Assembly: GCA_030390025.1 (NCBI GenBank)
Contig: CM059432.1
Location: 58,530,001-58,594,000, forward strand
Reading direction: 5' to 3'
DNA length: 64,000 bases
DNA from: Squalus acanthias
Lineage: Eukaryota
Shown: positions 1-64,000 of the stretch, one piece after another
Numbering within the stretch: position 1 is the stretch's first letter
Layout of the letters: the number at the start of each line of letters is the position of its first letter
Made by a program: the position numbers and the translations under genes
The notes under the pieces: generated by a model
Seen by the model: only the letters and a program-made list of their open reading frames with translations
What the model was told of the DNA's origin: nothing
Databases searched by the model: none

Positions 1-790
1 AAAACAGAAAGGCAGAGTATTATTTAAATGGTGATATATTGGGAAATGTTGATGTACAGAGGGACCTGGGTGTCCTTGTACACCAGTCAATGAAAGCAAA
101 CATGCAGGTGCAGCAAGCAGTTAGGAAGGCAAATGGTATGTTGGCCTTCATTGCAAGAGGATTTGAGTACAGGAGCAAGGATGTCTTACTACAGTTATAC
201 AGGGCCTTGATGAGACCACACCTGGAGTACTGTGTGCAGTTTTGGTCTCCTTACCTAAGAAAGGATATACTTGCCAAAGAGGGAGTGCAGCAAAGGTTCA
301 CCAGACTAATTCCTGGGATGGCAGGACTGTCGTATGAGGAGAGATTGGGTCGACTAGGCCTGTATTCACTAGAGTTTAGAAGAATGAGAGGGGATCTCAT
401 TGAAACGTATAAAATTCTGACAGGGCTAGACAGACTGGATGCAGGGAGGATGTTTCCCCTGGCTGGGGGGTCTAGAACGAGGGGTCACAGTCTCAGGATA
501 CGGGGTAGAACATTTAGGACTGAGATGAGGAGAAATTTCTTCACTCAGAGGGTGGTGAACCTGTGGAGTTCTCTACCACAAAAGGCTGTGGAGGCCAAAT
601 CACTGAATATATTTAAGAAGGAGATAGATAGATTTCTAGACACAAAAGGCATCAAGGGGTATGGGGAGAGAGCGGGAATATGGTATTGAGATAGAGGATC
701 AGCCATGATCATATTGAATGGCGGAGCAGGCTTGAAGGGCCGAATGGCCTACTCCTGCTCCTATTTTTCTATGTTTCTATGTTTCTATGT
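1..790 (+). mobile_element. CR1-type LINE, 3' part (ORF2 C-terminus, 3'UTR, (TTTCTATG)n tail); runs off the window start
   Basis: ORF 39-689 has CR1 ORF2 C-terminal motifs (RPHLEYCVQFWSPY, RGDLIETYKIL, RNFFTQRVVNLW); tandem tttctatg tail at ~766-790. Confidence 0.95.
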
Positions 791-855
791 AATTAATTGG
801 AATTATTTATTCCTAGATCCTGCCCGTGGTAATTATTTACTCTTTCTTTACTTAT

Positions 856-1360
856 CTGCACTGGAGAGGGTGCCGAGAAGATTTACAAGGATGATACCAG
901 AAATGCGAGGGTATACATATCAGGAAAGGATGAACAGGCTGAGTCTCTTTTCTCTTGAAAAAAGAAGGCTGAGGGGTGACCTAATAGAGGTCTTTAAAAT
1001 TATGAAAAATTTTGATAGAGTGGATACGGAGAGAATGTTTCCACTTGTGGGGAAGATCATAACTAGAGGCCGTCAATATAAGATAGTCACCAAGAAATCC
1101 AATAGGGAATTCAAAAGAAACTTCTTTACGCAAAAGAGTGGTGAGAATGTGGAACTCGCTACCACAGGGAGTGGTTGAAGTGAATAGTATAGATGCATTT
1201 AAGGGGAGGCTAGACAAGCATATGAGGGAAAAGGGAATAGAGGGTTATGCTGATCGAGTTAGATGAGGAAAGATGGGAGGAGGCTCGTGTGGAGCATAAA
1301 CGCCGGCATGGACTGGTTGGGCCGAATGGCCTGTTTCTGTGCCTTTTATCCTATGTAATC
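856..1360 (+). mobile_element. CR1-type LINE 3' fragment (second subfamily)
   Basis: LERVPRRFTRMIP...RGDLIEVFKIMK...RNFFTQ; 3'UTR gggccgaatggcctgtttctgtg; similar copy at 58870-59362. Confidence 0.9.
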
Positions 1361-1892
1361 CTTATTGTTACCTGGCCCCATTTGCTGCCCAGGAGAACTT
1401 TCTGCACTTCCTTATCACTAATAGTGGCTCAAAATAAATTGTGTTCAACACCACCAGGACACTGGGTGTGGGGGGGTGGGTGGGCGGTGGAGGGGCGGCG
1501 GCGGGGCGAGGGGGAGATCACTGTAATGCTGCTAATGGGAAAAAGGACCACAATGGTAAGTAGGCAGACTTACCACAAAGACTAACCTGTTACCACCCAC
1601 ATAAAAACTCTTAAGGCCTAGAAATTGGATATAGCCATGAAACAGGCAATGTTAATGCCTAATGATGCGCCACCTTAAAATGGTTTAGGTAGCACATGAA
1701 ACTCCTCATTAACATAATTATAGTCATTATTTCAGCGCTAAAACTGCTGTTCATTGGCTTAATGCTCAACAGGTGGGCTAATATCAGGGCCAGTCTAATT
1801 CCCAGTCATGTGTGGCACAGGCTTTTTCCACTACTTAAAGGGGAGGTACATTGATGCTACAGCACTTCATTGTCAAGACAGTTCCAACTGCA

Positions 1893-1986
1893 GGAAGAAG
1901 AAAGAAGAAGAAGAAGAAGAAAGAAGAAAGAAGAAAGAAGAAAGAAGAAAGAAGAAAAAGCCAAAGCCAAAGCCAAAGCCAAAGCC
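1893..1986. repeat. (GAA)n/(GAAA)n purine microsatellite followed by (GCCAAA)n
   Basis: Directly visible, immediately upstream of the H1 Myb ATG at 1987. Confidence 0.95.
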
Positions 1987-3603
1987 ATGGCAGAGCGTCC
2001 TCAAATGGAGAGAGTCAGGAGATTTACGGACGCCGTTCTGGAGGCACTGGTTGTGGCTGTGGAGAAGAGGTGGGCTGTCCTCTTTCCACATACTGGAAGG
2101 AAGCACCTGCCATACATCTCCCCAAGGATGTGGCAGGAGATAGCTGCACATGTGATGGTCAGCACTGTGGTGCCAAGGTTGGCCATCCAGTGCCGGAAGA
2201 AGTTTAATGACCTCACAGATGTGGTCAAGGTGAGTGAAGGCTTCAGCAAATGCCATGTACCACCATCTGCACCACAAGCCTCACACACTACTCAATGCAC
2301 CACACCCCCAGCATTCACCTACCAACATTCTCTACCTATCACCACTCACACCTCACAATCATAGCTTCACTTCACCCTCACAACCTTACCACTGCTGCAG
2401 CACTCACACCCACATCTCACACCTTGCGCACACTGACAGCTATTCAACTATGGAAGGCACGTCACACAAGCACATTGCACCACACTCACTCACACACTTC
2501 TCTTTGTCTTGCAGGCCAAGGTGGCTCACAACTGGAGGGAGCAACAGCGGACAGGCCGGGAGCAGGCTGACACCCACGACCTCAGCCAGCTGGAGGAGAG
2601 AGTTCTGCAGATCATTGGGTGGCAGATCGTAGAGGCCGTGGCAACCGACGAGGTTGAACCCCTGGGGGACAATGACGGTATGGACATTCCTAATCCTTCT
2701 TCTCACATCCCACTTTCCTCTCATCTCACAATCTCTTCTCACTTTCAAGCTACTGATGCTGTATGCATGCATATGTGGTTTCCGTCCCACCCGCCTCCCC
2801 TCACCATAACCCGACTCTTGTGCCTTTCTGCTTTCAGATAATCAGCAACAAACACTGGACCAGCCTGTCCCCGAGGCGATGCACGAGAGCGAGGGGGGAC
2901 AAGAAGAGAAAGACACTGTATCACTGCATCTGTCACTCGCCGACACCAGCTCAGAAACTGGCACTGCGCGTCATTTAGAGGTTAGTGTAGTAGCAGGATC
3001 TGCACAGGGTGAGGCACTGGGCATGAGTGGGCTGCAGCAAGGCCAGAAGGAAAGGACAACTCGGGGGCCAGCTCCCCAGAGGGTGAGTTCACACGTGAGT
3101 TCTGCTGCACAGGATTCAGATGAGGACCTCGATGGGGTGGCCTTCAGAAGAAGGGTGATGGGCATGCACACCGAATTGATAGATGTAATGGCAAGCCTGC
3201 CAGAGAGCCTCCAACATTGCACAAGGCTTTACGCAGAGCTTGGAGCCCAGGATTTCCAGGCTGGAAATGATGGAAGACTCCCGAAGGGACCATGTCGACC
3301 CAGATGTGATGATGGGTGTGATGGGCAATGTCGTGTCTGCCATTACAGCACAGGCGGAAGCAACTCAACGTCTTAGTGATGCAACGGAAGCACAGACTGC
3401 TCTCATGCAGTCTCAGCGTGATGATATCCAAGCTCAGACTGCTGCCATCGTGGCTGGGTTTATCACTGTCGACCGGTGCTTGCAGGGTGTCGCAGCAGCC
3501 CAGCAATCTGTGCTCCAACAGATGGCTAGGAATGCTGCAGCGCCGCCCCGGGGGAGTGGCAGTGGGTCAGTGGAGCAGGACCCAGCTGTCCTCTCTCAAG
3601 ATG

Positions 3604-4175
3604 TGGAGATGCCGGCGTTGGACTGGGGTGGACAAAAATGAGAAGTCGCACAACACCAGGTTATAGTCCAACAGATTTATTTAATTTTACAAGCTTCAGC
3701 AGCCAGGGGCATTCAGCCTCGGATCTGCGGGTAAGCGTTCTCCAGGGCAGCCTTCGGGATACACGACAGCGCAAAATCATAGAGCAGAAACTGATAGCCA
3801 AGTTCCGCACTCATGAGGATGGCCTCAATTGCGATATCGGGTTCATGTCACGATACAGAATGTGACTTGACACTTCCCAGGTGTTTTTTTTTTTAAAAGA
3901 CTAGCACAAGAACCAACACAAATTGACAGGATATGCAGCCAGCAGGTGGTTTGACACGTTGGACCCCCTGGGACACATCTCATTGTCTTGGCTGTGCTCT
4001 TAGTGTGTCTTTGATGTAGGGAAATATTTGAATAGATTTTGTCTGTGTTTAAATTGTGAATTCTGGGAGATTCTCTCACTGCTAACTTACCTGAGGAAGG
4101 AGCGACAGCTCCGAAAGCTTGTAAAATTAAATAAATCTGTTGGACTATAACCTGGTGTTGTGCGACTTCTCATTT
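3604..4175 (+). mobile_element. Short Penelope-like element (3' end of GIY-YIG ORF plus pLTR) with inverted 5' arm
   Basis: 13-bp TSD CTCTCTCAAGATG (3591-3603 / 4176-4188); peptide GHSASDLRVSVLQ...RKIIEQKLIAKFRTHEDGLN; ~3636-3697 is the reverse complement of ~4114-4175. Confidence 0.9.
4087..4124 (+). ncRNA. Minimal type I hammerhead ribozyme in Penelope pLTR
   Basis: TTAC-CTGAGGA-A-GGAGC gaca GCTCC-GAAA-GCTT-GTAA: conserved core, stems I and II paired, palindromic stem III (AAGCTT). Confidence 0.8.
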
Positions 4176-4658
4176 CTCTCTCAAGATGACAGCATTCCCG
4201 TTCCCACCAGTGCCACTCTGCCAGTGCCCTTGCTGCTGCCTGTCAGCCAGCCAGCCCAGACTGCTGCCGCCCATGCCGAGGTGGTGCAGTGTACAGCTGG
4301 GCCTTCTAGGGCCAGAGCTGCTCGAATTCGTCCTGCAAGACCATCTGAAGTCTCCCACACGGAAACTCAGCAGCCTTCCACCAGCCCTGCTGCAGCCACT
4401 GAGGGAGCACTTTGTAGGAGCACTAGAGTAGGAAAAGGCACATGAACAACAGGCACTAAGGGATTGCACAAGGGTGATTCGTTCATATTGTTGATGTAAA
4501 TATGTGGGAAGTGAATTTTGATAAATTTAGTCATTTTGTTTGGAATCATTTGAGGTGTCTCTCATTTGAGCTTTGTACCCAGTAGGACGCTGTGATATTC
4601 CGTGACAGAGGGATGGCAAGATGGGGATGTGGTGAGCAATGGGGATCTGGGGTTTCAT

Positions 4659-5698
4659 TCATTGGAATCGGAGTCTGATGAGGCGTTCACGGACAGCCCG
4701 TCCAGAAGGGGGGTTGGTTGCCTGCCTCCTCCCTCCAACCTCGTCCTCTTCCTCTTTCTCTTGCTCCTCGTCCTCTTCCTCCTCTCCCTCGTCCTCCTCC
4801 TGAGGTGGTCTCACATTCCCTGCTGGCAAGGGCTGGGCCCTCATGATGGTCAAGTTGTGAAGCATGCAGCAGACCACCACAAAATGGGACACCCACCCCA
4901 GAGTGTACTGGAGGGCTCCTCCTGAGTGGTCAAGGCAGCGGAACCATTGCTTCAGCAGACCGATGGTCTGCTCAATGATGTTCCTGGTGACAGCATGGCT
5001 CTCATTATTATGAGTGCTGGGCACGAGTGGTGAGGTTGCGGAGGGGAGTCATCAGCCAGGTGCAGAGCGGATAGCCCTTGTCTCCGAGCAGCCACCCTTG
5101 AGTTTTCGGCGGTGGCTGGAAGATTGTTGGCAAACTGGACTGGCACAGGATGAAGGCATCATGGCTACTGCCAGGATAGCAGGCATTGACCATCAGGAAT
5201 CCTGGCAAAGTCACATGCGCGCTTGTCCTGCTTCTCTCTGCTCAGAGAGAAGACAACATAGTCCCTTCTCCTGGTATAGAGAGCCTCAGTGACCTCCCGG
5301 ATGCAGCGATGGACGGCAAAATCTGAGATGTTTGCTATGTCTCCTGCTGCAGACTGGAAGGATCCACTAGCGAAGAAATGCAGGGCCACGGTGACCTTGA
5401 CTGCCACTGGGAGAGCCATGGTCACCCTGCTCTGCGGCTGCAGGTCTGGTTGCAGGTGGTGGCAGAGTTTTGTGACCACCTCCTTGGTGAAGCGGTGCCT
5501 CCGAATACACTGCTCCTCGCTTAAATGGATATAAGAGAAGTGCTCTCTGAAGACCCTAGGTGGGTAAGGCCTCCTGTTGAGAGCCCTCCTGGCCCTCCTC
5601 CTCCTCCCTCTGCGAGCATCTTCTCGTCTTCTTCGCTGCCTCCCCTCCCTCTCCCGAAGATCCTCGACCGTGAGGGGGGCTGCAAGTACAACCCCCAT
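4659..5698 (-). pseudogene. HARBI1-like DDE transposase of H1 (internal deletion and frameshifts)
   Basis: Fragments [59 protein letters not shown] in different frames; IDCTH segment deleted near 5200. Confidence 0.92.
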
Positions 5699-5802
5699 GA
5701 CTGTGAGCAAGTGTTGTGAACAGAAGCCTTTAAGTAATAATGAAGCTGTTCTCCACTTGCAACAACACTCCCTGTTACCTTAGAACCTTGAAAGAAGTTA
5801 AT

Positions 5803-6568
5803 GGGCCAGAAATTTGGCTCCCTGGCTTCCCGCGGGTGCAAGGATCGCGCGCGCACCTACCTACCGCACCTGCCGTTGACCTCTGGGCCCACGGGGACTT
5901 CGGCTCCTGGGCCTTCTGCGGCTGCCGGCGCGCAGTGCTTGTGTATCCCAGGGGCGTAGTTAGTGCGATGCGTCCCCTGGGATCACGTGGGACATGGAGA
6001 GCCAATGGCAGCAGACCATCTTTCATTCATAGATTTGACAGGAAGACCTGTCAAATCTATGAATACAGATCAGCCCCAAAACATCCCTAAAAATACAAAT
6101 AAATTTTTTAAAAAACATCACATTTTAAAAATAACTATAAATTACATTAATTAACTATTTTAAACAAAAGTTAAAATTTTTGAAAAAATTAATTACATTT
6201 TTTAATGGGGCTAAAACTAAACTTACCTTTCTTTAAAGTAATTAAAAAAGATAAATCTGTGAAAAAAATGTTTAAATTTTAATAAAATCAACACTTACCT
6301 TGTTAAAAGAAGGCCTTGCGCCTCCTTTTTAAAAGTGTATCTTCTCCGTGCTTACCTTCATGGAGGAACCTGTAAAAAAAATCCGAAGTGCGAGGCGAAC
6401 GCGCTGGCCCTCCGGCGTGCGCGTTCAACCTCTGAACCCCTTTCCTCAGGGGGCGGAAGTGCCGGTTTCCCACGCATGCGCAGTGCATGCAAGAAACCGG
6501 CACTTTTGTTCCGTCCACGGGTGAGTACACAGTGCGTACTCCCCCGACAACAGCCGAATTTCTGCCCC
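5803..6568. mobile_element. Harbinger-type MITE M1 (~765 bp, AT-rich core)
   Basis: TIRs GGGCCAGAAATT / AATTTCTGCCCC; flanks AAT/ATT; close paralog at 9682-10446. Confidence 0.9.
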
Positions 6569-6940
6569 ATTAGCTGCTGGAGTTGCAGAAAGTTGCACAG
6601 AACCAGTCAAACTGAGCAAACATGTCAGGTGCACGTGATTGCTGATGATCCCTTTAACTAACGCTGCTGGAGCCTCCTTTCTGCTTGTCAATGATTGCAC
6701 AGCTCGTCGTAGTTAAAGCATGCCGGTAAGCGGAGCGGTGAAGTCCAAACTCGCAGATCTGGCATCAAGTGAGCATTGCAGACTCACTGACATCACGATC
6801 TGCTTCATTTCAATGATTTTCGTGATCGCTGTTATCAGCAGTGCTGCCGGCCACCCCAAAATGGCAGTCGCCACGGGACCTACCGCCAGCTGCTGTTAAT
6901 TATGGTGCTATCGGGTGGCGATAAACCACCCAATTTCTAG

Positions 6941-7613
6941 GCAGGTGCAGCAGGCGGTGAAGAAGGCAAATGGTATGTTGGCCTTCATAGCGAAAGGGTT
7001 TGAGTCCAGGAACAAGGATGTCCTGCTGCAGTTGTACAGGGCCTTGGTGAGACCACACCTTGAGTATTGTGTGCAGTTTTGGTTGCCTTATCTGAGGAAG
7101 GATGTTCTTGCCATGGAAGGAGTTCAGTGAAGATTCACAAGGCTGATACCTGGGATGGCAGGACTGACATATGAGGAGAGATTGGGTCGATTGGGCTTAT
7201 ACTCGCTGGAGTATAAAAGAATGAGAGGGGATCTCATCGAAACATATAAAATTCTGACAGGTCTGGACAAACTAGATGCAGGAAGAATGTTCCCGATGGT
7301 CGGAGAGTCCAGAACCAGGGGTCATAATCTAAGGATAAGGGGTAAACCATTTAGGACAGAAATGAGGAGGAATTTCTTCACCCAGAGAGTGGTGAACCTG
7401 TGGAATTCTCTACCACAGAAGGTAGTTGAGGCCAAGTCATTAAATATATTCAAAAATGAGTTAGATATATTTCGTAAAGCTAAAGGTATCAAGGGATATG
7501 GGGAGAAGGCAGGGACAGGGTACTGAGTTTGGATGATCAGCCATGATCTCATCGAATGGCGGAGCAGGCTCGAGGGGCCGAATGGCCTACTCCTGCTCCT
7601 ATCTTCTATGTTT
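6941..7613 (+). mobile_element. 5'-truncated CR1 LINE
   Basis: Same ORF2 C-terminus and tail as 1-790, with one internal stop codon. Confidence 0.93.
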
Positions 7614-7771
7614 CTAAGGATATGATACAGGCAATCACTATTGGTGTTACTATTAACATCCACACTATTTGCACGTTAGATATAAGTAATTTTAGGAGTG
7701 TGGTAGAGTTTATTGCATGCTACAAAATTATGCTGGGATGAAGTGACTGGTCAGTGTTATAAGACTGTGTT

Positions 7772-8300
7772 CTGTGATAACCCTGGGCTGTGCGGTAACC
7801 CCGGGCTGTGCGGTAACCCCGGGCTGTGCGGTAACCCCGGGCTGTGCGGTAACCCCGGGCTGTGCGGTAACCCCGGGCTGTGCGGTAACCCCGGGCTGTG
7901 CGGTAACCCCGGGCTGTGTGTTTATCCCGGGCTGTGCGGTAACCCCGGGCTGTGCGGTAACCCCGGGCTGTGCGGTAACCCCGGGCTGTGCGATAACCCC
8001 GGGCTGTGCGATAACCCCGGGCTGTGCGATAACCCCGGGCTGTGGGATAACCCCGGGCTGTGCGATAACCCCGAGCTGTGCGATAACCCTGGGCTGTGCG
8101 ATAACCCCGGGCTGTGCGGTAACCCCGGGCTGTGCGATAACCCCGGGCTGTGCGATAACCCCGGGCTGTGCGGTAACCCCGGGCTGTGCGGTAACCCCGG
8201 GCTGTGCGCTAACCCCGGGCTGTGCGGTAACCCCGGGCTGTGCGCTAACCCCGGGCTGAGCGGTAACCCCGGGCTGTGTGATAACCCTGGGCTCTGCGAT
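7772..8300. repeat. 18-bp CpG-rich minisatellite (CTGTGCGGTAACCCCGGG)n, ~29 units
   Basis: Directly visible tandem array with GGT/GAT/GCT variants. Confidence 0.97.
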
Positions 8301-8389
8301 GGCAATTTAAGCAAATTGCTTGTTTCTGGACCTGTTTTTGGTTGACATTAGCCTGAGTTTGACACCAGTTTTGGCGTACTTCAGACAAT

Positions 8390-9154
8390 GGCCCGAAAAT
8401 TAAACCTAATACGCGAGAGTACACACTGTGTACTCTCGCGTATTAGATCCCGAATTGTCGGTTTCCTGCATGCACTGCGCATGCGCGGGAAACCAGCACT
8501 TCATGAATTGAAAAGAGGGCGGTTCCTAAGTGAACCGCGTGCCCACTACAGGTTGTGCGCACGCAGTGCACTTAGTTTTTTTTCCAGCTTTGAACGCGCA
8601 GGTAAGTGGTGAAGATTTTACACACAAAGAAAGCAGGCGTAGGACCCCCTTTTAACAAGGTAAGTAGTTAATTAAGTGTTATTTTAAATTTTTTTCAACA
8701 GGTTTATCTTTTTTAGAGACTTTAAAGAAAGGTAAGTTTATTTTTATAACTTTTAAAAAGATTTTAAATTTTTTCAAAAATTTTATTTTTTGTTTAAAGT
8801 GGTTAATTTATTTAACTATACTTATTTTATTAATGTGATGGCTTTTTTTTTTAATTTAATTGAGGTTTAGCTGTTCTTTTGGGGGTGTGTAGTATTCATA
8901 GCTTTGACAGCTCTTGTCGTCAAAACTATGAATGAAAGATGGTGTGCTGCCATTGGCTCTAACTAAATCACGTGATCCCAGAGCTCGCACAAACTAATTG
9001 CGCCTCTGGGATACGCACACACTGCACGGTTCCAACAGAGAGAGCCTTTGAAACTAAAGTTCGTGTGGGCCCGGAGCAAAAAGGTAGGCGCGGAGTGCGA
9101 TATCGCGAGGAATCCTTACCCCCGCGGGAACCATCGATGTTTAATTTCTGGGCC
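8390..9154. mobile_element. Harbinger-type MITE M2
   Basis: TIRs GGCCCGAAAATT / AATTTCTGGGCC; TSD AAT (8387-89 / 9155-57); inverted paralog of M4. Confidence 0.93.
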
Positions 9155-9289
9155 AATGTCACCACGTGCTACTCTGCAACTTCCCTTCCCTTCCTCGACT
9201 TTTCTAGCAGTTCTGCCTGGTACCATTGGAAAAACTGAGTGAAAATTAACTTAAATCATTCTAAACAAACAGAAAAGTTTTGACACAAA

Positions 9290-9480
9290 CTGAGCACAGA
9301 TGCAATGAGGCCCATGCAGCTACCAAGATCATCAGAGAGCATACCACAGGGATCTGGAAGTAATGGTTCAAATATCTTGACAGATCAAGTGCCCTATAAT
9401 ACATGTTTGATAGTGCTTTCAAGATCATTATCATTTGTTGTACAACTTTATTCTGCAAAGTGGCTATGAGAAAGAAGAGG
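9290..9480 (+). pseudogene. Ancient HARBI1-like transposase relic (C-terminal part)
   Basis: Translates CNEAHAATKIIREHTTGIWK*WFKYLDRSSAL*Y...IIIICCT, matching the NESH..TRNIIE..K.RFRCLD..GALQY..CC motif order. Confidence 0.7.
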
Positions 9481-9681
9481 ATAACTGGCAATCAAGGCAA
9501 GAGCAGAATAAAGATACTGACTAAAGGGAAGTCCCTGCAGTACCATCAGTGCAGCTAACAAGAATCTTGTGACAGATGCTTAGACAAGACACGTTCAGCT
9601 GAGTGCCTGAGATGTCCCTTTAATGAAGGCTTCTGTTTACATATACTTAACCAAGTGGCAAAAAACAGCTTCTCCAACATT

Positions 9682-10446
9682 GGGCCAGAAATTTGGTTTT
9701 CCGGCTTCCTGCGGGTGCAAGGATCACGCGCGTACTTGCCCACCGCGCCTGCCGTTGTGCTTTGGGCCCACGAGGACTTCGGGTCCTGGGCCTCCTGCAG
9801 CTGCCGGCGCGCAGTGCTTGCGTATCCCAGGGGCGCAGTTAGTTCAAAGCGTCCCCTGGGATCACGTGGGCCATGGAGAGCCAATCCTAACAGGGCATTT
9901 TCATTCATAGATTTGACAGGAAGACCTGTCAAATCTATTAATAGAGATCGGCCCCAAAACCACACTTAAACTTCAAATATTTTTTTTTTTTAAACATCAC
10001 ATTTTTTAAATAACTATAAGTTACATAAATTAACTACTTTAAACAAAAATTTAAATTTTTGAAAAAATTAATTATACTTTTTAATGGTGCTAAAACTAAA
10101 CTTACCTTTCTTTAAAGTATCTAAAAAAGATAAACCTGTTGAAAAAATGTTTAAATTGTAATTAATTAACCACTTACCTTGTTAAAAACAGGCCTTGCGC
10201 CTCCTTTTTAAAAGCGCAGCTTCTTCATACTTACCTTCCCGGAGAAACCTGAAAAAAAAACGAAGTTCGCTGCGTGCGCGCAGCTTCTCCCGCGCACGCG
10301 TTCGACTTCTGAACCCCTCCCTTCAGGGGAACAGAAGTTCCGGTTTCCCACGCATGCGCAGTGCATGCAGGAAACCGGCACTTCAGGTGGCCTGACGGGT
10401 GAGTACACAGCGCGTACTCACCCGACAACAGCCGAATTTCTGGCCC
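9682..10446. mobile_element. Harbinger-type MITE M3
   Basis: TIRs GGGCCAGAAATT / AATTTCTGGCCC; TSD ATT on both sides. Confidence 0.93.
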
Positions 10447-10660
10447 ATTGTTCTTGCTACTACATCAACTCCCTTTAAAGCTCATCCTTTGCTCTGCTGC
10501 TACCTTAGTTGGCACCACCAGAAAGAAACTCTTTTGGGGAAAGATCAAGTAAAGAGCGATTAATTTATTTTCGTACTTTGTGTCAGGCTGTCAGTGATGT
10601 TAATGTCTTTTTCCACAATGCTTCCCTTTAGTGTGAATGTATTGTGAGACTTGTTACTTC

Positions 10661-11300
10661 TTACAGTGATTCCCCAGTAGGAGTAAGTGTACGAGCCAGC
10701 TGCAAGGCTTCTGTGGGAGCTGCTTGGTGTTCAGGTGGCTCCATACCTCCTTGTGCTGGGACATGAGTTGGCCTCACTGAATGGCCCTGCCCACTTTCTG
10801 TCATTTGTGCAGAGCAGCTGCATGGTCCAGATGTGACATCACCTTCAGAGACAGCTGCCTTCTCCATGCCTACTCCAGTTATGCTCCTGCTTCATGGCAG
10901 CAGATCCGGTGATGTGTGCGTTAACAAACCCCGTGGCTGAATATAGGTCAGTGAAGCCCTGATTGAGTGAAGGTTCTTCTAATCTGATCCCCCAGCATGC
11001 TAAAAATTGGACAGGATAGCTTGTTGCAGATTGGAGCCAATCAACAATCTGAGCTTTCACAAGAGATACTGCAACTAGTCAGAAGACATCTGCCATTGAG
11101 GCGCCACTGCAGATGCTGTTGGAGTTGTCAGCTGCTCCACAGTGGATTACAGTGCTTAGCAGATTTCCAACACCCCTGCATTGATGAAGCTACTGGACTC
11201 CTCCACACTTTTATCCAGACACTGCAGGGAGTATTGAGCAGACACAAATGACTTCAATGAACAATCCTGATGAGACAGCAATCTTTTATAAGCAGATCCT
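10661..11300 (-). pseudogene. Probable relic of a Harbinger Myb-gene third exon
   Basis: SLQCLDKSVEESSS resembles SLLSLSRSMEESGS of element A; convergent with the transposase relic at 9290; many stops. Confidence 0.45.
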
Positions 11301-11616
11301 GTAAGATGAAAGAACAATATGCAATAGTAAACTTCAGGAGTCATTCTCCAGTATAAATAAAACTGAAAGTACATGTTTAAACAATATTGGCCCAGAAATT
11401 AAACATCGATGGTTCCCGCGGGGGTAAGGATTCCCCGCGATATCGCACTCCACGCCTACCTTTTTGTTTCGGGCCCACACGAACTTCAGTTTCAGGGCCT
11501 CTCCCTGTTGCCAGCGTGCAGTGCTTGCGTGTCCCAGAGGCGCAATTAGTTCGTGCGAGCTCTGGGATCACGTGATTCAGTTAGAGCCAATGGCACCACA
11601 CCATCTTTCATTCATA

Positions 11617-12227
11617 CGAATGTGATTGGAGCTGAGGTTATGATCTAAAATTGTTGAACTCGATATTGAGTCCAGAGGGCTGTAGCGTGCCTAAACGAAA
11701 GATGAGGTGCTGTTCCTCGAGCTTACGCTGAGCTTCCGTTTACACTGTTCCACGGAAGCTCAGCGTAAGCTCGAGGAACAGCACCTCATCTTTCGTTTAG
11801 GCACGCTACAGCCCTCTGGACTCAATATCGAGTTCAACAATTTTAGATCATAACCTCAGCTCCAATCACATTTATATTTTATTTTATCCACCCTTTTATT
11901 TGTCCCCCCCCACCTTTTTTTTTCCTCCTAGAAGCTGGCAGCTGTCCTTCATTCTGCCAGTGGATTTCACACTTCATTCAGCCTTAATCTGTCACATTAA
12001 CACCACCTCTAGCCTTGCATATCTCTTAATGTCTCTTAATGTCTCTACATCTCCCCCTTTGTTCCTTTATCCCCTCCCCCTTTTCCCAGCTTTACCCTGG
12101 CCTTAAATCTATTTGATTTCCGGCTCTTCCCAGTTCTGATGAAAGGTCATCGACCTGAAACGTTAACTCTCTTTCTCTCTCCACAGATGCTGCCTGGCCT
12201 GCTGAGTTTTTCCAGCGTTTTCTGTTG
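11617..12227 (+). mobile_element. 5'-truncated Penelope-like element with inverted 5' arm
   Basis: 14-bp TSD ATCTTTCATTCATA (11603-11616 / 12228-12241); nearly identical to 19390-19873. Confidence 0.93.
12132..12168 (+). ncRNA. Minimal type I hammerhead ribozyme
   Basis: AGTT-CTGATGA-A-AGGTC atc GACCT-GAAA-CGTT-AACT. Confidence 0.8.
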
Positions 12228-12883
12228 ATCTTTCATTCATAGTTTTGACAGCAAGGGCTGTCAAAGCTATGAATACTACAAGCCCCCAAAAGAACAGCTA
12301 AACCTCAATTAAATTTTTTTTAAAAAGCCATCACATTAATAAAATAACTATAGTTAAATAAATTAACCACTTTAAACAAAAAATTAAATTTTTGAAAAAT
12401 TTTTAAATCTTTTTAAAAGTTATAAAAATAAACTTACCTTTCTTTAAAGTCTCTAAAAAAGATAAACCTGTTGAAAATTTTTTAAAATAACACTTAATTA
12501 ACTACTTACCTTGTTAAAAGGGGGTCCTACGCCTGCTTTCTTTGTGTGTAAAATCTTCACCACTTACCTGCGCGTTCAAACCTGAAAAAAAAACTAAGTG
12601 CACTGCGTGCGCACAACCTGTAGTGTGCACGCGGTTCACTTAGGAACCGCCCTCTTTGCAATACACAAAATGCCGGTTTCCCGCGCATGCGCAGTGCATG
12701 CAGGAAACCGGCAATTCGAGACCTATTACGCGAGAGTACACAGTGCGTACTCTCGCGTATTAGGTCTAATTTTCGGGCCATTGTGATATAACTGCACAGA
12801 ATGAGAAGTCTTTCTTAATCAGTCACAAAAGTAAAAGAACAACAAAAATACAAATTCATTAAAATTCATCTAAAAAAAATGTT

Positions 12884-15035
12884 GAGGGAGAAATTAGTTA
12901 TAGCCAGCAAAGTTACCGGCATCACTGGAAACTGGAGTTAACGGTCGCTGAAAATGGCCGCAACGTTAACAGAGCAAAATTGATCTGGGGGATAGAGATT
13001 GTTGGTGCAGCGCTTACCTTCTGTGCAATGCCATCCTGGTGGCGTTGCTGGAGAGATCCGGGATGAATTTCTGTCCAGGTTCGGCGTTGCAGCTTCCCAC
13101 AGCCTCTGGAAGCGAGGCTGTGAAGCTCACAAGGAATTGTGGGTAATGAAGAGGTCTGAGAATTAAAGTGGCCATGCACTCAGAAGTAATACAAATTAAA
13201 ATGAAGTGAAACAATGCAGTTTTCAGCCCTTTCTGCCTTTTAAAAAATATTTAACATTTAAAAGAAGTCCAAAAGCTGAATTCCCTTCCTAACCTCAAAA
13301 AATGTGAAAAATGCCTCAGTACTAACACAAATGGGTCAGCAAGCCAGGGAAGGGGCACCCAGGGTCTCACATGCAGCACTTCATCTTTGTGCAGGGGGTC
13401 AACACTGCAAGACAGGCCCTCTACCCACAGGGGCCAGGAGGCTCTCCAAAAGAACAATGTGGGAGTACATCACCGAGGCCATCACTGCCAGCAGTGTCGT
13501 CCCCACCACCTGGCTCCAGTGCCCAAAGAAGCTTCATGACCTCAGGCCACTGGTCAAGGTCAGTGAATGCATCTTCAAAAGCCATCTCCTACCAACTGCA
13601 CCACTAGCCTCACACGCTGCTCAATGCACGACCCCCACCACCAATCACTCACCTACCAATAATCTGTACAATCACAAGGCACATCTTCCATTCCTAGCCT
13701 CACCTCATCCCCTTGGAGGAGATGGTGCAGGCCATTCTTGGCAGGGGCATGGCTGAGCCCTTGGCCATCGGTGGGGCTGAAAGGATACAAGATGCTGGTA
13801 TCCTCATATGTTATCCTCCTTCTCGCATGCACCTCTTGCGTTCCCACCCTCCCATCACCACAACTCCACCCTTCTGCCTTCCTCATTTCACACACCCAAG
13901 AAATGCAGCCTGCCCAGTCAGTGGGTGACAAGAAGAGGGAGAGGAGAGTGAAGAAGAACAAAAAGAAGAAAATTGATTTGACACTCCCAGCCACCAACTC
14001 CTCAAGGTCGACCTGCAAGGCCATTTAAAGTGTCTCCCACTGAAAGTCAGCAGCCTTCCACCAGCCATGCTGCAGATACTGGGGTAGCACTGCGTGACAT
14101 CAGTCAGATAGGTGAAGACACACACAAGACAGTCACTAAGAGAATGCTTACGGGTGATGAGTTGATTTCTTGATGTCACATTGGATGGATAGACATATAT
14201 AGGTGGATTGGAAAGTTTGCTTTGTGGTGCCTTTTATTTCAGCATCGTGGCCAAGAGGACATTGTGATGGTCAGTAACAGATGGTAAGTTGTGGGACTAA
14301 TGTTGAAAGGGGAATTGGGGTTGTGGTCACTGGGACCACAGGTGGATGATTCCATCCCAGATATCCCTGCCACAAAGAGGCTGTCTGGGATGCATCTTTC
14401 CATCTGATTCCTCCTCTGCAGCTTCCTCCTCTGCGGCTTCCTCCTTTTTGGCTTCCTCCTCTTCTGTGTCTTCCTCTTCCCTCTGCAAGCAGATGCTGTA
14501 AATGTGAAATGACAGCATAAAATCCTGGAAATACTCAGCAGGTCAGGCAGCATCTCGACCTGAGATGTGAATTCTGTTTATCTCTCCACGGATGTCGCCT
14601 GACCTGCTGAGTATTTGCAGCATCTTCTGTCTTCTCAAAGGCCTTCATTTACCATCTGAGCCCTTGCAAGTATCCAGCAGCACTCCCTACACACAAAAAA
14701 CTTTTCACTTCTATTGCAGCAAGCCACCAGTTCAATAAAATCAAAAAAAAACAGTCCAAAACCTTAAATCCAAACTTACCTGAATGATGTGTGTGTCCCT
14801 TTAAGAGGTGCAGACATCGCCACTGTCAGCCTGCTTGCACACCAGGTTTACCTGGCATGCTTTGGACTCGGCGCTGAATTCAGCGCTAGGGACGAAGTTC
14901 GCGCTTGTGACGTAATGCCGCCATTTTCTCCAGCATGGCGCTGCCAATTATCGGCAGTGCAAAGGTAAGCATGAAAACGGCAGCCACTGTGGGAACCGTC
15001 AGCAGCTGGCGAAAGAGCGGCAATAATTCTCCCTC
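12884..15035. mobile_element. Non-autonomous Harbinger deletion derivative D1 (degraded Myb gene; transposase mostly lost)
   Basis: Putative TIRs GAGGGAGAAATT / AATTCTCCCTC; WEYITEA...WLQCPKKLHDL; paralog at 29519-31640. Confidence 0.8.
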
Positions 15036-16589
15036 CTCAGAGAGAGGTTCCTGTCCTTTACTCAGCATCTCCTTACAGTAATTAACTTCTGAAGAAATGA
15101 GACTCCACACTTGTAAACTTAAATTTTCAGGGCTAGAGAGGTTGTTTGGCAGTAATTATCAATTATCACGCCGTTAAAAATTCACTTACTCCTGAATGCA
15201 CCAGCCCTAACTTTTCTGGTGTCTTTAGTGGGGAACTAGTGGACAAGTACCCCAACTTCATGCCATTGCATGTCTTTCAATGCCGAGTCTATCAGCGAGG
15301 ACTGCAACAGCTCACCCTGTGGAAGAGCGGGGTAGCTTTGACAGCAACTTACAGGTTTCCACGTTAAACTGCGCATGTGCGAACGTCGGAAGTTGCTGTC
15401 TGACTTTTATCCTTAATAACGGTGAGCGCTGATAGCCTCACCATTACTCTCCACGCAAAATTTGGGGCATTGTCTTCCTAAAGGCAGCCGGTCTGCCATA
15501 TTGGATGCCTCTTTTTCTGCTTTCACCAATATGGCACTTCCAGCACATAATGAGCGTGCGCACCCTGCCCGCCATCTGGGCTGCTTAGGCGATCATTTTG
15601 CGCCTGAAAAACAAGCGCACTGCCATCGAATTTCTAAACTGTTGCATATAAAAGAAATACCTGCAATTCAATTTGAAAGCTTTTTACAATCCATAATTAG
15701 GGTCCAATACTAAACATTAATGTATTAATCTTGCAAGATTATGCAATCAATTCTTTGTATATACATCTATGTTGTTAACCAAACATGGCAATGTTTGTGG
15801 ACTGCAATGTTTTTTAACAGTGTTTTTGCATGATGAATGGCAAATCTGTTCAAAAATTGCTGTGGTCAAGGTAGAGTTTGTCAAAGTACAAAAATAATTT
15901 GCTGCTGGCATTCAAGCTACTTACAGAGCTGTGCTTTGATATTTCCTCTGTTGAAATATATAACACAGTAATTGTGATGTATGTCACAAAAGTGCTGGTC
16001 TGGGGTAGGGCATCAATAATTCATAATTAGAATAGTTGATAAGCTTCAATAATGATCTCTATGAAGCAAAATTTCAGTTGAATTGCTTATCACCAGAGTC
16101 CATTAAAGTGCACTCAGCTGGTTAGATAAAATGTGACCATTAAAAAACAGAAGAAACTTTAAATTGCAAAATCCAAATAAATATCAATGAAGAATGTCAG
16201 GCCTAGAAATTCGTTTCCATAGCGTCCGTTGTTTGGGTGCTACGGGTGCCGAATTGGAACCAAATTAGCTTCCGAACAGCGCGTGAACATTTCTGGTGTG
16301 GGCTGCACCGGACGCCATCTTGATGAGGGCAATAGGGTGGCCGTTAAGAGCGTGCGCTAGAAGTATGGTAAGTAGGCAGATCGTGATGTCAGTCAGTGTG
16401 CGACGCTGATTTGATGCCAGTGCTGCAATTTTCATTGTCATCGCTGGCGCTAACACCCTCACTTAACCTCACACAGCTGAGCATAGGTTCAGCAACAGGA
16501 AGGAACCCCCACCGGTATTTAAAGGGATCATCATCAACTTTCAGGTAACTTGCTTTTTGATTTCTACTGACTCTGAGTAAGTTCTTCCC

Positions 16590-16626
16590 AGTTCTGATGA
16601 AAGGTCATCGACCTGAAACGTCAACT
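16590..16626 (+). ncRNA. Minimal type I hammerhead ribozyme (5' pLTR)
   Basis: AGTT-CTGATGA-A-AGGTC atc GACCT-GAAA-CGTC-AACT; predicted GUC cleavage after 16622. Confidence 0.85.
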
Positions 16627-16761
16627 CTCTTTCTCTCTCCACGGATGCTGCCTGGCCTGCTGAGTTTTTCCAGCGTTTTCTGTTGTTATTTCGGATTTCC
16701 AGCATCTGCAGTATTTTGCTATCGTATTAGTGTTTGGTTCACTGCCACCTCTCTTCTTGGA

Positions 16762-19502
16762 ATGCCTACCTTGAAGAAGTTCTGCTCTTCTCTTCGACGG
16801 GATTTCCGTTTGGCTCTTCAACCTTGTTCATCTTCATTGATTTCAGTTTCCCTTCTCGTGTTTGATCAGGTATCTGCCAAGACTCGGTTTCACAGCCACA
16901 TTACTTTCCTCAGCAACTGTCTCCGGTTCCGACTTATCCCACGTGGATTCCAACTAAACTTCCACCCTTCGTGTTTCGGATCCACCCAGGATTACAAATA
17001 TCTCCAAGATATTCATCGTTCCTCGAACTACTGCTCTCGCCGCATCTTGAGATCCACGCTCAATGCCATGCGGCGCCACATGAACACTCTCGACATCTCT
17101 CTTCAGCAGCACCGACGCACTCTATCTCAAAGCTGTCCGGGTCCACAGTTCCATTTCATCCTTAGACTCATCCGACGCTTCAACAAAAAACTTTTCTTCT
17201 TCCTTTCCGATGTCAAGGATCGCAAGCTTCAACAACTCTTGGACACTAAAGCCCCTCCGGAACCTTCTTCCCCTTCACTTTCCTCTGACCCCCCTTCTCC
17301 CAATCTCACCCCCTGCCGCGTTTTCACTATCACCTCTGACCTTCCCCTCTCTGACTCCGAACGATCAGTCCTCAGCAAAGGCCTGAGCTTCATCCCCTTA
17401 CGCCCCCATCTCAATGAATTTCGAGCTCGGCACGATGCTGAGCTCTTTTTCCGCCGCCTCCGTCTCCGTGCCCACTTCTCTGGCCAGGAGTCTTCCCCCC
17501 GCACGGCTGACCCTTTCTCCCGCTTTCAGAATTCTCGTTCCACCTGGACCCCTCCCTCTGGCCTCTTGATCTTTTCATTGCTAACTGCCGCCGTGACATC
17601 GGCCAGCTCAATTTCTCTGCTCCCCTCACTCACTCCAACCTACCTCCCTCTGAACTTGCAGCACTCCATTCTCTCCGATCCAACCCTGACATTGTCATTA
17701 AACCTGCTGACAAGGGTGGCGCTGTTGTTGTTTGGCGAACCGACCTCTACCTAGCGGAAGTTGAACGCCAACTCTCTGACACCTCCTCCTACCTCCACCT
17801 GGACCATGACCCCACTACCGAACATCAAGCCACCGTGTCCAAGACTGTCACTGACCTCATCTCCTCTGGAGATCTTCCCCCCACGGCCGCCAACCTCATA
17901 GTTCCCCAACCCCGCACAGCCCGCTTCTACCTCCTTCCCAAGATCCACAAACAGGACTGCCCCGGTAGACCCATCGTTTCAGCCTGTTCTTGCCCCACGG
18001 AACTTATCTCTTCCTATCTCGACTCTATTTTTTCTCCCCTTGTCCAGTCTCTTCCCACCTACATCCGCGACTCTTCCGATGCCCTCCGCCATTTTAACAG
18101 TTTCCAGTTTCCCGGCCCCAACCGTCTCCTCTTCACTATGGACGTACAATCCCTCTACACCTCCATTCCCCACCAGGATGGCCTGAGGGCGCTCCGCTTC
18201 TTCCTTGAACAGAGGCCCAACCAGTCCCCATCCACCACCAGCCTCCTCCGCCTGGCTGAACTTGTTCTCACATTGAACAACTTCTCCTTTGACTCTACCC
18301 ATTTCCTCCAAATTAAAGGTGTTGCTATGGGTACCCGCATGGGTCCTAGCTATGCCTGCCTTTTCGTGGGATATGTGGAACACTCTTTGTTCCAGTCCTA
18401 CTCGGGTCCCCTCCCTCACCTCTTTTTCCGGTACATTGATGACTGTATCGGTGCCGTCTCCTGCTCTCGCCCTGAACTAGAACATTTCATTCACTATGCT
18501 TCCAATTTCCACCCTTCCCTCACCTTCACATGGTCCATCTCCGACTCTTCTCTTCCCTTCCTCGACTTCTCCATCTCCATCTCTGGGGATAGGTTATTGA
18601 CTAACATTCACTACAAGCCCACCGACTCCCACAGCTACCTGGACTACACTTCCTCCCACCCCGCCTCCTGTAAGGACTCTATTCCATTCTCCCAGTTTCT
18701 CCGTCTCCGCCGCATCTGCTCTGATGATGCCACCTTCCATACCAGTGCTTCCGACATGTCTTCCTTTTTCCTCAACCGAGGATTCCCCTCTACCGTGGTC
18801 GACACGGCCCTCGACCGTGTCCGTTCTATCTCCCGCACATCTGCCCTCACCCCTGCCCCTCCCTCCCGGAACCACGATAGGGTTCCCCTTGTCCTCACCT
18901 TTCACCCCACCAGCCTCCACATTCAACGGATCATCCTCCGCCATTTCCGCCACCTCCAGCGTGATCCCACCACCAAACACATCTTCCCCTCACCTCCCCT
19001 TTCAGCATTCCGCAGGGACCGCTCCCTCCGCGACACCCTAGTCCACTCCTCTACCACCCCCAGCACCCCTTCCCCTTCGCCCGGCACCTTCCCGTGCACG
19101 CGCAGGAGATGCAACACATGCCCTTATACCTCCCCTCTTCCCACTGTCCAGGGCCCCAAACACCCCTTCCAGCTGAAACAGCGATTTACTTGTACTTCCT
19201 GCAATTTAGTATACTGTATTCGCTGCTCACGATGTGGACTCCTCTACATTGGGGAGACCAAACGCAGATTGGGTGACCGCTTTGCGGAACACCTCCGTTC
19301 AGTCCGTAAGGGGGACCCCGAGCTCCCGGTGGCCTGTCACTTTAATTCACCGCTTCACTCCCACTCTGACCTCACCGTCCTCGGCCTAATACATTGTTCC
19401 ACGGAAGCTCAGCGTAAGCTCGAGGAACAGCACCTCATCTTTCGTTTAGGCACGCTACAGCCCTCTGGACTCAATATCGAGTTCAACAATTTTAGATCAT
19501 AA
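16762..19502 (+). pseudogene. Penelope reverse transcriptase / GIY-YIG endonuclease ORF with a single frameshift (~17565)
   Basis: KPADKG, LPKIHK..PGRPIVS, MDVQSLYTSI, GVAMGT, RYIDD, Cys linker CTRRRCNTC, LVYCIRC..CGLLYIGETKR; both halves otherwise open. Confidence 0.95.
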
Positions 19503-19778
19503 CCTCAGCTCCAATCACATTTATATTTTATTTTATCCACCCTTTTATTTGTCCCCCCCACCTTTTTTTTCCTCCTAGAAGCTGGCAGCTGTCCTTCATT
19601 CTGCCAGTAGATTTCACACTTCATTCAGCCTTAATCTGTCACATTAACACCACCTCTAGCCTTGCATATCTCTTGATGTCTCTTAATGTCTCTTCATCTC
19701 CTCCTTTGTTCCTTTATCCCCTCCCCCTTTTCCCAGCTTTACCCTGGCCTTAAATCTATTTGATTTCCAGCTCTTCCC

Positions 19779-19815
19779 AGTTCTGATGAAAGGTCATCGA
19801 CCTGAAACGTCAACT
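19779..19815 (+). ncRNA. Minimal type I hammerhead ribozyme (3' pLTR)
   Basis: Identical to 16590-16626. Confidence 0.85.
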
Positions 19816-20638
19816 CTCTTTCTCTCTCCACGGATGCTGCCTGGCCTGCTGAGTTTTTCCAGCGTTTTCTGTTGTTATTTCGGATTTCCAGCATCTGCAG
19901 TATTTTGCTATCGTAAGTTTGTGGAACTGTTTGGAGCTTTCTAGAGTTATTTAAAGTTGGTGAGGTCACAGGGAGTGGTGCTGCAAGTGGAGAAGGCCTT
20001 GCTTCTGACTTCAAGGGTTCTGGTCAGACCACTTGCTCCCAGTCATGGGTGCTCTAGTTGTCATCCCCCTTGGTCTGCAGCACGACAGGGAGATGGAGCA
20101 GAGGCAGCGAAGAAAAGGACAAGCTGCTCACAGAGGGTGGAGGGGGAGAGGGGAGAGGGCTCTCAGCAGGAGGAGGCCTTACCCACCTAGGGTCTTCCGA
20201 GAGCACTTCTGTTACCTCAACGTGAGCCAGGAGCAGTGTGTGAGGCGTGTGCGCATTTTTCCAGGGTTTCCATGGCTCTTCCCCCAAACTTACAGCAGAC
20301 AAGCAAGAGAAACCCCAGGGAAGTTCACTCCCCCCAGGTCAACATCAAGCACTCTTAAGTCAGGTATAGCACAGAGCAGAGCAGAGCAATTTTTCCATTA
20401 CTTTGTCCCAACAATGTGGTAGGTTTTCCACTTTCTGCCTGGGCATAAAACTGACATTGCAGATCGGCCATTGTGGTTTATTCCACAATATGGTTTTGCA
20501 ATGAAGTTGAATCCAAACAATAGGGCACCAGGCGGCTCAGTTATCAAAATAATTACCTTTATTAGATCAAGACAATCCTTTTATCCTACCTTTTCTTTAG
20601 TGTTCCTTCACTCACAGCCTTATATGTAATCCTGAGAG

Positions 20639-20805
20639 CAATGTTCCCTCTAAATTTTCTTTGTTTATTTCTATGTGCAGCACCTTTAAATTTGCTGTGC
20701 AGCCGCTCATGCGGAATCTTAGAGGGAACAGCTTGTGAGCGGCCTGCGCGGTACCTTCCAGATTGCTGTGTGGCCGCCCACGCACGCAGCTTAGAGGGAA
20801 CATTG
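20639..20805. mobile_element. hAT-type MITE (167 bp)
   Basis: Perfect 15-bp TIR CAATGTTCCCTCTAA; 8-bp TSD CCTGAGAG (20631-38 / 20806-13). Confidence 0.93.
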
Positions 20806-20813
20806 CCTGAGAG

Positions 20814-23800
20814 CACTCCGGACTCTCAGGTCCCACCCTAACATTGTCATTCAACCTGCTGACAAGGGTGGCGCTGTTGTAGTTTGGCGAACGGACCTCT
20901 ACCTTGCTGAGGCTGAATGCCAACTCTTCGACACCTCCTCCTACCTCCCCCTGGACCACAACCCCACCACCGAGCATCAAGCCTTCGTTTCCCAGACCAT
21001 CACTGACATCAACTCCTCTGGAGATCTTCCCCCCACAGGCTTCAAACTCATAGTCCCCCAACTCCGCACAGCCCCAAGATCCACAAACAGGACTGCCCTG
21101 GTGGACCCATCATTTCGGCCTGTTCTTGTCCCATGGAACTTATTTCTTCCTATCTCAACTCAATTTTTTCTTCCCTTGTCCAGTCTCTTCCGCACTACAT
21201 CCACGACTCTTCCGACACCCTTCCACTTTAACAGTTTCCAGTTTCCTGGCCCTAACCGTCTCCTTTTCACTATGGACGTCCAGTCCCTCTAGACCTCCAT
21301 CCTCCACCAGAATGTCTGCGAGCCCTCCGCTTCTTCCTTGAACGGAGGCTCAATCAGTCGCCTTCCACCACCACCCTCCTCCGCCTGGCTGAACTTGTTC
21401 TCACATTGAACAACTTCTCCTTTGACTCCACTCACTTCCTCCAAATAAACGGTGTTGCTATGAGAACCCATATGGATCCTAGCTATGCCTGCCTTTTTGT
21501 GGGATACGTGGAACATTCTTTGTTCCAGTCCTACACAGGTCCCTCCCTCACCTCTTTCTCCGGTACATTGATGACTGTATAAGTGCCGCTTCCTGCTCTC
21601 ACCCCAAACTGGGAAGTTTCATCAACTTTGCTTCCAATTTCCACCCTTCCCTCGCCCTCACCTGGTCCATCTCCGACTCTTCCCTTCCCTTCCTCGACTT
21701 CTCTATCTCCATTTCCGGGGAAAGGCTATCCACCAATATCTACTATAAGCCCACTCCCACCCACAGCTACCTTGATTACACTTCCTCGCATCACACTTCC
21801 TCTAAGGACTCTATTCCATTTTCCCAGTTTCTCCACCTTTGTCACATCTGTTTTGACAATGCCACCTTCCTCACCAGTGCTTCCAATATGTCTTCCTTTT
21901 TCTTCAAATGAGGATTCCCCTCTACCATGATTGACAGGGCTCTCGATCCTGTCCGTCCCAGTTCTGCCCTCACCCTTTCCCCTTCCCCACAGCCTTCACA
22001 TTCAATGGATAATCCTCCGCCATTTCCTCCACCTCCAACATGATCCCACCACCAAACACATCTTTCCCTCCCCTTCTCTTTCAGCATTCTGAAGGAACTG
22101 TTCTCTTCATGACACCCTGGTTCACTCCTCAATCACCCCGAACACCCACTCCCCTTCCCATGGCACCTTCCCATACAAGCGCAGGAGATGTACACCTGCC
22201 CTTTTATCTCCTCCCTTCCCACCGTCCAGGGCCCCAAACACTCCTTCCAGGTGAAACAGCAATTTACTTGTACTTCTTTCAATTTAGTACTGTATACTAT
22301 ATTCGCTGCTCATGATGCGGTCTCCTCTACATTGGGGAGACCAAACGCAGATTGAGTGACCGCTTTGTGGAACACCTCCGTTCAGTCCGCAAGCGTGACC
22401 CTGAGCTTCTGGTCGCCTGTCACTTTAATTCTCCGCTCCACTCCCACTCTGATCTCTCCGTCCTCGGCCTTCTACACTGTTCCAACGAAGTTCAACGTAA
22501 GCTCAAGGAACAGTGTAGGGGGTGATGGTTTGTGTCAGCTTCACCTCTGACTTCTGAGCGGTTCGAATCGCACCCACTCCCTTGGTTCTAGACCTTGGAC
22601 TTATTTGGGGGTTGTGACAAAAGGTGCAGCAGACAACTGAGTTTGGTGAAAAGAACTTCAATCTTTATTAAAAAAGGTAAGACACAAATAATAACACTTA
22701 TAATTACTCTAAAGGTGGGGAACACTTCGGTACAAGCGAGGGAAATGACAGTAGAACAATACTTCACCCCTCCCAACCCCACTTTACTAGCTAAGTTAGG
22801 CTTTGAAGGACCAGGGATAATGCTCACCAATCCTTTGACAGTTGGGCTAAATCGCAGTTTTGGGGTTCGCTGTTTATGGCGGTTCGTGTCTGCCGTACCC
22901 CATACGCGACAGAGGACTTCACCTGCGTATCTGGTCAGTCTTCGTGAGTCTGCTGATGCGGTAGGATGTCGTTTTGGATTTATCTGGTGAGTACCCAATT
23001 TCTTTTGGTTAGCAGTAGGGTTTAGAGTCTTTGGGAAAATCTTACCCAGGGATAAGTCAGGAGTAGATTGTAGAGTGGAAACTTTGCGGTTCTTTGGGTT
23101 TTCTTCCCTTGAGTTGGTCTTTGTTGGTCGCGGTGGCCTGCTATTACCCAGTCCGTTGGGGGTAATATGCGGTTGTTGGTTTCTTGAGGCCTTTGATTTC
23201 TGCAATGGTTTTAGGCCTTGTCTAGTGTGTCGGTCGTGGAGCCATCGGTGACTTGTTGCTGCTTGTTCCTCCGGGTGACTGTGTTGGGACCGTTGTTGGA
23301 GGTCCGTCGAGGTGGTATCTTCACGAGCTGGACTCAGGTGTGTCTGAGTGGTGAGCGATGCCGACTCGCTTCCAGCTCGGCTTGTCCTCTTCCTGGTTTC
23401 TTCTTCTGATGACCATTCACCTTGAACTGCTTAACGGGCCTTCAATTATACGGAATTGAAGTGGCCTTATCTACCTGCCAAATCTACTCAGTTCATTGTC
23501 TGGTTTTGGCGGGCTCGTTAATCGGTAACGACTTACTAGCATGTTAACTGGTTTTTTAACAGGCCTTCAATCTCACCCATTGAACATGGCCTTATCTACC
23601 CGCCAAATCTGCTCAGTTCATTGTCTGATTTTGGCGGGCCTGTTACCAGTAACTGCTCTGTAAGTGTCAAATGGCTTTTGGGATGGCTTGCATCCTGTCG
23701 ATCTCCTTGGTTGATCACTGGTGATTGATTTTGTGTTTTGGGTTTCTAGGCTGGACTCGGTTTTTCTATAGAATGGTCCTGAGTGGGTTTGTATTATGCA

Positions 23801-24512
23801 TGTATCTGATGGGCCCTGTAATCGGTTTTGATGGGGCCTGTATTTTGGGTGGGACTGCTCTTCCCCTGGGTCTATTGTTCAAATGTTAATGTCTGCTGGG
23901 GCTTGAGTGAGGTCATCCTGGATCCCCAGACAATGCAATTAACTGCAATAACCAAACTACTTTTACAGAGGTCGAGCCCACCTCCTTGTCCCTTTACAGG
24001 CCCAGACATGTTTTTAAAATGCCAAAACTTGGTTATTGGTCTTAAATTCCTTAGGTTAGGCCCAAATGCAATTTTATCACTCTGAGGTAGTTCTAAATTC
24101 CTTTTTCCTTAGGTTTTGGGGGTCTGCAAATTTTGGAAACCTTACAACAGCACCTCAGCTTTCAAATAAGAACTTTATAGCCTTCTGGACTCATTATTGA
24201 TTTCAACAATTCCAGATCATAATCACTGCTCCCAATTTTTTGGACAGCAGGTGTTGGTAATAGTTCTGCTGTTACTATTTACAGCTCCTCCAGACCCATC
24301 TTTTTCTGATTTACTTGTCCCATTACCATCCCCTTGCACCATCATCCCTTTAGTCATTTAGTCACTCCTGCCTTTCACCCTATTACAGACCTTGCATTTC
24401 GTTCTTTCCTCCAACCTCTGCCCCAGACCCTTTCCCTGCCTCTGTACTTGCTTAAAAACTGTTACATCTCTAACTTTTTCCAGTTCTGGCAAAAGGTCAT
24501 CAACCTGAACCA
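20814..24512 (+). mobile_element. Older degraded Penelope-like element (interrupted by an LTR-like insertion)
   Basis: Colinear with 17660-19810, many frameshifts; decayed hammerhead at ~24482-24512. Confidence 0.92.
22514..24146 (-). mobile_element. Probable solo LTR (1633 bp) of an LTR retrotransposon/ERV
   Basis: TGTAGG...CCTTACA ends; 4-bp TSD ACAG (22510-13 / 24147-50); minus-strand AATAAA at ~22664; internal tandem duplication 23455-23645. Confidence 0.8.
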
Positions 24513-24513
24513 T

Positions 24514-25716
24514 TGGCCCCAATATTAGCTTGGAGGTGGGGAGGGAGCAGGGGTGGGGGGCTGCTGGTGTCCGGTCGGTCCTTCAGGTCCTGTTGAATTT
24601 AATGGCAGGACCTGATTAACATTTCTTGTCTATGTTTTCCAGCCGCAGTCAGTCAGATTGAGAAGCCACAGCTGGAGAGCGGAGAGGAGGGAGAGAGGGA
24701 TCAGAAAGCCGGAAGGAGGGGAGATCAAAGGCCTGTAGGGGAGATCGGAAGCGTCAGGGAGAAGATCGGAAGGTTGGGGGGATATTGGAAGGTCCAGGGA
24801 GCAGATCGACAGGGATGGGGGGGTCAGAAGGGTCGGGGGGAGATTGGAAAGGTTGTGGGGAGGGGGAGATCAGTACGGTCGGGGAGATTGGCAGGGTCGG
24901 AAGGGGAGATCAGTAGGGTCGGGGGGTGATTGAAAGCCGCAGCCGGGAAGTGCAGAGGAGGGAGAGAGGGAATCGGAAAGTCTAGTGGGAGAGGTGGGAG
25001 ATCGTGGCTCGGGGGGCAAGTCCAGTTGCGGGGGGCTGGCAGAAGTGGGTAAGCTGGACCCAGCAGTCCTTGCTTCCCTTTAGCTGCTGGGTTTCCCGAT
25101 GTCTACATGTCTGGCTTTTCCCGCGATATCCGACCCCTCCCGCCCTGTCCGACCCCTTCCCCCCCCGTCCGACCCCTCCCCCCCCGTCCGACCCTCCCCC
25201 CCCGTCCGACCCCTCCCCCGCCCTGTCCGACCCCTCCCCCCCCGACCCTGCCCCCCCGTCCGACCCCTCCCCCGCCCTGTCCGACCCCTCCCCCGCCCTG
25301 TCCGACCCCTCCCCCGCCCTGTCCGACCCCTCCCCGCCATGTCCGACCCCTCCCCCGCCCTGTCCGACCCCTCCCCCACCCTGTCCGACCATCCCCCGCC
25401 CTGTCAGACCCCTCCCCCGCCCTGTCCGACCCCTCCCCCGCCCTGTCCGACCCCTCCCCCGCCCTGTCCGACCCCTCCCCCACCCTGTCCGACCCCTCCC
25501 CCGCCCTGTCCGACCCCTCCCCCGCCCTGTCTGACCCTCCCCCGCCCTGTCCGACCCCTCCCCCGCCCTGTCTGACCCCTCCCCCGCCCTGTCTGACCCC
25601 TCCCCCGCAATGCCCGACCTCTCCCTGCGATGATTTTAAAGATGTTCTACTGTCGAATTCGGCAGGACATGTGGGAAACCCTTACTTTGGGTTGCCCATC
25701 CGAAAATCTTCACCCC
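24514..25716. mobile_element. Probable Harbinger-type non-autonomous element with G-rich and C-rich repeat arms
   Basis: GG-start / CC-end weak TIRs (GGCCCCAATATT / AATCTTCACCCC); G-rich arm 24680-25040 followed by C-rich arm. Confidence 0.5.
25128..25620. repeat. 21-bp C-rich minisatellite (CCCTGTCCGACCCCTCCCCCG)n
   Basis: Directly visible; G-run rich on the minus strand. Confidence 0.96.
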
Positions 25717-26384
25717 GTCTCTGAGTAAATATCAGGAGCTACCTGTTTGGGTTTTTGGTGACAATCCAGCAGATTTTTGCCAGAGCCAGCCCACAAATTA
25801 CCAAACTTATTGAATTTAATTTTTCCAATTCCCCATGTTGGGATTTGAGTGCATAAGTTATGGGTTACTAGTCCAATAACATAGCCATTACACTACTGTA
25901 CCCAGCGCACACAGAAATTCTTCCCCAAATAACATTTCTGCCACTAATGTTGTGGCATATAAATCAGTAGTTTCCCAATTTCAGATATTTGTAACTATAC
26001 ATAGCAATTTTCATATTCTTTTTGAATTATACCACATTTCTAATGAAGCTTATCTTCAGTTTCACAAAGTGAAAATCTTAATGTGCTGAGGCACAAAGTG
26101 TGGACATGTTATTGGCAGGGCAATAACACATAAGACCAGATTTGATAAATACAATATGCATAGTAGTTGCAATTTGTAATCAAGATCAGTTCATGCACAT
26201 TATCGATAAAGGTAACAGTTTTTCTTCTTCTCCTCAATAATTTTTGTATATTAAATGTTATTGTGACCTAGATTTTATTTTCCTTTTCTCCTCCTCATTA
26301 TTTTGGGGTTGAATTTCAGTATGGGAGTGCCTTTCTCCTAATGATCCATCTTCTACTAAACTCTCCATTTCTTTTTTATTTTTC

Positions 26385-26640
26385 TGAGAGCTGGAACTAG
26401 ATATCACAGGGTTTAAAATGAACAAGTCTTCAGTAAGATTAGAGATCAGGAAGCTTCTTTTTCTCACCGAGGAATGACTATCTGGAACAGGCTCCCAGTA
26501 AAAGTAATTGAGGCTGTGTCAATTACCTCCTTCAAAATGGAGCTGATAAGCATCTGGTTGAGAATGGGACTTGACTGTTATAAGAATAGATACAGACTGA
26601 GATGATCAGTGGCCCTTTGCTGCTTGAGCTGAACGATGGG
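26385..26640 (+). mobile_element. Ancient CR1 3'-end relic
   Basis: RLEIRK..F..R...IWNRLPVKVIEAVSITSFKMEL. Confidence 0.6.
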
Positions 26641-26855
26641 AGGGCAGCAAGGATATTGTTTCTGGAGGACACCAGGCCAGGGATGAATAGTGAAGGTCTG
26701 AAGATAGATGAATACCCTGCAGTCTTGTTAGATTACCTTTGGTATCAGTGAAGTTTTATGCAGAAGTTTCCTTCAGGATAACAAATGGGTGTGGCAAGTC
26801 CATAATAGGGCAGATTGTAGAGGGTGTGTGGAAGCTATGAGCTTGATGCGATGTT

Positions 26856-27615
26856 GGGGCTGAATTTGCGGTCGGAGACTTCCCGGACGGATGCCTCCAA
26901 CCAGCAAAAAATCTACGAACTTACCTGATGGTCCCGGAGGTTCGGACACTTGCACTCCTGGACCTCTACGTGTAGGCCTGCATAGAGGCCCATGTATCCC
27001 AGGGGCGCAGGTGGTTCTCAAACACCCCTGGGATCACGTGGGCCGGCCCAACCAATCAAAGAAGGGGAATCCCCATTCATACTTATGGAGATTCCGTTTG
27101 TACAGAATCCCCATAAGCATGAATGGGGATGACATTAAAAATAGATTTAACATAACAAATAAATAAAAAAATTACATATTTAAAATTAATTAAAATACAA
27201 TATAATTAAACATTTAAAAAACCAAAAAAAAAATTTTGAAGAATAAATTACATATGTTAAATGGTCTAAAAATAAATTTACCTTTGTACATGTGTTTTAA
27301 TGTTTAAAGGAATAAAAATATTTTATTTTTATGTTTTTTTAAATTCTTACGCTGGTAAAAGCAGGCCTTATGCCTGTTTTTACCAGCGTAAGAATTCACG
27401 GACATTCACTGGGCAGAAGTTGGGCAAGTAGCGCAACTCTCCGCCCACGGAGGCCCTTCTCCTGAGGAGGCATGCGATCTGTCAAGATGATTCTTGACAG
27501 ATTGCAAGTTTTGGGTTTTAGCGCATGTGCTTCGCATGCTAAACCTGGAACTTGCGCGGCCCCTACAGGCATTGCGCACCTCGTACACAGCCGTAGGGGC
27601 CGCAAATTACGGCCC
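26856..27615. mobile_element. Harbinger-type MITE M6 (distant relative of M1-M5)
   Basis: TIRs GGGGCTGAATTTGCGG / CCGCAAATTACGGCCC; shares gtatcccaggggcgcag...cccctgggatcacgtgg, central hairpin and AT-rich core. Confidence 0.85.
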
Positions 27616-28169
27616 AATGTTTTTTTTTTCTCACTTTTAACTCCACACTTCTGGTGGAGAACTTAGCCTGCAGGTAACACATCAGAAAGTTGGGCACACC
27701 GCAGTAATGCCAACCCCACCATCTCATAAATCATAAGACAAACTCTTAAAAATCATGAGATTTGGTAAGAAATCATGAGTTTCTATTCTTTCCCGACCCG
27801 ACCCGACCCCTCGTTGACCTTTCCTCCCGGGCAGGAAGCACACTCCGCAACCTTTGCTCCCGGACAGGAAGCGCATTCAGCCGTCACTAAAGACATTTTG
27901 GCCTGTCACGATAAAAGTTGACATTTTTCCCCGGCACAATCTTCTTCCACAACCATTCCACAGCCAATGCAAGAGACCAGCTCAGTCATCCACTCATGCT
28001 ACACCAGCTAACTGTCAAATTGTACACTAGAGTGAACCAATTCTCCCTTTCAGCTTCACATACCACCTTATATAGCTCATTTTAGGGAACAATTGTTTCA
28101 ATGTGTTTTACAGGAGATCTGGGAATGTTGGGCAAGAAACAAGAGAGAAGTCATAATAAGTGATCAAAG

Positions 28170-28480
28170 GCAAAGTCAGTGCTGGGTTGAGGCTTTTGAA
28201 AGTGCTTAAATAGGCAATGAAGTAGAAGAGTTTAGGGAGAGAATCCCAGAGAATAGTGGCATGATGGCTGAACGCTCTGCCACTGATGGTAGTGTAGAGT
28301 GGGACAACACACAGCAGGCTAAAGTGAGAAGAGCAGAAGGTGAATTCTGGAAGGAAGAGCTGTTGGAGATTGCAGGGGTAGCATGGAACAGAGCCATGGG
28401 AAGAACTGTAAAGGAAAACAATTTTTAAATTGTGCTGGAGGTTAGGGAGCCAATGCAGGTCGACAAGAAAAGGAGTGAAT
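28170..28480 (-). mobile_element. Degraded L2 LINE fragment
   Basis: Similar to the L2 at 57560-57900 (tttagggagagaat.ccag..., gggagccaatgcaggtc). Confidence 0.6.
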
Positions 28481-28759
28481 GCATCCTTAACTGTGGTAAC
28501 ACAAACCTGGAAAAATAAAATTTGAAGTAATTCTTAAGAATAGAAATGGCAAATTGAAATAACACAATCCATTTTTAAAAATGTAATAACACAATGTATG
28601 GTGCTCCTTTAAAAATCCTGAGGCTGATACTTATAAATAAAAAAAAGGGTGAAAGTCTCAGCATAGATGAAGCGAAACAAGTACTGCGTCTGATACATAC
28701 GTCAACTAGAGGCCTACACCCTCTGGCTTGGCAAGAATGCAATTCTGCCTATTACTTAC

Positions 28760-28913
28760 CACTGTCAACATTAAAATGCTCATGTCTGGCTTTCAGGACA
28801 TCTATGTTCGCCTCTTTGTCGGTGATGAGTTTCTTAAGCTTGGTCACAGTGTTTTTGGGAAGTTTGGCAAGTTCAGCCCGATCCAGCAGCTGCTGCAACA
28901 CAGCCGCCGGCAT
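28760..28913 (-). CDS. TPR: Nucleoprotein TPR-like coding exon 1 (MPAAVLQQLLDRAELAKLPK...RHEHFNVDS); orphan/captured copy
   Basis: 28/50 identical to the human TPR N-terminus as recalled ([29 protein letters not shown]...RHEKFKVES); open 154-nt exon ending in phase-1 donor G|gtaagt; no TPR exon 2 recognised downstream in the window. Confidence 0.85.
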
Positions 28914-29130
28914 GTTACTGTCTGCGTCTGCAACACCACTCCGTCCGCACTTGGTAAACACGCACAAGTGACAAGCCGCGCAGCGCCCTCTGGAAGTTAA
29001 TAGTCCTGTGCAGGTTTAGTTTCCTTTCTTTAAACAGAATAAACTACATATCCCAGCATGCCCAGCCAGTTGGGCTCCTCCGCATAGTGTGTGGCGGAGC
29101 ACGCACTTCGGTTTGCTCAGCGTGTCAACA
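28914..29130. promoter_or_regulatory. CpG-rich promoter with ZNF143(Staf)/THAP11-type motif and ETS-like sites
   Basis: ACTACATATCCCAGCATGC at 29043-29061; CTGGAAGT ~28990; CACTTCGG ~29104; locally retained CpGs. Confidence 0.75.
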
Positions 29131-29518
29131 ACATTTCAGACAAAGTTTAAAATCTTGAGTTTTCGGCGGTGAACCACGAGATCGCGAGTTAGGCTGAATT
29201 TTCATTACAAATCACGTGTCCCGCGATTAAATCGCGCGAGTTGCCATTACTGACACCGCTGTGCATGATTTTTTCAATTTTAAGTCATGTACAGCACGTG
29301 CTCAAATTTCTGATATGCAATGCTTGTGGGAAAGTCTCCCTGCTGGGAGTATGGAGTGATTTAATATTCTCATAAAACAATATGGGCCAGCAAATTGAAG
29401 TCAACCAATCTCCTCTGTCAGCAGGAGATCTTTTACCTTATTTTATTAAGTACGATTTTTTTTTTGAGTTTCATTATGCGCCTTCACATGGTGACAACAT
29501 AATTTTTTGATACTCTTA

Positions 29519-31640
29519 GGCCTAGAAATTCGAGTACAACACAAAGCTGCCGGTGCCACGACTGCCGAAAATGGTGGCGCCGGTAGGAGTGAAAAATTCA
29601 CACTGGGTACAACTGATTAGTAGCCCAACGCTAAACTCATGGTGTAACGTCGTTCTGGTGGCGTTATTCCCAGCATCAGTCCCGAATGTGGCGTCCAGAA
29701 GCGGCATTGCATCTTCCAACAGCCTCTGGAAGTGAGGCTATGATTTTGCTAGGCATTGTGGGCTATTAAAAGGGCAATGCATTGTTGTTTGCTTAAAAGG
29801 GCAATGCCTTCTGAACTGATAAAAATAAAAATGAAGGGAAAAAATGCAGTTTTCAGGCCTTACAGCTCTACTGCATTGAAAAAAAAATTAACATTTGAAA
29901 AAAATTACCAACTGGGAGCCTTCAACTCTTAAAGCTGAATTCTGTTCCGCACCTAAAAAAATGGGAAAAGTGCTTCAGCACTAACACAAATGGCTTAGCA
30001 AGCCAGGGAAGGGGCACCCAGGGTCTCACACGCAGCACTCCAGCTTTGTGCAGGGGGTCAACACTGCAAGAGAGGCCCTCCAGAAGGAACAATGGGGGAC
30101 CAGATCACCGAGGCCGTCACTGCCAGCAGTGTCATCCCCACCCCCTGGCTCCAGTGCCCAAAGAAGCTTCATGACCTCAGATCACTGGTCAAGGTCAGTG
30201 AATGTATCTTCAAAAGCCGTCTCCTACCAACTGCATCACTAGCCTCACATACTCCACAATGCACGACTCCACCTCCCCCCCATGCCCCCGTCAATCACTC
30301 ACCTACCAACAATCTCTACCGATCACAAGGCACATCTCCCATTCCTAGCTTCACCTCACCCCCTTGGAGAAGACGGTGCTGGCTATTCTTGGCAGGGCCA
30401 TGGCTGAGCCCTTGGCCAGCGGCGGGGCTGAAAGGATAAAAGATGCTGGTATCCTCATACGTTATCCTCCTTCTCGCAAGCACCTCTTGCTTTCCCACCC
30501 TCACCTCACCACAACTCCATCCTTGTGCCTTCCTCATTTCACACACCAAGAAATCCAGCCTGCCCAGTCAGTGGTTGACCAAGAAGAGGGAGAGGAGAGT
30601 GAAAAGAAGAAACACCGTCACTCGATTTCACAATCCCAGCCACCAGCTCCTCAAGGTCGACTAGCAAGGCCATTTGCAGTGTCCCCCACTGAAAGTCAGC
30701 AGCCTTTCACCAGCCATGCTGCAGCCACTGGGGTAGCACTGCGTGACATCAGTAGGATAGGCAAAAGTACACACAAGACAGTCACTAAGGGAATGCATAA
30801 GGGGAATGAGTTGATTTCTTGATATCATATTGGATGGATAGATGTATAAAGTTGGATTGGAAAGTTTGCTTTGTGATGGCTTTTATTTCAGCATTGTGGC
30901 CAAGAGGACGCTGTGATGGTCAGTAACAGATGGAAGGTAAGGTGTGCGACAAATGTTGAAAGGGGAATTGGGGTTGTGGTCACTGGTACTGCAGGTGGAT
31001 GATTCCATCCCGGATATCTCAGCCACAAAGGGGCTGTCTGGGTTGCATCCTTCCTTCTGCTTCCTCTTCTGCATCTTCATCTTCCCTCTGCGAGCAGATG
31101 CTGTAAATCTGAAATAAAAGCAGAAAATGCTGGAAATACTCAGCAGGTCAGGCAGCATCTTGACCTGAGACATGAACTCTGTTTCTCTCTCCACAGATGT
31201 TGCCTGAGTATTTACTGCATTTTCTGTCTTTTCAGAGGACTTCCTTTATCATCCGAGGCCTTGCAAGCGTCCAGCAGCACACCCTGCACCATTAAAAACT
31301 TTTAACATGTATTGCAGCAAGCCACTACTTCAATAAAATAAAAAAAAATCCAGTCCAAAAGCTTAAATGTAAACTTACCTGAAAGATGTGTGTGTCCCTT
31401 TAAGAGATGCTGACAGCCTCTCTGTCAGTCTGCTGAACGCTGGGTTTTCATGGCGCGTTTATGACCCAGCGCTGAACTCAGCGCTAATGTCCAAGTTCAC
31501 CGAGGTGACGTTAAGTCGGCGTGCACGTCACCCTCTCCCTAATTTAAATTTCCACCCAATCGCTTTTACCGGCAGCGCTGCCAGCCCTCGGAAAATGGCA
31601 GACGGCGCGGGACCCGCCACCAGCTGGCGAAAGAGCCATT
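29519..31640. mobile_element. Non-autonomous Harbinger derivative D2
   Basis: TTA|GGCCTAGAAATT left end; colinear with D1 including the embedded Penelope pLTR fragment. Confidence 0.85.
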
Positions 31641-33149
31641 AGGATTTTTCTCTGTTCATTTATTTGTGCCATTGGGTTTCATTGTTTTTCCTTATGCTTC
31701 AAATTTTTGACTTCAATTCCACTATTTCAGATATGTGGGATAGCAAATGGTGGGACTGGGAATATCGATATTAAAGCCATGTCGAGAAGAATACAGTTGT
31801 CTCCCAATGCCTGTGTCATTTTTATTATCCAAAAGTGTGTCTGTATAAAACAAGAGTTGCCTGAAATGTGAAAAATAGGAATAAATCACAGAAAAGTAAG
31901 TAAATGTAAGAAGGAACGTAGAGTGCTTGCATGTATCTGTACATTTCATCCCCGCGGTAATATTATACAAATTTTCCATTCTATAAAAGCTGACTAATTG
32001 AAAGTTAGTGGAACTTCCCTATTGATTCCTTTCATAATTTTTATAGCGTAATGTCTCTGCAGAACAATTTGGGAAAGATCCAGATGGCAGTATAAGGATA
32101 GGATTTGAGTGTACCTTATTACCCAGTCTGATTAATCTTTCCACAGAAGAGTGATATTGAAATTACTGTCATGGCCAAAGGCAAGTAAGACGGTGAAGGC
32201 TTGTCAGAAATGACTCATTCGGCAGCATATGATGAAATAAACCTTTTAGACAAAATCACGTACATATTACTGGTTTACCTACAGCAGTCCTGCAATCCTA
32301 CGCTATTAACCCAATATGCTGGTGCTGGCTCTGGTTTTCATATATTCCCCGAATGTTTTGTTAATCACGGAATATTTCAAGTTCAGTACATAGATAAATT
32401 ATGCATGAGTATAGAAATGTCTCTTGACAATATTAGTGAAAGATGCTTAATGCGAGCCTAGGAGATCCCTTTCCTCACTCTAACCATTTAAAATATGTTA
32501 ACCATTTAAAATAAATGGGTTAATGCTTGTGTTAAAATAATGGATAAAGAAATGTGATATCTACATATTAAATGTCCAACCATTAATAATGCCAACAGTC
32601 ATTTCTACACTTTAACCATAAATCAAACCAAGAAATAAGAAAATGCTGTGTTTTTAAGAATAATATTTTACCTTGATTAGCCCACAAGTAATTAGTATCA
32701 TCTAGGAGTATATATTTCACAATTTGTTTAATTTTTTGAAAAAGCAGATGTGAGTAAAGAGTAACGGTGTGTCAGTTGAAAGCAGCAACGGACTATTTAT
32801 CTAAACATAGCACTGCTCAAACCATTCTTACCCCTTCAAACATTGAAAGCATTTGTGAAAATCAATCAAAGCTGATTTATACTTGTTAAGGCCTTGATAA
32901 AAGTCAGTTATGAAAAACTCATGCAACAGTGGAAGGCAATTTAAAACTAACCCAGGGAATTTCCCCATAAAATAGGATTTTTGACGATCTTCGCCAAAGT
33001 TATGGCAGCCAATCAGAAGAACCACCGAGGAAATTCCTGGCTTTTAGTCTTTAGATCAAGATCAACCTTTGCATTCATGAGCTTAAATAAGGAGAACATT
33101 TTGATGTACCTTACAAAATGATAGAAGTGAATAGGACGGAAGATTTTAC

Positions 33150-34395
33150 TGTCCAAATGCAAGCCTGTAACAGCCATAGGCGGATATATCACAGAGGAGG
33201 AAAAGGAGAGGAGAAGCAGAGAGTGGCCCAAGGGCACAGGAGGCACAGGAGGCATATGGCATGCAGCGGATTCTACCCAGGTAGCGAGTGTACAAGTCAG
33301 TATCTGGTCAAGACAGAGGGACAGTGCATGAATAGGCTCAGACTTAACAGGGAGCCTGTGACTGTGGTATGCCATTTGGTTCAAGAGGACCTGCGGAAAG
33401 AGTCAACTACATGCGCTGTATTACTAGGCCCTCAATATTTATGCCACAAGGTCCTTCCAGGCACCCATAAGAGCTTTTCTGTGTATTGCTTCATTATGCC
33501 CATCTACATATGCTTCAGCAACCAGCACCCAAATCAGTTAAAATATATTCCAAATTACTGCCTTCCCAACTATACAGGGCATTGTTAACTGTATAATACA
33601 TGGAACCACATATGCACCCACCATCAACTCAATGGCATACCTACATAGGAAAGGATATTATTCCATGCAAATGGTATATGACCCCCACCATAAAACAATG
33701 CACATACATGTGGATTTACTTTATTAAAGCATCAGTTGTTCAAAAGTAAATGAGAACACACTGCCTCCCTAACAGCACTATGGGAGTACCTTCACCACAG
33801 GGACTGCAGCAGTTCAGGAAGGCGGCTCACCACCACCTTCTCAAGGGCAATTAGGGATGGGCAATAAATGCTGGCCTTGCCAGCGATGGTCACATCCCAG
33901 GAACGAATAAAGAACTATCTACAGTTCTCTGCAGAAACAACTAGCAAACATCTGTTCTGTCAGTGTAAGCATCTCCTATAGAGAGCATTTAATAGGCCAG
34001 GAAAGCTTTTGGGGGACCGCATTCATATGCTGTATCCATGGGGGCATAACATCACTGCGGTATCCAAGGACCAGAGCTTAGGTGAGTCTCAACATGACAC
34101 ATGCATCGCAAGGGTCACAGTGGAACACACCTCCAGCATACTGAAACAGTTGCTTAGAACAATCGGGGAATTCTACAGTACAGCCAAGTGAGGTTGTAAG
34201 ATTACTGTCGCACGCTGTATCCAACCCAAATTGCAGTGAAAAGGGACCTAATTATGGAGACTCTGGAAGAAGGGAGCAGCAAGAAGCTGAAGAAGATGAG
34301 ATTGATCATGATAATGATGAATTGCCTGTTGAGCAAGCTGCTCAGACTGCTGCAGTCATCAGACAGGATCTAATTGTCCTAAGCTTTCACTAATA
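33150..34395 (+). pseudogene. Ancient HARBI1-like transposase relic
   Basis: TEGQCMNRLRLNREPVTVVCHLVQEDL; LGD; ARVTVEHTSSILKQ; acidic tail then rqdli..sf*. Confidence 0.7.
33765..33912 (+). mobile_element. LINE 3' tail (same family as 36274-37224)
   Basis: aaggcggctcaccaccaccttctcaagggcaattagggatgggcaataaatgc. Confidence 0.85.
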
Positions 34396-34991
34396 GCCTT
34401 TCCATAACAATCCATAACACTCCTCTCCACATGTGCCCAATCCCCATGGCCAAATACAGTTTTTCCCTCATTAAATCCAGCTGCACAGCTGCATTTACCT
34501 CAATTCTGTCCAGCAACCTGAATCAGCCAAATACTAAAAGAACTGTCAAGGCACATTTTAATATCAGCAAATGCAACTTTAAGTGCCCTTCATAGTGTAT
34601 GGTGCTGCTGTATTCAGCAGCCTAGAAATTGGATAAGGCCCGAAAACGGGCACAGACAGTGCGAAGCGCGATGTGACGGCGCCCGTTCAAAGTGGTCCAG
34701 GCAGCACACAAAATTCGTGCTGCCTGCTCATTATAATGATTGCAGCACTGATCTCAGCGCTAAACGCACTGCTGATTGGCTCAGCGCTGAACAGGGGGGC
34801 CAATATCGGGTGCAGGTTACTGACCAATAAAGCTTGGCTTAGGCTCTCTGTACTACTTAAAGAGGAAGTGCTTTAATGCAGAAGCACCTCATTGTCATTG
34901 TGAACAGAGCCATGGCCCATAAGCCAATAGAGAGGGTGAGGAGATTTTCCGCTTCAGCACTGGAGGCCTTGGTCCTGGGGGGTTCAAAGAC

Positions 34992-37751
34992 TCCTAAGCA
35001 CAACCCCAGCCCGGCATGAGGTTGAAAAGGCTATCTGACAACTGAAGAACAACAAGGCCTCAGGAGCAGATGGAAACCCCGCCGAGGCACTAAAACATGG
35101 TGGAGAAGCACTATTGGTGCAAATACATGAACTAATTTCTCTTATTTGGAAGGAGGAGAGCATGCCAGGGGATCTCAGAGATGCAGTAATCGTGACCATC
35201 TTCAAGAAAGGTGACAAGTCCGATTGTGGTAATTACAGAGGAGTTTCCCTGCTGTCTGCCACAGGGAAAGTCATCGCAAGAATCCTCCTCAATCGCCTTC
35301 TGCCAGTGGCTGAAGAGCTCCTCCCAGAGTCGCAATGCGGATTCTTCCCACTAAGGGGCACAATGGACATGATCTTCACCGCGCGTCAACTACAAGAGAA
35401 ATGCAGGGAACAGCACCAACTGCTGTACATGGCCTTCTTTGGCCTCACAAAGGCCTTCGACACTGTCAACCGTGAGGGATTATGGAGTGTCCTCCTCAAA
35501 TTCAGCCGCCCTCAAATGTTTGTCACCATCCTCCACCTGCCTCACGACTACATGCAAGCCGTGATCCTGACCAACGGATCCACCACAGACCCAATTCATG
35601 TACGGACCGGGTTCAAGCAAGGCTGTGTCAATGCACCAACACTCTTCTCAATCTTCCTGGCTGCAATGCTCCATCTCACCCTCAGTAAGCTCCCCGCTGG
35701 AGTGGAGCTAATCTACAGAACAAACGGGAAACTGTTCAACCTCCGTCGCCTCCAGTCCAGATCCAAGGTCGTCCCATCCTCTGTCATCGAATTACAATAT
35801 GCAAACGATGCTTGCGTCTGCGCACACTCTGAGGCCGAACTCCAAACCATCGTTAACACCTTCACCGAAGTGTACGAGAGCATGGGCCTTACACTAAACA
35901 TCCGTAAGACAAAGGTCCTCTACCAACCTGCCCCCGCCACACAGTACTGCTCCCTGATTATCAAAATCCATGATGAGTCCTTGGACAACGTGGACCACTT
36001 TCCATACCTCGGGAGCTTACTGTCAACAAGGGCAGACGTTGATGACGAAGTCCAACACCGCCTTCAGTGTGCCAGTGCACCTTCGGTCACCTGAGGAAGA
36101 GAGTGTTTGAAGACCAGGACCTCAAACCCAGCACCAAGCTCATGGTCTACAGAGCAGTAGTGATACCTGCCCTCCTGTATGCTTCAGAGACATGGGCCAT
36201 GTACAGCAGGCACCTCAAAGCACTGGAGAGGTACCACCAATGCTGCCTCTGCAAGATCCTGCAAATCCATTGGGCAGTGTCCTAGGCCCAACCATCTTCA
36301 GCTGCTTCATCAATGACCTTCCCTCCAACATAAGGTCAGAAATGGGGATGTTCGCTGATGACTGCACAGTGTTCAGCACCATTAAAAACTCCTCAGATAA
36401 TGAAGCAGTCCATGCCTGCATGCAACAAGACCTGGACAACATTCAGGCTTGGGCTGATAAGTGACAGGTAGCATTCGCTCCACAGAAGTGCCAGGCAATG
36501 ACTGTCTCCAACAAGCGAGAGTCTAACCACCTCCCCTTGTCATTCAACGGCATTACCATCGCTGAATCCCCCACTATCAACATCCTGGGGGTCACCATTA
36601 ACCAGAAACTTAACTCGACCAGCCACATAAATACTATGGCAACAAGAACAGGTCAGAGGCTAGGTATTCTGCGGCGAGTGTCTCACCTCCTGACTCCCCA
36701 AAGCCTTTCCACCATCTACAAGGCACAAGTAAGGAGTGTGATGGAATACTCTCCACTTGCCTGGATGAGTGCAGCTCCAACAACACTCAAGGAGCTCGAT
36801 ACCATCCAGGACAAAGCAGCCCGCTTGATTGGCACCCCATCTACCACCTTAAACATTCACTCCCTCCACTACCGGCATACCGTGGCTGCAGTGTGTACCA
36901 TCTACAAGATGCACTGCAGCAACTCGCCAAGGCTTCTTCGGCAGCACCTCCCAAACAGCAGGTGCATGGGAACACCACCACCTCCAAGTTCCCCTCCAAG
37001 TCACACACCATCCTGACTTAGAAGTATATCGCTGATCCTTCATCGTCGCTGGGTCAAAATCCTGGAACTCCCTATCTAACAGCACTGTGGGAGTACCATC
37101 ACCACACGGACTGCAGCGGTTCAAGAAGGCGGCTCACCACCACCTTCTCAAGGGCAACTAGGGATGGGCAATAAATGCTGGCCTTGCCAGCAATGCCCAC
37201 ATCTCATGAACAAATTTTAAAAAAGGAAAGGCGCACCAACGTCAGTGTTCTCGCTCAGGCCAACATCCCCAGCATCGAAGCCTTGACCACGCTCGATCAG
37301 CTCCGATGGATGGGTCACATTGTCCGCATGCCCGATACGAGACTCCCAAAACAAGCGCTCTACTCGGAGCTCCGGCACGGCAAGAGAGCCCCAGGTGGGC
37401 AGAGGAAACGCTTCAAGGACACCCTCAAAGCCTCCTTGAAAAAGTGTAACATCCCCACCAACACCTGGGAATCCTTGGCCCAAGACCGCACAAAGTGGAG
37501 GAGAATCATCCGCGAAGGCGTCGAACACCTCGAGTCTCTTCGCCGGGAGCAAGCGGAAGCCAAGCGCAAACAGCAGAAGGAGCGCACGTCAACCCAAGCA
37601 CCCCACCCACCCGCCCCTTCAACCACAGTCTGCCCCATCTGTGACAGAGACTGTAGGTCCCTCATTGGACACATCAGTCACCTGAGAACTCATTTTTAGT
37701 GTGGAAGCAAGTCATCCTGGGTTCTGAGGGACTGCCTAAGAAGAGAAGATG
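34992..37751 (+). mobile_element. 5'-truncated RTE-clade LINE
   Basis: KKGDKSDCGNYRGVSLLS, LPESQCGF, KAFDTVNR, GFKQGC, YAND (decayed YADD), QLRWMGHIVRMPDTRLPKQ, C-terminal C2H2 (CPICDRDC..HISHLRTH); AAGAG tail. Confidence 0.95.
36274..37224 (+). mobile_element. 5'-truncated CR1/L2-group LINE nested in the RTE
   Basis: GSVLGPTIFSCFINDL, FADDC, YKAQVRSVMEYSPLAW; A-rich end; RTE reading IHW|ERRTN resumes after it. Confidence 0.9.
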
Positions 37752-40700
37752 ACACTCCTCTCCACATGTGCCCAATCCCCATGGCCAAATAAAGTTTTTC
37801 CTTCATCAAATCCAACTGCACAGCTGCATTTACCTCAATTCTGTCCAGCAACCTGAATCAGCCAAATACTAAAAGAACTGTCAAGGCACATTTTAATATC
37901 AGCAAATGCAACTTTAAGTGCCCTTCATAGTGTATGGTGCTGCTGTATTTAGCAGCCTAGAAATTGGATAAGGCCCGAAAACGGGCACAGATAGTGCGAA
38001 GCGCGATGTGACGGCGCCCGTTCAAAGTGGTCCAGGCAGCACACAAAATTCGTGCTGCCTGCTCATCATAATGATTGCAGCACTGATCTCAGTGCTAAAC
38101 GCACTGCTGATTGGCTCAGCGCTGAACAGGGGGGCCAATATCGGGTGCAGGTTACTGACCAATAAAGCTTGGCTTAGGCTCTCTGCACTATTTAAAGAGG
38201 AGGTGCTTTAATGCAGAAGCACCTCATTGTCATTGTGAACAGAGCCATGGCCCATAAGCCAAGAGAGAGGGCGAGGAGATTTTCCGCTGCAGCACTGGAG
38301 GCCTTGGTCCTGGGGGTTCAAAGACACCATCAGGTGCTCTACCCGCAGGGGGACAAGAGGCCTTCAAGGCAAAACCGCAGAAGGCTGTGGGAGGAGATCG
38401 CTGAAGCTGTCAGTGCGACAAGTGTTGTCCCCAGGACCTGGATCTAGCGCCACAAGAAGTTTAATGACCTCACACGAGAGGTCAAGGCAAGTGAATGCAT
38501 CTTCCAATGCCATATCCCACCAACTGCACCACTAGCCTAACACACTGCTCAATGCACCACAGCCCCATCACTCACCTACCAACAATCTCTAGCAATCACC
38601 ACTCATACCTCACAATCATAGCTTCACATCACCCTCACACACTTACCACTGCTGCAAGACTCACTCCCACATCTTACACCTTGCACACACTGCCAGCTAT
38701 TGAACCATGGCAGGTACATCACCCAAACACATTGCACCGCACTCACTCACACACTTCCCTTTCTCTTGCAGGCCAAGGTGTCTCACAATCGCCACGATCA
38801 GCAGCAGACGGGTGGAGGGGAAGCCCATCTGCAGACACTGACAGAGCTAGAGGAGGCAGTGCTGGAGATAATTGGAGGGGCTGTCATAGAGTCCGTGGCG
38901 AGTGACAAAGTTGAAAGCATTGCTGATGATGACGGAATGCTCATACCTAATCCTTGTTCTCACACCCCACTTCCCCCTCATCCCACAATCTCTTCTCACT
39001 TACAAGCTGCTGATGCTGTATGCATGGATATCTTGCTTTCACCTCCTCCCCTCACCACAACCCGACCCTTGTGCCTTTCGCCTTTCAGATACCCAAGAAG
39101 TCCCACCAGTACAGCTGGTCCCCAAAGTCATAGAGGAGGAGAGTGAAGGAGAAGAAGACACACCGTCAATGTACAGGCACCAGCTCAGAAAATGGCACTG
39201 CGTGGACTTTAGAGGGTAGTATAGAAGCGGGATATGCACATGGTGAGTCACCGGGCACGAGTGGGCTGCCAGGGGAAAAGAGTAGTTCGGATGCCAGCTC
39301 CTCTGAGGGCGAGTTTACGTGCGAATTCTGCTGCACAGGACTCAGAAGATGACCTTGATGGGGCGGCCTACAGAAGAAGGGTGATGACATGCGCACAGAA
39401 ATGTTGGTGCAATGACAAGCCTGCCAGAGAGCCTCTTGTCACTGTCAAGGAGCATGGAGGAGTCCGGCTCCAAAATTACACGGGGCTTTGCGCAGAGCTT
39501 GGAGCCCGTGACTTCCAGGATGGTAAAGGTAAGCAACTCCATGAGAGACCTTGTGGACCCAACTATGATGTTGCATGTGGTGGGCGATGTCGCAGCTTCC
39601 ATTGCAGCACAGGTGGAAGCAACCCAATGGCCGGAATTTTCCTTACTGAGTCGGGTCGGGTCGGGTCGGGTGCGTGTGGGCCGCGTAGCGGGTCGGTACC
39701 GCGCTGTATTGATCAGCCCGCTCCTCAGAGCGACTTTAGCATGATGGCCCCATTAAGACAGACATGCGTGTTTCCCGGCCCTATTAAATGGTGCGGGTCT
39801 GATGACATCATCAATGACTCATTTCCAGCGGGGATATTTAAAGCAGCCTTGGCCACGTCACATTTGAAGGCTCATGTAGGAGTGTGGAGGGAGGATTGGA
39901 GAGGAGTATCTTGTTGTGGAGAAATAGAAAAATTACTTCCCAAAGACAGAAGGCTGCACCCCGCTTTTCCGATGAGTCCCTACATATCCTTGTGGAGGGA
40001 GTCAGAGCACGCAGGGAGGTCCTCTTCCCTGCCGATGGGCGGTGGAGACCTCCCCTGGAGACAAAAAGAGCCTGGCTCCAAATAGCAGAGGAGGTGAACA
40101 GCAGGGATGTGGTGAGGAGAACCTGGGTGCAGTGTCGGAAGCGCTTCAATGATCTGATGAAATCAGGAAAGCTGAGTGCAAAGCCACACTCAACTTCATC
40201 CTGAAGTGCCTGTCACCACATCCCCATCACTCTCCTTCCCAAGCCTGCTCCTGCACATCATTCCTCACACCAACATACCCTGCACATCTACCCATCCCTC
40301 TCTCTCTATGTACAAACTCACATCCCCGTCTGACTAACCACCCCTCACACTCACCCTCATCCTAATGCAATCATACCAACTAACACCACAGAAGGAGGCC
40401 ATTTGGCATGGCACTACAGTCACTCATGATCACCCTCTACAGATGTAAGCCACACATTCCTTACACTCATGCCATCACTCTCACTCAAACTGCTCTTCTT
40501 TCCCTCCTTGCAAGAGAAGAGAACGCACAACAACAGGGAAGAGGAGAGAACCAGCGGTGGCCCTCCATCCTTCAGCACTTTAATCGCAGCAGAGGAGGTC
40601 GCCCTGGAGGTCTTAAGAGTTGCAGAGCTGCTGGCGGTGGGAGACGGAGAGAGGGGACCTCTCAGCAACCTGGTGACAGAATTACATATCATACAGCCAC

Positions 40701-42248
40701 ATGGCATACAGCAGTCACTCATATAGAGACTGATGTCAGCAGCCAGTGAATGTTCATCATGTGCATAATGGTATCATTAACCATTCTTAATACAACATTT
40801 CTAAATAATCTCTTTACTCTTCCACAGGTCCCTCAAGAGCCCCCCCCACCAGACTGTCCAGCCAGAGGAGGAAGACGACTCCTCAGAGGAGCCTCCAGCC
40901 TCAGAGGGTGGTGCAGCATTACCAGACCCAAGCACACTCAGCACCAGCGCAGATACGCACACCTCGGTGGGTCCTGTGTGAGATAGAGTAGTGTTGTCAC
41001 CTGGTGTCTCACACTTCACAAGTGAGTAAGAGCAGATGGTGGAGACAGGGACAGCAGTGGAGACTCCTCGCTGGAGGGTGCAGGATGCTCCAAGCTTTGC
41101 TCAGCTGCATGCAGATGCTGAGCTTTGGGGGCCATCGAGAAAGAGGGTGATCCTGGAAGGCAGCAAGAAATGCAGGAGGCTCTGACAGGTTTTGCAGCGC
41201 AATGTCTGCAAATTTGCAGAGAATGGAAGAGTCCATCTCCAACATGAGAACCATCATGTCGTAGGCGATGGCGACTGTAGGCTCTTCCATTGAAAGGATG
41301 GCCACCTGCATGGAGCAGCTAATGCACCACTCACAGGAGCACATGTTAGCTATGGAGAATAAATGGCAGAGGCTCATAGAGCTCCTCTCTAGGAGGGATC
41401 TAAATGTAGACTTGGGTCCTCATGGCCCCGCTGCTGTGCAGCAAGGTGCTCTCCAGCTGCCTGCTAGCAGGGAAGTGCGGGTGACCCATGAGAGGGATGA
41501 TGGTGAGAGGGGACATGGAAGTGTGGGCTCCTCTCAAAGTGGTCCCACTTCTGCCCCATTGGCCCCCCCCTGTCAGTCAGAGCCCCAGATGCTTCCTTGG
41601 ATCACAATGGCCAAGTCTGCCCCTGCACAGATGCAGGAGAAGCAGAGTTTGGTGGGGCCATCACAGGCTCAAAACCCAGAGGATGTCCGCCAAAAGTGTC
41701 GACACAGTCACAGCAGGGAAGTGAGCAGCCTGCAAGTACCTCTGCTGAAGCCACAGGGGTTGCACCTCGTAGAAGCGCGCATAAAAGAAAAATCACACAG
41801 AAGTAGATGCACAGGACTATGCACACGGGTGTTTAAAGAAGTGTTATTGTTAAGGTTCTGTTACTGTTATGACACATATAAAAGTTTTTGTTTTCACCAC
41901 TTTCCCATGCCCATTTTTGTCTGCTACTTTGGAAGTGGCTTTGTGAGTTGGAATGAATGGTGAGACATAGCGTTGGCCCTGAATTTCCGATCGGAGGCTT
42001 CCTGTGGGTGCAGCATGTGGCAGCCATATGGGTGCAATGCAGGAAGTTAAATAAATCTGGCCATTATGAGGCTATCCCTGGCCTCCCTGGCCTCCCGGGC
42101 AGCAATGTGCTCTGGCGCTGCTGCATCTGGACCTCAGCTTCCTCCTGCTCCTCTTCCTCGTCTTCCAGCTGATGCTCCTCTTCTTCCTCTGAAGAGGCTG
42201 TGCGCTCAGACCCTTGCTTCTCATGCAGCACTAATCCTCGCTGCTGTG

Positions 42249-43238
42249 CTATGTTGTGCAGCGTGCAGCAAATGACAACAATTCTGGTGTGTACTGAAGG
42301 GCTCCTCCAGATCTGTCAAGGCAGCTGAAGCGCATCTTCAGCATGCCTATTGTTTGCTCTATGACACATCTGGTGGAAATGTGGCTTTCATTATAGCACT
42401 CCTGAGCCTCATTGCTTGGCACCCTCAAAGGTGTCATGAGCCATGTCTTCAGTGGATACCCCTTGTCTCCAAGCAGCCAGCCGGTAAGTCTGTTTGGCGA
42501 TGTGAAGAGCTGAGGGAGGGTGGACTGGTGCAGGACGAAAGTGTCATGACAGCTGCCAGGGAATTTGGCACACACATGCATGATGATCTTCCTATGTTTG
42601 CAGATGAGCTGCACATTAAGGGAGTGGAAGCCCTTGCGGTTCACAAAGACTCCTGGGTGATGTGCGGGTGCCCTGATGGCCACATGTGTGCAGTCGATGA
42701 AGCCCTGCACCCGTGGGAAGCCAGCCAGAGCGGCAAAGCCGAGTGCCCACTCATTAACACTGGCTTTATCAGTGGCAACGTTTACATAATTGGCTGACTT
42801 GTCAAAGAGGGCATCGGTGACCTGTGTGATGCATCTGTGGGCGGCCAACTGTGAGATGCCGCAAATGTCTGCTCCAGATGCCTGGAAGGAGCTTGAGGCG
42901 AAGAAGTTCAGGGCACTGGTGACTTTGAAAGCCACTGGCAAGGCATGTCCACCAGGTCCTCTGGGCTGCAGGTCTTGCTCCAGCAATCTGCAAATGTCTG
43001 CGACGACCTGGCGCGATAGCCTGAGCCTCCTTTGGCACTGCTGCTCCGTCATGTTGAGGAAGCTCATCCTCTGCCTGTATACCCTGTGTTGGGGGTACTG
43101 CCCTGCGCTGATGCCCTCTGACTTGTGGAGCATCAGGTCATTGAGGAGAAGGTTGTTGGTGTTGTTGCTGCTGCTGCTGGTGTTGGGGCTCATCCTGGTC
43201 CAATTGTGAGGACCAAGGTGAGACAGTATAAGCGGCAC
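42249..43238 (-). pseudogene. HARBI1-like transposase of Harbinger B (core open, ends frameshifted)
   Basis: GFIDCTH, LLGDKGY and RCVIEQTIG retained; C-terminus deleted/frameshifted after LQYTPE. Confidence 0.9.
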
Positions 43239-46200
43239 CCATGCTGATGTAATAGATGGCAGGTCAAGTAGAGATCAGAGGAGCAATCTGTCAATGTTGT
43301 GATAGTTACTTGCAATGTGGTGAGAGCAGCTTACAAGGTTGCAGAAAAGACTTTCAAACTCTAGACACCTAAATCTGTGCTCAAAATGGAGTCAGCAAGA
43401 GCCTTTCGCATAGGCAAGTAAGCAGGTGCCAAGTGGAAGTATTTATTGGCATTTCCATGCTGTGCATTAATGACATTGATCAATGGCCACTTCCGCCTCA
43501 GCTTGACAGACGTAGGGCTGGATTTCCCAAGCCCCGAGGAGGCGGGCATGGAGGCGGGACAGCCCGTAAAATCGGAGAAAGTGGGGGCGGATGGCAAACC
43601 CGCCCATCCCGCCTCCGTGCCCACTTGCCAGGAGGCGGGAAGATGTGCAGCTTCGGGTCCCGTCTCCTGGAGGCGGGAAAGGAATTTAATCCTTTTAACT
43701 GCCTGTTAACAGGTAGTTAACAGGCAGAAAAAAGGATTAGTGCCATTTTACCATCACAGGTGAAGGCTTCCCGACCTCGGAGAACCCCGCCGGGTTGGAG
43801 GAGACGTGGAGAAGGTCTGCGGTGGTTGGAGGCACCTGGAAATAAGGTGTAGAGGTGAGTGATGGGTGCAAGTGTGGAGTGGTAAGTATGCAAGGTGAGT
43901 GATTAGTTTAAAAAAGTGTTCACTTACCTTTTTCTCCTTCTATAGCCTTTAGCCGCGCTGGATTGGGAGAGAGGACATCCACCTTGTCAATTTCAGGTAA
44001 TGGCTGATGGACCCTCCGATCCATCAGACATCGGAAATTTACTTATTTTCAATGTTTGTTGAGTCCTCACCACAAAGACTCATCAAACTAAAGAGAATGT
44101 CGGTGTTTGACAGCTTCACAGAGCTGTCAGACGGTGTCATTTCTTCTTTCAAGAAGCATAGAAGCATAGAAGATAGGAGCAGGAGTAGGCCGTTCGGCCC
44201 CTCGAGCCTGCTCCGCCATTTAATGAGATCACGGCTGATCATCCAAATTCAGTACCCTGTCCCTGCTTTCTCTCCATATCCCTTGATCCCTTTAGCCTTA
44301 AGAAATATATCTATCTCCTTCTTGAATATATTTAATGAATTGGCCTCAAGTGCCTTCTGTGGTAGAGAATTCCACAGGTTCACCACTCTCTGGGTGAAGA
44401 AATTCCTCCTCATCTCAGTCCTAAATGGCTTATCCCTTATCCTTAGACTGTGACCCCTGGTTCTAGACTCCACCGCCATCGGGAACATCCTTCCTGCATC
44501 TAGTTTGTCTAGTCCTGTTAGAATTTTTTAAGTTTCAATGAGATCCCCTCTCATTCTTCAAAACTCTAGCGAATACAAGCCCAATCGTCCCAATCTCTCT
44601 TCATACGTCATTCCTGCCATCCCAGGTATCAGTCTGGTGAATCTTCGCTGCACTCCCTCCATGGCAAGAACATCCTTCCTCAGATAAGGCGACCAAAACT
44701 GCACACAATACTCAAGGTGTGGTCTCACCAAGGCCTTGTACAACTGCAGCAAGACATCCTTGCTCCTATACTTGAATCCTCTCGCTATGAAGGCCAACAT
44801 ACCATTTGCCTTCTTAACTGCCTGCTGCACCTGCATGCTTACCTTCAGTGACTGGTGCACAAGGACTCCCAGATCTCGTTGCACTTCCCCTTTTCCAATC
44901 TATTGCCGTTCAGATAATAATCTGTCTTCCTGTTTTTGCCACCAAAGTGGATAACCTCGCATTTATCCACATTATACTGCATCTGCCATGCATCTGCCCA
45001 ATCACCCAACCTGCCCAAATCATACTAGAGTTTCTCAGCATCCTCCTCACAGCACACACGCCCACCCAGCTTTGTGTCATCTGCAAACTTAGAGATATTA
45101 CATCTAGTTCCCTCGTCTAGATCATTAATATATATTGTGAATAGCTGGGGTCCTAGCACCGATCCCTGTGGTACCCCACTAGTCACTGCCTGCCACTCGG
45201 AAAAAGACCCGTTTATTCCAACTCTTTGCTTCCTGTCTGCCAACCAGTTCTCTATCCAAGTCAGTACCTCACCCCCAATCCCATGTGCTTTAACTTTGCA
45301 CACTAATCTCTTATGCGGGACCTTATCGAAAGCCTTCTGAAAGTCCAAATACACCACATCCACTGTTTCTCTCTTATCTATTCTACCAGTTATATCCTCA
45401 AAAAATTCCAGTAGATTAGTCAGGCATGATTTCCCTTTTGTAAATCCATGTTGACTTTGTCCGATCCTATCATTGTTTTCCAAGTGCTCTGCTATTACAT
45501 CTTTTATAATGGACTCTAGCATTTTGCCCACTACCGATGTCAGGCTTACCGGTCTATAATTCCTCGTTTTTTCTCTACCACCTTTTTTAAATAGTGGGGT
45601 TACATTAGCTACCCTCCAATCCATGGGAACTGTTCCAGAGTCTATAGAATTTTGGAAGATGACCAGCAATGCATCTATTATTTCTAGGGCCACTTCCTTA
45701 AGTACCCTAGGATGTAGATTATCAGGCCCTGGGGATTTATCGGCCTTCAATCCCACCAATTTCCCTAACACCATTTCCCTACAAATAGTGATTTCATTCA
45801 ATTCCTCCCTCTCATTAGACCCTATGTTCCCCGACATCTGTGGGAGTTTATTTGTGTCCTCCTTTGTGAAGACAGAACCAAAGTATGTATTTAATTCGTC
45901 AGCCACTTCTTTGTTCCCCATTATAAATTCCCCTGATTCTGACTGCAAGGGACCTACGCTTGACTTCACCAATCTTTTTCTCTTCACATATCTATAGAAG
46001 CTTTTACAGTCAGTTTTTATGTTCCCTGAAAGCTTACTCTCATATTCTATTTTCCCCCTCTTCGTCCTCCTTTGCTGAATCCTAAACTGCTCCCAATCCT
46101 CAGGTTTGCTGCTTTTTCTGGCCAATTTATATGTCCTCTCCTTGGATCTTATGCTATCCCTAATTTCCCTTGTTAGCCACGGTTGAGTCACCTTTTTTGT

Positions 46201-46425
46201 TTTATTTTTATGCCAAACAGGGATGAACAAATTCTGTAGTTCATCCATGCGATCTTTAAATGTTTGCCATTGCCTATCCACCGTCAACCCTTTAAGTAAC
46301 GTTCCCCAATCCACCCTAGCCAACTCGCGCCTCATACCATCGTAGTTTCCTTTATTTAAATTCAGGACCCTAGTCTCTGAGTCAACTACTTCACTCTCCA
46401 TCTTAATGAAGAATTCTATTATATT

Positions 46426-47169
46426 GGGCCGAAAATTGATCCCGGGACGCGAGAGTACGCACTGCATACTCTCGCGTATTCCCACTCCAATTGCCGGTTT
46501 TCTGCATGCCCTGCGCATGCGCTGAAAACCGGCAATTGCTCTTCCGAAAAGGGGGGGGGGCCTGGCTGCATCGCGTGCGCGCTACAGGCTGCGCGCACGC
46601 TGTGCACTTCATGCTTTGGACGCGCAGGTAAGTAGGGAAGATTTTGGAAATGTAAAAAGGAGGAGTAAGACCCGCTTTTAAGAAGGTAAGTAGTGAATTA
46701 AGTATTTTTTTGATTTTTTTTTTACAGGTATATCTTTTTTATAGACTTTAAAGACAGGTAAGTTTATTTTTATAACTTTTTAAAAGATTTTAAATTTTTT
46801 CAAAAATTTAATTTTTTATTTAAAATGGTTAATTTAATTAACTATACTTATTTTATTAATGTGATGGTTTTTTTTTTAAATTTAATTGAGGTTTAGCTGT
46901 TATTTTGGGGGGGTGTAAGATTCATAAGTCTTACAGCCATGCTGTGAGACTTATGAATGGAAGATGGTGTGCTGCCATTGGCTCTAACTGAGTCACGTGA
47001 TCCCACAGCTCGCACGAATTAACTACGCCGCTGGGATACGCAAGCCCAGCACAGCTGATGTCTGGAACATCAATTTCGTGCGAGCTGGATCAGAAAAAGC
47101 ATAAGCGAGGTGAGACATCGCGGGGAAGGCTTACCCCCGCGGGAACAGAGCAAGATCAATTTCTGGGCC
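46426..47169. mobile_element. Harbinger-type MITE M5
   Basis: TIRs GGGCCGAAAATT / AATTTCTGGGCC; TSD ATT; interrupts CR1 ORF2. Confidence 0.94.
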
Positions 47170-48165
47170 ATTATGATCGCTCCTCCCCAGGGGCCTCGCA
47201 CAACAAGATTGTAATTAATCCTTTCTGATTACATAATACCCAGTCTAAGATGGCCTGATCTCTAGTTGGTTCCTCGACATATTGGTCCAGGAAACCATCC
47301 CGTATACACTCTAGGAATTCCTCCTCCACAGTATTGTTACTAATTTGGTTAGCCCAATCTATATGTAGATTAAAGTCACCCATGATAACTGCTGTGTCCT
47401 TATTGCACGCATCTCTAATTTCCCATTTAATGCCATCCCCAACCTCAGCATTACTGTTTGGGGGTCTGTATACAACTCCCACTAATGTTTTCTGCCCCTT
47501 GGTATTTCTCAGCTCCACCCATACAGATTCCACATCATCAGAGCTAATATCCTTTCTTACTATTGTGTTAATCTCTTTAACCAGCAATGCTACCCCACCT
47601 CCTTTTCCTTTTTGTCTGTCCTTCCTGAATATTGAATACCCCTGGATGTTGAATTCCCAGCCTTGATCACCCTGGAGCCATGTCTCCGTAATCCCAATTA
47701 TATCATATCCGTTTACATCTATTTGCGCAGCTAATTTATCCACCTTATTACGAATGCTCCTCGCATTAAGACACAATGCCTTCAGGCTTGTTTTTTTAAC
47801 ACTCTTAGGGGGAAAAATTAGGTCGCGCCCCGTTTGGGGAGCAGATATCGTCTGGACGCAAAAATTAGCGCCTGGCGCTAATTATCGCCACTGACTGGAA
47901 ACTTCACTTTTACCGCCCCGGGAGGTGAGTGGAGCGCTAAATCAGGCGCTGCACACCTGTCTTAAGGCGCAAAGGCTGAGCAGTGAGGCACTAACTCAGC
48001 GCGCGAGTGCAGCGCAGGTGCTGCCAGTTAGCGAGGGAACACAGACACACTGGCACCGGCCAGTTCTTAAAGGGCGGGGGCCAACTTGCTCCCCAGCCAC
48101 ACCCTGCTCATTGCAGCCTTGAATCTCGGCCTGGAGAGACCTGTGAATCCATTTTGCAGCCAAGG

Positions 48166-49997
48166 ATGGAGAGGGTGAGAGAACGAGCTCAGCGCTTCAC
48201 CGAGCGGGCCTTGGATGCTCTGGTTGGCGCGGTGGAGCGCAGAAGATCTATACTCTTCCCTGAGAGTGGCAGGAGGCCTTTGCCACGCGAGTACAGAAGA
48301 GTGTGGAGGGAGGTGGCTCAGAGCGTCTCCTCCAGGAGAATGGTGCCCAGGACCCATGTTCAATGCCGCAAAAAGTTCAACGACCTCACTCGGGTCGTCA
48401 GGGTGAGTGGCTTTTTCTCAATACCTCTCCATCCCTCCATCTCAACCTCACTCTATGGCCAGAGGGTCTTAAAACCCCAATGCACAACACTCATCCAACA
48501 CCTATGGCCCTTTCATGAAACACACACACACATTCCACACTTTGCATACAGTAAGGGCTATTCACCTATGGGAGGCACATCAGGCAAGACCATGGCTGTA
48601 TATTTACTCAGATGCTGTCCTTTTTCTTGCAGGCCAAGCTGGCGCATAATAGGAGACAGCAGCAACGGACAGGTGGAGGGCGGCCTCAGCTGCAACCCCT
48701 CAGCGATCTTGAGGAGCGCGTCCACAGGATTGTGGCAAGCCGGGTGATCGGTCCCGTCGCCACTGGAGACGCCGACCCCGTTCTGGACAGCAATGGTAAG
48801 GTCATCACCTTTTTGTCCTCTGTCCTTCCGCTTGTCCCTCACAACACCAGCCTTTGACACTTTCAATCCAACTTGCTAACTCGCTGCACTTATTCCTCCC
48901 TTACTGCCACCCTGTCCTCACGCTAAAGCCACTCTTGTACCTCCCTGCTTTCAGATGGTGATTCACCAGCTGAGGAGACGGGCCCTGAAGCTGCCAGTGG
49001 GAGTGAAGCTGCAGCCGAGGAGGAAGAGGAAGCCGGAGCATCAGTGCCACCCTCTCCCGAGGAAGCCCATGCCCACACTGGGAACACGCCTTCCCTAGAG
49101 GGGAGCAGGGGGGAAGGGTCTGATGAGGGTGAAGCTCCAGGACCCAGCGGGCTGCAGCAACGCCATGGGGGTAGGGAAGAACGGGGGCCTTCTCCCCAGC
49201 GGGAGAGTATGCCAGCGACTCCTACTGCAATGGACGCAGAGGAGGAGCGGCTGATCGCAGAAATGAACACCCAGGCGGTGGGCATGCACACTGAGCTCAT
49301 GGGTGCAGTGGGAAGGGTGCCCGAATGCATTGAGTCACTGGCAAGGAGTGTGGAGCACTTCGCTGTAGCACAGGCGGATGCCACACTAAAGCTTAGAGCT
49401 GCAATTCAGTCACTGACTGCCGTGATCCCATCTCTGACTGCTCTCATGCAGACTCAGATTGAGGCCACGCGAGCACTGTCTGCTGCCAACCTCGATGGTT
49501 CGTTCACATGTCCCCGGGGCTGTCACCGCGCCGCAGCAGGCCAGCAATCTGTGCTCCAGCAGATTGCTCCAGATGCTGAAGTGCTGCCCCGTGGGAGTGC
49601 CAGTGTGTCGGGCGAGCAGGGAGTTGCTGTCCTCTCTCACGATGACAGCATTCCTGCTGCCAACACTGTCACTTCTCCACTGCACTTGCCACCGCCTGTA
49701 GGACAGACTGCTGCCGCCCATGCAGAGTTGGTGCAGTCTGCAGCCGGGCCCTCCAGTCCCAGAACTGGTCGAGGTGTCCTTCAGGGGCATCTGCAGTGTC
49801 AGGGTCTGACAATCAGCAGCCTTCCACCAGCCTTGCTGCAGCCACTGAGGTCCCATTACGGAGGAGCAGTAGGGTTAGAAGGGGGGAAGTGCGCAAGGGA
49901 AGGAGATCACCCTCGAAGGGCAAAAAGTAGGAGGTGTGACAAAATGCTGGTCATTTTTTTATTAAAGGCCGAGGTTCGTGGTTCAACTTTTGTTTAG
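48166..49997 (+). CDS. Harbinger Myb/SANT-like protein, exons 48166-48402, 48633-48795, 48955-49997 (480 aa as read; probable 1-bp deletion near 49775 alters the C-terminus)
   Basis: All GT-AG sites intact and phase-compatible (0, 1); RAQRFTERALDALV...WREVA...QCRKKFNDL. Confidence 0.9.
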
Positions 49998-50242
49998 TGT
50001 TTTGGACATTATCTCCAGGTTGTGAGAACCAGTTATGTTAATGACTGTTTTTTTGTGTTTATTTCTATGAGTTTGTCATGAGGAAATGACACACACAGAG
50101 TTTGTAAAATAAATAAGTTTTTGTATTCAAAATATACATGTTTGGTGTTTGGAATCATTGGTGCCTTGGCCGGCTTAGGGGTTGCGTGCTGGGTTCATTG
50201 ATGTTGTTAGCAATGGCAGAAGCCATTTCCACAGCAGGGGCC

Positions 50243-51403
50243 CTAGAAGCGGCTTGCTATCAGCCGTTGACGGACGGCCCTTGCAGTTTCACCATTGTGG
50301 GCCGCCCTCCCGCCTTGGTGCTGCTGATGATCATCCTCCTCGTCCTCTTCCTCCTCTTCCTCCTCCTCCTCTGGTGGTGCTCCAAGGCCTGGTGGCATTG
50401 GCTGGGTCCTGACGATTGCCATGTTATGCAACATGCAGCACACAACTACGAAGTTGGATACTCGCTCAGGCGAGTACTGCAGGGCTCCTCCAGAATGGTC
50501 GAGACAGCGGAACCGTTGCTTCAGCACGCCGATTGTGCGCTCAATGATGTTCCTGGTAGCTTGATGGCTCTCGTTGTACCGCAGCTCAGCAGGGGTGTTG
50601 GGCGTACGGAGCGGTGTCATCAGCCAGGTGCACAATGGATACCCCTTGTCCCCGAGAAGCCAACCAACTGGCTGATGCGGTGCCTCGAAAAGTTCTGCCA
50701 CAGTAGTCTGGCGCAGGATGAAAGCATCGTGGCAGCTGCCAGGATAGTGGGCATTGACAGCGAGTATCAGCTGTCTGTGGTCACAGACCAACTGAACATT
50801 CAAGGAATGGAACCCCTTTCTGTTCCGGAAATCCTCGGCATTCTCATGTGGAGCACGCAAAGCCACATGCGTGCAGTCAATGGCGCCCTGCACCATGGGG
50901 AAGCCCGCTATCCTCGCAAAGCCCAGAGCGCGGTCACGCTGCTTGTCTAGGGTCATGGGGAAAGAGATGAACTCTCGTCTCCTTTTAAAGAGGGCATTTG
51001 TGACCTGCCGGTTGCAGCAATGCACCGCGAACTGGGAGATATTGGCGAGGTCCCCAGCAGCAGCTTGAAATGAGCCAGTAGCATAGAAGTTGAGAGCCAC
51101 TGTGACCTTCACTGCCACCGACAGAGACGTCCTGGACCTCAGTTGAGGCTGCAGATCTGGCTGCAGCAGGTGGCAGAGCTCAGTGACCACCTCCTTGCTG
51201 AATCGCAGCCTTCGCAAACACAGCTCCTCAGACATATGAATGTAGGAGAGCTGTTCACGATATACCCTGGGAGGGTAAGCTCTCCTGTACAGATGCCTGT
51301 TGGCCCTCCTCCGTCTGGCCATCATTGCCACTCTCTCTCTGCGTCTCTGTGTCCTCCGATTCAGCTGGAGCAGGACGACACCCCCATTCAGTGCAGCCCC
51401 CAT
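50243..51403 (-). CDS. HARBI1-like DDE transposase, intact, 386 aa
   Basis: Uninterrupted ORF with GAIDCTH, LLGDKGY and RNIIERTIG catalytic motifs; acidic C-terminal tail. Confidence 0.96.
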   Translation of the reverse strand: MGAALNGGVVLLQLNRRTQRRRERVAMMARRRRANRHLYRRAYPPRVYREQLSYIHMSEELCLRRLRFSKEVVTELCHLLQPDLQPQLRSRTSLSVAVKVTVALNFYATGSFQAAAGDLANISQFAVHCCNRQVTNALFKRRREFISFPMTLDKQRDRALGFARIAGFPMVQGAIDCTHVALRAPHENAEDFRNRKGFHSLNVQLVCDHRQLILAVNAHYPGSCHDAFILRQTTVAELFEAPHQPVGWLLGDKGYPLCTWLMTPLRTPNTPAELRYNESHQATRNIIERTIGVLKQRFRCLDHSGGALQYSPERVSNFVVVCCMLHNMAIVRTQPMPPGLGAPPEEEEEEEEEDEEDDHQQHQGGRAAHNGETARAVRQRLIASRF

Positions 51404-54400
51404 AGTCTCTTTGCAAGCAAAGTTATGAAGGACAGCAACCAAAGTACCAGCGAAGTTAGGATCAGTAGGCAAAACTACCTCACAAAGCGTTGACTCAATG
51501 CAGAAGTCTCTCTTTCTCTCTCTCCGAATCTCTCTCTCTCTCTCAGAACGAGTGGTGCAAAAATGTCAACCACAGAAAAAGACAGGAAGAGGCCCCCTTT
51601 AAATAGCGCCCCCCCCCAGCCCCACAGCGATTGATAGCGTTCCAGTCTTCCGGTCGTTGGATGCGCCAGGTGGTAAGGCAGGGGGCGCCACTCAATTTCC
51701 GCTCCGGGGCGCCACAAGGGCGTTGCACCATGGAATGACGTCACAATCTGCGCGCGCAGGTGGTCGCGGCGGTAAAGTTTAGCACCGCCACACAATGTCT
51801 AGTTAAGTTCCCGAGCGGCGCAAACATCGCTGCGCCCGGGCGCTAGCGGCTTTGCGCCCCATTAGCGCCCTCTTAAGGCGCTAACGGGAGGCGCAACCAA
51901 CTGAATTTTTCCCCCTTAGTCCTTTTAGAATTATTATTTACTGTAGCCCTGTTTGATTTACACCCTTGATTTCTCTGCCTTCCACTTTTGCCTTTTCTCC
52001 TTCCTGTCATTTGCTTCTATCCTTGCTTCCCTTTCCTCTGTTTCCCTGCACAGGTTCCCAACCCCCTGCCACTTTAGTTTAAACCCTCCCCAACAGCACT
52101 AGCAAACACTCCCCCTAGGACATCGGTCCCGGTCCTGCCCAGGTGCAAACCGTCCAGTTTGTACTGGTCCCACCTCCCCCAGAACCGGTTCCAATGTCCC
52201 AGGAATTTGAATCCCTCCCCCTTGCTGGTAAGGAAGTCTTGACAGATAGCACGTCTGATGTTGACATGATCTGTCAGTGACTTCTTCCCTAATTGGCTTG
52301 CTGAGCCCGCAGGGCGGGCTTAACAAGCTCAATCAGGGGAAAATCCCTCTGAATGGTCAGGCGAGGATGGAGGCGGGACATTGATACGACAAGCAGCAGT
52401 CCCGCCTCTAACTCGCCTCCATTCACAAAATCCAGACCGTAGTTTCCGAGCTGCATGATTCCCGTGGTCATCCAGTGAAATGCAAAAGGTCTGATTAAAA
52501 TCCCTGTTAAAGGTCTCACAACAAGGATTTAAAGAGCTTAATTAGCTCGCCCGCCTCTGCCGTTCGGATCTGTGGCGCGCTGGCAAACATACCCGAGTTA
52601 AAGGCGCGAGGAGGCAGAATGACAGCGTGTTCCCAACGCGCTCCCATTTTCTGCAACTCTTACTGCTGACCCGCCTCCAAACCCACACACACGGCAGTGG
52701 GACAATTCCGGCCAACATCTCAGTGCTGCAGTGGAAGCTCAGACTGCTGCCATCATGGTTGGGTTTACGAGTGTGGAAAGGGGCTTGCAGGGTCTCACAG
52801 CACTTCAGCAATCTGTCCCCCAACAGATGCATAGGATTGCTGAGACACCTCCCCGGGGGAGTGGCAGTGGCTCCGTGGAGCAAGAACCTGCTGTCCTCTC
52901 TCAGGATGACTGCATTCGTACTCCCAACACTGCCACTCTGCCAGTGCCCTTGCTGCTGCCTATCATCCAGCCAGCCCAGACTGCTGCCACCCATGCCAAG
53001 ATGGTGCAGTGTACAGCTGGGCCTTCTAGGGCCAGAGCTGCTTGAGGTCGTCCTGCAAGGCCATCTGTAGTCTCCCCCACTGAAAGTCAGCAGCTGTCCA
53101 CCAGCCATGCTGCAGCCATTGTGGAGCACTAGAGTAGGAGCACTAGAGTTGGAAAAGGAACACTAAAGACAGACAATATGGGAATGCACAAAGGTGATTA
53201 GTTGATGTTGTTGTTTTGATAAATTTATAAATTATGTTTGAAATGTTTGTTTTGTGATGACTCTCATTTCAGCTTGATGTCCAGGAGGACACTGTGATGT
53301 TCCATGACAGAGGGATGGTACGGTGGGGAAGGGTTAAGCAATGGGGCTCTGGGGTTTCATTCATTGGAACCGGAGTCTGATGAGGCGCTCACAGACAGCC
53401 CGTCCTCCCTTCCTTCTCCTCATCCTCCTCTTCTTCCTGCTCCTCTGCTTCCTCCTCCTCTTCTTCCTCCTCCTCCTGAAGTGTTCCCGGAACCCATGGT
53501 GGCAAGGGCTGTGCCCTCATGATGGCCAAGTTGTGGAGGATGCAGCAGACCACCATGAAATGGGACACCCACTCCAGTGAGTACTAGAGGGCTCCTCCCG
53601 AGCGGCCAAGGCCGTGGAACCATTGCTTGAGCACCCCAATTGCTCGATAAGGTTCCTCGTGGCAGCATGGCTCTGATTATATGAGTGCTGGCCACTAGTG
53701 GTGGGGTTGTGGAGGGGAGTCATCAGCCAGGTATAGAGCAGATAGCCTTTGTCTCTGAGAAGCCACCCTCAGGGTTTATGTGGTGGCTGGAAGATTGCTG
53801 GCACACCGGACTGACGCAGGATGAAGGCATGACTGCTTCCAGGATAGCGGGCATTCACCATCATGATGCGTTGGGCATGGTCACACAACAACTGCACATT
53901 AAGTGAGTGGTAGACTTTGCAGTTATGGAACATCTCAGGATTGTTATGCGGTGCCCACAGAGCCACGTGTGTGCAATCGATGGTGCCCTGCACCATGGGT
54001 AACATGGGTAAGCCCGATATTCTGACAAAGCCACAAGCGCGCTCCTCCTGCTTTTCTCTGTTTAGAGAGAAGACAATGAAGTCCCTTCTCATGGAATACA
54101 GAGCCTCTGTGACCTCCCGGGTGCAGCGATGGACGGCGAACTGAGAGATTTTAGCTATGTCTCCTGCTCCAGACTGGAAGGATCCGCTGGTGAAAATATT
54201 GTGGGGCACGGTGACCTTGAGGGTCACTGGCAGCGCCGTCATTGCCCTGCTCTGAGGCTGCAGGTCTGGTTACAGGAGGTGGCAGAGTTCTGTGTCCACC
54301 TCCTTGGTGAAGCAGAGCCTTCTAATATACTGCTCCTGGCTTAAATACAGGTAGGAGAAGTGCTCTCGGAAGACCCCAGGTGGGTAAGGCCTCCTGCTGA

Positions 54401-55164
54401 GAGCCCTCCTGCCCCTCCTCCTCCTTCCTCTGCGAGCATCTTGTCTTCTTCGCTGCCTCTGCTCCACCTCCCTTTCATACTCGAGCACGAGGGGGTCTGC
54501 AAGTAGAGCCCCCATCACTTTGAGCAAGTGGTGTGAGTAGAAGCCTTTAAATGAGAAGCAAGTCATTCTCCACTTGCAGCAACATTGCCTGTCATCTCAG
54601 CAACTTTAAATAACTGTAGAAAGCTCAAAACAGTTGCATAAACTTACACAGAGCCAGTAGAACTGAAAAAGCAAGTCAGCTGCAAGTTGTTGCTGATCCC
54701 TTTAAATAGGGCTGGTGGAGGATCCTTCCTGCTGCTGAACGCATGTTCAACTGGTCGTGATTTAGAGAGGGTGTTAAGAGGAGCAGCGGCGTCCATAATG
54801 GCAGATCGTGTGTCAAATCATCGTTGCACACTCATTGACGTCACGATCTGCCTCATATCCATATCTGCAATGAGTGCAGGCAATGGCAGCGCTGCCGGCC
54901 TGCCCAAAATGGCGGCTGCCGCGGGACCAGTGGACGCGGGTGGCAGCCACCAATTTTTCTTCCATACCTACTGTGCAGTAATCCTCCTCAGTCAATGCGT
55001 ATGCTATGTGTCTGATGAAAACAGGAATAGGTTCAAATGTGATGGTTCTCATAGTTGGATAGCCCAGTGGCAATCACAATCTAAGTTCTTGTATAGAATG
55101 GGTGCTTGAGTGAAGTCCTGGAAGTTAACTGACACCGAGCAACTATTTCCCAGCATAAGTCGAT

Positions 55165-57050
55165 GTCCGTGAAATCTGACTCCATGGCGCCTGCTTTTTC
55201 AGCGCTACAGGTGCCTTATGTCCACAATGCCATGCGCGTACACTTCTGGTGTGGGCCGCGCTGGATCCCATTTTGGTGAGGTCGTTAGTGCGGGCGCTGG
55301 GAGCGTGCGCCGGAAGTATGCAGAGTAGGCAGATCGTGATGTAAGCTTTCAGGTTAGTTGCTGATTGATTTCTACTGACTATTGGTGAGTTTGTAGAAGT
55401 GTTTGGTGGTTTGTTATCTTATTTGAAGTTGTTGAAGTCTCCACGGAGTGCAGCAGCAGGTTACTTCAAGGCTTCTGCTCAGACCAGTTGCTCCCAGTCA
55501 TGGGTGCAGTAGTTTGCATCCCCCTTGACCTGCAGCATGACACGGAGAATGAACAGAGGTGACACAGAGGAGGACAAGCTGCTCGAAGAGGGAGAAGGAG
55601 GAGGGGCAAGAGGAGGAGGAAGGGAGGAGGCAACCAACACAGCCCCTTTCTGGCTGAGCTGTCCGTGATCGACTCATCCAACTGCAGTACCAGTAAACGC
55701 AACCCCACTTCCCCATTCACCAACGCCTTTCCTTCCTTCTATTACTCACCATCAGCAGGGCCCAGTTTTGGATTGCACCACCTCAGCATGGCAGCAGTCT
55801 GAGCTTGCATGACAGAAGTCTGAGCTTCCACTGCAGCACCCAGACATTGGGTGGCTTCTGCTTGTGCTGCAATGGGAGCTGAGACATCGGCCATCAGACA
55901 CTGCACCATGATTGGGTCCACAAGTGCGCTAATGGAGTTGGCCATCACTTCCATGCTAGAAATGGATGGGCTCCAAGTTCTGCACAAAGCCCTGTGCCAA
56001 GTTGGTGCCAGATTGAATCCTCTAAAGTATGCGGACTGTCAGTATCTGAGCTGGTGGCTGCGAGTGTGAAATCGAGTGACGATGCTGTGTCTTCAGCATC
56101 ACTGCCTTCTTCCTCTTCCAGTTTTTGCTCCTCCACCACTGCCTAGCCAGGTTGCAGTTCTTGGCTATCTGAAAGGAGAAAGGCACAAGGTGAGGGGAGC
56201 GGGGGAAAGCAAGAGCTGCATGCTTACACCATCTGCAGCTTGTAAATCAGAAGAGATTGTGGGATGAGTGGGAAGTGGGATGTGAGAAGGAGGATTATGT
56301 ATGATAATACCGTCATCTTTCCATTGTTTCAGCCCCGCCGCTGGCCACGGGCTCAACGAATAGAAGTAAACAAGTCGTTGCTGAGGATTTTGAGCGCTAC
56401 TTAAAGGTATATTACCTTTTACTGTTCACTTGCTGCTGGAGGTTTTAAGAGGACTTTTGAAGTAAACTTTTGAGGGAGACTTTCTGGGAGTTTGTCAAGA
56501 CTTCACCAAAACTCTATCAACATTTATTCTGGAAATTCTCTGAGGACTTCACCTAAAAAGAGTAAGTGCTGTGCTACTCCACCTTATTGGACTCCTTAAA
56601 GGTGTCACCAGGAGAAAGGGAGTGCTTGGTCATGGGCATCTTGCTAGGGGTTCCCCTTGGCCTGCAGGAGGAATGGGAGGAGGACATGAGGAGAGGCAGA
56701 GCAGCAACAGCTGCTACAGGAGAGAGGGACAGGAGGGCGAGGTGGACTCCTTCGCCGCTGCGGGTACTGGACACCCCCCCTCCTCTGGAGGTCCTGGTGC
56801 CGCATCCGAGAACATGTCCCTGAGCCATCCTGAAACCTGTCGCTGTTTGTCAGCCAGCACACTCCATACCTTCAGTGGAAGTGTGTGAGTGGAGCCCATG
56901 GAAATTGCTTCTAATCAGCGTTTGTGTCCTAAACCTCAAGGCAAGTTCAAATTATGGTCATCAGCAATTAGGCCCAAAATTGGGTGCTAAAACCAGACTT
57001 TCAAACAGGTGTGTCTTATTAGCACAGTACCCATTCAGCGCCTGTTTTCA
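55165..57050. mobile_element. Mosaic of degraded Harbinger fragments (transposase 5' ends and an inverted Myb piece at 55745-56356)
   Basis: Similarity to 16200-16583/19920-20150 and to Myb exons 2-3 (AAQAEATQCLGAAVEAQT). Confidence 0.7.
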
Positions 57051-57054
57051 CCCT

Positions 57055-58395
57055 TAGATAGAGTCCTCTGCAGTCGCAACCGAGAGTCCAGGAGAATGTG
57101 TTGCCTACCTGGTTCAAAGGTAATGGATATCTCAGAGCAACTGGAGAAGAACTTGGAAAGGGAGGGGGAAGATCCAGTTGTCGTGGTCCATGTTGGGACC
57201 TATGGCATAGGAAAGAAAAAGGAGGAGGTCCTGCTAAGAGAATATCAGAAGTTAGGAACTAAATTAAACAACAGGACCTCACGAGGATCTCGGGATTACT
57301 ACCCGAATCAAATGCTTATTGGGATATAGATAGACAGATCAGGAAGATGAATGCGTGGCTGGTGTGGGAAGATGAGCTCCATTTTATGGGATACTGGCAC
57401 CAATACTGGGACAGGAAGGAGGTGTACCACTGGGACAACAGCAACAACAACTTGTATTTATATAGCGCCTTTAACATAGCAAAACATCCCAAGGCGCTTC
57501 ACAGGAGCGTTATCAAACAAAATTTGACACCGAGCCACATAAGGAGATATTAGGGCAGATGACCAAAAGCTTGGTCAAAGAGGTAAGTTTTAAGAAGCAT
57601 CTTAAAGGAGGAAAGAGAGGAAGATAGGTGGGGATGTTTAGGAAGGGAATTCCAGAGCTTAGGCCCTAGACAGCTGAAGGTACATCCGCCAATGGTGGAG
57701 CAATTAAAATCGGGGATGCTCAGGAGACCAGAATAGGAGGAGCACAGATATCTTGGAGGGTTGCAGGGGCAGAGGAGGTTACAGAGATAGGGAGGGGCGA
57801 GGCCATGGAGGGATTTGAAAACCAGGATGACAATTTTAAATTGAGACGTTGCTTAACTGGGAGCCAATGTAGGTCAGCGAGCACAGGGGTGATGGGTGAA
57901 TGGAACTTGGTGCGAGTTAGAATACGGGCAGCAATTTTGGATGACCTCAAGTTTATGGAGGGTGGAAGATGGATGGCTGGCCAGGCGTGCATTGGAACAG
58001 TCAAGTCTAGGGGTAACAAAAGAATGGATGAGGGTTTCAGCAGCAGATGAGCTGAGGCAGGGGCGGAGTCATGGAGATGGAATTAGGCAGTCTTAGTGAT
58101 GGCGCAGGTATGTGGTCGGAAGCTGATCTCGGAGTCAAATATGACACCAAGGTTGCGAACAGTCTGGAAGGAGCTGTACCGCTGAGATGGGCTTTATCTG
58201 AACAGGAGCGAGACCAGTGTCCTAGCGGAAAGGATAAATTGGGCTGTGGATAGGACTTTAAACTAATAAGATGGGGGAGGGATTTGGTGAAAATAACGTA
58301 CATCTGAAGATAAAAGAAATAAGAGGTGAGAGTAAAGGTCAGACCAAGGTAAGGAATAAGGGTAATATAAATGGTCAGGGAACAAATACAGTTAT
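57055..58395 (+). mobile_element. CR1 ORF1 (SGNH esterase) fragment, split by L2
   Basis: RMCCLPGSKV.DI...VVVVHVGT..MNAWL..HWD then DGLYLN at ~58187. Confidence 0.85.
57438..58165 (-). mobile_element. L2 LINE 3' fragment
   Basis: AARILTRTK.HSPITPVLADLHWLPVKQR; terminal ggcgctatataaatacaagttgttgttg (minus). Confidence 0.9.
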
Positions 58396-58851
58396 ATTTT
58401 ACCATCTGAGGCTTTGCAAACATCCAGCAGCACTCCCTACACACTTAAATAACTTTTAACATGTATTGCAGCAAGCCACTACTTCAATAAAATCAAAAAA
58501 ATCCAGTCCAAAAGCTTAAATGCAAACTTACCTGAAGATGTGTGTGTCCCTTTAAGAGGTGTTGACAGTGCCTCTGTGAGTCTGCTGAACGCTGGGTTTT
58601 CTCAAGCGCTGAACACAGCGCTAGGGGCGTAGTTCACCGAGGTGACGTTAAGTTGGCGTTGCACGCCGACTGACATCAACTCTCCCTCATTTAAATCTGC
58701 AGGGCCATCGATCTTACCGGCAGCGCTGCTGGGCCTCGGAAAATGGTGGATGCCACGAGACCCACCATCAGCTGGCGAGAGAGCCAGCTGCCCTCTTATC
58801 GCTATTTTTTGCCGGTAATGGGTGGTGTGAAGCCCCCGAATTTTTAGCCCC
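58396..58851. mobile_element. Right end of a D1/D2-family Harbinger
   Basis: Colinear with 31245-31640; ends GAATTTTTAGCCCC. Confidence 0.8.
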
Positions 58852-58869
58852 TGGTCTCTATATTATAAA

Positions 58870-59362
58870 AAGGATATAGAGACATCAGGAGAAGGTGTGA
58901 TACAGATTCTCAAGGATGATACCAGAGCTGAGAGCTTACAACTATCAGGAAAGACTAAACAGACTGTGGCTCTTTTCTCTAGAGGCTTGACCTGATAGAG
59001 GTCTTTAAGATAATGAAAGGGTTTGATAAGGTAGACATAGAGAAAATGTTTCTACTTGTATGCAAGACCAGAACTAGGGGCCATAAATGTAAGATAATTA
59101 CTAATAAATCTAATAGGGAAGTCAGGAGAAACTTCTTTACCCAAAGAGTGGTAGGAATGTGGAACTCGCTACCACAAGGAGTAGTTGAAACGATTAGCAT
59201 AGATGCATTTAAGGGGAAGCTAGATAAGCACATGAGGGAGGAAGGAATAGAAGGGTATGCTGGTAGGGTTAGATGAAGAGGGATGGGAGGAGGCTCGTGT
59301 GGAGCATAAACGCTGGCATAGACCAGTGGGCTAAATGGCCTCTTTCTGTGCTGTAGACTCTA
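58870..59362 (+). mobile_element. CR1 3' fragment (subfamily of 856-1360)
   Basis: MKGFDKVD...RNFFTQRVVGMWNSLPQGVVE...FKGKLDKHM. Confidence 0.9.
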
Positions 59363-59363
59363 T

Positions 59364-60215
59364 GGCCCCAATTTTAATTTTGCGATGCGCTGGGAGCAGA
59401 GGGTGGTGTTCAGTAGCGTGCGGGAAACCCAGAAGTAAGTGAATGCGTGTGTCAGTGGCTTTTTAACTCAGCCACCTCATTATAAATTTACTTCCAGATT
59501 TCCCTTCCAATCAGCGGCAGCGGGAGTGATGTGGACCTGCATGACGCGATCTCAACTAATGTATTTAAAGGGACACTCCAACCATGAAAGTTGAAGGAGT
59601 TTGGAGCTGGGGAGAAAAGGGAAGTAAGTGGCAGAAAGGAGTCCAGACGGGTAAAACTGCCCCTCGTTTCAGTGACACCTCCCTGGCTGTGCTGCTGGGG
59701 GGCTGTGAGGAGTCGGAGAGAGATACTGTTCCCTGCCAATGGGAGGAAGAAGCCGGCAGCAGAGACCAAGAAGACATGGTTGGAGGTAACGGAGGAGATC
59801 AGCAGCGGGAGCGTGGTGCCACGCTCATGGATTCAGTGCAGAATGTGCTTTAATGACCTAAGCAGGTCAGGAAAGCTGAGTACAGTGGCGCATTCTGCTG
59901 TGCGCATCACCCCACCCCCTCACTCTGCCTTGTCAAGCCTGCTCCAGCACATCACTCCTCACACAGGTGCAACCATGCTTCTCTTTCTATGCACTTCCTC
60001 ACATCCCCATCTATCCATCCACCACTCCCACTCATCCTCATCCTTATGTAATTTCATACTTATCATTCATAGTCACCCTTACCAAATGCCCTCCATCCAC
60101 CGGATGAACACATGCCATTACACTCACTCATACGTCTCTTCTTTTCCTCCTTGCAGGTGAAGAGTGCACAGAACACCAGGGAGTGGGAGAGAACTGGAGG
60201 ACTCCCTCCAAAAAA
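59364..60215 (+). mobile_element. Truncated Harbinger (B-like) with Myb exon 1 and start of exon 2
   Basis: APRFSD..L; TKKTWLEVTEEI...RSWIQCRMCFNDL. Confidence 0.82.
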
Positions 60216-60935
60216 TCTCACAGCTGACAAGCGCACAGGAGAAGCAAGTGCTTTGAGTCATTTTAATGATAAGGTGTTCTATAAATGCAAGTATGTCAAA
60301 TATTTATACTTTTTATTTCTTTCCCTTTACTTTCCTACTGTTTTGTTTACCGTGTTATTCTTGCACAGCCAAAGCAGAAACAAAGATCTAAAACTTGTTG
60401 AAATATCAAAGGCTAAAAACTTTGGTTTTCTACTTAAGGTTTATTGACTTCCCAGTTGAAATACTAGCTAATATTAAATTCAGCCATTGAGTTATATGAT
60501 CACAAGCATGACAAAGCACCGAAAATGTCAATGGCTACAGGCTAGCTCTTGTCTTCCCAGATCTCAAACCTGCATTTGATGAGTGCAGTTAACTCAAACT
60601 AATGGAATTGCAAAAATGGATTTGTCTGGTTGATTGCAAGATTCTGTGCTTCCAGTGGGAAGCCGTACTCAACGGGAGCATAGACCAGAAATAGGGCTAC
60701 CACACTATCACCCAATTCTCCAGCCTGCGCTCCTGTCTCGCAAGGCTCCCAGCAGGCAACATAGGGTCACAGATTGACCCCTATCTCTACTTAGTTTGTA
60801 TACTTTTTAATCCCTATATATTTTTTGTTCGTTCTTCTAAAAAGCCTTACATTCCAATTTGATCTTGTTGACCCAGTAAGCTGACAGGAAGCAAGTTTGT
60901 AGCAGGACTAAAAGGATGGTATTAGACAATATGAA

Positions 60936-62079
60936 GGGCAGATTTCAGCCTCTATGCAACAGACAGAATTGAATGGAAAGCAAGCTGGTATTTGGAAGGT
61001 AATTAACCTACTTCGCCCATTGGAAGCTCCTATCAGAATGCAGGCCAGGCTCACCGCCAGCAGTGCAAAGGCAGCAGGCCTTGCTGGCTTCCTAACCGGT
61101 TCACCTGTTGCAGCAACCCCGGCGTGCATCCACTCAGGTTAAAATGTCAGCGGGGTCGCATGTATGTCATGGGACCTTGATTTGTATTTATTAATGAGGT
61201 CCCCACTGGAGTCTGGCGGGAGACTCAACCGTCGCCAAAACCAGAGGTGTTAAATTGGGGGATCAGTGGGAGCCGAGCCGTTCCATTTACCTGCTCCCCT
61301 GCTCCTTTCCTGCTGATTGGGGACAGTTAAAATTCCTTCTTTTATTTTCCACTCTATGGCCGCAATTTTGCGCCTGGAGGCGGGATGGTGGTGGGTCCAC
61401 TGTTCGGCGGATTCCGGACCCGCTCCCTGTTCCCGCCGCCCTGCAGTTGAAATTTTCCGTTGATTGGCCTCGTTAAGGCTGACGTGCGGGATCTCCAAGG
61501 CAATTACTGGGTGCGGGTCAGCTGCTCGCGTCTGATGAAGCGATGTTGGACTGATTATTTAAAGGGGCCATGTCCCCTCTGCAGATTCATTTCCGTTTTG
61601 TTCCCTGAAGTGCTGGCTGCTGCAGGTATGGCAGTGCCAAAACCCAAGGCTGCTCCCCGCTTCGATGAGGCTACAGTGGATCTATAGTGCACAACACATA
61701 CTTGCAGCTTAAACACAGAATATGCCCCCCAAATTATTCAATCAGCAACCTCACAGATTTCATAATGAGAAGATTTGAGAGTGCAGCTTTTACACTGCAG
61801 TTGCAGCTGTGAAGTCTCCAGCTCGCTGGTGTTCACGCCACACTTACCTGGCGTGTTGTTGGAACGTCGTGAAACCCGACCCAGAAGCTGGAAAATCCAA
61901 AAACCCTGTGAAAATAGCTCTAAACTACCACTTAATAAACAGTTAAGTGCCTTTAATCCCTTTCCCGCCGTTTGGTGTCAGGTCCATTTGCAAATCGGAG
62001 AACCGCCGTCAATCATTGCGAATTTAACCTCTGACCCACCTCCAATCCCACCCTCTTGAGCACCAGCAAAATTCCGGCC
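60936..62079. mobile_element. Degraded Harbinger-derived non-autonomous sequence(s)
   Basis: KPKAAPRFDE Myb start at ~61640; end AAAATTCCGGCC matching the B-type TIR. Confidence 0.55.
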
Positions 62080-62157
62080 TATGTATTCCTTTCTTTTCCC
62101 AAGCTTGCAGTTTCTTATCATTTCCTAAATTTCTCATGTCTGGTGGTTTCAGAGTGA

Positions 62158-62216
62158 TATAGAATGATAGAATGCTACAGCACAGAAGGTGGCCATTCGG
62201 CCCATCGTGCCTGTGC
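62158..62216 (-). mobile_element. CR1/SINE 3' tail fragment
   Basis: gatgggccgaatggccaccttctgtgctgtagcattctat (minus). Confidence 0.7.
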
Positions 62217-64000
62217 AAAAAACACCAGACAAAATCTGAACAGGACTTTACTGACTTCATAGAATGACTTCTTGCTCTGAACATCTCTTAGCATAGGGAT
62301 TGTGTTGCCGTGACAACAACTTTAGTTGTTGCAGGTTGGTTATCAATATCACAGTGATTGCCCCCTTCCCACCAAACTACATCCATATTTGAGAGCGCAA
62401 AGTGCTGAGCATATTTCCTCGATCTAGTAGCATTAGCTCTGCTACTTTAGGAGTCCAGTGATGTAACTATATCAGGAAAAGGAAAGGTAATCAAACAAAT
62501 GTGTACAGGGCAGAGGAGAGTTGTGGTTGTTGGAAATCCTCTATTAATATGCAAATCTCCAGGGTGTTTGGATGGTGACATGATTACAAACTACAGGCCT
62601 TGATGCAATGGTTTGTAGAAGAAATAGCTGAATATATAGTTATTTTTTAATGTCTTAATTTAACTTTACCGCTAACTGAGTCACATTTTCATCTTGTAAA
62701 AATGTAATACATTTTTTGTGGCCGATGTGTCCATTGGATCCTTTTCCTGGGTGCTGATTAAGTGCCCACCAATCACATTCTGCACAAAAGATCCATATTT
62801 CAATGAAAATGCTATTGATCAGTGAATGGGAGTTTTGACAGAAGCTCAAGCAATTGGAATGTAGCTGTGAGGTCCAGAGGGATGGGACTCACCAGATTCC
62901 ATTTTTCACAGTAATGCTGACGGCCCTAAGATGCCCCATCACTGACTCTGCCGAGCTTTCTGGTCTCCACCTTAATCTCAACTCTATGCTTCACTCTCTA
63001 CTTCAGTCTCGGGAATGTATCCATTCCTTGCCTCAATCTCATGTATGCCTCCATACCCGAGACATTGCTGCATCTGGAGTCATTCAATCGCACACTTGGT
63101 CCCAGACATTTCAGTTGCCAGTCAACACTAAACTGACCCCACTTCATCCCCACTCCACTCTCCATTCCCCTTTCAGCCTACACCTTACCTGAATGGCTCA
63201 TATCTCAGTCCCATGCACCATTCCCCACCCAACTGCCACATTCTTTTGCTCTGTGCTCTATTCCACACCAGACTATTCTGCTCCATGGTCTATGCCCTGA
63301 ATTTTTCACGAGTAATGTCACAATAGTTGCAACAAAATCACAAAAAAGATGCTCAATCCTCTGGCAAAATGATCCTCAGCGAGAATGGTTTTCTCAAAGA
63401 CAAGATTGTCATCAGTGGCCTTCTCTTTAAATTATTGAACAAAATACAGGAAGAAAAAGGAGAGAAACCTGCTTTTTAAACCAATCATTCAGTAAAATGA
63501 GGGAGTAATCAGATTATGGATCCTTATTAAAACTATCTAAAAAATGTTTCTGTTAAGAAAGGTGACACTATCCCACTGATGACAGTAAATGACCATTCAA
63601 GATTTCAAGTTTCCTTCAGTGATTTTCAATGTTTTCTCTCATTGTTTGTTTTCAGATTTGTTGTTTGCACTTTGGATCTTGTGCATTCTGAACCTTTTTT
63701 GTAACTTTAATCCTATATTAGTGCATTCTATATAAGTAAAGGTCACTTTCCATTACTTGCTGATCAGCTAACCAGAAAACGTGCTCAGTGGAATTTCCAG
63801 GGCTCAAGCTCAAATTTAGTCATGTGGCATAACATTCATATCAATAACTGGACAAAGATGAAAGCATCAAAAACAAATGTACACAGACCACATACTTGTT
63901 ACAAAATGTAACTAGGGTATACTCTTGTGCTTTTATTTAATAAAGCTTCTGGCATAGCTTTACAGAAACAGTAAAAAAAAAACATTGAAACATTGACAAG

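Follow-up and report, generated by a model that had tools for sequence, protein, structure and literature searches.

The window, the whole 64-kb stretch of DNA that was analysed (C8:58,530,001-58,594,000 of a 3.71-Gb assembly), contains a single occurrence of a 1,551-bp element (27702-29252) in which the 5' end of a TPR gene is enclosed by the two ends of a DNA transposon. The features of the element and its insertion site, in window coordinates, are:

27678..29317 (arms 27678-27697 and 29298-29317), no strand: imperfect palindrome split by the insertion, from inverted-repeat detection
27696..27701, +: left target site duplication (TSD), 6 bp, ACACCG, directly adjoining the left terminal inverted repeat (TIR)
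27702..27714, +: left TIR, 13 bp, CAGTAATGCCAAC, inverted match to the right TIR
27702..27890, +: left end of the transposon, including its subterminal repeats, common to family members without TPR
27888..27890, +: intron-side 3-bp microhomology TAA, seen when eight non-TPR ends were aligned with the native locus and the TPR copies
27888..28759, -: 5' portion of TPR intron 1 within the cargo, matching native L050:1490-2136 and part of 661-1208
28754..28759, -: donor site of TPR exon 1, GTAAGT, from the sequence
28760..28913, -: coding exon 1 from TPR, 154 nt with an open frame from its ATG, 40/51 residues identical to the native exon
28914..29042, -: captured TPR 5' UTR and proximal promoter, from alignment with the native locus
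29036..29062, +: promoter-side homology block with ACTACAnnTCCCA (ZNF143 SBS2 / THAP11 type), common to the transposon end and the native promoter
29042..29252, +: transposon right end, CpG-rich, common to family members without TPR
29240..29252, +: right TIR, 13 bp, GTTGCCATTACTG, inverted match to the left TIR
29253..29258, +: right TSD, 6 bp, ACACCG, directly adjoining the right TIR

The TIRs, which are mismatched at 1/13 positions, and the perfect TSD lie exactly where a preliminary description of this DNA had placed them. Its subterminal ATC(A/G)(T/C)GAG repeats are found mostly close to the ends if one mismatch is permitted (12 sites), but the exact motif occurs at only three sites (27752, 27772 and 29181). 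Element positions 1-189 and 1341-1551 are common to family members that lack TPR, and the terminus at 27702 is marked independently by contigs of a second organism (organism B; runs X2 and X3 of one sample), many of which begin exactly there, more than 100 contigs per run having loose ends before 27702. The immediate flanks of the element are single-copy in the genome. The imperfect palindrome predates the insertion, and the reconstituted insertion site folds at -24.6 kcal/mol, a value without a shuffle control. To the left of the element, a cluster of short palindromes at 27069-27506 (27069-27130, 27342-27396 and 27473-27506) belongs, by contig depths, to a very high-copy repeat.

The cargo, ~1.17 kb in length, is a copy of part of the native TPR gene, which lies on contig C15. 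The native matches and the family-common ends give the order of the element as transposon end, 5' part of TPR intron 1, exon 1, ~130 bp of TPR upstream sequence, and transposon end. The open exon and its donor are as first described: the 51-aa product aligns with human TPR structures in the PDB (E 1.9e-11) and is identical to primate TPR at 28/49 residues, whereas a Pfam search with this product found nothing significant and a homologue search found no match among candidate proteins of up to 2000 aa. The supposed CpG-rich promoter is indeed CpG-rich (observed/expected 0.84-0.98 in three 200-bp bins across 28800-29399, versus 0.47 for the window), but the host-derived sequence upstream of the ATG amounts to only ~130 bp, and ~210 bp of the 'promoter' (29042-29252) belongs to the end of the transposon itself. 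The element contains a host promoter, a start codon and a splice donor, a promoter-exon-donor cassette whose layout would make it, by design, a potential exon trap.

The native TPR gene, which starts at C15:59,635,839, has a full exon chain, aligned to whale-shark TPR in 38 colinear HSPs that cover 1888/1911 aa. Its exon 2 is single-copy and lies 4.2 kb downstream of exon 1, the PDB alignment continuing there, and the best homologue of a native TPR exon is whale-shark TPR (87%), followed by that of the elephant shark (74%), which makes an elasmobranch the most likely host. The best match to TPR_MLP1_2 is on C15, with 0/26 matches on C8, and 0/24 native downstream TPR exon frames match the window. 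The earlier statements that no exon 2 is recognisable downstream in the window, and that this is a mobilised promoter and exon-1 cassette rather than native TPR, are thereby borne out; the expectation that the native gene would lie near ODR4 is not, as ODR4 (C15:57528341-57563171) is on the same contig but ~2.1 Mb from TPR. In mammals, TPR and ODR4 are arranged head-to-head, an arrangement that is not kept here. Matches between the native locus and the element are confined to element positions 184-832 (84%) and 837-1361 (81%); these pieces are separated by a ~280-bp insertion that is now in the native intron and is absent from the captured intron and from the continuous copies. There are no TIRs or element ends at the native junctions, and within the surrounding 20 kb TIR-like 13-mers occur only kilobases away.

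The ends of the element come from the transposon family and its interior from native TPR, with microhomology at both junctions. The left junction is common to 4/4 anchored copies and so is the right. On the promoter side, a block containing ACTACAnnTCCCAG is carried by 9/9 cargo-free right ends and by the native promoter, and the copies have native sequence on one side of the motif block and transposon on the other. The THAP11 site lies embedded in the ZNF143 SBS2 motif according to PMC3627581, and the ACTACAnnTCCCAG block matches that site as given there. The homology at this junction is 19/30 ungapped (23/28 by eye with one gap); the score of 19/30 is reached at three of 259,940 native-region positions, the junction among them, and in 0/3000 random pairs.

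TPR cargo is present at no fewer than eight dispersed loci besides the native one (C8, C13, C2 twice, C12, C5, C20 and C3), a lower bound from an interior search in which 40 of 74 candidates were scored; other interior matches are short and fall in an old repeat inside the intron. The four copies with both ends have distinct 6-bp TSDs (ACACCG, CAGTTC, CTGATG and CAGCTA/CAGCTT), which indicates mobilisation to the eight or more loci and upholds the proposal that the cassette had been amplified as a transposon family. In the left-end sequence examined for the C3 copy, no TIR was found. Among two-ended family members generally, 7/10 have a TSD of 6 bp (at most one mismatch) and 0/10 reach that level at any other length from 4 to 10 bp, so that the element boundaries are not due to chance; none of the three members without a TSD carries TPR. 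A degenerate 17-mer of the element ends has 301 exact occurrences, and its reversed control has none.

Seven copies entered the alignment and tree, the fragmentary C3 copy being left out of these and of the selection counts; the C20 copy has no exon, and the native intron insertion was dropped before distances were computed. Distances of the copies to their majority sequence are 0.05-0.08, those between copies 0.07-0.16 and those to the native locus 0.12-0.18; at 73/1125 columns the native sequence differs from a base on which every covering copy agrees. The tree is star-like, with no inner branch strongly supported, which points to one old burst; a single capture followed by a burst of transposition in trans would fit these data best. 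Contigs of organism B bridge both junctions of the window copy (27596-27765 and 29045-29697, ~94% identity), and a third covers the exon (~96%). They are read as an orthologous insertion in a relative because paralogues differ by 10-13%, and the bridging of both ends in that relative argues that the insertion is old. No empty-site joint was seen in the 15 of 92 contig joints that were listed.

The preliminary description attributed the preservation of reading frame, donor and CpGs to selection as one possibility, which the comparison of copies fails to support. The divergence from human TPR that had been remarked upon (28/50, here 28/49) is real but is lineage divergence, since the native exon itself scores 26/49 against primate TPR. 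Among the copies, exon distances (0.027-0.119) are not smaller than intron distances (0.049-0.082), and the pooled pN/pS is 0.65 (p=0.13), compared with 0.22 on the native branch, these being simple pathway counts; as they are corrected for neither transitions nor CpGs, neutral values are driven below 1. The ATG, frame and donor are all kept in 3/8 copies, against a neutral expectation of ~24% (p=0.31). Ancestral CpG observations are now TG, CA or TA in 38/117 cases in the copies, as against ~6% substitution per site in the intron, which suggests germline methylation; the difference in CpG decay between the native locus and the copies is not significant (p=0.26). The simplest account of the copies is neutral decay. 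The pN/pS of the window copy, 0.35 by the same uncorrected count (6 N, 5 S; one-sided p=0.08), and the three intact copies out of eight are non-significant and lean towards constraint.

The pN/pS of the window copy is one of the arguments for supposing that the Pack origin is right and the window copy has been exapted, under weak constraint, as an alternative promoter and first exon (an exon trap) that would serve a host or non-coding transcript lying downstream. Its ATG, frame and donor are intact, 7/9 of its promoter CpGs are kept, the insertion has been retained in organism B, and the mechanism has been demonstrated for HelibatN3-NUBPL in bats (PMC4778049). Exaptation is nevertheless quite improbable: the exon of the window copy has diverged more than its intron (0.083 versus 0.052), it has six amino-acid changes, one of them in the second codon, and CpG-type losses at 3/9 exon CpGs, its inner SBS-like motif (near 28991-29005) carries damage, the proportion of intact copies is near that expected of neutral ones, and the Pfam matches among 32 of the 87 long frames of the window are to retro- or Harbinger-type transposon domains or low-complexity repeats. 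Four contig sets (X1-X4), none of them recorded as RNA, were compared, and the exon-region pieces listed from X1 and X4, both guessed to be RNA, are unlike the window copy: among the X1 pieces listed for the exon region, a contig continues beyond 28813 in native TPR exon letters, and a 4,867-nt X4 contig covers 28813-28925 only, with nine differences from the window copy. An X1 contig at 28126-28373 with one difference was considered as evidence of expression and rejected, as it has the same end as the X2/X3 contigs and DNA may be present in the run. In this stretch of the captured intron, the tail of an old repeat, X1 and X2/X3 contigs alike show one difference, whereas neighbouring orthologous pieces differ by 4-6%.

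It is very unlikely that two independent element ends moved TPR exon 1 as a composite, or that the copies are segmental duplications. The family is abundant enough to provide such ends (the 301 occurrences of the 17-mer), and in a sibling subfamily interior-like sequence adjoins an element end at some loci; but the native junctions are without element ends, both capture junctions lie inside the transposon and show microhomology, the TSDs are distinct and the flanks unique. The alternative that this exon is the genuine exon 1 of TPR, or that it begins a second TPR gene, as the open exon with its donor and CpG-rich upstream region might suggest, is refuted, barring gross misassembly, by the C15 exon chain with its single-copy exon 2 close behind the native exon 1, and by the absence from C8 of TPR_MLP1_2 matches and from the window of downstream exon frames.

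The element is very probably a multicopy Pack-TIR that arose by one capture of the ~1.17-kb TPR 5' end, spread in trans and is now decaying neutrally. Like the multicopy Pack-TIRs described by Tan et al. (PMC8277862), it is a TIR element with TSDs that carries a fragment of a non-TE host gene from a distant parent, with distinct TSDs among its copies and microhomology at the junctions, and the ends of its family also occur cargo-free. According to that survey, microhomology is present at one or both breakpoints in 67.6% of Pack-TIRs, and template switching followed by transposition is proposed for the multicopy ones. To judge by the junction sequence alone, the TPR 5' end may have been gained once by a non-autonomous element from a DNA transposon family with 6-bp TSDs, hAT6-like in anatomy, through template switching in the course of gap repair or of fork restart. 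The switch would have entered the TPR promoter at the ACTACAnnTCCCAG motif that is also present in the transposon end, and returned to the transposon at the 3 bp in TPR intron 1. The chimera, retaining both ends but no transposase gene, could then have moved in trans to at least eight loci, at which the copies, that of the window included, are now most likely in neutral decay.

Animal Pack-TIRs in the same survey (Tan et al. 2021, PMC8277862) are predominantly hAT elements (208/370), but only four multicopy cases were found in 100 reference genomes, with none in the elephant shark row of its supplement; a frog example is hAT-N8_XT, which carries the CAPSL 5' UTR at three loci. The TPR element differs from the multicopy cases reported there in its eight or more copies, its occurrence in an elasmobranch, its 6-bp TSD, a cargo that comprises a core promoter, a coding exon and a donor, and the position of one junction in a transcription-factor motif. 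It resembles the bat element HelibatN3, in which exon trapping and transcripts have been shown (Grabundzija et al. 2016, PMC4778049), in that a host promoter of NUBPL, N-terminal codons and a splice donor were captured and amplified by a DNA transposon; HelibatN3 is a rolling-circle Helitron, whereas the TPR element has TIRs and a TSD, and any transcript from it is hypothetical. Literature searches found no paper on the element or on capture of TPR within their coverage, outside which lay most subscription journals and Repbase Reports.

Plant Pack-MULEs are non-autonomous TIR elements that carry gene fragments, with a preference for the GC-rich 5' ends of genes; they number in the thousands and have long TIRs and TSDs of 9-10 bp, unlike the TPR element with its 13-bp TIRs and 6-bp TSD. 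The element had been assigned to hAT, and this holds only with a qualification, since the canonical 8-bp TSD is matched by 0/10 two-ended elements and a 6-bp TSD by 7/10. A TSD of 6 bp instead of 8 defines the hAT6 group (PMC12730594), hAT TIRs are 10-25 bp long (PMC3942097), and the TPR element combines a 6-bp TSD with short TIRs; other groups with 6-bp TSDs exist, such as IS3EU, which has longer TIRs and other termini (PMC12730594). None of 64 frames from family interiors contains a hAT domain, and the 3' ends of six hAT dimerisation matches, out of at least 150 listed, do not match the ends of the element family: five of the six belong to one family with different termini, and the sixth piece has no recognisable terminus. 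The element would fit a hAT6 non-autonomous element in its behaviour, the label being drawn from the anatomy of its ends and TSD. Two hAT families were seen besides, an older one (L062-L066) with different termini that ends ~250 bp after the dimerisation domain, and an abundant younger one with ORFs of ~650 codons.

Other members of the transposon family carry other interiors, which are themselves multicopy:

L026:568-633, -: SDR-like exon from ATG to GTAAGT (KVVLVTGAN) in a CpG-rich stretch, L026-type subfamily
L068:1123-1188: SDR-like exon, donor lost, L026-type subfamily
L070:219-1216: L026-type subfamily member with the SDR-like exon, frame shifted
L019:2834-2950, -: histone H2A C-terminal coding fragment (Pfam PF16211, E 1.9e-16)
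L027:560-1686 and L029:614-1687: subfamily of 1.1 kb with both ends, TSDs of 6 bp and an interior that is 5'-UTR-like and has a GA-repeat

The SDR-like exon, which may resemble HSD17B7 exon 1, had no Pfam or PDB match as a 22-aa peptide, and none of 18 scored adh_short matches lies at the loci of this exon. A candidate parent on C15 was rejected, being another two-ended element. At C4:120322717-120323342 and C10:48180036-48180215, an element end starts directly after L026-type interior, which suggests a nested or tandem arrangement, or capture of flanking DNA. The H2A-fragment interior follows the family left end at L019, examined without its far end, and among 40 loci that were scored about 12 reach into the fragment. 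The L027/L029 interior has at least five full-length matches and dozens that are partial or full. The commonest type of right end (L013, L014, L016, L020, L021 and L022) has a common CT-rich interior and a ZNF143/THAP11-type motif, and is possibly the founder non-autonomous subfamily.

From the one capture at a motif and the three other multicopy interiors it might be argued that the 6-bp-TSD family plays in a vertebrate the part that Pack-MULEs play in plants, repeatedly collecting host 5' gene ends, its own ZNF143/THAP11 motif steering capture to promoters with the same motif, and that it has seeded many promoter-exon-donor traps, some of which, perhaps including the window copy, drive chimeric transcripts. 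This broader reading is unlikely, and the absence of the junction motif from L026, L027, L030 and L070 counts against a general motif-guided rule.

The TPR element illustrates cleanly, in a vertebrate, a kind of gene-fragment capture that is known but uncommon. The case is unusually complete, with the parent gene, cargo-free ends, the two junctions, four TSDs and, in a relative, an orthologous insertion all available. Its relevance to transposon biology is probably moderate, and any function of the element is hypothetical. In the one animal-wide survey considered, multicopy gene capture by TIR elements was rare and the only cartilaginous fish row found had none; together with the sibling subfamilies, the TPR element suggests that shark genomes are richer in Pack elements than the survey would indicate. 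That one junction falls within a common transcription-factor motif offers a testable idea of why captures may favour promoters. For annotation, stray TPR first exons in this genome are not genes. Elsewhere in the window, a Penelope-type reverse transcriptase with a GIY-YIG frame lies at 17511-19502 (+), and Harbinger-type transposase and Myb frames lie at 42249-43274, 50243-51565 and 53769-54269 (-) and at 47995-48747 (+).

Follow-up and report, generated by a model that had tools for sequence, protein, structure and literature searches.

The window (the whole 64,000-nucleotide stretch of DNA that was analysed) contains a 4,108 bp Harbinger transposon (element proper 47808-51915) with convergent Myb-like and transposase genes, flanked on both sides by TTA TSDs and interrupting a LINE whose motifs suggest the CR1 type (Table 1). 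The first-pass annotation had delimited the element as 47805..51918, a span that includes both TSDs, and this is borne out by TTA copies at 47805-47807 and 51916-51918.

Table 1. Positions of the Harbinger element, its genes and its host LINE in the window
Feature	Position	Strand	Basis
Host CR1-type LINE, interrupted by the Harbinger and a 744-bp sibling insertion	44150..52230 (outer limits approximate)	-	Pfam RVT_1, Exo_endo_phos
CR1-type LINE, RT	45025-46400	-	Pfam RVT_1
CR1-type LINE, endonuclease	47171-47804	-	Pfam Exo_endo_phos
Left TSD, TTA, preceded by C	47805..47807	+	Sequence; empty-site joints
Left TIR, 12 bp perfect (14/16 extended)	47808..47819	+	Sequence comparison of ends
Left subterminal region, likely Myb promoter/5'UTR (putative promoter role)	47820..48165	+	Motif positions, run depth
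Myb-like exon 1, 79 codons, Myb/SANT domain	48166..48402	+	Pfam, GT donor
Myb-like exon 2	48633..48795	+	Splice sites, similarity to Myb-like relatives, X13 contig break at 48795
Myb-like exon 3	48955..49930	+	Family-frame stop 49928-49930; frame as read here extends to 49997
1-base deletion, private to this copy or assembly error	49774..49776 (49774/5)	+	Run comparison, alignment with five older window segments
Transposase ORF, 386 aa, no stop, DDE triad D176/D252/E288	50243..51403	-	ORF reading, Pfam, motifs
Transposase 5' region: CT-rich repeat (51509-51548) and right subterminal repeats	51404..51903	-	Sequence motifs
Right TIR, 12 bp perfect	51904..51915	-	Sequence comparison; 6 X13 contigs leaving at 51915
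Right TSD, TTA, followed by G	51916..51918	+	Sequence

Boundaries, host site and genes

The TIRs had been described as perfect, which is true over 12 bp only; identity is 14/16 when they are extended, followed by gapped similarity. A short TIR alone is weak evidence for a boundary: Markov simulation (100 rounds) yields 0.1 such TIR plus TSD matches per 12 kb, and the whole repeat-rich 64-kb window contains 12. The boundaries are firmer than the TIR allows because empty-site joints that skip 4,111 bases were found in all four aligned public runs (X1, X2, X11 and X13), and six X13 contigs depart from the stretch exactly at 51915. Among the X1 and X2 pieces listed, none bridges an element junction, and one of these two runs may be the source sample. 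The reading frame of the LINE is continuous across the reconstructed empty site, and the element itself showed no sign of an insertion nested in it. The claim that this is the innermost and most recent insertion of the stack holds for its first half; "most recent" was rejected, as the sibling insertion at 46426-47169 (ATT TSD) shares the CR1 and the same depth and is equally innermost. Four other transposase-like remnants lie within the same 64-kb window.

The left subterminal region carries short repeats of the GCGC(C/T)A type that are common to the right end. It is also present in deeper-covered derivatives that consist of the ends only, and X13 depth is higher at both ends.

Pfam analysis assigned the transposase to DDE_Tnp_4 (PF13359, E = 7.5e-40), and the triad was placed by motifs. 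The reading frame is open and stop-free with its triad present, as first annotated, and features an Asn at residue 131 that is private to this copy: of the 113 relatives aligned, 92 have Ile here, as does the majority form of the family. Residue 152 is likewise a private change, while residue 258 is less clear. Judged from sequence, nothing examined points to a disabling effect of N131. The exact transposase sequence is absent from a collection of 15 billion proteins, and a sequence search of the PDB returned chance-level matches only (six, at E 0.038-0.95). Among the 120 relatives listed, 111 are named from sharks or rays, with a best identity of 67%, and a transposase tree (built without named Nuwa or PIF reference proteins) places the protein in an elasmobranch clade.

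The first Myb-like exon matches Myb_DNA-bind_5 (PF13873, E = 3.9e-10) and PF13837 (E = 4.1e-6), and the two introns (230 and 159 nt) both run from GT to AG. Two weak searches returned one match for exon 1 and, with part of exon 3, no match among 6,589 candidates.

Condition and age of the copy

The predicted three-exon Myb gene with intact splice sites was correct as to the exons and the GT..AG introns, whereas the gene itself is not intact, since exon 3 has a 1-base deletion. Public contigs carry the missing base in all four aligned runs, where it accounts for 51.7 of 51.7 in X13, 23.6 of 23.6 in X11, and 0.88 and 0.99 of the depth in X1 and X2, respectively. All five older segments of the window that were aligned also show a base in the deletion column, and one of them has its own gap nearby. 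The resulting frameshift at codon 407 of 458 replaces a conserved basic C-terminus. Of 70 Myb-like relatives, one (P0125) resembles the family-frame tail at its own extreme C-terminus (50% over 38 aa, E = 3e-4), and none resembles the tail that is read in this copy. The family sequence as such is well conserved, its majority form keeping the Myb frame open in all four aligned runs. The frameshift falls in the last exon, leaving 406 of 458 residues and with them the Myb domain unaffected, and the replacement tail retains a basic patch (8 K/R in 20 aa versus 10), so the frameshifted protein might still work. An assembly error could account for the deletion; the difference from the majority at 49774/5 is a substitution plus a deletion and lies outside a homopolymer.

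Base-level comparison covered four of the 23 listed public runs, and the others, among them those of organisms C, D and F and of B-DNA, were compared by word share; X19 and X20, with small shares, were excluded. At no fewer than 17 positions (35 rows are listed inside the element), another letter accounts for at least 85% of the depth in both X1 and X2, and the floor of the difference between this copy and the majority is 0.41%. Long contigs differ from the copy at 32 of 2,199 bases (1.5%) in X11 and 26 of 1,310 (2.0%) in X13. The copy probably differs from the family majority by about 1.5%, part of which may be a subfamily or species difference; differences in individual X11 pieces span 1/325 to 10/212. 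At the epaulette shark mutation rate given in the available text of PMC10587355 (7e-10 per base per generation), 0.4% corresponds to roughly 3-29 million generations and 1.5% to 11-107 million across the confidence interval of the rate, which is that of another species and may not fit CpG-rich repeats. The burst behind this copy would thus be old in years (millions of generations) and small in sequence divergence.

The CpG observed/expected ratio of the element is 0.56; the window as a whole has 0.47, and the repeats next to the element have 0.29-0.42. The abundance of CpGs noted earlier is thus a modest excess, as values of 0.68-0.78 are attained in four of the window's 2-kb bins. In slowly mutating sharks, an open frame or the retention of CpGs says little about how young a copy is. 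With a frameshift, amino-acid changes absent from the majority and a divergence of about 0.4-1.5% in a slowly mutating lineage, the description of the element as a young, essentially complete and candidate active copy lacks support. Rare variants are lost from contigs, and young sister copies that are nearly identical would therefore escape notice.

Spread of the family and alternative readings

The family is high-copy. On a 5.3 kb reference that includes the CR1 flanks, themselves multi-copy, 50,757 contigs were placed in X1 and 79,626 in X2, about 22% of them at 99% identity or better; summed contig depth was not taken as copy number. Internal-deletion joints were found, showing that the family has deletion derivatives. 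Runs under six organism labels (A-F) carry 0.53-0.81 of the element's words; for organism F, one sample gave 0.53 and two gave 0.00. Along with the element, X11 (organism E) and X13 (organism B) also contain its empty site and the CR1 flank family. A domesticated Harbinger gene (HARBI1, NAIF1 or MSANTD) was rejected, as TIRs and a TSD are present and contigs number in the tens of thousands.

The reading that we favour, and consider probable, is that a full-length member of a high-copy, two-gene Harbinger family (PHIS, NuwaII-like) inserted into a CR1 LINE of what is likely a shark genome, and that this copy was later frameshifted and otherwise changed. It is likely to be decaying and no longer self-sufficient, because the Myb frameshift and further changes are absent from relatives. 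By analogy with Harbinger3_DR and Ping/Pong, the spliced Myb-like protein would bind the ends and carry the DDE transposase into the nucleus, where the transposase would excise the element and insert it at a palindromic target centred on C-TNA-G, giving a 3-bp duplication. The ends and catalytic triad are kept, so this copy might be movable in trans if intact copies persist.

An unlikely extension is that this copy is damaged and the family remains active through other intact, expressed copies, which could move it in trans. The open Myb frame of the majority in all four aligned runs is in keeping with this, as are seven runs of organisms A and B that carry 0.52-0.55 of the words and may, by guess, be RNA, although no run with the element is recorded as RNA. 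In X13, the one of these seven that was aligned, one contig leaves exactly at the exon-2 donor (48795) and another starts at 48954, the last base common to the intron-2 acceptor and the exon-2 end; both breaks would follow from use of these splice sites. Intact, expressed Harbingers also persist after a burst in sea kraits, according to the portion of PMC8437027 available. Against this, no exon-exon joint is present among the 15 of 116 X13 joints listed, X13 covers intron 1 like the exons, and its status as RNA is a guess. The depth peak at the ends fits read-through of non-autonomous derivatives, and the presence of about half or more of the words under six labels fits a burst that predates their split, if these are related species. 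We regard a naturally active two-gene shark Harbinger, whose intact spliced copies elsewhere would still jump into the palindromic C-TNA-G-centred target, as unlikely.

It is highly improbable that the copy is intact and young, as first proposed, with the indel an assembly error. A single indel, an open transposase frame, canonical splice sites and a CpG ratio above that of neighbouring repeats would all suit such a copy, but the combined substitution and deletion outside a homopolymer at 49774/5 would not, and at least 16 other near-fixed differences are distributed across the element. Recent horizontal transfer, or spread between species, has the least in its favour and was rejected: the word shares under labels A-F and a sea krait Harbinger so acquired (PMC8437027, in part) are outweighed by a transposase that nests among shark and ray proteins, by the CR1 flank family and empty site that accompany the element in X11 and X13 (as related genomes or carried-over host DNA would show), and by the uneven shares in organism F.

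Comparison with known Harbinger systems

This copy belongs to the autonomous-type two-gene class to which it was first assigned, having a DDE_Tnp_4 transposase, a Myb/SANT gene, TIRs and a TTA TSD. The PHIS superfamily is characterised by a 3-bp TSD (TWA in the classical group) and TIRs that are mostly shorter than 60 bp and usually begin with A or G; the element features a DDE_Tnp_4 domain with its triad, a Myb/SANT gene, a TTA TSD and a 12-bp TIR starting with G. The available text of PMC4482050 (Han et al. 2015) describes the NuwaII group as having a C-TNA-G target, GG-starting TIRs of 13-46 bp and a mean length of about 4.7 kb. Our element resembles this group in its C-TTA-G target, GG-starting TIRs, DDE transposase with Myb/SANT ORF and length (4.1 kb versus about 4.7 kb), whereas its perfect TIR is 12 bp (14/16 extended) and the 12 species listed for the group in that text include no cartilaginous fish. 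C-TTA-G was read at this one site, and one X11 contig shares the G after TTA before leaving. The sequence fits a NuwaII type of PHIS/Harbinger, with the reservation that one target site was seen and that TTA fits the classical PIF/Harbinger TWA rule too. Intactness of both ORFs marks a potentially active autonomous copy in that part of PMC4482050; here the transposase ORF is intact and the Myb-like ORF, frameshifted at codon 407, is not.

The closest proteins are shark and ray "putative nuclease HARBI1" entries (e.g. P0001, Pristiophorus japonicus), the two best of which share 61-67% identity and the same clade. These labels are automatic names, whereas the sequence here is enclosed by TIRs and a TSD and occurs in many copies, which makes it a transposase rather than a domesticated HARBI1. 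In the accessible section of PMC9179366, Harbingers were not found in the elephant shark and other cartilaginous fish were said to need checking, and in the grey reef shark no DNA transposons are commoner than Tourist/Harbinger repeats, according to the portion of PMC12498223 available. The present family joins many others in a shark-type genome rich in Harbingers, and is a small addition to the former remark. Literature searches in open-access text listed no paper centred on a Harbinger family from sharks, and the family may already be catalogued.

Mobility of intact copies would matter more, since the vertebrate Harbinger that moved in cells is a reconstruction: Harbinger3_DR from zebrafish (Sinzelle et al. 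2008), which moved in human cells as related in the available parts of PMC2836001, PMC3016246 and PMC9392472. Going by those texts, it shares the two-protein design, and the empty site here agrees with its palindromic target consensus at 9 of 12 flanking positions, whereas its TSD is CWG rather than TTA; the systems were compared by description and target site. Were the shark family active, it would offer a native vertebrate Harbinger that has a target preference and could serve for gene transfer as a two-component system, and the present copy would be a passenger movable in trans. Harbinger-Snek of sea kraits, as described in the accessible text of PMC8437027, is likewise a vertebrate Harbinger present in high copy number, some copies being full-length and others defective or derivative. 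It differs in its horizontal transfer, its RNA reads and its counted intact copies (269 in one species, 1 in another), whereas descent of the shark element looks vertical within sharks and rays.

Boundaries and coding content of the element

The Harbinger element described in the first-pass annotation (47805..51918) lies between two TTA triplets, both included in that interval, which bears out the reported TTA target site duplication (TSD). Its terminal inverted repeats (TIRs), described as perfect, are identical only over 12 bp, match at 14/16 positions and show gapped similarity beyond. On its own, a TIR this short beside a TSD makes weak boundary evidence: 100 Markov simulations yielded 0.1 such pairs per 12 kb, and the repeat-rich window contains 12. 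Nevertheless, the boundaries are secure despite the weak TIR, because the LINE's reading frame becomes continuous once the element and one TTA are taken out, joints skipping 4,111 bases were present in all four public runs compared (X1, X2, X11 and X13, from 23 listed), and six X13 contigs depart from the element sequence exactly at 51915.

Features of the element and the surrounding window (window coordinates)
Feature	Position	Strand	Details
Element proper	47808-51915		4,108 bp
Transposase ORF	51403-50243	minus	386 aa, stop-free; DDE_Tnp_4, E 7.5e-40
Myb gene exons	48166-48402, 48633-48795, 48955 onward	plus	Convergent with transposase ORF
Second insertion in same LINE	46426-47169		744 bp, non-coding; ATT duplication, 16-bp TIRs (14/16)
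Relatives of the 744-bp insertion	~5.8-6.6, 8.4-9.2, 9.7-10.4, 12.2-12.8 kb		
Older broken Harbinger copies and deletion derivatives	2.1-5.8, 38.3-43.3, 52.7-54.9, 13-15, 29.7-31.5 kb		Different families
Insertion inside Myb gene of older Harbinger	3636-4175		~540 bp, 61-bp perfect inverted ends
Older Harbinger Myb gene	~41.68 kb		Apparent frame change of its own, a few bases from the site equivalent to 49775
Penelope-like elements (RT and GIY-YIG)	16561-19502, 20800-22500		First with 663-aa open frame
Tandem arrays (18-bp-type unit; C/G-skewed unit)	7750-8300, 25000-25700		Produce long spurious ORFs

The transposase is intact, as annotated, and carries the catalytic triad motifs D176, D252 and E288. 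The three Myb exons and their splice sites were also recovered (introns of 230 and 159 nt, both GT-AG), with a Myb/SANT domain in exon 1 (E 3.9e-10). Splice-site use in the family is hinted at, not proven, by X13 (organism B), the only run compared that was guessed to be RNA. One contig exits exactly at the exon-2 donor (48795) into unrelated sequence and may represent a Myb-gene transcript fused to host or other DNA; another starts at 48954, the point at which spliced and unspliced paths would converge. No exon-exon joint was present among the 15 of 116 X13 joints displayed, and intron 1 is also covered in this run. Joints going back ~54 bases at 48543-48600 in intron 1 were present in 4/4 runs and may reflect a short tandem duplication in many copies of the family.

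A frameshift in the Myb gene

The Myb gene looks intact, since splicing it as read gives 480 aa without a premature stop. Its reading frame, however, is not: alignment with five older Harbinger segments from the window revealed a one-base gap near 49775, where all five have a base, although one is itself gapped close by and two run into unrelated sequence just upstream of this column. The extra base was present in public contigs from all four runs compared, accounting for the full depth in X13 and X11 and for 0.88 and 0.99 of it in X1 and X2. The family frame is 458 aa long and is broken in this copy at codon 407. Its basic tail aligns with the extreme C-terminus of one Myb-like relative out of 70 (P0125, E 3e-4), whereas the tail as read matches none of them; by eye, three more of 11 printed C-termini have a similar motif. 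The change spares the Myb domain and the middle region, and the new tail keeps a basic patch. An assembly error could still account for the gap, though the site differs from the majority by a substitution plus a deletion and lies outside a homopolymer. With the Myb gene frameshifted, this copy lacks the two intact ORFs by which potentially active copies are defined, and the description of it as essentially complete and candidate-active is not supported.

Divergence and family

The copy had also been called young. Among the 35 difference rows displayed within the element, 17 are near-fixed, the other letter taking at least 85% of the depth in each of the deep runs (X1 and X2), which gives a private divergence of at least 0.41% (279 further difference rows lie beyond the 35). 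Within the element, the longest contigs show 32 differences in 2,199 bases (X11, organism E) and 26 in 1,310 (X13), and the fractions of element words present in runs (0.53-0.62) correspond to 1.5-2% divergence if coverage is complete. At transposase position 131 the copy has Asn, against Ile in most of the family and in 92 of 113 aligned relatives. For the epaulette shark, the rate of mutation is given as 7e-10 per base per generation (CI 1.4-14.1e-10; PMC10587355), at which 0.4% equals ~3-29 million generations and 1.5% equals 11-107 million. The rate is another species' and the ages are rough, but they give no hint of recent transposition. The CpG excess is modest: observed/expected is 0.56 in the element, 0.47 in the window and 0.29-0.42 in adjacent repeats, making the element younger than its neighbours but not exceptional.

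The family is high copy: the two deep runs place 50,757 and 79,626 contigs on 5.3 kb that includes the LINE flanks, of which 11,069 and 18,175 reach at least 99%, although contig depth is not copy number. Internal-deletion joints and higher end depth in X13 are signs of non-autonomous derivatives, and recurrent loose contig ends of related subfamilies. Half or more of the element's words were found in 18 runs labelled with six organisms and in one further run without a label. For organism F, one sample had 0.53 of the words and two others from the same study had 0.00 (X12, X22 and X23), most simply read as carry-over or mislabelling. We consider native activity of the family elsewhere in the genome improbable.

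By name, 111 of the best 120 of 427 transposase relatives are from sharks or rays; the best among the matches listed (67%) is a Pristiophorus japonicus protein. In a tree of 31 listed relatives and two window proteins, the transposase shares a starred seven-row clade with Pristiophorus, Narcine and Mobula, itself nested in a group made up entirely of elasmobranchs. These relatives and this placement make a shark host likely, and nothing points to horizontal transfer.

Genomic setting and known Harbinger systems

The element interrupts a LINE with endonuclease and RT domains, which we take from its motifs to be a CR1. Although it is the innermost insertion, it need not be the most recent, since the same LINE carries the 744-bp insertion, which has internal palindromes. 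Among PHIS elements, the Pangu group has a described ANT target. The LINE itself is decayed: without both insertions, its longest open runs reach 480 and 244 codons and lie in different frames. The window contains four other transposase-like remnants, two at ~56-68% identity over most of the protein, and its several older, broken Harbinger copies and derivatives make it a graveyard of such elements. Overall, the annotated observation was confirmed in part, and its interpretation found partial support.

What is directly seen of the mechanism is the two genes, the ends, the TSD, the frameshift and the divergence. By analogy with published accounts of Harbinger3_DR and Ping/Pong, both proteins would be needed for transposition (PMC2836001, PMC9392472, PMC9179366), with the Myb-like protein binding the element ends and importing the transposase, which would perform cut-and-paste. 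The element belongs to the PHIS/Harbinger superfamily on every feature tested. Its empty site matches 9/12 flanking positions of the target consensus in the description of Harbinger3_DR (PMC3016246), and its C|TTA|G target and GG-starting TIRs fit the NuwaII group as outlined in PMC4482050, making it probably NuwaII-like. For the grey reef shark, Tourist/Harbinger repeats have been reported (PMC12498223), and intact, expressed copies have already been described among the high-copy Harbingers of sea kraits (PMC8437027).
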